A stretch of 32,000 nucleotides of DNA from Rubeoparvulum massiliense (GTDB lineage: Bacteria; Bacillota; Bacilli; Rubeoparvulales; Rubeoparvulaceae), in NCBI RefSeq assembly GCF_001049895.1, contig NZ_CVPE01000006.1, positions 1,154,836 through 1,186,835 of the forward strand. Reading direction: 5' to 3'. Below, in pieces: positions 1 through 32,000 of this stretch. A model generated the notes under the pieces. That model did not search any database, was not told the origin of the DNA, and saw nothing but the letters and a program-made list of their open reading frames with translations. Made by a program: the position numbers and the translations under genes. Within the stretch, counting starts at the first letter, position 1, and each line of letters starts with the position of its first letter.

Positions 1-1
1 A

Positions 2-535
2 AGTGTCACCGCGAGAACAGCAGGGTTCAACACCATTCCCATCGAAGCATTGCAAGCTACGTCTCTTTCACTGCTCATCCTCTTGATGTTTATCGGTGCG
101 TCCTCTGGTGGAACGGGAGGTGGAATTAAGACCAATACCTTCGTCGTGCTCTTCTTTGCTGTCCGTAGCTTTATTAAGGGTGAGGAAGAGATTAACTTAT
201 TTGAACGAAGGATTAACTGGCGTTATGTGGTGACAGCTCTTGCTGTTTTTGCTGTCTCTATCGCTGTGATCATTCTGGCAACTAGCATTTTACTATGGAG
301 CGAACAGATAGCCAGCGAGCATTTTCTAAGCCTACTTTTTGAGGTTACTTCTGCCTTCGGCACAGTGGGACTTTCTACGGGAATAACCGCCAACTTAACC
401 TCTATTGGCAAACTCATCATGATTCTTGTGATGTTTACTGGGCGCCTTGGCCCTTTAACACTGGCCTTTGCTTTTACGCAACGTTCTACACCTGCTAAAT
501 TACGTTTCCCAGAAGAGAACATGTTGATTGGTTAA
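2..535 (+). CDS. TrkH/KtrB-family K+ uptake membrane subunit, C-terminal part (5' end outside window)
   Basis: The frame is open from nt 2 (SVTARTAGFNTIPIEAL precedes the first Met of the tracked ORF). TARTAGFNT, GASSGGTGGGIKTNTF and TSAFGTVGLSTG are pore-loop glycine motifs typical of TrkH/KtrB transporters. The protein is hydrophobic throughout. Confidence 0.85.
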   Translation, partial: SVTARTAGFNTIPIEALQATSLSLLILLMFIGASSGGTGGGIKTNTFVVLFFAVRSFIKGEEEINLFERRINWRYVVTALAVFAVSIAVIILATSILLWSEQIASEHFLSLLFEVTSAFGTVGLSTGITANLTSIGKLIMILVMFTGRLGPLTLAFAFTQRSTPAKLRFPEENMLIG

Positions 536-723
536 TCATTTGCTTCAGCATCTCCTTCTTCAGAAGGAAATGCTTGTGTTAAGCGGCCAGAACGTTTTAA
601 TGCATCACGGAGAAGAAATTCAATCTGACCGTTCACACTTCGGAACTCATCCTGTGCCCAGCGCTCTATGGCAGCATATATTTTTGGATCAATCCGAAGT
701 GGAAAGCTCTTTTTCTTCGACAT
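532..723 (-). CDS. Arc/MetJ-type ribbon-helix-helix DNA-binding protein (63 aa)
   Basis: KKKSFPLRIDPKIYAAIERWAQDEFRSVNGQIEFLLRDAL fits the strand-helix-helix pattern of Arc-family RHH proteins. Only 3 nt separate it from the upstream SPFH gene on the same strand, so the two are probably co-transcribed. Confidence 0.7.
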   Translation of the reverse strand: MSKKKSFPLRIDPKIYAAIERWAQDEFRSVNGQIEFLLRDALKRSGRLTQAFPSEEGDAEAND

Positions 724-726
724 GGA

Positions 727-1569
727 TCAATAGAGACTTCCTGTATTTAATACGGGCTGGGCTCCCCGATCAGACACAATCGCAATCATGAGGTTACTCA
801 CCATCTGTGCTTTCCGCTCCTCATCCAATTGGACAACCCCTTCAGACTCTAGCTGCTCAAGGGCATCCTTTACCATTCCCACTGCACCTTCTACGATCTT
901 CTGGCGCGCGGAGATAATGGCAGACGCTTGCTGGCGCTGCAACATGCTGCTAGCAATCTCTGGTGAATAAGCTAAGTGTGTTAAGCGTGCCTCCATCACC
1001 TCTACCCCTGCAACAGCTAAGCGCACTTGTAATTCCTGGGCAAGCTCCTGGGCAATTTCCTCAGCATTGCCTCGCAATGATAAGCCTCCTTCTGTAAAGG
1101 TATCATAAGCATATTTGGTTGCAACATGACGCAGAGCAGTTTCACTTTGAATCTCAACAAAAGCTTCGTAATCATCCACATCAAAGATGGCTTTCGCGCT
1201 ATCTACTACTTTAAAAACAACTACTGCAGCAATCTCAATGGGATTACCATCTACATCATTTACTTTGAGCATTTTACTATTAAAGTTACGAACACGAAGA
1301 GAAACCTTCTTGTGGATAGAGAAAGGCACAGTAATGAAGAGACCACTCTCGCGAATTGTTCCTAAATAACGCCCGAAGAAGATAATGGCGAATGCTTGGT
1401 TTGGTTGGATTACCACAAGACCACTGAAAAGAATCATGGCCAGCACTGTGAGTGGAATAGCCACCCAAAAATTTTCTTGGATAAAGTAATAGACTGCACC
1501 ACCTACTAGACCCAAGGCGATTAGCAAACCTAAGAAACCGTTGACTTTCCACGCTTTTAATTCCTTCAT
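727..1569 (-). CDS. SPFH/band-7 (stomatin/prohibitin-like) membrane protein
   Basis: Two N-terminal hydrophobic helices (FLGLLIALGLVGGAVYYF; VAIPLTVLAMILFSGLVV) are followed by an SPFH-type core (VSLRVRNFNSKMLKVNDVDGNPIEIAAVVVFKVVD, ETALRHVATKY) and a helical tail. Confidence 0.8.
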   Translation of the reverse strand: MKELKAWKVNGFLGLLIALGLVGGAVYYFIQENFWVAIPLTVLAMILFSGLVVIQPNQAFAIIFFGRYLGTIRESGLFITVPFSIHKKVSLRVRNFNSKMLKVNDVDGNPIEIAAVVVFKVVDSAKAIFDVDDYEAFVEIQSETALRHVATKYAYDTFTEGGLSLRGNAEEIAQELAQELQVRLAVAGVEVMEARLTHLAYSPEIASSMLQRQQASAIISARQKIVEGAVGMVKDALEQLESEGVVQLDEERKAQMVSNLMIAIVSDRGAQPVLNTGSLY

Positions 1570-1757
1570 TCTTCTTCCCCCTTTAGCAATTGTTCAAATT
1601 GTATATACATATGATATCACTTTAATTTCATTTTGACAATATTGATATATCATTATGACTTTTAGATAATTCCATATTGTGGTTGAAATCGATGTCTGAT
1701 AAGATGATTAAAATGATGTTTTCCTAATATTCAAACTATTATTAATGGAGGGGTACG

Positions 1758-2261
1758 ATGAAATATAGCGTGGTGATCTTTCCTTCTGAAGAGATTCGAA
1801 GCATGGCAAACTCGTTACGAAAACGTTATGATTCCTATTTTCACCAAATTGAACCCTATGTTACTTTGCTAGATCCCTTTACGCTTACTGATGAAGAACG
1901 TCAATCTTCTAGCTCATTCTTAGAAGCTGTGGCAAAAGATACTGAGGCATTTTCCCTTACCTTTCATAAGGTAGGTACCTTCCACCCTGTTACACCCATC
2001 GTCTATCTTGCCATCCAAGAAAAAGATGCGCTTCATCATCTTCATCAGCGCCTATCCAATGGCCCTATTCAGGTAGAAAGGAAGTACTCCTTTGTCCCAC
2101 ACTTAACGGTTGCCCGTGATTTAGCTGAGGGCGAACTTCTCGATGTCTATGGGCGCTTGCGCTTGCGCTCCTTTCAATTAGCTTGTATAATCAATCAGTT
2201 CCATCTCATTAAACAGACAGCAGATGGCACATGGCAAGTGGATGAGACCTTCTTATTATGA
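1758..2261 (+). CDS. 2H phosphoesterase superfamily protein, YjcG-like
   Basis: The size (167 aa), the N-terminus MKYSVVIFPS...LRKRYD and the second H-x-T motif FVPHLTVAR fit the YjcG / 2'-5' RNA ligase-like family. A GGAGGG RBS lies 5 nt upstream of the ATG. The first motif reads PYVTL rather than PHxTL (see finding). Confidence 0.7.
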   Translation: MKYSVVIFPSEEIRSMANSLRKRYDSYFHQIEPYVTLLDPFTLTDEERQSSSSFLEAVAKDTEAFSLTFHKVGTFHPVTPIVYLAIQEKDALHHLHQRLSNGPIQVERKYSFVPHLTVARDLAEGELLDVYGRLRLRSFQLACIINQFHLIKQTADGTWQVDETFLL

Positions 2262-2282
2262 TGAAAAGAGCGAGCGAATACC

Positions 2283-2960
2283 ATGCATATTCCTAAGATA
2301 TGGGTGCAGTCACTCCTGATCTTCAGCTTTCTATTCATGCTAATTCTCCTTCCAGGCTGTGCGGAAATTGAAGGCGTAGTAGATATGAATTGGCAGGGAA
2401 AAGGAACCTTTCAACTCAATATGAGCTATCCAGATTATCTCCATAAGCAGATAAGGTCACTGCTAACAGATCTCACACCAACCTTAGAATCAAGAGGCTA
2501 TCAGATCGAATTCTCACCAATGGACCTAGGGGAACACTCTTTCCGGTTAAGCACCCCGCTTCCCTTTCAACAGAAGAACCTTGGATTCCCTGAGAATTGG
2601 CTGCCCCAGATTAGCATTGAGGAGAAAGAACATTGGTGGACAAAAGAATACCTTATTTCTGCAAACTTTGACTGGAGTCAATGGAATGGACAGGATTTTG
2701 CTTCGAATATCACTAGCCAGCTAAGCAAGCTAGTGAAGCCCCGTTTTGTTTTGAAACTACCCATTTCAGCAAGTGCAAGTAATGCAACTCGTGTGGAAAA
2801 GGGTGGAAAACGGTTAAGCTGGGATCTCTCACTGACCAAGCCTAATCAGCTAGAGGTTCAAATCCGTGTCCCCCACCCTTTTCACATTCTCCTAAGTAGC
2901 GGTGCAATTTTCCTTTTAATTACACTTTACTTGGGGTGGAGAAGATTGCGCCATCGATAA
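2283..2960 (+). CDS. Putative lipoprotein with C-terminal membrane anchor
   Basis: Signal peptide with lipobox LLPGC (FLFMLILLPGCAE). C-terminal hydrophobic helix ILLSSGAIFLLITLYLGW is followed by RRLRHR. I recognised no catalytic motif. Confidence 0.6.
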   Translation: MHIPKIWVQSLLIFSFLFMLILLPGCAEIEGVVDMNWQGKGTFQLNMSYPDYLHKQIRSLLTDLTPTLESRGYQIEFSPMDLGEHSFRLSTPLPFQQKNLGFPENWLPQISIEEKEHWWTKEYLISANFDWSQWNGQDFASNITSQLSKLVKPRFVLKLPISASASNATRVEKGGKRLSWDLSLTKPNQLEVQIRVPHPFHILLSSGAIFLLITLYLGWRRLRHR

Positions 2961-2963
2961 AAA

Positions 2964-2999
2964 AAGACGAAGGCACAGCTTCGCTCTCGCCTTCGTCTT
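2964..2999. terminator. Bidirectional intrinsic terminator between convergent genes
   Basis: Perfect 11-bp stem aagacgaaggc (2964-2974) / gccttcgtctt (2989-2999) with a 14-nt loop. An A-run precedes it (serving the minus-strand PHP gene) and a T-rich tail follows. Confidence 0.6.
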
Positions 3000-3001
3000 C
3001 A

Positions 3002-3856
3002 TTATTTCTCGAATGTTTTTCGCTCTCTAGCCAATGCTTGAATCTGCTCTACAACCGTCTCATCGATCTTCTTGCTTCCAATGTCCCCATGGAAGACTTC
3101 CCCATGACGTTCACCATGAAAATCAGAGCCTGCTGTCGTCAACAATCCATACTCTTCGGCTAGCTGTAGGTACTCTGTTTCGGTGCTTCGATTATGATCA
3201 CTATGCCAGATCTCAATGCCATCGAGACCTGCTTCCACCAAGCGTGGGATTAGCTCAGGCTTACCGTAGAGTCCCGGATGAGCAAGCACTGCTACACCAC
3301 CAGCAGCATGGATCATCTGAATTGCTTCCTCAGGTCGAATTCTTGGCGGAGTTACATAAGCCTTTCCACCCACTCCTAGATACTCTTTAAAAGCCTGGGG
3401 CATGGATGAAACAATCCCTTTCTCAATTAAGAGCTGAGCCATATGAGGCCTGCCAATATTGGAACTAGATCCCTTCTGTGCCACAACCTCTTCCAGGGTG
3501 ATGGATATTCCTAATTCCTGCAATCTTGCAATCATCATTTCGTTTCGGCGATCCCGGACATGTTGCAGTTCCTCACATTTCTTTAAGAAATCCTGGTTAT
3601 GAATATCCATCTCATAACCAAGAACATGAATGTCCTTTCCATCATCTAGGGTGGAGATCTCAATGCCCTTCACTACTTCCACACCAATTTCTATGCCAGT
3701 CTGTTCTGCTTCAGATAATCCTGCTACTGTATCATGATCAGTTAAGGCAATGCCACTCAGTCCATTGGCTCCTGCTCGTTTAACAACCTCACTAGGGGAG
3801 AGAACACCATCGGAAGCGGTGGAATGTGTGTGAAGATCATAATGCTTCATAGGCAA
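3002..3856 (-). CDS. PHP-domain metal-dependent phosphoesterase (TrpH/YciV-like)
   Basis: N-terminal YDLHTHSTASDG motif, later LAHPG and GSDFHG His/Asp clusters typical of PHP domains. AAGGAGG RBS lies 6 nt upstream of the ATG. Confidence 0.85.
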   Translation of the reverse strand: MPMKHYDLHTHSTASDGVLSPSEVVKRAGANGLSGIALTDHDTVAGLSEAEQTGIEIGVEVVKGIEISTLDDGKDIHVLGYEMDIHNQDFLKKCEELQHVRDRRNEMMIARLQELGISITLEEVVAQKGSSSNIGRPHMAQLLIEKGIVSSMPQAFKEYLGVGGKAYVTPPRIRPEEAIQMIHAAGGVAVLAHPGLYGKPELIPRLVEAGLDGIEIWHSDHNRSTETEYLQLAEEYGLLTTAGSDFHGERHGEVFHGDIGSKKIDETVVEQIQALARERKTFEK

Positions 3857-3952
3857 CCTCCTTATTAATTTTAAAGGTGAGACGTCATCTGCTCAATCAA
3901 GCATGATTTGTCTCACCTTTAGTATAGCGTATGATTTAGGTCATATTAAAGT

Positions 3953-4729
3953 TTAATATGCAACGATGTGAAAACCGCCATCCACGTGGAGAACTTCTCC
4001 AGTAATTCCTCGTGCCCAATCACTGAGTAAGAAAAGTGCAGAATCTCCTACTTCCTCTTGTGTAACAGAACGACGAAGTGGCGCCTTCTCTTCCATCACA
4101 TGTAGAATCGAATTGAAATCGCCTACCCCTTTCGCAGCTAGCGTGCGAATTGGACCTGCAGAGATGGCGTTAACACGGATACCTTCTTTACCTAGATCAT
4201 TCGCTAGATATCGTACCGTCTGATCTAGGGCTGCCTTAGCAACTCCCATCATATTGTAATTCTGAACAACACGCTCACCGCCGAGATAAGTCATGGTAAG
4301 AATGCTGCCACCTTCTGTCATGAGAGGGCGTGCTGCACGAGTAACCGCGATTAATGAGTAGGTACTAATATCTTGGGCTAAAGCAAAACCATCTCTGGAT
4401 GTATTCACAAACTCTCCTTTTAGATCCTCCTGCTTTGCAAATGCGATACAGTGTACCACGCCATGTAGAACACCCACTTCTGCTTGCAAGGTATTAAATA
4501 AGGCTTGGATATCTTCATCATTGGTTACATCGCATGGGAGTACGAGAGGTTGTTTCTCTTGTTGAAGTGTAGTTGCTAGCTCTTCTACCCGCGGCTTCGT
4601 CTTCTCACCTTGAAAGGTAAAATGTAGTTCAGCTCCTTCTCTTGCTAATGATTGGGCAATCCCCCATGCAATACTTCGATGATTAGCTACACCCATGACT
4701 AAGATTTTTTTCCCAGATAGCAATGACAT
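3953..4729 (-). CDS. fabI: Enoyl-[acyl-carrier-protein] reductase (NADH), FabI
   Basis: 258 aa. LSGKKILVMGVANHRSIAWGIA glycine-rich NAD site, a Y-x6-K catalytic pair in TYLGGERVVQNYNMMGVAKAALD, and ISAGPIRTLAA. Classic FabI signature. Confidence 0.9.
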   Translation of the reverse strand: MSLLSGKKILVMGVANHRSIAWGIAQSLAREGAELHFTFQGEKTKPRVEELATTLQQEKQPLVLPCDVTNDEDIQALFNTLQAEVGVLHGVVHCIAFAKQEDLKGEFVNTSRDGFALAQDISTYSLIAVTRAARPLMTEGGSILTMTYLGGERVVQNYNMMGVAKAALDQTVRYLANDLGKEGIRVNAISAGPIRTLAAKGVGDFNSILHVMEEKAPLRRSVTQEEVGDSALFLLSDWARGITGEVLHVDGGFHIVAY

Positions 4730-4744
4730 TTTTATCTCCTCCTA

Positions 4745-4761
4745 TTAGTACCTGATACTAA
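4745..4761 (-). promoter_or_regulatory. Candidate FapR operator in the fabI promoter/5' region
   Basis: 17-bp imperfect palindrome TTAGTACCTGATACTAA (half-sites TTAGTAcC / TTAGTAtC) 16 nt upstream of the fabI ATG. It lies just downstream of a TGgTATACT extended -10 on the minus strand (plus-strand agtata at 4774-4779). It matches the TTAGTACC-type FapR box as I remember it; fabI belongs to the B. subtilis fap regulon. Confidence 0.6.
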
Positions 4762-4817
4762 TAATCTGCAAAAAGTATACCACAATCCTCATCACTTGGG
4801 AAGGGAGTGTGGTAATA

Positions 4818-5030
4818 TCACGAATTTCGCTGCTCAGCATCCATCTCATTGTAAAAAGTAGAAATGATCATTAACTCACGAACAATTTGGTCTCGCATTG
4901 AACCATCCGCTGAGGGATTGGCTAGTTCTTTCACACATCGATGTAATGAACGACGTAATTCTTCATGGCTAGGTATCTGTTTCGAGGATAATCCACCATT
5001 CATGTCCATCGTACCTTCCCCCATCAGCAT
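4818..5030 (-). CDS. Small hypothetical protein (70 aa)
   Basis: Stand-alone ORF in an otherwise non-coding gap with host-like codon composition. No recognisable motif. Confidence 0.4.
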   Translation of the reverse strand: MLMGEGTMDMNGGLSSKQIPSHEELRRSLHRCVKELANPSADGSMRDQIVRELMIISTFYNEMDAEQRNS

Positions 5031-5181
5031 AGATTAAAGATTAATGAAAACCTTATAGTACTATTGTAGTAAACCTATGGATGAATTTCCATACTATAAT
5101 CACATCTTATGCAAAAATAGGTAAAAAGGCATAAATATATAGGTTTTCTCTTTTTATCCTATTATTTATGGAATACTACAA

Positions 5182-5994
5182 TCAAGATTTTAGCCAATAA
5201 TTGATCAATTCCATCGCTTTCTCCAGTTTTTCTCGTTCCTGAAAAGAAGGTAATTCAATTTGCAGACAAGCCTCCTCTTCTCGCCCCTTTTCCTTGCTAA
5301 ATAGGGCAAAGCTATAGGTGAATTCACCTTGAATAAGCGAGGAAGGTAAAGTCAAATTCATCAAGAGATGAGCTCCTTCTGCTTTCAGCTGTTGAAATAG
5401 CGAGCTCTGAAAAAATGACTGCGGCATGACGCAGAGCATTTTTCCATCAGTTGTAAGATGGCTCCATGCCTGGATAATCCGCTCTTCTGCTTGTTCCAAC
5501 TGAGGAGGAAGCTCTGTCACGATCAGATTAACCGGAGAAAGCGCGTGCTTCTGCAGCTTCCCTTCAAATAGCTGAATGGGCTTGCCTAACATTGCGAATA
5601 GCGTTTTAGCATAGCGATGGAGAGTATGATCCTCCTCTACACCTAGCCACTCTACCTTCTCCACCGTAGCTTGATTAAGACAGGCTGCTAATAAATTACC
5701 TGTTCCCATGGCTGGATCAAGCACCTTTTCATGGGGCTTAAGCAATTGCTGCACAAGATATCCAGCAAACATCGCAATTACATCTGGCGTCATGGAGTCT
5801 GTATGATGGAAGCCTTTTAGGTAAACCATCTGCACAGCTCTTCGAATCTCCTCTTGACGATAAATTGTTTGAATCTGTTCAAGTTCCTCCATTTCCGCCA
5901 TGTGAGCCATGGCATACTGATAATTCTCTTGTGATGAACACCACGCATCCAATTGATAGAATAATGCTTCAAATCGTTCCTGCTCCGTTGCCAT
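5182..5994 (-). CDS. Class I SAM-dependent methyltransferase, N6-DNA-methylase-like (YtxK-like)
   Basis: SAM-binding motif I VLDPAMGTGNLL and an NLIVTELPP motif-IV-like segment. Its start overlaps the surE stop by 1 nt (TAATG). Confidence 0.65.
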   Translation of the reverse strand: MATEQERFEALFYQLDAWCSSQENYQYAMAHMAEMEELEQIQTIYRQEEIRRAVQMVYLKGFHHTDSMTPDVIAMFAGYLVQQLLKPHEKVLDPAMGTGNLLAACLNQATVEKVEWLGVEEDHTLHRYAKTLFAMLGKPIQLFEGKLQKHALSPVNLIVTELPPQLEQAEERIIQAWSHLTTDGKMLCVMPQSFFQSSLFQQLKAEGAHLLMNLTLPSSLIQGEFTYSFALFSKEKGREEEACLQIELPSFQEREKLEKAMELINYWLKS

Positions 5995-6782
5995 TATTTC
6001 TCCGTCCCTTCACGTCCATCAAATTCTATCTTCCATGAATTCATCTGCTGAAGTAAGCTATGATCCGCAGTATCAATCTGAATTGGCGTAATGGTAATAT
6101 ATCCATTCATGAGCAGATGATAATCATCCTGTAGAGGATGGATTCGACCATACTCCCGTTCCAACCAATATCCTGATTTCATATCATCGATCTGCTGAAG
6201 ACGATCCTCATAAAAATCCCATGCTAATGGCGCTGGAATCATACCTTTTACATGATGGTTCTTAAGATTAGGTAAATTGATATTGAGCAATGTACCTTGC
6301 GGGATGACAGTTGCCTCAATTTGCTGAAAAACAGACTGAAGCAGCTGGTTCACACCAGAAAAGTCCTCAGGAGTAAAGTGATTGTCATAGGAGAGAGCAA
6401 TACCAGGCACGCCAAGAATAACACCTTCTCTTGCCCCGCTAACCGTGCCAGAATAATATACATCCTTACCAAGATTGGTGCCTGCATTGATTCCTGAAAT
6501 AACAAGGTGTACCTCTCGTTCACAGAGGAGATGATACCCCACCTTAATACAGTCAGCAGGAGTTCCTTGAACTGCCCATGCTTTCACTGGCAGACCTTCC
6601 AGTACATACTCCTCTACATGCAATGGACTACGCACAGTAATACCGTGTCCTACAGCACTACGTTCATTAGCCGGTGCCACTACATACAGTTCATAAGTGG
6701 GTTGATATTGTAATAATGCCTCTACCAAGACACGTATTCCTGGAGCTTGAATACCATCATCATTGGTCACTAACACACGCAT
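5994..6782 (-). CDS. surE: 5'/3'-nucleotidase SurE
   Basis: MRVLVTNDDGIQAPGI N-terminus plus SGINAGTNLG and YSGTVSGAREG motifs. I prefer the ATG at 6780-6782, preceded by GGAGGTG, over the tracked upstream ATG at 6815. Confidence 0.9.
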   Translation of the reverse strand: MRVLVTNDDGIQAPGIRVLVEALLQYQPTYELYVVAPANERSAVGHGITVRSPLHVEEYVLEGLPVKAWAVQGTPADCIKVGYHLLCEREVHLVISGINAGTNLGKDVYYSGTVSGAREGVILGVPGIALSYDNHFTPEDFSGVNQLLQSVFQQIEATVIPQGTLLNINLPNLKNHHVKGMIPAPLAWDFYEDRLQQIDDMKSGYWLEREYGRIHPLQDDYHLLMNGYITITPIQIDTADHSLLQQMNSWKIEFDGREGTEK

Positions 6783-6841
6783 GAAAACACCTCCGTCAGA
6801 CAAGATCCATACCATCTTACCATGTTTTCATTCGATTACAA

Positions 6842-6883
6842 AAGCATAGAAAAGCCATCCTTCGCTGATTATCAAGGATGGCT
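6842..6883 (-). terminator. Intrinsic terminator downstream of ytfJ
   Basis: Perfect 10-bp stem agccatcctt (6853-6862) / aaggatggct (6874-6883). On the minus strand it is followed by tttctatgcttt. Confidence 0.55.
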
Positions 6884-6941
6884 GAAAACTTGATACTAAA
6901 CCGATGTAAAATAGTCGCGAGAATGAACGAGGTCTTGCTCT

Positions 6942-7382
6942 CTACTGGTCCGAACTGCGAGAGCTGTCATCCCGTCCGTTCTTCATCTCATCTTTGGGCT
7001 CAGAGGTAAACATACGTTGTAACTGCTCAAGTAATTTAGGTGCACGATCCAACAGTGTTTCATAGAGTTGATTGGGGGTTTCTAATGAGATGGAACGGAT
7101 CTCTTCCGGACTAATGACAAGGAAAGCCACAGGGGTTATTGAGACGCCTCCACCTGCCCCTCCTCCAAATGGGAGCTGTGCGTTCTCACCTTGTCCATTA
7201 CTACCATGACGAGTCTGGAATTGGCTTCCTCCAGCTGCAAAGCCAAACCCCACCTTTGAGACAGGAATAATAAAGGAACCATCTGCCTCAACAGGATCGC
7301 CAATTATGGTATTCACATCCACCATCTCTTTAATATTCTCCATAGCTTCCTTCATCAAGCCTTGGATTGGATGTTCTGCCAT
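6942..7382 (-). CDS. ytfJ: Sporulation protein YtfJ (GerW family)
   Basis: IIGDPVEADGSFIIPVSKVGFGFAAGG and PFGGGAGGGVSITPVAFLVI are characteristic of YtfJ/GerW. It overlaps the upstream ytfI-like gene. Confidence 0.8.
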   Translation of the reverse strand: MAEHPIQGLMKEAMENIKEMVDVNTIIGDPVEADGSFIIPVSKVGFGFAAGGSQFQTRHGSNGQGENAQLPFGGGAGGGVSITPVAFLVISPEEIRSISLETPNQLYETLLDRAPKLLEQLQRMFTSEPKDEMKNGRDDSSRSSDQ

Positions 7383-8023
7383 TTACGTTCACGCCCTTTT
7401 CTCAAACTTTTCAATGCACCAATGGCTACAAAGGTAGCTTTTCCTACAGAGATTTGAAGTATGCATTCTCCTTCAGTATGGAATAGTGGTTCAGAAAAAT
7501 GGGCTCGAACATCATAACGAGGTTGTGTATCCATCGTGAGGTACTGTGAAATAACGGTGATAACCAGCGCCTTAATGTTCCAGATAAAGCCTGTTATCGT
7601 TCCCGTCTCTGCTGCTTCACCCGTTCCAACACTAGTACGCCAATCCAATTTTTTTATATAAATGATCCGTAAAAGACGGCGGAAATAGGGGATGACATCA
7701 CGGTATTGATCGACAAGCTCCTTCCAGTTACGCCAATTTTTCTTGACTTCTGGGGGAGTAATCATCGTACTGGAGGAACCATTTTCAGAATTTTGTTCAT
7801 GAACCGTATCAAAATGAAGTGAAAATCCGCTTAGCGTATCCTCTAGCGTAAGTATGGGAATCTCCTTTTGAATACGAATCAAACCAAATAATGCTTTGAG
7901 TTTAATGATAATCATGTCATTTTTCCCATCGCGACGCCAACGAATGGAAATCCTGATGTTAGAAATGAAAATGATCAATAAGATAAAAAGAAAACTGATA
8001 ATCATGAATCGTACCCAGTCCAT
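7355..8023 (-). CDS. ytfI: YtfI-like (DUF2953) sporulation-associated membrane protein
   Basis: N-terminal TM helix (FMIISFLFILLIIFI), a size and position immediately upstream of ytfJ that match B. subtilis ytfI-ytfJ, and a 28-bp overlap with ytfJ. Confidence 0.65.
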   Translation of the reverse strand: MDWVRFMIISFLFILLIIFISNIRISIRWRRDGKNDMIIIKLKALFGLIRIQKEIPILTLEDTLSGFSLHFDTVHEQNSENGSSSTMITPPEVKKNWRNWKELVDQYRDVIPYFRRLLRIIYIKKLDWRTSVGTGEAAETGTITGFIWNIKALVITVISQYLTMDTQPRYDVRAHFSEPLFHTEGECILQISVGKATFVAIGALKSLRKGRERKWQNIQSKA

Positions 8024-8112
8024 GTTGTCACCTCAACATGTAGTATGATTCATTATCACCAGTTTTAACCAAACAATCTTTAGCTTGATTCTAGTCAATC
8101 CTCAAGTAAATC

Positions 8113-9306
8113 CTAACGTATTGCCATTTCCTTCTCTTCATAAAAACTATTATTATCCAGGACAAACACTTTTATATTTTTCTTTCTCCCATATTGCTTT
8201 GCTTCGTTTAATGTTTCCATATAAACATCCACTTTATTACCTTTAATGGCACCGCCACGATCAGCGGCAACAGCATAACCATATCCCTCAATGTAGAGAT
8301 GCGTTCCAAGGGGAATTACCGATGGATCAACTGCTACGATCCCTTTCCTTGTCTTTAAACCGATAGCTGTATAATCAGAAAGATTGGTTTCACTGCTGTT
8401 AAATGCAGTTGTCTCTACCACCATACTGCGATGATAGTAAACTTTGGTTCCATCAATTTCAACGGTCTTTAATGTTTCTAGCTTAGGATAAATAAGATGA
8501 AAAACCAACATAGCAGCTTCTGCTTTTGTCATCGGTTGATTGGGTAGCAATTGGTTGCTATTCCCATTGGTGAAGGAACGATGTATCCCATTAATCACCG
8601 CATAGGTCATATATTGCTCAGCAAGATTGCCTGTACCCCATTGGGGAATATCTTTACGATCGGTGAATTTAGATAAATACTCATCACGTTTCTTTTTATC
8701 AATTTTTCGAACATCTTCTCTTACGCCAACAGCACGTACTAGTCCTGCAATCCCATCTAGTCGGCTAAGCTTTTGGTCAGGGGCAAAGTATTCTTCTGTG
8801 ACACCGCCGAAGATCCCCATTTGGTAGGCTGTCTCTACGAAGTTTGCATACCATGAATCAGCCGTAATATCCTTGAATGCACCTAGATACTTGGTCTTTG
8901 TCACATCGATACCTTTAGCAACGATGATCATCTTACTAAATTCAGCACGAGTAACAGGTTGATCACCATGATAATAGAGAAGTTCATCTACCGTTTCGTA
9001 AGTTAGCGCATCCATTTCATAAAGTGCCTCAATCGCATCCCTTGCCCAATACTCTTCCGGAACATCAACAAAAATTGGTTTCTCTTCAATTTCTATGGAT
9101 TCAATTCCAGTTGTAGCGCTTTCAGGTGTAGAGACTGCTTGACCTTGATTAGATGGTGTTTCCACCATAATTGTTCTTTCTTTTTGAACTTCAACCGGAA
9201 CAGTCGCTTCATCCGCATGTATAGGCAGGGTCATAACGCTTGAAAAGATGCCAACAAGGCAAAGACCCTTACAGGTGTTATTTAAAATTTTCTGCCAGTT
9301 TCCCAT
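8113..9306 (-). CDS. Secreted cell-wall protein: three SLH domains + C-terminal 3D domain (YuiC/MltA-like fold)
   Basis: Signal peptide (LCLVGIFSSVMTLPIHA). Three SLH-like repeats (FVDVPEEYWARDAIEAL; FKDITADSWYANFVETAY; FTDRKDIPQWGTGNLAEQYMTYAV). C-terminal GIVAVDPSVIPLGTHLYIEGYGYAVAADRGGAIKGNKVDVYM is typical of the 3D domain. Confidence 0.75.
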   Translation of the reverse strand: MGNWQKILNNTCKGLCLVGIFSSVMTLPIHADEATVPVEVQKERTIMVETPSNQGQAVSTPESATTGIESIEIEEKPIFVDVPEEYWARDAIEALYEMDALTYETVDELLYYHGDQPVTRAEFSKMIIVAKGIDVTKTKYLGAFKDITADSWYANFVETAYQMGIFGGVTEEYFAPDQKLSRLDGIAGLVRAVGVREDVRKIDKKKRDEYLSKFTDRKDIPQWGTGNLAEQYMTYAVINGIHRSFTNGNSNQLLPNQPMTKAEAAMLVFHLIYPKLETLKTVEIDGTKVYYHRSMVVETTAFNSSETNLSDYTAIGLKTRKGIVAVDPSVIPLGTHLYIEGYGYAVAADRGGAIKGNKVDVYMETLNEAKQYGRKKNIKVFVLDNNSFYEEKEMAIR

Positions 9307-9449
9307 GCAACTACGCTCCTTTCTGTTGTCCTTTTTTAATTCTACATAATTTTATAAAATCCTGCATCCCCTAAAGTTTTTTTCTTCTAGTGGTTTTCAT
9401 GAGCATTCTGGCAATAATCTCCTATCTACATGGTTTACAGCCGCAAAGG

Positions 9450-9485
9450 GCAAAAATAAACAGCTACCCTTTGCAAGGATAGCTG
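9450..9485 (-). terminator. Intrinsic terminator downstream of the M24 peptidase gene
   Basis: Hairpin cagctaccctttgcaaggatagctg (9461-9485). On the minus strand it is followed by tttatttttg. Confidence 0.65.
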
Positions 9486-9519
9486 CTACTTATGCTCCAG
9501 TATCATACATGGAAATCGA

Positions 9520-10623
9520 TTACAACTCGATTAAATCCTTTGGGAATTGAGTCAATACCTGAGCTCCTGATTGCTGAACAACCACATCATCTTCAATCCG
9601 AACACCACCCCAGCCTGGAAGATAAATCCCCGGCTCAATGGTGAAGACCATCCCCTCCACAACAGGAGAATGATTCAACCCATGAACACTAGGATACTCA
9701 TGGGTTTCCATCCCTAGTCCATGACCTAAGCGATGGGTAAAGTAATCACCATAGCCTGCAGCGCGAATCGTCTCACGAGCGACACCATCCAGTGCAGCCA
9801 ATGTTGTACCTACGCGAACCGCTGCAATTGCCTGCTCCTCTGCCTGACGAACGATGTGATAAACCTGCTTCTGTTTCTCATTGGCTTTACCAATCATGAA
9901 GGTCCTTGTAATATCTGAGTTGTATCCATTAAGGCGTACACCCATATCAATCAGAAGAAATTGACCATCCTCAATGGGAGTAGAGCCTGGTATGCCATGA
10001 GGCAATGCAGCATTAGCTCCGACTAGTACCATGGTCGTAAAGGCCATGGCATCTGCACCCATTCCCTTTGCAAGGTAGTCAATTTCTGCTACCAACTGTC
10101 GTTCACTCATACCGCGAAGGACTCGTTTAATACCTGCTTCTAAAACCTGATCCACCAACTGTGCTGCTGCAGCTAGCTTCTTGATTTCATCTGCGGACTT
10201 AAGCAAACGCAATTGAGCAATACTTTCTGCTACATCTACATAGTGCAGCTGTTGATGGGCTTCTTCTAGCAACTGGCAACGGCTTAATGTAAGCACATCT
10301 TTCTCAACGCCAAGATTAAGTTCACCGGTTACGTTCTGAAACCACCCATGAATCGCCGCTAGCGGTCCTTCTGCATCCGTATATCCAACAATTTTTGCTG
10401 GTATCTGGCAGACCTGATGAGCATGCTCCACTTCAAGTGCTGGAACGATTAAATATAGCCCCTTCTTTTCATTGAGAAAAAGCCCCATAAAGCGCTCATG
10501 GGGATCACTATAGAATCCTGTAAAATAATATACATGCATTGGGTTAACAATGAGTACATCCTGACAATTTAGGCTCTTCAGCTTACTTAGAAGATCATGC
10601 AGTCGTTGTTCAAACATGTTCAA
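9520..10623 (-). CDS. M24-family Xaa-Pro dipeptidase/aminopeptidase
   Basis: Creatinase-like N-domain plus pita-bread metal ligand segments DMGVRLNGYNSDITRT, HRLGHGLGMETHE, FTIEPGIY and VRIEDDVVV. Confidence 0.85.
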   Translation of the reverse strand: MNMFEQRLHDLLSKLKSLNCQDVLIVNPMHVYYFTGFYSDPHERFMGLFLNEKKGLYLIVPALEVEHAHQVCQIPAKIVGYTDAEGPLAAIHGWFQNVTGELNLGVEKDVLTLSRCQLLEEAHQQLHYVDVAESIAQLRLLKSADEIKKLAAAAQLVDQVLEAGIKRVLRGMSERQLVAEIDYLAKGMGADAMAFTTMVLVGANAALPHGIPGSTPIEDGQFLLIDMGVRLNGYNSDITRTFMIGKANEKQKQVYHIVRQAEEQAIAAVRVGTTLAALDGVARETIRAAGYGDYFTHRLGHGLGMETHEYPSVHGLNHSPVVEGMVFTIEPGIYLPGWGGVRIEDDVVVQQSGAQVLTQFPKDLIEL

Positions 10624-10671
10624 TCTCCTTTACCCATTTTCATGCATTCTCTGTTTATCGTTTTTAGTATA

Positions 10672-11853
10672 TCACTTCTTACTTGCCATGAAAGGATAAA
10701 TAGACTGACATCTTATTGTTTCGACGAGCGAATTGGCGATCACTCCCGCATCCCCCCATGATTGCTTTGGACGTTTTTTTGCAATTCCCTGCTCTAGCCA
10801 ACCCACAATTTCCTGCTCCAATTCCTTGAGATGATAAGAAACCTGAATCTGCAATCTCTGTGATAAAAAGTGGCAATTCGCCTCCTCTTGACCTGGTAAA
10901 GGTTTGTAGATGAAAAAGGGGAGACCTTGTGCTAAAACCTCCGCTGATGTTAACCCGCCTGCTTTACTAACAACTGCATCAGCGATGGTCATGAGTTCAT
11001 TCATTTTATTAATATAAGCAAGTGGATGAATATGTGAGACCCCCATTTTTCGGACCTGAACCTGAATCCACTCATATAATCGATGATTGGTACCTGTGAC
11101 AAATAACCACTCAATTTGCTGGGAAAGGCGGATGGCAAGACGGAAAAGTTCTTCCAACATCTTCTCCCCATTTCCTCCTCCTATACATAAAATTGTAGGA
11201 GATGAGGGCTGCAGTCCATAATGTGCGCGAACAGCAGCCCGTTCATCATCAGACAATTCCCTACCATACTCTGGACAGATGGGGATGCCCATTACTTCAA
11301 TCTGACCGTGATACTCTCCATGCCTGTTTAATTTCTGTAACAACTGCTGACGTTGCCAAGGCGTAGGAACATAATAACTATCCACTTCTGGATAGACCCA
11401 ATAAGGATGAACCTGAAAATCCGTAAAAATTGCCGCAAGATGAAAATCATACTTTGCCTGCTGTTTTAGATAGGCTAAAGCACCCAAGGACATAGCATGT
11501 GTACAGCCGATTAATTGAGGCTGATGCTTTTGGATGACCGGTTCTAGCCTTAATGCAAGCCAGCGCGTCCAAACTCCCTCTTTTTCAAAAGACCGAAGAC
11601 GATTCCATCGATGAATCCAGTTCCAAACCTGTGGTGTCTGATTAATGATCATACGATAGGAATAAGAGATGAGATGGGCTAGAGCAGGAGCCACTTCTTC
11701 TAAGGCATAACATATGGGAACATGTAGGGAGTGCTGCTGTTGAATGGCAGCGGCAATATTTTCAGCAGCCTTAAGATGACCCCGACCGGCAATTCGCTCG
11801 GTTAATAACAGGATTCTGCCATCTGAATGATGTTCAAGCTTTTCCTTTAACAT
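10672..11853 (-). CDS. GT28 / MGDG-synthase-family glycosyltransferase (UgtP/YkoN-like)
   Basis: N-terminal RILLLTERIAGRGHLKAAENIA and C-terminal VSKAGGLTSAEVLAQGLPFFIYKPLPGQEEANCHFL match the MGDG-synthase / glycosyltransferase-28 pattern. It overlaps the upstream YkoP-like gene by 20 nt. Confidence 0.75.
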   Translation of the reverse strand: MLKEKLEHHSDGRILLLTERIAGRGHLKAAENIAAAIQQQHSLHVPICYALEEVAPALAHLISYSYRMIINQTPQVWNWIHRWNRLRSFEKEGVWTRWLALRLEPVIQKHQPQLIGCTHAMSLGALAYLKQQAKYDFHLAAIFTDFQVHPYWVYPEVDSYYVPTPWQRQQLLQKLNRHGEYHGQIEVMGIPICPEYGRELSDDERAAVRAHYGLQPSSPTILCIGGGNGEKMLEELFRLAIRLSQQIEWLFVTGTNHRLYEWIQVQVRKMGVSHIHPLAYINKMNELMTIADAVVSKAGGLTSAEVLAQGLPFFIYKPLPGQEEANCHFLSQRLQIQVSYHLKELEQEIVGWLEQGIAKKRPKQSWGDAGVIANSLVETIRCQSIYPFMASKK

Positions 11854-12418
11854 GAGTCATCCCTTCCTCTAGGTACCTCTCATAGAGCTCCATGCTCGGC
11901 ATAAACAAATACTTCATTGGGTGCTGTAGCTGTCCTTTTTGTCCAGGGACAGTATAAAAATGCATAAGATAGTATAAGAACGTCAACAGGTAATTCTTAT
12001 AACGGAAATAGATTGAATTAGGTACTTTGATACTGCGAAACCCCAGTTTATCGCTCGAACGAGTTAATTTCGTTGTCCCGAAGATGCCAATGATCTCCTC
12101 ATGTTTTGGATGAGTCGCAATAAATTGAGCCAAGCCTGGAAGGGATTGGCGAATAAGCCTGAGAACTCGAATAGCCACCTCCACTTCACTCCTTGCTTCC
12201 TGCAGCTCCCTTGCCAGATAGTAGTTGTGCAAATGAATCTTACAGATCCAATCACCGGAACGAATCATCTGATCATCTGCAAAGATAAGAGAACGACCAC
12301 GATAGCGTTTTATTACAACGCGAAAAATATTCTGATGCTTATCAATATAGGTGAGACGTGTACAAGCGTAGTAAAAGATATCGATGGTATACCAAATACT
12401 TAGTATTAATCGTTTCAT
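11834..12418 (-). CDS. YkoP-like protein (commonly paired with YkoN-type glycosyltransferase)
   Basis: LSIWYTIDIFYYACTRLTYIDKHQNIFRVVIKRYRGR...ICKIHLHN matches the YkoP-family pattern as I remember it. It is in an operon with the glycosyltransferase. Confidence 0.6.
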   Translation of the reverse strand: MKRLILSIWYTIDIFYYACTRLTYIDKHQNIFRVVIKRYRGRSLIFADDQMIRSGDWICKIHLHNYYLARELQEARSEVEVAIRVLRLIRQSLPGLAQFIATHPKHEEIIGIFGTTKLTRSSDKLGFRSIKVPNSIYFRYKNYLLTFLYYLMHFYTVPGQKGQLQHPMKYLFMPSMELYERYLEEGMTHVKGKA

Positions 12419-12555
12419 CCTGATTCCCTCTTTCGATGTTAACGATATACCGATCGTTAGTATGACCCTTTACACTGACCTTAACTCACTATACATGCTT
12501 TACATATTGTAATTTTAATACTATTGCTGTATGATTTAGGTTTAAGGAGCTGGTT

Positions 12556-13179
12556 ATGATGCAAATGAAAAAGGTTAAAAATGGTCTGCGGTTGGGCATC
12601 GATATTGATGGAACGATTACCGATCCCACAACATTTATTCCCTATCTCAATCGTGCTTTTCGCAAAAGACTTACCTTTGATCAGGTGACGGAGTATGATT
12701 TGGCACAGGTCTATGGCATCGATAAAGAGATTATGGATCGCTGGTTCAATCACAATGTAGCCACCATCTATGCCAATTCCCCTCTACTTCCAGAAGCCTA
12801 TCTGCGGTTGAAGGAATGGGAACCCTATCATCAGCTTATTTTCATTAGCGCACGAGATCAAAATCATGCTCCACTGACGAAACGATGGCTTCAACAACAT
12901 CAAATTCCATACGATGACTTAGAATGCATAGGAAGCCACAATAAGATTGAAACGGCAAAAGCACATCAAGTGGATATCTTTTTTGAAGATAAATATGACA
13001 ATGCCGTTGACCTTGCAGAAGCCTTAGATATCCCTGTTTTCCTCTTTGATACACCTTATAATCAAGGACCTCTTCCTAAGCAAGTACAACGCGTCTCTTC
13101 TTGGCATGATGTACAGTTGCCCATGACATTCAATCCACTCCTGCAAGGTCAACCGAAACTAAAAGGACATTCCATGTAG
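12556..13179 (+). CDS. HAD-superfamily 5'(3')-deoxyribonucleotidase-like phosphatase
   Basis: HAD motif I GIDIDGTIT, later FISAR and FFEDKYDNA segments. Size and pattern fit NT5C/YqfW-type nucleotidases. AAGGAG RBS upstream. Three closely spaced Met codons leave the start ambiguous by up to 9 nt. Confidence 0.6.
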   Translation: MMQMKKVKNGLRLGIDIDGTITDPTTFIPYLNRAFRKRLTFDQVTEYDLAQVYGIDKEIMDRWFNHNVATIYANSPLLPEAYLRLKEWEPYHQLIFISARDQNHAPLTKRWLQQHQIPYDDLECIGSHNKIETAKAHQVDIFFEDKYDNAVDLAEALDIPVFLFDTPYNQGPLPKQVQRVSSWHDVQLPMTFNPLLQGQPKLKGHSM

Positions 13180-13198
13180 GAATGTCCCTTATTTTTTA
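13165..13198 (+). terminator. Intrinsic terminator after the HAD phosphatase gene
   Basis: Stem ggacattcc (13165-13173) / ggaatgtcc (13179-13187), 5-nt loop containing the stop codon, followed by cttatttttt. Confidence 0.65.
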
Positions 13199-13414
13199 TT
13201 GACTTTCTTTTTTTCGGAAGGTTTCACAAAGCGTTCCGCGGTTATTCACAGCATGCCCCTTATCAAGGTTCTGCTGATCCATATCATTCGCAAATTCTGT
13301 CTTAAAATAGCTATTGGTATGATCATCAACCTTTACCATAATTGCATCCGCAGCACAATGATTCCCTTCTGCCCAGTAGTGACAGTTCGAAACACTACAT
13401 TTTACATCTGGCAT
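13196..13414 (-). CDS. DUF1540-domain small Cys-rich protein
   Basis: VKCSVSNCHYWAEGNHCAADAIMV is the typical DUF1540 Cys/His pattern. 72 aa. Confidence 0.7.
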   Translation of the reverse strand: MPDVKCSVSNCHYWAEGNHCAADAIMVKVDDHTNSYFKTEFANDMDQQNLDKGHAVNNRGTLCETFRKKESQ

Positions 13415-13461
13415 TTGCTCACCCCCTTATAGGGTAGCATTGACGAAAAAGGGGTAAAATA

Positions 13462-14097
13462 TTAATCGTTCAGCTGGAAGATCCCCTCTTCGACAGTGAA
13501 AGGTGTACCTGATTGAACAGGCTCAGTAAGTACCATGATCCCACGTTCTTGAGGTGCATCTGCAATGCCCAATTCCCGTGCAGAGCAAATCATCCCATGA
13601 GAAGGAACACCACGTAGCTTTGCTTTTTTGATCTTCATTCCATCTGGCATCACAGCACCTACTAGCGCCACTGCCACATATTGATCCTGCTCTACATTCG
13701 GTGCACCACAGACGATCTGTAGTGCTTCTTCTTCACCAACATCGACCTGACAAACATGGAGATGATCTGAATCAGGATGCTGCTCACATTGAAGCACATG
13801 ACCAATCACGAAGAAATGCTGATTCTCTTCTTCTAAGGTCCATTTAATCCCTGCTTCGCGGATCAATGCATTGGCCTTTTCTAATAATTGGCTTGTAACA
13901 GGGATATTCCCCTTTTGCTCCAATTGAAAATATTGACTGGCTTCAAAAATATTAAAGCCCACTGGATTTCCATTCTGTAATAGGCGAATCACTGCCACAT
14001 TATCCACACGTTTACATGTAACTTCATGGGGGAGGGCTTCCTCGAGGGAAACACATAATACATCGCCAATTCCGTCTGGATTATAAAAAAAATGCAT
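13462..14097 (-). CDS. ytpR: YtpR-like tRNA-binding-domain protein
   Basis: [15 protein letters not shown]-terminus (I prefer this internal Met; the tracked ORF begins at 14151). The C-terminal half [15 protein letters not shown]...IVCGAPNV...[20 protein letters not shown] is the CsaA/Trbp111-type tRNA-binding OB fold. Confidence 0.8.
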
Positions 14098-14195
14098 ACC
14101 ATAAACCCCTTTCCGCTCCTGGTCTTTATTAACTTCATTATGGTAGCACACTCTTTGTAAAAGACCAAGTCCTGAATCAGAGGAGCATGGAAGGA

Positions 14196-14936
14196 TTAGA
14201 GGTTTACACCGCCATCTACAGAAAGCACAGCTCCATTCACATAACTGGCTTCCTCGCTAGCCAAATAGACAAAAGCATTGGCAATGTCTTCGACCTCCCC
14301 AAGTCGCTGGAGGGGAACACGTTCCTTCATCATGGTTAATACTTTCTCTGGCATCTTCTCTGTCATGGCTGTTCGTATGAAGCCTGGCGCAACGGCATTG
14401 GCCGTAATCCCCTTCCGGCCTAATTCCTTCGCCCAAGTCTTCGTCATTGCAATGACACCTGCCTTCGTAGCTGCATAATTCGTCTGCCCAAAGTTCCCAT
14501 ATAGGCCCACAACAGAAGAAGTACTAAGAATTCGTCCATATCCTTGTTCAATCATATGAGGAATGACCGCACGGGTACAAGCAAAGACCCCCGTCAAATT
14601 AATATCAATCACACGTTGCCACGCTTCATCACTCATCTTAGCTAAGGTAGCATCTGCTGTAATGCCTGCATTATTGATCAGAATATCAATGCGGCCATAA
14701 TGCTCATGCACCTGCGCAACCATCGTTTCAATCTCTTGAGTATGACGAACATCTGCAACAAAGAATTGCACATCTCCCGCAGTTTGGAGCTGCTGTAGAG
14801 CTGCTTCTCCCTCTTCCTGCCGAATATCGATGATGGCTACCTTGGCTCCTTCCTGTAAGAAACGGCGAGCTGTTGCAAATCCAATACCACTTGCTCCCCC
14901 TGTGATAATGGCGACACGATCTTGTAATCGCTTCAT
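14196..14936 (-). CDS. Classical short-chain dehydrogenase/reductase, FabG-like 3-oxoacyl-ACP reductase
   Basis: TGGASGIG cofactor motif, NNAG, and the catalytic YAATK (Y-x3-K). 246 aa. Confidence 0.8.
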
Positions 14937-15054
14937 CTCCGATCTTCCTTTCTCACCATATGCTCATTTCCTTGCTCTTCACATTATTATAGAAAGGCAA
15001 GTTACATGGAGGTTACGTACATGGCCATGCTTGATGAAAGGCAGAGGAGAGAAG

Positions 15055-15084
15055 TTAAAAAACCGACGATTTATATCGCCGGTT
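15055..15084 (-). terminator. Intrinsic terminator downstream of ezrA-like gene
   Basis: Stem aaccgacga (15061-15069) / tcgccggtt (15076-15084), 8 of 9 pairs and a 6-nt loop. On the minus strand it is followed by ttttttaac. Confidence 0.7.
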
Positions 15085-15091
15085 TTCATCA

Positions 15092-17314
15092 TCAATCTGA
15101 TTCATATCGTTCAAGTATACGATTCACAAACTCAATGGCCTGATTAAACTCCGCCAGACGAAATGAGTTCTCTGCTTCCTTTAGTAAAGCCTCTGCTTCT
15201 GGATCATTACGATAACGATATGCGTACTGAATAACATTCTCTGCTTCCTCACACGCTGTGATTGTCTCAATACTTTTTTCTTCAACGAGATATACCTGCT
15301 TCTCCAATTCATCGAGCTGTTGTTGAACAGCCAGCACATCGAATGGTTCTTCTATGAGCTTTTCGTCCGCTTCATCGAGCATCAACCCTGCGATCTCTAA
15401 AGCACTCACAAGATCACCAGGAAGTGCTGGTAGGTTTGTACGCCGCAATTGATTTTCAAGCTTGATTAAACGGCGATACAACTGCTCCATTCTATCTAAG
15501 GATTCATCTTCACTTTGTTGGTAGTAATGGAGCTTGGCAACCCATTCTTCACATAGTTCCACCTGTTTTTGAAGTTCCTCTTCGATCGTTAGCAGCTCCT
15601 GGTAAAGGGAGTTATAGATCGGTGCCTTCCCCTTCATCTTCCCTTCGATCTGCACGATCTTCTCCTCCATCTCTTCTTGAATCTGAGGGAGATTCGCCAT
15701 CGCTTGGCTGGCAACCGCTTCATCATCTTGGAGACGGTAATGCTGCTTCACATCGAACAGGAGGTGCTCCACTTCCGTTTGCTTCTCTTGTAAAGTATGG
15801 ATAGATGAATGAATTCGTTGGAGGGCCTGACCCGTTCTTTCTTTGGCACTGACCTCCTCCTCCAGATGTTGAAACATCTTATCTAGCTGTTGCTTCAACT
15901 CTTGAACTTGGGGGATCATGTCCCGAATATTGCCTTCGTGAAATTGTGTCAGCATCAGTGCCCAATTTTTACGAACTTGTTCGATCTCTTCATAGAACCC
16001 TACTTCTCGTAACGCAAAACCATGCACTTCCATTTCATTGGCGAACTGCGTCAATTGATCCAGATCATTCGGGATGGTTACCTCCATCTCTTCAGAAATA
16101 TGTGGAATCAACGAGGTGAACGACTTTAGCTTTTCCACGATGGATTCGATTTCGTCAAGAATTGGGGTCGCTTCAGCCATCCTTTCTTCTTTCGCCAGCG
16201 TCTGTAGTTCCTCGCGTAGCTCATGCAGCTGTTTCCATTCTTCTTGAATGGAATCCATGACGAGCTTACCGTCATTCACATATACCAGTAATTCCTGTTG
16301 AATCTGTACTACAATCCGCTCTACTTCAATGGCACGATCCTGAACATTCTCCGTTTGATCAATCCAATCCTGCCAGTCCTCCACCATTTGTATGGCCTGC
16401 TGCTCAACTTGATCCATGAGCTGATCAGCATCCATCATCATCTGTTTGGCTCGAATAAAATGGAGATGACTGATCTCCTCTTCAATCTCAAATAGATTCA
16501 TCTCAAAATTAGGTAGATGCTCCTCAGCCATCTTCTTCCATGACTGTTTAATCTCTTGGATCCGCCTTTGTTGTTCAATGGATAATCCTGCTATCCCTGG
16601 AATGCCTGTATAGTTGGTTAATCTCTCCTCCAAATCTAGTTTGATCGTTGAAAGATCCTCCACCATTCTCAACATGCGGTGACGCATCCAATAAATATAT
16701 GCAAGGGCTAGGGCTGCCAAAATCGTCAGACCTAAGATTAATTTAAGCCAAAAGGGCATCCCTAAGACATTAGCATCCTCATTCTGTTCTGCTTTCTTAT
16801 CGACGATGGAAGACTCCAGCGTAGCCTGACGATGGCGTGCTGTGGTAATCTCACCATCGATCGAGTCAATAAAGGTACTAATACCTTCCAAATGCATATT
16901 ATGTTCTGCATTCGGTACAATTAACGTATTGATTTTTTGAGTGATCAGTTTTCCATCGATCCCCAACTCAATCAATGCTTTACCTGGCTTTGCCACGATC
17001 TCCCCTGTTTCCATGGCCATTACTAGTAATAGTCCGTCATCAGGGATCTTCAGTTCATCAAATAATTGATTGGTATATTCTTGTGTAGTCATGGAATCCG
17101 CCTTCGATAGAATCACAACTCGGAAGGCTGCAGCCTTACTTTGAATATTCTGAGTTAATGACTCAATCTGCTGACGGATAAAGTAGTTCTCTTCATCGAT
17201 GACAAGAGCATCTTTATCCTTTGGAAAACCAACAGCTCCTACCGTCAAGGTAAAGACCAGAGAGTATATGAGTATGAGAATCCATGTTCGTTTGATCGTT
17301 GCCGCTTCTGACAT
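15092..17314 (-). CDS. ezrA: EzrA-family septation-ring regulator with N-terminal signal/TM + TPM-like extracytoplasmic extension
   Basis: From the second TM helix (FWLKLILGLTILAALALAYIYW) onward the protein is long coiled coil. It is collinear with B. subtilis EzrA as I remember it: TNLPALPGDL vs SNIPGIPSHI, and IQYAYRYRNDPEAEALLKEAENSFRLAEF vs IQFGNRYRSQNHILSEQLKEAERRFYAFDY. I prefer the ATG at 17312-17314 (MSEAATIKR), preceded by AAAGGAGA, over the tracked start at 17356. Confidence 0.8.
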   Translation of the reverse strand: MSEAATIKRTWILILIYSLVFTLTVGAVGFPKDKDALVIDEENYFIRQQIESLTQNIQSKAAAFRVVILSKADSMTTQEYTNQLFDELKIPDDGLLLVMAMETGEIVAKPGKALIELGIDGKLITQKINTLIVPNAEHNMHLEGISTFIDSIDGEITTARHRQATLESSIVDKKAEQNEDANVLGMPFWLKLILGLTILAALALAYIYWMRHRMLRMVEDLSTIKLDLEERLTNYTGIPGIAGLSIEQQRRIQEIKQSWKKMAEEHLPNFEMNLFEIEEEISHLHFIRAKQMMMDADQLMDQVEQQAIQMVEDWQDWIDQTENVQDRAIEVERIVVQIQQELLVYVNDGKLVMDSIQEEWKQLHELREELQTLAKEERMAEATPILDEIESIVEKLKSFTSLIPHISEEMEVTIPNDLDQLTQFANEMEVHGFALREVGFYEEIEQVRKNWALMLTQFHEGNIRDMIPQVQELKQQLDKMFQHLEEEVSAKERTGQALQRIHSSIHTLQEKQTEVEHLLFDVKQHYRLQDDEAVASQAMANLPQIQEEMEEKIVQIEGKMKGKAPIYNSLYQELLTIEEELQKQVELCEEWVAKLHYYQQSEDESLDRMEQLYRRLIKLENQLRRTNLPALPGDLVSALEIAGLMLDEADEKLIEEPFDVLAVQQQLDELEKQVYLVEEKSIETITACEEAENVIQYAYRYRNDPEAEALLKEAENSFRLAEFNQAIEFVNRILERYESD

Positions 17315-17489
17315 CTTGACGTCTCCTTTTTCTTTCATCATCCATATCACGCACAAGAAACACTATCTCTATTATTTCATCATCTCCCTGCTATCTTCCT
17401 GCCTTCTTCGTCAAAATCTATGTATTCTATCACTTTTTCGACATTTTTACCTGATCTGAATTAAAGCAGATCAGGTTCAATTCCTTATC

Positions 17490-18116
17490 CTATAAGGAAG
17501 GGTGCACTAAAGCATAGACTGCATACTCCGTTTCCTCAAGGAGCTGTTGCTGAAAGCTAGGAGAATGTGTGGGAAGATGATAAACTTCCTGCATCACTTG
17601 GAGATTGAGATAGGGCATTGTTATTAGACTCTGTATTTGCAAAGCAGTTACTTCAAGAGAAACGATCTGAAATTCTCCCTGAGATACTCCCCATTCTAGT
17701 AAAGTTACAAGATAGTACTTCTGCTTTGCAAGATAGGTACTCATTACCTCACGCATCAATGTGGAATCAACGGAAAGCTCTCGATGTACGAGGAGTGTTA
17801 CCTCTTGATTCTCCTGATAATACTGCATCAAGGCACGGAGATAGCGAAGTAAATAAGGAAGTACCTCCTCATGTTCATCTACTTCTTGAGGAAAGACCTC
17901 CCTGCTCGTTTGGAGAATGCCTTCGTAGAATTGGATGAATAATGATTCCAGGATACCTTGTTTATTTTTAAAATAGTAGGAAATTAAGGCGATATTAACA
18001 TCAGCACGTTCAGCAATCTGACGTACACTGGTTCCATGATACCCCTGATATTTGAACAGAGAAATAGCAGCATTAGTAATTGCTAGCTTCGTTTGGTCAC
18101 CTTTTTTACCCATCAT
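17490..18116 (-). CDS. TetR-family regulator, RefZ (YttP)-like by sequence pattern and position next to ezrA
   Basis: N-terminal TetR HTH (TSVRQIAERADVNIALISYYFKNKQGIL). FYEG and DSTLMREVMSTYLAKQKY segments resemble B. subtilis RefZ as I recall it. It sits between ezrA and the dgcP-like gene and rpsD, as yttP does in B. subtilis. Confidence 0.55.
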   Translation of the reverse strand: MMGKKGDQTKLAITNAAISLFKYQGYHGTSVRQIAERADVNIALISYYFKNKQGILESLFIQFYEGILQTSREVFPQEVDEHEEVLPYLLRYLRALMQYYQENQEVTLLVHRELSVDSTLMREVMSTYLAKQKYYLVTLLEWGVSQGEFQIVSLEVTALQIQSLITMPYLNLQVMQEVYHLPTHSPSFQQQLLEETEYAVYALVHPSL

Positions 18117-18228
18117 TCTACCCTCGTTTCAACAGCAGATCGTATGGACATTTTCATCTTTATTATTGACGATGTTGCTCTTAACTGCAAGGAGCGGAGT
18201 GATAACAATCGATGAATAAAGAAGACTT

Positions 18229-18259
18229 GAAAAAGTCCTGCCCTAGGCAAGACTTTTTT
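18229..18259 (-). terminator. Intrinsic (potentially bidirectional) terminator after the AtuA-like pair
   Basis: Hairpin gtcctgccctaggcaagac (18235-18253) flanked by an A-run (18229-18234) and a T-run (18254-18259). It lies 12 nt beyond the stop of the 120-aa gene. Confidence 0.6.
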
Positions 18260-18270
18260 GCACTGACTAT

Positions 18271-18633
18271 TTATCTTGTGTAGTGAGGGACTAAATGCTC
18301 TTCTGTACATAACTCCTCTGGAATCTCGATGACAAGCCGCAAAAGGATGGAGCCAAATGATTTTCCTAAGTTATCACTACGAAGTGAGGAGGCTGCTCCT
18401 CCGCCTAATGCTTCCTCTAAGATAAATTTTAATCCTAGCACATTAGGAACCTCATAGCGAGTAACCGGTCCCTGCACCAATGGAGAGAAATGCTCCTTGA
18501 CTCGGTTCGCTGTAACCTCTCGAACAAAGATCTCATACATTTCTGGGGTACGTGCAAAGAGTCCAATATCACAGGTGTTCCCTTTATCTCCGGAGCGAAC
18601 ATACGCCAGATCCCGTAATCGTAATTGCGCCAT
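18271..18633 (-). CDS. Small AtuA-C-terminal-like (DUF4387-type) protein
   Basis: LRDLAYVRSGDKGNTCDIGLFA...VTRYEVPNVLGLKFILEEALGGGAASSLRSDNLGKSFG matches the small domain usually found beside or fused to DUF1446/AtuA. It starts 3 nt after the upstream gene ends. Confidence 0.6.
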   Translation of the reverse strand: MAQLRLRDLAYVRSGDKGNTCDIGLFARTPEMYEIFVREVTANRVKEHFSPLVQGPVTRYEVPNVLGLKFILEEALGGGAASSLRSDNLGKSFGSILLRLVIEIPEELCTEEHLVPHYTR

Positions 18634-18636
18634 CCC

Positions 18637-20004
18637 TTACACCTCCACCACATCATGAACTACTCTCGTCTCAACCCATTCCCGTGGAATTAATGCAGAA
18701 GCTAATTGACTTAGTGCTCGGGCAGACCACATACTGGACAATCCTCCAATAAACGGTGGACCATTTAATGCTAAGGGCGGAAAGAGGCGACCAAAGCGTT
18801 CAGCATCCTCTTTCCTTTCTGTTTTTACGGCAACACGCAGATAACACTCATTCAATTCCTCCTCGTTCACCCCGTGAGCCAATGGCCCATGTAATGAATT
18901 AAGGCCTAGAAACTCATGATGAAAGGCTTGGAGTGGAATTTGCTGCAGTTGGGTCTGCTTCTGGATAATTTGGAGAACTTTTTCACACTTGGCTTTGGCA
19001 TCCGGCCAGGAGTAGCCCACCATTCCTTGACCCATGTAGCCATCAGAGATGCCCATCACCGCTTTGAGTGTTGGTGGTGCTGCTGTTCCACGTGCGCCAA
19101 GGATTCGAACCTGATTCTCCCCTTCTTGGTGAAAAGCGACTTGGGAAAAGTCACAGGTCACATCTGGGGTAAGGTATTCCGCGGGATTGTGAAGCTCATA
19201 GAGGAATTGTTCCCGTACTGTCTCAACACTCACACGTCCCCCTGTCTGAGGGGGTTTCGTTAATAATGCGGAACCATCCTCAGACACTTCGCATAAGGGA
19301 TAACCAATCTCCTCATAGCCCTCAATGTTCCACCAATCCCCGCTGAAATTCCCTCCTGTAGATTGGGCAGAGCATTCCATCAGATGACCTAATAGGACGC
19401 CCTGCGCTAGCTTATCCCAATCATCAGGCCTCCACTTCAGTTCATAGATCATCGGGGCTAAAAATTGTGCAGAATCTGTTGTCCGACCAGTAATCACGAT
19501 ATCTGCTCCTGCTTCAAGGCAGCGAACAATGGGAGTCGCGCCTAAATAAGCATTGGCAAACAACAACCGCTCTGTATAGGCTTGTGAGTTGAGGGTTTCT
19601 CCATTACACCGCCATTTCACACCCTTTTCACCTAATTCATGGAGGAATGGAACCAAATTGTCCCCCGTAGCAATGCCGATACGTAGATCATGAATTCCTA
19701 GTTCACGGGCGATCTGTACAGCCAAATCTCTGGCACCAACAGGATTGATTCCTCCGGCGTTGGTAATTAATTTGATCCCCTTCTCCTTCACATAGGGAAG
19801 CAAAGTACGCAAGGTCACTGCAAAATCCTTTGGAAAACCACCTCGTGGATTTTTCTTCGCATCCTTATGCAGAATGGCCATGGTCAACTCTGCAAGGGTG
19901 TCGAAGCAGATATATTGAACATCCCCATACCTTGCCATTCGTAGTGCTCCATCTACTGTATCCCCATAAAAACCCTGCCCTGCACCAATTCGTATTGACT
20001 TCAT
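18637..20004 (-). CDS. Acyclic-terpene-utilisation AtuA-family protein (DUF1446)
   Basis: 455 aa. MKSIRIGAGQGFYGDT N-terminus, TLAELTMAIL, ITNAGGINP and ITGRTTDSA segments are typical of DUF1446/AtuA-like proteins. Biochemical function unknown. Confidence 0.7.
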   Translation of the reverse strand: MKSIRIGAGQGFYGDTVDGALRMARYGDVQYICFDTLAELTMAILHKDAKKNPRGGFPKDFAVTLRTLLPYVKEKGIKLITNAGGINPVGARDLAVQIARELGIHDLRIGIATGDNLVPFLHELGEKGVKWRCNGETLNSQAYTERLLFANAYLGATPIVRCLEAGADIVITGRTTDSAQFLAPMIYELKWRPDDWDKLAQGVLLGHLMECSAQSTGGNFSGDWWNIEGYEEIGYPLCEVSEDGSALLTKPPQTGGRVSVETVREQFLYELHNPAEYLTPDVTCDFSQVAFHQEGENQVRILGARGTAAPPTLKAVMGISDGYMGQGMVGYSWPDAKAKCEKVLQIIQKQTQLQQIPLQAFHHEFLGLNSLHGPLAHGVNEEELNECYLRVAVKTERKEDAERFGRLFPPLALNGPPFIGGLSSMWSARALSQLASALIPREWVETRVVHDVVEV

Positions 20005-20079
20005 CCTATCCCTCCCTCTTCCTATACCATATGTATACGGAAGAGTTCAGACAATTCCTTCTAATGATGGTTAGAGAAG

Positions 20080-20116
20080 TAAAAAAATAGATGCCTACCC
20101 GAACTACATAGGCATC
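20080..20116 (-). terminator. Intrinsic terminator downstream of the GGDEF gene
   Basis: Stem gatgccta (20090-20097) / taggcatc (20109-20116). On the minus strand it is followed by a T7 run (plus-strand A-run 20081-20087). Confidence 0.65.
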
Positions 20117-20128
20117 TTCTTCATATTT

Positions 20129-22669
20129 TTAATCTGCAACCACCACAAGATTTTTACCACTATTTTTTGCTTTGTACATGGCCTTATCGGCATAGTAGAA
20201 AAGTTCCTCGCCTTCTAAATCGCGTTCACCATGCTTCCATGTGGTTACGCCAATGGAAAGTGTTACCTTGGGCTGAGAGGTCGCTTCAACCCGTTGCCGA
20301 ATCCGCTCGGCCACTTGCTTCGCTGAAGAGATCTCACAGCGTGGTAGATAGATGGCAATCTCTTCTCCTCCCCAACGTGCTGCAACATCACCTTCTCGAA
20401 TACTATTTTTCACGGTCTGTGCAACAAATTGGAGTAGCTCGTCCCCCTTTTGATGTCCATACGTATCATTTACCTTCTTGAAATCATCAATATCGATGAG
20501 AATAAATGAGCCAAATCCATCTCGCTCTTGTGAAACCACAATCTGATCATTGAGGTAATGACGCGCATACAGTTGCGTCAATTGATCCGTGATCACCATT
20601 TGCTCCAAGCGTTGATGGAGAATGGCATTATTCACAGCCAAGGATGAGTGTTGAGCAATTAACTGAAGCAGTTGGTAATCATTATAGGTAAAAGCAAATG
20701 GCTTCTCTGAAAAAACGATCAAGCATTGCATCGTTAGCCCATCCGTTCTTATGGGAATTCCCATCACTGAACGGACGATGTAATTCTCCCGAATGGGGCA
20801 TGATTCATCCGACTGAATTAAACCCTCCCCCCTCGCTAAACACTGACATAGTCTATCGAGCAAGGGTTCTAGTGTCAGTTGTCCTAATTCATCACTAGAG
20901 ATCGCGTCGATGGTATATCGCTCACTGCTGTCTGGATTGTGATGGATAATCATGGAATTGGCATTAAAGGTTGTGGCCATCTTCTTTACCAGATAGACTA
21001 GCACTTCATTTAATTGTAATTTTTTATTCAGCTCCTGGGTGATCTGATTCACGATTTTTAGTTCACGAATCAGTTCACGAGATTGCTGATAAAGCTGAGC
21101 ATTCTCAAAAGCATGCCCTGCAGTCTCTGCAAGTAGCGTGATGAACGCTACCTCATCTTCTGCCAAGTAAGTACCTGGCTCCGAATAGATATGAAAAACG
21201 CCATAGCTGCCCTGTTTCCCCAGTAAGGGTACAGCTAAGGATACCCCAGTGGTTTGCTCCTGATGTATGACTCTTCCTTCCATAAATGCACGTAAATAGA
21301 TCTCTTGTTCCTGTTGGGAAAACTGAAGAATTTTGACGGGCACTTCAATTTCAAAGGTATCTGCCGTTAAATAGAGATCCACATGTAATTCTGGATAGAG
21401 CTGATCAATGCTCTCGATGATCGTTTTTAAAACCTCATTGAGGTTAAACGTGGAATAGAGTTTCTGTGACACATGATACAAGATATCTCGTTTATGCACA
21501 GCCTGCTCTACCTCTTGATGAACAAGGGCTTGATGAAGAGATGCCGCAATCTCTTTGACCAACCGCGAAAGCAATTGCTGCTCATCTTCTTGTAGCATCA
21601 GATATTGTTTACTATGGATGAGGATGAAACCCATCAACTCTCGCTTATGAGAGAGTGGTAATAAGATAAAACTGGAAAAATCTAATTGCTCCATGCCAGG
21701 GAAGAGCTTTAATAATTGCTGATAACGAGCACGATTGTGGGTCACAAACTCTTGCTTAATAAAAATTTCCTGATATAACTCTGCCGTCTCCTCATTCTGC
21801 TGTTGAATAGGCAAGTGTAAGGTAGGGAGTTTTTTCCCTTCTGAATGCCATGCTAGATGAAGTACTCTGTCTTTTTGACCCACTAAGCCAATGGAGATAT
21901 TGCCCTTACGAAGTATCCGTTCCAATTCTACAGCTAATTTTGACAGCATCTGGTTAACATTAAGACGTTCATGCATTTCTTTAATCAATCCCGAGTATTT
22001 ACGCTCAATATTGATTTCCTGATGCAAATTAATTTGGCTATCTTCTTGACAGCAATGGAGTAATGTCCGTTCAACCATGGTAGAGAAGTGCAATAAGGAT
22101 GTAAATGGATCCACCGATGTAATAGGCTTCACAAGAAATGCAAAAGCCCCTATGGTTTCACCATGTACTATAATAGGAAAGGCAAAGGAATTAAACTCCT
22201 GCAAAAAAGGTGCATCATGTTCTGTACCACATACTAAGGCTGAGTGACCTGAACGTATACACATACTAATAGCGGATAGGCCTACCGTTCGCAATCCCCA
22301 TTTCCCGAAGCGATAGATATTACAGGTTTCCCCTTGTTTTGTTGAGACAACAATGCCATTACGGTCCGTAATTAAATAGGTCGCATGAGGGTAATAAACA
22401 GGATCCAGCTTACACACATCCATAAGTAATTGAAATATACGGCGAAGAAAGCCATAGTCCTGAACCTGACTCATGGGTACTACAGAAGGGTAGTGGGGTT
22501 CATGATCTACGAATAAAGCAGCGGTTTCTTCTTGAAGTGTGTGCAACCACTGGTTCTGTATTCCTTTTTTTTCTTCAATATGCATAAGGATGTGTCCCCG
22601 CTCCTTCCCAAGCTGTTCTATATGCGGTAATTCAAATAATTTTTTCATACTTTTTATATATATTAACAT
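20129..22669 (-). CDS. Multi-GAF-domain diguanylate cyclase (GGDEF), DgcP/YtrP-like
   Basis: C-terminal GGDEF domain: DQLTQLYARHYL, FILIDIDDFKKVNDTYGHQKGD, active-site RWGGEEIAIYLP, and an RxxD I-site (REGD) five residues upstream of GGEE. About 650 aa of repeated GAF-like sensory modules precede it. It lies next to rpsD as ytrP does in B. subtilis. The start codon is uncertain because no clear RBS precedes either of the first two ATGs. Confidence 0.8.
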   Translation of the reverse strand: MLIYIKSMKKLFELPHIEQLGKERGHILMHIEEKKGIQNQWLHTLQEETAALFVDHEPHYPSVVPMSQVQDYGFLRRIFQLLMDVCKLDPVYYPHATYLITDRNGIVVSTKQGETCNIYRFGKWGLRTVGLSAISMCIRSGHSALVCGTEHDAPFLQEFNSFAFPIIVHGETIGAFAFLVKPITSVDPFTSLLHFSTMVERTLLHCCQEDSQINLHQEINIERKYSGLIKEMHERLNVNQMLSKLAVELERILRKGNISIGLVGQKDRVLHLAWHSEGKKLPTLHLPIQQQNEETAELYQEIFIKQEFVTHNRARYQQLLKLFPGMEQLDFSSFILLPLSHKRELMGFILIHSKQYLMLQEDEQQLLSRLVKEIAASLHQALVHQEVEQAVHKRDILYHVSQKLYSTFNLNEVLKTIIESIDQLYPELHVDLYLTADTFEIEVPVKILQFSQQEQEIYLRAFMEGRVIHQEQTTGVSLAVPLLGKQGSYGVFHIYSEPGTYLAEDEVAFITLLAETAGHAFENAQLYQQSRELIRELKIVNQITQELNKKLQLNEVLVYLVKKMATTFNANSMIIHHNPDSSERYTIDAISSDELGQLTLEPLLDRLCQCLARGEGLIQSDESCPIRENYIVRSVMGIPIRTDGLTMQCLIVFSEKPFAFTYNDYQLLQLIAQHSSLAVNNAILHQRLEQMVITDQLTQLYARHYLNDQIVVSQERDGFGSFILIDIDDFKKVNDTYGHQKGDELLQFVAQTVKNSIREGDVAARWGGEEIAIYLPRCEISSAKQVAERIRQRVEATSQPKVTLSIGVTTWKHGERDLEGEELFYYADKAMYKAKNSGKNLVVVAD

Positions 22670-22835
22670 GAAAACAAGGGTTAATGTAGTTAATAGTCCC
22701 TAAATTAATTAACTTAGCGAAGAAATTCACTTCAAATTGATTCTTTATTACTATCAGTATTATATACCTTTATTCGCGTTCATTGCATCCTGATAGAATG
22801 AAAGAAGCTTTCTTGGATCTTTCTGTTTTCTTTCC

Positions 22836-22864
22836 TTGACATTTAGTGGTTCACTCATTATATT
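22836..22864 (+). promoter_or_regulatory. Candidate sigma-A promoter of rpsD
   Basis: TTGACA (22836-22841), 17-bp spacer, TATATT (22859-22864). It lies about 200 nt upstream of the rpsD ATG. Confidence 0.5.
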
Positions 22865-23071
22865 ATATGTGTTGTACTGTATATATAAAGGGTAGCAACG
22901 ATACTAGGTAAAAACGATATGTAACCCTCTTAAGTTTGTCCCTTACAGGTGGCGGCTGTACCTGTAGAGGCGTCCATTGCAAGAACGCTACCGCTTGAAG
23001 TATGGATACTAGACAGAACTTGCATATCGGAAGTAAACACCTAAATATCAATCATAAAGGAGAAATTACAC
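22865..23071 (+). promoter_or_regulatory. rpsD 5' leader (probable S4 autoregulatory mRNA structure)
   Basis: A long untranslated leader containing stems, e.g. tacaggt...acctgta and gggtagc...gctaccg, ending in the AAAGGAGA RBS. A long leader with S4-mediated autoregulation is established for B. subtilis rpsD. I have not folded the structure here. Confidence 0.45.
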
Positions 23072-23674
23072 ATGGCTCGTTATACTGGCCCAATTTGGAA
23101 AAAATCACGCCGTTTCGGAATCTCCATTACCGGTACTGGCAAAGAGTTGAACAAGCGCCCATACGCTCCTGGTCAACATGGTCCCAATCAGCGTAAAAAG
23201 ATGTCTGAGTACGGCTTGCAATTGAATGAAAAGCAAAAGCTTCGTTACATGTATGGCATGAACGAAAAGCAATTTGCTCGTTTATTTGAACGTGCAGGTA
23301 AGATGGAAGGCGTCCATGGTGAGAACTTCTTAACCTTGCTCGAATGCCGTCTTGATAACCTTGTATATCGCATCGGATTTGCTCGCACACGTCGTGCTGC
23401 TCGCCAATTAGTATCTCATGGTCACGTTACCGTGAACGGTAAGAAAGTGGATATTCCATCCTACCACGTAAGACTTGGTGAAGTGATCGGCTTACGGGAG
23501 CGTTCCCGTGACCTGCAAATCGTGAAGGAAGCATTGGATGAAAATGTTTTCCGTCCAGAGTACCTCAATTTCGACGAAAACAAATTAGAAGCAACCTTTA
23601 CTCGTCTTCCTGAACGCTCTGAGCTTCCACAAGAAATCGACGAAAAACTTATCGTTGAGTTCTACTCACGTTAA
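23072..23674 (+). CDS. rpsD: 30S ribosomal protein S4
   Basis: [26 protein letters not shown]...S4-domain [38 protein letters not shown]. 200 aa. Unmistakable. Confidence 0.98.
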
Positions 23675-23706
23675 TATTAGCATTAAGCATTTTAATGCAA
23701 ATAAAG

Positions 23707-23745
23707 CCCTTGAAATGTTGTTAATCAACGTTTCAGGGGTTTTTT
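23707..23745 (+). terminator. rpsD intrinsic terminator
   Basis: 14-bp stem cccttgaaatgttg / caacgtttcagggg (two G-U pairs), loop ttaat, followed by a T6 run. Confidence 0.85.
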
Positions 23746-23797
23746 ATTAATATTTATTTTACACAAAGATAAAGTCCTTTATAATGGGTAAAGTTAG

Positions 23798-24391
23798 GTG
23801 GTAACCCGTACAAATCCACTTAAAAGGACACACATGGACAAGATTACACAAAAAAATCATTTGGGCAATGCTTTTCACCAAGAAATCGAAAGTCTGCCTG
23901 CACTGGACGATTGTCTTTTTAATGAGCATCTTCAAAAAGGCATCGATCTTTATTCTATAAGTGTTTCTCAGCTGTCAATACGATTAAATGGCATGAATCT
24001 AGATATATTTCAAAGGCTATTCCTTGATTTAGTTTTACAAAAAATACCGCAAAACAAAGGTGGGTGTAAAGTTGCACCTACGTCTAGTGTTTATGGAGAA
24101 AGGGAATCTTATCCTGAAAAAACCGTGCTAACAACCACGAAAGAACGTGACCGTGGCTACTTGGATTACAAGCGTTTATGACCGTATGACAGATGATGGT
24201 TACTTATTCCTTTCTAGGCTACGAAAAAAAGCTGCCATCAGGAAGTTTATGACTTTAAACTCCCAGAAGATACAGCAGTTATATCGGATCGAATGGTGTT
24301 GATTGGAATAAGTCAAACACGTGCTGAAAATTATTTTCGCTTACTAAAAAGCCAAGGATACAAAAGTGAATTAATTCCATCCAATTACTAA
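23798..24391 (+). pseudogene. Decayed coding remnant(s): one 127-codon ORF followed by fragments in shifted frames
   Basis: The tracked ORF 23798-24181 has a likelier ATG at 23834. Protein-like stretches continue after its stop in other frames: WITSVYDRMTDDGYLFLSRLRKKAAIRKF, then YDFKLPEDTAVISDRMVLIGISQTRAENYFRLLKSQGYKSELIPSNY ending at 24391. Several stops and frameshifts interrupt them. Identity uncertain (see finding). Confidence 0.3.
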
Positions 24392-24663
24392 TCGTTTTGA
24401 TTTGAGTGCCAAAGAAATTCCAGAGTCGTTGTCACACAGGTCTAATTGTAAATAAAGGCCAAATTGATGGAACTACCTTTAATTGGGTATTTACTTCTTT
24501 GGCTCTATACGAGAAAAATATTGAAATTGAAATTTCAAATATTATTTATGCAACACTAGTGATAAAAATTAGTGCCTTGATGAAGGGATCCACCTTAGAA
24601 TGTTTCCAAGAAAGAAACATTCCTATTAAAGGAAAAATTTTAGACTGTAAGTAGAATATTTTT

Positions 24664-25659
24664 TTACACGTAATAAATTATATTAGGGCTACTTGTACTT
24701 TTATGTGGTCCTAAACATAATTCATACTGATATCCATTGCGAATTTTAATTGTCGACTTTACTGCTATTGTACAAGTTTTATTCAATGGAATCCTTTTAA
24801 GATTGAAATTTCCAATCCTTATTCCAGTTATGTAACAATAACCACTATTTTTTGCGTTTTTTATCACTAGTTGTTTTGTAGTTGGATCGATTGTCTGGTC
24901 AATGACATTAATCACAATTATTGCCTCTTGATTCTTAGAAGCATTACAAGATCTCAAAACGTCTGTAACAGTGATGACAGAGCTTGGGTTAGTGTCCTCA
25001 ATGTACTTTCTGAAAATCTCGGTCTCAATATATTTTTCAATTAAGTTAATCATACATTTAAACAAATGAATTAGTAGTGTCATCTGTTTTGAATTTAACT
25101 GTTCACCTATTTCCATTTTATACGTATGCGAAATCGTATTTCTTAAATCCACAACAAGTTGTAAGTAACCAATTGCTGATTCTGATAGTTTGGTTGAGAT
25201 ATTTGTATGAACTGGAATGAGACCAGAACTTTTCAATAAGTTAATTATATTCTTAATATCTACTGATTTATCTATCAATGAAGTGAGAGTGTTAATATCG
25301 AGTCCTATAATTTTGATTAATTCTGCAAACTCATTCCAATTAAGATTATTCGACTGACATAAAATTTCTTTTTTTACTTTAGTATCTTTAATATCTTTCA
25401 TAAACTCCCTGGATAGGTAAGATTTACCAAAACTTTTCTTTAAGTATCTTTTTATAAATTCCTCTGTATGCAAAATATACTCGTAGTCAAAGTATGTATC
25501 ATAAATCTCATCCTTGGCATACGTTTCCCAAATAGTATAAAGTGATAAAATGAAATTTCTAGTTACTATTTTTTCTAATCTTTTTGATGGGTACTTTTTC
25601 TTAAGTTCTATTGTTCTTAATAATTCATCCAATGTCTCAAAAGCTACATTCTTGCTCAT
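24664..25659 (-). CDS. HEPN-domain protein (RiboL-PSP / MAE_18760-like, R-x4-H) with an unassigned ~105-aa C-terminal domain
   Basis: 331 aa. An all-helical N-terminal region of ~215 aa contains VVDLRNTISHTY, i.e. the HEPN RNase motif R173-x4-H178 (nt 25126-25143). The start ATG overlaps the stop of the upstream DUF262 gene (ATGA). Strongly AT-rich. Confidence 0.7.
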   Translation of the reverse strand: MSKNVAFETLDELLRTIELKKKYPSKRLEKIVTRNFILSLYTIWETYAKDEIYDTYFDYEYILHTEEFIKRYLKKSFGKSYLSREFMKDIKDTKVKKEILCQSNNLNWNEFAELIKIIGLDINTLTSLIDKSVDIKNIINLLKSSGLIPVHTNISTKLSESAIGYLQLVVDLRNTISHTYKMEIGEQLNSKQMTLLIHLFKCMINLIEKYIETEIFRKYIEDTNPSSVITVTDVLRSCNASKNQEAIIVINVIDQTIDPTTKQLVIKNAKNSGYCYITGIRIGNFNLKRIPLNKTCTIAVKSTIKIRNGYQYELCLGPHKSTSSPNIIYYV

Positions 25660-26792
25660 TTAGATAATTCCTCAGATAGAAAGTTATAGAAAATGTCTAT
25701 CCTAGCTTTTACATTAACCAAAGCTGTATATTTTCCATTAAATTGGTCCTTGTTTTTTTTAATTAGACTATTTTTATTTGTTTGATTTACAGTACCCCTT
25801 CGACGAAGCACCTCTAAATCATAACCTTCATCTAATAATTTCGACACTGAAAGCATTACAGTGTCATATATCATTTTTTCAAACTTACCTTTATTACTCT
25901 TCATGAATGCTTTGTCTCCATAAATAGAATGTACATTTTCAATAACATTCATAAAATATTTTTTTGCATCTTCAACTTGTTCTTCATTAAATTTTTGTGC
26001 AGCAATTTGATAGTTGTCGAGTGTTACTTTAATTCCTCTTTTGTAATCACATTTTATGGCAGATTTAAACGCAAAAAACCTAAGTATCATTTCTCTATCT
26101 TCCATGCGGATGAGTTCATCATCAGTATTTTTAATCATCAATTTAAATATCTTATTATCCGCTAATTCATTTACCATATTATTGAAATTAGAGGGGTGTA
26201 ATGCGTTTCTAATTTCATGTGGAGATAGTTCCATTCCCCCGGTATTTAGCCTTTCAAACACAAATTGTTTTAATTCTAACTCTCTTTCCTTACCCTTGCT
26301 CGATTCTTTCAAAATTATAATTGCAGACAAATAGCGTCTGTGGATTAGATTTCTTAACTCCTCAGGTAGGTCACTAAATTTACAACCATTTATTTCACTC
26401 CACAGTTCCAATCCCTCTAGCTTAAATTCATTCTTAAAAAAACTGATTATGGTTGAGATTCTTTGTAAACCATCCATTACTTCATATTTATTATAATCTG
26501 TCTCATAAAGAAAAACCGGAGGTATGGGAACATTGACCAAGCAACTCTCTATTAATTTTGATTTTCTTTTAATATCCCATACCCTTTTTCTTTGATATTC
26601 TGGATTTAAATTGTAATTAACAAAAATAAGTGGTAAGTTTTCTAAAGGATATCTCGCTTGATCAATAAGAAGGTTATACTCGCCATTCAGTGCTTTATTG
26701 ACTAAATACTCGCGGTTATAAGATGAATTTTTTGCTACTTCTTTTATATTGAAAACATTGAAAATTTTTTCCAATACTACTCCACCTTTCAT
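25656..26792 (-). CDS. DUF262 (ParB/GmrSD-N-like NTPase) domain protein lacking a DUF1524 nuclease domain
   Basis: YQRKRVW (nt 26577-26597), IPPVFLYE, DGLQR (nt 26460-26474, a variant of DGQQR) and ERLNTGGMELSPHEIRNA are the DUF262 hallmarks. The C-terminal ~180 aa are helical with no H-N-H / His-Me finger motif. An alternative TTG start at 26774, preceded by AAAGGTGGAG, is possible. Confidence 0.8.
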   Translation of the reverse strand: MKGGVVLEKIFNVFNIKEVAKNSSYNREYLVNKALNGEYNLLIDQARYPLENLPLIFVNYNLNPEYQRKRVWDIKRKSKLIESCLVNVPIPPVFLYETDYNKYEVMDGLQRISTIISFFKNEFKLEGLELWSEINGCKFSDLPEELRNLIHRRYLSAIIILKESSKGKERELELKQFVFERLNTGGMELSPHEIRNALHPSNFNNMVNELADNKIFKLMIKNTDDELIRMEDREMILRFFAFKSAIKCDYKRGIKVTLDNYQIAAQKFNEEQVEDAKKYFMNVIENVHSIYGDKAFMKSNKGKFEKMIYDTVMLSVSKLLDEGYDLEVLRRRGTVNQTNKNSLIKKNKDQFNGKYTALVNVKARIDIFYNFLSEELSK

Positions 26793-27084
26793 TAGAACTC
26801 TTTAAATAAAATATAGCATATTATTGTTTTTTTTGTTCCTATTTTGAGAATTCCTTCTTCAACTATTCTGACCCTTTAGTTTAAGTACATTTTTTTACAA
26901 ATCTTCGTTTGTTTTACCGTATAAAAAACAACCCTCTATGAATTTCAAAACTACTAGTAATTATCACCTGTTGATTCCCATGAAAGTTGTCTTTATTTTG
27001 ACGATGAATTCTTTTTCTTTATTAAAGTAAGACGTGTAGTAGTACAAAAATTAGTACAAAACAGTTTTATCCATATTCATTTGT

Positions 27085-28471
27085 GGTAGTGTCAATAAGT
27101 TTGTGTAATTTGTAGGGTACCTATCGCGTTCAATTCTATCTTGATAAATGATTCTATTGGTTCATATTATAAGGATCAATAGAATGCTCAGTTAGCACTT
27201 TTTCGCTATAACGTTGCTTGAACATCTCTTGTAGCTCCGAATAAGCAGCATCAAAACCACGAAGTTTCCTTTCTGACCACCGTTGATTGTAGTCAACAGA
27301 CTCAAGATAGACAATCTTTTCGGCTGCCTTCTCGGTAGGTAGACTGTTCATGGGCTTCGTGCGTTTTTTGATCTCTTTCATGGTACGTTCGATGATATTC
27401 GTGGTATAGATCAAGGGACGTATGGATGCAGGATAATCTAAGAATGTGAGCAACACGGATAAATCTTGTTCCCATGAACGAACAACTTTCGGGTATTTCT
27501 TCTCCCACGCTGCTTTAAACAATGCAAATTGTTCATGAGCTTCTTCCAGACTATGAGCTTGGTAGATGGGCTTTAAATCTTCTGCAACCGAAGGTTGATC
27601 CTTTTTCCGTATAAGGTTTAAGGCATTTCGAACTTTATGAACGACACAGCGTTGAACATCGGCTTGAGGAAAGACTTCTTTCATCGCTTCTTCAAGTCCT
27701 GGAAGTCCATCGAATACCCCCAGTAACACTTCCTGAACACCACGGCTGCAGAGATCCATTAAAATCTCTTTCCATCGTAGCGCACTTTCTTGACCGCCCA
27801 CATCAAACCCGAGTATCTCACGATACCCTTTCTCGGTAACACCAATGACGAGGTAGACCACTTCATTGGCAACATCTTCGCGGCGAAGCTTTAGATAGGT
27901 TCCATCTAAATAGAGAATGGAGTAACGTTGCTTCAAAGGACGCTGAAGCCACATCTCCATATCTTCAACAACCACATCTGTAATGTGACTGATCGTGGTG
28001 GCTGAATAAGATTGTCCTAAGATTCGCTCAATAAAATGACCAATTTCTCGTGTACTCATACCTTTCTGATACATGGTGATGATCGTATCGTTTCTTCGAG
28101 CCATTGTTCACGACGTTGATAGGGACTAAATATCCTGGTCTGAAAGGTGTTGTCGCGGTCACGTGGAACTTGTAAATCTTCGATACGCCCATATTTGGTA
28201 TCCAGTTGGCGTGTATACGAACCATTTTTATAATTCTTAAGTTCAGGATGTTCGTAAGTGAAGAAGCCATTCATTTCTTCCTTCATGATGGTTTCTAGTT
28301 TCTCTTTTACGAAGTTTCGAACCATCATTTCCAATTGCTTTTCAAAGGGGTTTTGCTCTATACTTGTAGACATGGTAGGGTATCTCCTCTTCGTTGATTT
28401 TGCGGTTAACTTGAGGGTACCCTATCTCTTTTTTGCTTTCAAGCACTTTACACAAACTATTGTACGTCATC
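27085..28471 (-). mobile_element. IS256-family insertion sequence (1387 bp) with 8-bp target-site duplication
   Basis: Direct repeats tcatttgt at 27077-27084 and 28472-28479. Imperfect terminal inverted repeats: ggtagtgtcaataagtttgtgtaatttg (left) vs the reverse complement gatgacgtacaatagtttgtgtaaagtg (right). The element encloses a Mutator/IS256-type transposase. The 8-bp TSD agrees with the family. Confidence 0.8.
27154..28373 (-). pseudogene. IS256-family (Mutator-type) transposase, frameshifted
   Basis: The N-terminal 105-aa ORF (28056-28373) and the 316-aa ORF (27154-28104) together cover a full IS256 transposase (...FSPYQRREQWLEE | IITMYQKGMSTREI...YLDGTY...CVVHKVRN...). The frames are offset at a tandem atcgtatcgt (28082-28091). 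Confidence 0.8.
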
Positions 28472-28864
28472 TCATTTGTTTAAAAATGCACTAGCAAGCA
28501 CGCATAGATTTATTAACATAGACAGAAAAGGACATCTTGTCCCCTCCTGAATCACAAAACACTCCTTTTTATGTAAACACCCAATACCTTTGAAGACATT
28601 TTCATTTTAATGGATTGGTATAAATTGGGTAACCTGATTATAGTGGTGAAAAGACAAGAAAAGTAATTCATTATTCGTACTATAATAAAATGGGTAATCG
28701 TATAGAAATATAACATTAGCTTACCTAAGATATATTCGATGATTAAATTGAGATAATTTATGAAGTATAACCCCCTTAGCAAAACATTACACAAAAATAA
28801 TCAAAACTTATTCATTAGTGTTCGTTATGATTGTAAATGAAAGGGAGGTGAAATACCGTTGAAA

Positions 28865-29146
28865 ATGGAGGATATTCTACAATTTGATAATATGAGTGAC
28901 AGACCGATCATTGATACAAATAGTTAGAATAGATATTCTATCGTACTTGATGTTCCAAAAAACAGTGTAATTATATCGTTCGGTATTTTACTAACAGGAG
29001 AAGGAGAAGTTTGGTTGGATGGACTTAGCTTCGAAATAGTTGATAAAGATATCCCTCCAATCAATATTAGTTTTGAAGACAATCTTTTAGAGGAACCACC
29101 AAATTTATCATTTGAAGAAAAAGATTTTCCCTCTCTGTTAGGATAG
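28865..29146 (+). pseudogene. Small ORF (93 codons) interrupted by an in-frame TAG; possibly the C-terminal remnant of a larger beta-rich protein
   Basis: Strong RBS AAGGGAGGTG (28841-28850), then an in-frame TTG (28859) and ATG (28865). Translation MEDILQFDNMSDRPIIDTNS, TAG at 28925-28927, then NRYSIVLDVPKNSVIISFGILLTGEGEVWLDGLSFEIVDKDIPP...SLLG, stop at 29144-29146. It ends 1 nt before the putative IS3 left end. Confidence 0.35.
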
Positions 29147-29193
29147 ATGTCGTACGATACTTTAGTGTTATAGTTAAGTCAATAACACGGAGG

Positions 29194-29715
29194 TTGATCG
29201 ATATGACAGAAAAAAATGGAGTACGATATTCGCAAGAACAAAAAGAGTCCATTATCAAACGCATGATGCCCCCCAATCATGAATCTGTATCGAAAATTTC
29301 AAAAGAAGAAGGCATCTCAGATGCGACGTTGTACAAGTGGCGCAGAGAAGCTCGCAAGGCTGGTATGGCAACACCTGGTAATGGACAAACAAGCGAGAAA
29401 TGGAGTAGCTAAGATAAGTTTTTAATTGTGATAGAAACCTTCGCGATGAATGAATTGGAGCTTGCCGAGTATTGTCGCAAAAAGGGTCTGTATCGTGAAC
29501 AGATTGAAGCATGGAAAAATGTATGCCTTCAGGCAAATGGCCATGCATTCGATCAAGCGAAGCAGTTGAATGGTGCATTGAAGGAAGAACAGAAGCGTGC
29601 TAAGCAATTAGAAAAAGAGCTACAAAAGAAAGAAAAGGCACTAGCCGAAGCTGCGGCGTTATTACTTTTGCGAAAAAAGGCCCAAGCGATTTGGGGGGGC
29701 GACGAGGAAGAATGA
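29194..29715 (+). pseudogene. IS3-family OrfA (HTH + leucine zipper) with an in-frame TAA
   Basis: The tracked ORFs 29194-29412 and 29428-29715 are in the same frame and read ...GQTSEKWSS*DKFLIVIETFAMNELELAEYCRKKGLY.... The TAA at 29410-29412 sits where homologues would continue (an Glu GAA codon is plausible). Confidence 0.7.
29673..29679 (+). promoter_or_regulatory. Programmed -1 ribosomal frameshift heptamer A_AAA_AAG (orfA to orfB)
   Basis: AAAAAAG lies in the orfA zero frame as A AAA AAG. The orfB frame (29691 onward) is exactly -1 relative to orfA. This is the canonical IS3-family arrangement. Confidence 0.75.
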
Positions 29716-30770
29716 TTAGCCCGTCAAATTTCGCATTAGCAGTCGAACTTATCCAAGAAGCCCATCAAAATGATGCGCGGCTAGCGAAGGCTTGCGAGGA
29801 ACTTCATATCAGCGTTCGTACCTATGAACGTTGGGTGGCAGAGGGTGGTGTGAAGGTTGATCAGCGCCCTCTTACGAAAAGACCGGTACCGAAGAATAAG
29901 TTGTCTGAGAAAGAAAAAGAAGAAATATTAATGGTTGTCAAACAGGAAGAATACGCCGATTTACTACCGACACAGATCGTACCAAGGCTTGCGGATAAAG
30001 GAACTTATATTGCGTCAGAATCCACCTTTTATCGTGTGTTACGTGAAGAAAAAATGCAACACCATCGTGGTCGTAGTCAAAAGCCTGAGAGAAGAATCCC
30101 TGAGAGTCATCTAGCAACGTCGCCAAACCAAGTGTGGACATGGGATATTACGTGGCTTGGTGGGCCTGTAAAAGGTTTGTATTATCGCCTCTATTTAATT
30201 CTCGATTTATTTAGTAGAAAAGCAGTGGGTTGGGAAGTTTGGGAAACAGAAGAGGCAAAACACGCCGAAACGCTCGTGAAAAAAGCAGTCATCCGTGAAA
30301 AAATCCAAGGGGCACCTCTCGTGTTGCATTCAGATAATGGCAGCCCGATGAAAGCCGAGACATTCTTAAGTTTACTAGAGAAATTGGGCATTCAAAGTTC
30401 CTTTTCAAGACCGCGTGTGAGTAACGATAATCCTTATTCAGAAGCGATGTTTCGAACACTTAAATATCGACCTGATTTCCCACACAAAGGTTTTGCGTCA
30501 CTCGAAGAAGCAAGGAAATGGGCACAGCAATTCGTCCATTGGTACAACGAAATTCACCTGCATCGTGGGCTAAATTTTGTGACGCCTGTGCAGTGTCATA
30601 TTGGAGAACATGTAGCCCTATTGGAAAAGCGAAAAAACGTATATGAAGCAGCGAAGGCAAAGCATCCAGAGCGTTGGGCTCGGAGCACAAGAAATTGGAC
30701 ACCTCATGAACGAGTAGCACTTAATCCCATGCGAGATGAAGAGCAAACCAAAGCACTGAGGAAATCATAA
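29691..30770 (+). CDS. IS3-family OrfB (DDE/rve integrase-core transposase domain)
   Basis: WTWDITWL...LYLILDLFSRKAVGWEV (first D), VLHSDNGSPMKA (second D), SNDNPYSEAMFRTLKY (E). It would normally be expressed as an OrfAB fusion through the -1 frameshift. Confidence 0.85.
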   Translation: MGGRRGRMISPSNFALAVELIQEAHQNDARLAKACEELHISVRTYERWVAEGGVKVDQRPLTKRPVPKNKLSEKEKEEILMVVKQEEYADLLPTQIVPRLADKGTYIASESTFYRVLREEKMQHHRGRSQKPERRIPESHLATSPNQVWTWDITWLGGPVKGLYYRLYLILDLFSRKAVGWEVWETEEAKHAETLVKKAVIREKIQGAPLVLHSDNGSPMKAETFLSLLEKLGIQSSFSRPRVSNDNPYSEAMFRTLKYRPDFPHKGFASLEEARKWAQQFVHWYNEIHLHRGLNFVTPVQCHIGEHVALLEKRKNVYEAAKAKHPERWARSTRNWTPHERVALNPMRDEEQTKALRKS

Positions 30771-30786
30771 TATTCCCCATTCTCCT

Positions 30787-30832
30787 GGTGATTTGAATCG
30801 AAAACCCGTTCTTCCTTTCGATTCAAATCACC
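30787..30832. repeat. Perfect 17-bp inverted repeat (hairpin) downstream of IS3 orfB
   Basis: ggtgatttgaatcgaaa (30787-30803) and tttcgattcaaatcacc (30816-30832) are separated by 12 nt. No T-run follows on either strand. Confidence 0.7.
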
Positions 30833-30953
30833 CGGTCAGCAAGCGTAGCGCGGTAGCCTTGACTGAATTTGGGATTTGATGACGATCTATTAAAATACTA
30901 AACTAGCTAAATGCGACAACTATATTGACAAACACTGCTTGGGGGGATGAGTA

Positions 30954-32000
30954 ATGGCAGATTTTATATTAGAAGAACAAATAGAAAATGTAATAAATAA
31001 AACAACAAAAGAATATTTAAAGGAAGTTCTTTCAAGCTATTACAATGGAAATTATAGAGCAGTAGTTGTGGTACTTTATACTATTGTTATTTATGATTTA
31101 TTAAAAAAAATTGTTATTCTAAAAGAAATATATAATGACAAAGGTGCTGAGAAAATAATTGGAGAAATTAAGAAACAACAAAGCAATAATCCAAAAAGTC
31201 CAGAATGGGAAGGCAGTTTGATTGAAGATGTGTACAAAGAAACGAAATTAATATCGGCTGTTGAAAAAGATGAGCTTCTACACCTCAAAAATGAAAGAAA
31301 CTATGCAGCACATCCAATAATAAACATAGATGATGAGAATGAAAAATTAGTACTAAAACAGATTACAAAAGAGACCGCCAGTGATCTAATAAGAAAGGCG
31401 TTTGAAATTGTATTTCTGCGTGATGCAATTCTAGCTAAAAACATTGTTAATGATATTATTTCTGATTTAAATCTATATTATGAAAGAGTAAAGACAGAAG
31501 GATTAGAAAATTATTTAAATACAAAATATTTCCGAAGAATGATTCAAGAGAGAAAAGATAGTTTATTTAAATCGTTGTGGAAATTTGTTTTCATTCTTAG
31601 CGATGATGAATGCAATAAAAATAGAGAATCAAATTACTGGGGACTAGTATTTTTATATAATGAAAATAAAAACCATTACCAGAATTTAATCAAAAAAGAT
31701 AAGGATTACTATTTCAATAAATTGCAATTAGAAACTATAAAAAGCTGGTGTGGGAGCGGAGGAATTGACGTAAACTACGATACTATTATTATGTTTAAAA
31801 GCATAAGTCGAATTACTAATTTAATCAAATTCTTAGAATCTGCTCCAGAAATATATGCGGTACTAAATGACTATGCGAAAAATATATTAAAGCAATCAAT
31901 TAATCATATGTACATCGAAGATGATGTAGTTGAAAAGTCTTTGTATCAGGTCAACAACCAAAATAGCGATTTATTTAAAGAACAGGTAAAATTGAAATCT
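30954..32000 (+). CDS. Abi-like HEPN-motif protein, at least 349 aa (3' end outside window)
   Basis: This ORF is absent from the supplied track because it has no stop inside the window. ATG at 30954 is preceded by GGGGGGA. I translated it by hand with no stop through 32000. Helical N-terminal domain YYNGNYRAVVVVLYTIVIYDLL...LLHLKNERNYAAHP with R115-x4-H120 (nt 31296-31313). Very AT-rich. Confidence 0.7.
   Translation, partial: MADFILEEQIENVINKTTKEYLKEVLSSYYNGNYRAVVVVLYTIVIYDLLKKIVILKEIYNDKGAEKIIGEIKKQQSNNPKSPEWEGSLIEDVYKETKLISAVEKDELLHLKNERNYAAHPIINIDDENEKLVLKQITKETASDLIRKAFEIVFLRDAILAKNIVNDIISDLNLYYERVKTEGLENYLNTKYFRRMIQERKDSLFKSLWKFVFILSDDECNKNRESNYWGLVFLYNENKNHYQNLIKKDKDYYFNKLQLETIKSWCGSGGIDVNYDTIIMFKSISRITNLIKFLESAPEIYAVLNDYAKNILKQSINHMYIEDDVVEKSLYQVNNQNSDLFKEQVKLKS

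Follow-up and report, generated by a model that had tools for sequence, protein, structure and literature searches.

A probable anti-phage gene pair in Rubeoparvulum massiliense: a Gram-positive, long-HEPN form of the PD-T4-2 architectural class

Two overlapping minus-strand genes in a stretch of 32,000 nucleotides from Rubeoparvulum massiliense (hereafter, the window) raise the question of what a DUF262 protein does beside a separate HEPN protein, and whether such a pair belongs to a system that is already known. A sequence-only reading had described ORFs of 378 aa and 331 aa, here ORF-A and ORF-B, which overlap in ATGA, and had placed the motifs YQRKRVW, DGLQR and RNTISH in their products. 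The overlap and all three sets of motif coordinates were confirmed, the motifs by hand against the sequence (Table 1). The 378-aa ORF exists, but the true start of ORF-A is probably the TTG at 26774, giving a protein of 372 aa; AAAGGTGGAG precedes this codon, and NCBI protein P0020 ('MEKIF...') as well as homologues begin there. The low G+C content reported for the pair was also borne out, with 27-32% over positions 24501-27000, where most of the window has about 40-47% (background about 43%). Two long ORFs within DNA of 28% G+C, both with homologues, are far beyond chance. An extended -10 element, TGcTATATT, had been proposed upstream of the pair. The element exists on the minus strand at 26810-26818, one base off the coordinates first given, but its role as a promoter stays unverified because the scan for promoters did not report it and sites resembling promoters were no commoner in the region than in shuffles. 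Rfam and tRNA scans of the window gave zero Rfam matches and zero tRNAs, and a repeat scan around the island gave nothing informative.

Table 1. Features of the DUF262-HEPN gene pair, with positions in the window
Feature	Position	Strand	Basis
ORF-A, DUF262/ParB-like NTPase with C-terminal ParBDB-like helical half	25656..26792	-	maximal ORF, 378 aa
Shine-Dalgarno AAAGGTGGAG and probable TTG start codon of ORF-A	26772..26789	-	read from sequence; agrees with annotated N-termini
DUF262 (GmrSD_N) domain, ORF-A residues 62-199	26196..26609	-	Pfam GmrSD_N/DUF262, 1.5e-27
YQRKRVW	26577-26597 (QRxxxW 26577-26594)	-	checked by hand
DGLQR	26460-26474	-	checked by hand
FERLN (FxRxN motif)	26244-26258	-	checked by hand
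C-terminal half, ORF-A residues 200-374	25671..26195	-	aligns to C-terminal part of NsnA and PD-T4-2_A models
ATGA overlap of ORF-A stop and ORF-B start (translational coupling)	25656-25659	-	read from sequence
ORF-B, long-form HEPN protein, 331 aa	24664..25659	-	
HEPN domain, RiboL-PSP type, all-helical, ORF-B residues 18-212	25024..25608	-	Pfam and AlphaFold2 model
RNTISH, catalytic Rx4H motif (R173, N174, H178)	25126..25143	-	predicted; invariant in alignments A1, A2 and A3
C-terminal beta-barrel, ORF-B residues 229-316	24712..24975	-	AlphaFold2, pLDDT about 80

The identification of ORF-A as a DUF262 protein lacking DUF1524 was upheld, since GmrSD_N was its only Pfam match at E<=1 and no DUF1524 was found at that threshold; its C-terminal half contains no His-Me finger. 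Residues Q67, R68 and W72, D107, G108, Q110 and R111, and F179, R181 and N183 were invariant in 26 homologues ranging from Bacillota to E. coli. Among the PADLOC models, the best match of ORF-A was NsnA (7.6e-69), followed by PD-T4-2_A (1.4e-39), both over the full length (model positions 65-381 of 385 and 53-355 of 363, respectively), and REase_II was matched at 1.3e-9. In sensors of this kind, the C-terminal part holds a predicted DNA-binding domain, ParBDB (Li et al. 2025, PMC12065111).

This architecture is shared with GmrSD, BrxU and SspE, in which a helical DNA-binding middle domain likewise comes after a DUF262 NTPase with a DGxQR nucleotide pocket. Those enzymes, however, carry their effector as a fused DUF1524 His-Me DNase or nickase, whereas the effector of the present pair is a HEPN protein encoded separately and predicted to be an RNase. 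Membership in this group was rejected, as neither protein matched DUF1524 and the weak match of the ORF-A profile to the BrxU structure 7P9K (8e-4) is limited to the DUF262 part. A looser relationship can be imagined, namely a type IV (modification-dependent) restriction enzyme in two chains, with ORF-A as a GmrS-like reader of modified DNA and ORF-B as a DNA nuclease replacing DUF1524. T4, whose DNA carries glucosyl-hmC, was the phage on which PD-T4-2, an E. coli system built from the same two domain families, had been selected (PMC9519451); this would fit such a reader. The matches to 7P9K and REase_II and the part played by DUF262 as the sensor of GmrSD, BrxU and SspE point the same way. 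However, Pfam and PADLOC scans found no His-Me, PD-(D/E)xK or HNH signature in ORF-A or ORF-B, and characterised HEPN domains are RNases or RNA-binding, not DNases. We regard a two-chain type IV enzyme as highly improbable.

The strong NsnA match brings in Menshen (NsnABC; Millman et al. 2022; Li et al. 2025, PMC12065111), whose sensor, like ORF-A, joins ParB-DUF262 to a ParBDB-like C-terminal half; NsnA and ORF-A likely have a similar kind of sensor role. The pair might be a reduced Menshen system in which ORF-A is the NsnA sensor, the NsnB transducer was lost and the NsnC effector was replaced by the HEPN protein, and the heavy shuffling of effector domains in NsnC (PMC12065111) would agree with this. 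Nevertheless, Menshen has an NsnB ABC-ATPase transducer and an inPIN-nuclease NsnC, while here there is neither. Genes for an NsnB-type ABC ATPase (AAA_15 + DUF3696) were found neither beside the pair in the window nor after the DUF262 gene in any of 12 lineages, and ORF-B, modelled as an all-helical HEPN domain with a beta-barrel and no inPIN domain, matched neither NsnB nor NsnC in PADLOC. The NsnA model also beats PD-T4-2_A on every enterobacterial DUF262 and HEPN pair tested, so it is simply the broader model and does not discriminate. Furthermore, the word HEPN is absent from the Menshen survey, in which PD-T4-2 is treated as a separate DUF262 system (PMC12065111). Membership in Menshen was rejected on the lack of NsnB and NsnC, and its reduction to the present pair seems to us quite improbable.

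Regarding ORF-B, the prediction of a stand-alone HEPN protein with an Rx4H motif held up. Its match to HEPN_RiboL-PSP (4e-5, 24 bits) is under the Pfam gathering score of 28.4, and the same family was matched by 15 of 22 relatives (best, 4.9e-14); HEPN_MAE_28990 was matched at 0.0034. The RNxxxH pattern was invariant among the relatives, down to 23% identity. In the AlphaFold2 model, helices extend from residue 3 to 222 with pLDDT mostly >80, the HEPN domain occupying residues 1-222 and the beta-barrel following it. When the barrel was compared to the PDB with Foldseek, nearly all of the top matches were EF-Tu chains, and IF2/eIF5B appeared in the list as well (TMq 0.59, rmsd 3.6 A over 92 columns, probability 1.0, best E 3e-3). 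The modelled barrel resembles a beta-barrel domain of EF-Tu, the fold being a common one.

The sequence-only reading knew of no experimentally characterised example of a DUF262 system with a stand-alone HEPN partner. Such an example exists. PD-T4-2 from E. coli ECOR65, described as 'DUF262, HEPN', was validated ('Yes') against T4, and its deletion from the native strain ECOR65 sensitised that strain to the phage (Vassallo et al. 2022, Nat Microbiol, PMC9519451). An operon of this type had been tabulated earlier: the entry 'RiboL-PSP-HEPN in operon with ParB' (Anantharaman et al. 2013, Biol Direct, PMC3710099, Table 1) is exactly this neighbourhood, noted there from comparative genomics, although that survey is descriptive only and, as far as the table goes, does not single out the long form with the beta-barrel. 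The DUF262 and HEPN pairing is an already described architecture. Because PD-T4-2 has been validated and the 2013 survey lists the operon, the pair corresponds to a named, characterised system at the level of architecture, but not by the PADLOC PD-T4-2_B model. The searched literature yielded no mechanistic study of PD-T4-2 and, for any member of the class, nothing on the DUF262 trigger, the control of HEPN by DUF262 or the RNA that is cut.

The likeness to PD-T4-2 covers both genes and their order. In each case a HEPN gene comes after the gene of a DUF262 protein that lacks DUF1524 and has about 360-385 aa, and PD-T4-2B and ORF-B have the same best Pfam families, HEPN_RiboL-PSP and HEPN_MAE_28990; for PD-T4-2B, HHpred gave PF18735 (97.8%) and PF18737 (96.9%) (PMC9519451). 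ORF-A has the GmrSD_N domain without DUF1524 that defines component A, and ORF-B is the adjacent downstream RiboL-PSP/MAE_28990 HEPN with an intact Rx4-6H motif that defines component B. Both pairs are also mobile and associated with defence, PD-T4-2-like pairs occurring on plasmids and in a P2-like prophage hotspot. By contrast, the whole PD-T4-2 system spans 1540 bp (PMC9519451), at positions 338334-339873 of QOYX01000002, where PD-T4-2A is RCO39066.1 and the B ORF is unannotated. PD-T4-2B is a single-domain protein of about 165 aa (168 positions in the PD-T4-2_B model) versus 331 aa for ORF-B, whose added C-terminal beta-barrel has no counterpart in PD-T4-2B or in the short enterobacterial HEPN partners; moreover, PD-T4-2 comes from Proteobacteria and the present pair from Bacillota. 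ORF-B had zero matches to PADLOC models at E<=1, PD-T4-2_B included. That model also misses the short HEPN partners of IncX1 plasmids and Klebsiella and reached two other E. coli HEPN partners at only 4.4e-4 and 1.4e-8; it is too narrow. The differences in ORF-B length, the failure of the PD-T4-2_B model and the extra barrel are real. Homology of ORF-B to PD-T4-2B would rest only on the shared Pfam family, the partner and synteny. When the ORF-B family was compared by hhalign to single short E. coli HEPN partners, the result was insignificant; three short HEPN partners aligned poorly with MAFFT and hence were left out as a profile. A distant blastn over E. coli genomes for PD-T4-2 found a related P2-prophage pair, but not PD-T4-2 itself.

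Conservation of the pair was strict. The DUF262 gene came first and the HEPN gene directly downstream in 12 of 12 lineages, whether the search had started from one gene or the other, and the junction between them varied over 15 related loci, the extremes being a gap of 6 nt and an overlap of 23 nt. Known defence genes were found as neighbours in about half of the lineages: type II CBASS (L001), type I R-M (L003), Dcm/Vsr with an AspBHI-like enzyme and SNF2 (L004), SRA-HNH and SLFN helicases (L008), a STAND ATPase (L007) and, in the present window, a PD-T7-3-like gene 4 kb from the pair. The remaining 6 of 12 had no recognisable one. The co-occurrence, these neighbours and the nearby PD-T7-3-like gene favour the defence role that had been proposed. 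As a side observation, an L-PSP endoribonuclease gene lies just downstream of a related pair in L020. Two other families were compared and set aside: HEPN-MNT toxin-antitoxin, as the partner here is a DUF262 protein and nucleotidyltransferase domains gave zero Pfam matches, and Dazbog (DzbAB), as PADLOC assigned only NsnA, PD-T4-2_A and REase_II to ORF-A and nothing to ORF-B.

The pair and its relatives are found in mobile surroundings. In the R. massiliense window it lies in low-G+C DNA with IS256- and IS3-family elements adjoining it, and related pairs occur on E. coli small plasmids, on IncX1 plasmids and in a P2-like prophage hotspot, as well as on a Rep3 small plasmid of 4.3 kb (L022). 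Another plasmid (L012) measures 3.9 kb; neither it nor L022 carries much besides the pair, and in the IncX1 backbones the pair adjoins the replication gene. Further evidence of mobility for this class comes from phrog_2598 and 74 phage records. Some strains (L016, L018) carry a split HEPN gene next to an intact DUF262 gene, which would be expected for a costly toxin. These features could also describe a toxin-antitoxin addiction module, in which ORF-B is a HEPN toxin and ORF-A its constitutive protein antitoxin, the module stabilising the island or plasmid rather than sensing phage. The tight coupling with the putative neutraliser gene upstream, the residence on very small plasmids with little else or near an IncX1 replication gene, and the HEPN pseudogenes beside an intact DUF262 gene speak in its favour, and HEPN toxins are well known in toxin-antitoxin systems. 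However, a passive antitoxin would need far less than a 372-aa NTPase that has a DNA-binding half and three invariant catalytic motifs, and PD-T4-2 protects from phage, its loss from the native host leading to sensitivity to T4 (PMC9519451). Both roles are compatible, many modules of the toxin-antitoxin kind acting as abortive-infection systems, and pure addiction appears improbable.

In our view the locus likely encodes an anti-phage module of two genes that belongs to the PD-T4-2 architectural class and represents its Gram-positive long-HEPN form, acquired horizontally by R. massiliense and located in a small island of defence genes and IS elements. Consistent with it are the identities of the domains, the conserved motifs, the strictly conserved gene pair, the mobility and the setting in defence islands, all demonstrated in this analysis, and a pair of the same two domain families, PD-T4-2, shields E. 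coli from T4 (PMC9519451). Its working can be inferred as follows, from sensing and activation to RNA cleavage and the part played by the barrel. ORF-A, with its DUF262 NTPase and ParBDB-type DNA-binding half, would act as both sensor and switch: its DGxQR pocket would bind NTP, and it would recognise some feature of invading DNA. Through the ATGA coupling, ORF-B would be made in fixed proportion to ORF-A, and it would be kept inactive until ORF-A signals. The HEPN RNase, probably a dimer with a composite site built from R173 and H178, would then cut RNA, halting translation and phage growth as abortive infection or growth arrest. The idea of a DUF262 sensor driving an RNase in trans, already put forward by the sequence-only reading, is reasonable.

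The barrel would most likely serve to place the RNase on its RNA substrate or to dock ORF-B to ORF-A. Domain II of EF-Tu grips the aminoacyl end of tRNA. A more specific proposal is that the long-form HEPN partner makes a distinct sub-system, whose barrel, going by the modelled fold, might target the RNase to aminoacyl-tRNA or to the factor-binding site of the ribosome; this is doubtful at present. If it were true, the Gram-positive pairs would stop translation by a different route than the short PD-T4-2B proteins.

DUF262 and HEPN pairs form a widespread mobile defence class, present on IncX1 and small plasmids, in the P2-like prophage hotspot and on Gram-positive chromosomes, with PD-T4-2 as its validated member. 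The short form and the Gram-positive long form lend themselves to comparison, since the sensor with its invariant motifs is the same and the effector of the long form has an added beta-barrel. There is also a gap in annotation: PADLOC v2 models would miss the locus, the PD-T4-2_B model being too narrow and a Menshen call needing NsnB and NsnC.

ORF-B gave no meaningful match in NCBIfam, none in PHROGs and none in a tblastn search of plasmids; its family profile obtained only chance-level matches to PDB sequences, and its alignment scanned over viral contigs gave no confirmed relative. A scan of genome contigs yielded only 2 loci because one single peptide pattern served as the query. A word-indexed search repeated with a broader ORF-B alignment added only 6 further proteins. 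The exhaustive profile search was more informative: at E<=0.001 the ORF-B profile failed to reach the short HEPN partners, and among 1.84 billion proteins only 52 cluster representatives of the long form were recovered.

The sequence-only reading had described two minus-strand ORFs overlapping in ATGA, ORF-A coding for a DUF262 protein and ORF-B for a HEPN protein, and this coupled gene pair is confirmed. Both ORFs and the overlap were found as described, and the positions of the motifs YQRKRVW, DGLQR and RNTISH were all correct against the window sequence. The G+C content of the pair is indeed low, with 27-32% over 24501-27000, whereas most of the window lies at about 40-47%. Both protein sequences agree at 100% identity with Rubeoparvulum massiliense (Bacillota) proteins. 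The true start of ORF-A is most likely the TTG at 26774, giving a product of 372 aa, since it is preceded by AAAGGTGGAG and the NCBI protein and homologues begin at the same point. The position of a possible extended -10 element had to be corrected to 26810-26818, and this element was not called in a promoter scan, where promoter-like sites were no commoner than in shuffles.

Features of the gene pair and its upstream flank (window coordinates)
Feature	Position	Strand	Remarks
ORF-A	25656..26792	minus	378 aa, maximal ORF
ORF-B	24664..25659	minus	331 aa
ATGA overlap ORF-A/ORF-B	25656-25659	minus	read from sequence
YQRKRVW	26577-26597	minus	ORF-A motif
DGLQR	26460-26474	minus	ORF-A motif
RNTISH	25126-25143	minus	ORF-B motif
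IS256-family (Transposase_mut) transposase	27154-28373	minus	overlapping ORFs of 105 and 316 aa, directly upstream of pair
IS3-family element	29194-30835	plus	HTH_Tnp_1 ORF, 95-aa ORF, rve integrase ORF 29691-30770
20-nt inverted repeat	30784-30835		after IS3-family rve ORF
PD-T7-3-like gene	30954-32000, runs off window end	plus	G+C 27-28%

In ORF-A, Pfam matched GmrSD_N/DUF262 to residues 62-199 (1.5e-27) and gave no match to DUF1524, in agreement with the domain content read from the sequence. GmrSD, BrxU and SspE, which need DUF1524, are thereby ruled out. Neither protein shows a DNase signature, which makes a type IV DNase split over two chains improbable. Full-length PADLOC alignments to NsnA (7.6e-69) and PD-T4-2_A (1.4e-39) show a ParB-like NTPase domain followed by a helical C-terminal half of the kind named ParBDB, and predicted to bind DNA, by Li et al. 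2025 (PMC12065111). The DUF262 motifs Q67-R68-W72, D107-G108-Q110-R111 and F179-R181-N183 are invariant in an alignment of 26 homologues, which come from Bacillota, Fusobacteria and enterobacterial plasmids. The top rank of NsnA, the sensor of the Menshen system (NsnABC), is no argument for Menshen, since NsnA outscores PD-T4-2_A on every enterobacterial pair tested as well. Menshen was ruled out because it needs the NsnB ATPase and the inPIN-nuclease NsnC, both absent in the window and all relatives.

ORF-B matched HEPN_RiboL-PSP at 4e-5 (24 bits, below the gathering score of 28.4) and HEPN_MAE_28990 at 0.0034 in Pfam, while 15 of its 22 relatives match RiboL-PSP (best 4.9e-14). R173, N174 and H178 are invariant among relatives down to 23% identity. 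The HEPN domain with R-x4-H proposed for the second ORF holds, and its assignment is firmer for the family than for the single protein. In an AlphaFold2 model (mean pLDDT 81.6) residues 1-222 are all-helical and residues 229-316 form a beta domain (pLDDT 80 when modelled alone). The top of the Foldseek list for this domain consists almost entirely of whole EF-Tu chains, with no particular EF-Tu domain named, and IF2 and eIF5B are also listed; the full-length model gave the same set. Top matches reached TM 0.59 and probability 1.0, with an rmsd of 3.6 A across 92 columns, but the best E-value was only 3e-3; the similarity was treated as one of fold and not as homology. Three cysteines of this region (window 24712-24975), C238, C275 and C296, show no or almost no variation within the clade closest to ORF-B but are not retained in the long forms of Enterococcus and Clostridium. 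When 1.84 billion representatives were searched exhaustively with a profile, no more than 52 relatives of ORF-B came up; nearly all have 320-380 aa and align across both domains, so that the long HEPN form is a small, coherent group.

The expected co-occurrence of the two genes was borne out at loci reached from ORF-B relatives, ORF-A relatives (46-87% identity) and remote ORF-B representatives. At every locus examined the DUF262 gene is directly followed by the HEPN gene, with junctions that range between a gap of 6 nt and an overlap of 23 nt. Counting the window, the pair is present in 12 of 12 lineages: Mesobacillus (L001), Jeotgalicoccus (L002), Paenibacillus (L003), Exiguobacterium (L004), Enterococcus raffinosus (L005-7), Clostridium perfringens (L010/11), Lactococcus lactis (L015/16), Leptotrichia (L017/18), two metagenomic lineages (L008/9 and L020/21) and a small plasmid, a 4.3-kb contig with a Rep3 replication gene (L022). 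BLASTP linked ORF-B to the HEPN partners at 2e-68, 1e-30 and 5e-18. The pair is thus one unit. In some genomes of L. lactis (L016, 6148-7287) and Leptotrichia hofstadii (L018, 6106-7141) the HEPN gene lies in two ORFs beside an intact DUF262 gene, which fits a costly effector and suggests selection against it. About 200 nt downstream of the pair, L020 (5303-5749) and L021 (3064-3510) carry an endoribonuclease L-PSP (YjgF/RidA family) gene, which echoes the fusion behind the RiboL-PSP-HEPN family name.

The claim of an uncharacterised architecture, with no characterised DUF262 system with a stand-alone HEPN protein being known, was not supported. PD-T4-2, an anti-T4 system of E. coli ECOR65, was validated and given as 'DUF262, HEPN' by Vassallo et al. 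2022 (PMC9519451), with HHpred matches of PD-T4-2A to PF03235 (99.7%) and of PD-T4-2B to PF18735 RiboL-PSP (97.8%) and PF18737 MAE_28990 (96.9%), and a 2023 review tabulates it under both DUF262 and PF18735. ORF-A/ORF-B share its architecture, gene order, Pfam families and a match to the PD-T4-2_A model; however, ORF-B has double the size of PD-T4-2B and an added domain, and the PADLOC PD-T4-2_B model did not detect it. This missing match weighs little, as the model is a narrow one: of four enterobacterial HEPN partners, two escape it and the others score at only 4.4e-4 and 1.4e-8. The locus was filed as a PD-T4-2-class system of a distinct long-HEPN form, not as a strict sequence-level member, and this long form of an already known kind is what is new here.

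The DUF262 + HEPN class is common in enterobacteria. By tblastn, ORF-A matches DUF262 genes on 819 plasmids (526 from Escherichia; 555 conjugative), and in the three of these that were opened, as in one P2-like prophage, a 'HEPN domain-containing protein' of 180-261 aa follows; all three plasmid-borne partners pass the RiboL-PSP gathering score. In the E. coli IncX1 plasmid p573-5 (L013, 2968-5482) the pair, with a short HEPN, directly follows the replication initiation gene. The prophage pair (L019, E. coli 504239 chromosome, 3916-5686; 384 and 211 aa), between CI repressor and integrase, scores best with the PD-T4-2 models among the pairs examined (A 1.8e-55, B 1.4e-8).

No mechanistic study of PD-T4-2 was found in the literature. 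In GmrSD, BrxU and SspE, DUF262 senses DNA in an NTP-dependent manner (Li et al. 2025, PMC12065111; 2023 review), and the HEPN domains characterised so far work as RNases. By analogy, ORF-A would most likely bind NTP and DNA, detect a feature of the invading genome and then activate the HEPN RNase of ORF-B, whose RNA cleavage would stop translation. A toxin-antitoxin arrangement, with ORF-A holding ORF-B back until triggered, overlaps with this sensor-RNase scheme and would fit the occurrence of the pair on minimal plasmids.

Genomic context speaks for defence, a reading that is well supported. As had been anticipated, about half of the lineages have known defence genes at most 8 kb from the pair: a type II CBASS operon (L001), a type I R-M system (L003), Dcm/Vsr, an AspBHI-like enzyme and an SNF2/PLD protein (L004), a STAND ATPase with recombinases (L007), and SRA-HNH and Schlafen-like helicases (L008). 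In the window, rpsD is followed by the pair, a split IS256-family transposase, either frameshifted or decayed, an IS3-family element and the PD-T7-3-like gene. In E. raffinosus (L005, L007), too, the pair has fragments of Transposase_mut in its vicinity, about 1 kb downstream. The PADLOC PD-T7-3 model matched the first 349 aa of the last gene at 1.3e-78; Pfam gave no match, and a HEPN-like RNYAAH motif ('LKNERNYAAHP', ~31294-31311) is present. Together with the pair, this gene forms a small defence island. Elsewhere in the window and unrelated to the pair, a 754-aa protein (15092-17356, minus strand) joins an N-terminal TPM_phosphatase domain to an EzrA septation-ring regulator domain, a combination that may represent an unusual fusion.
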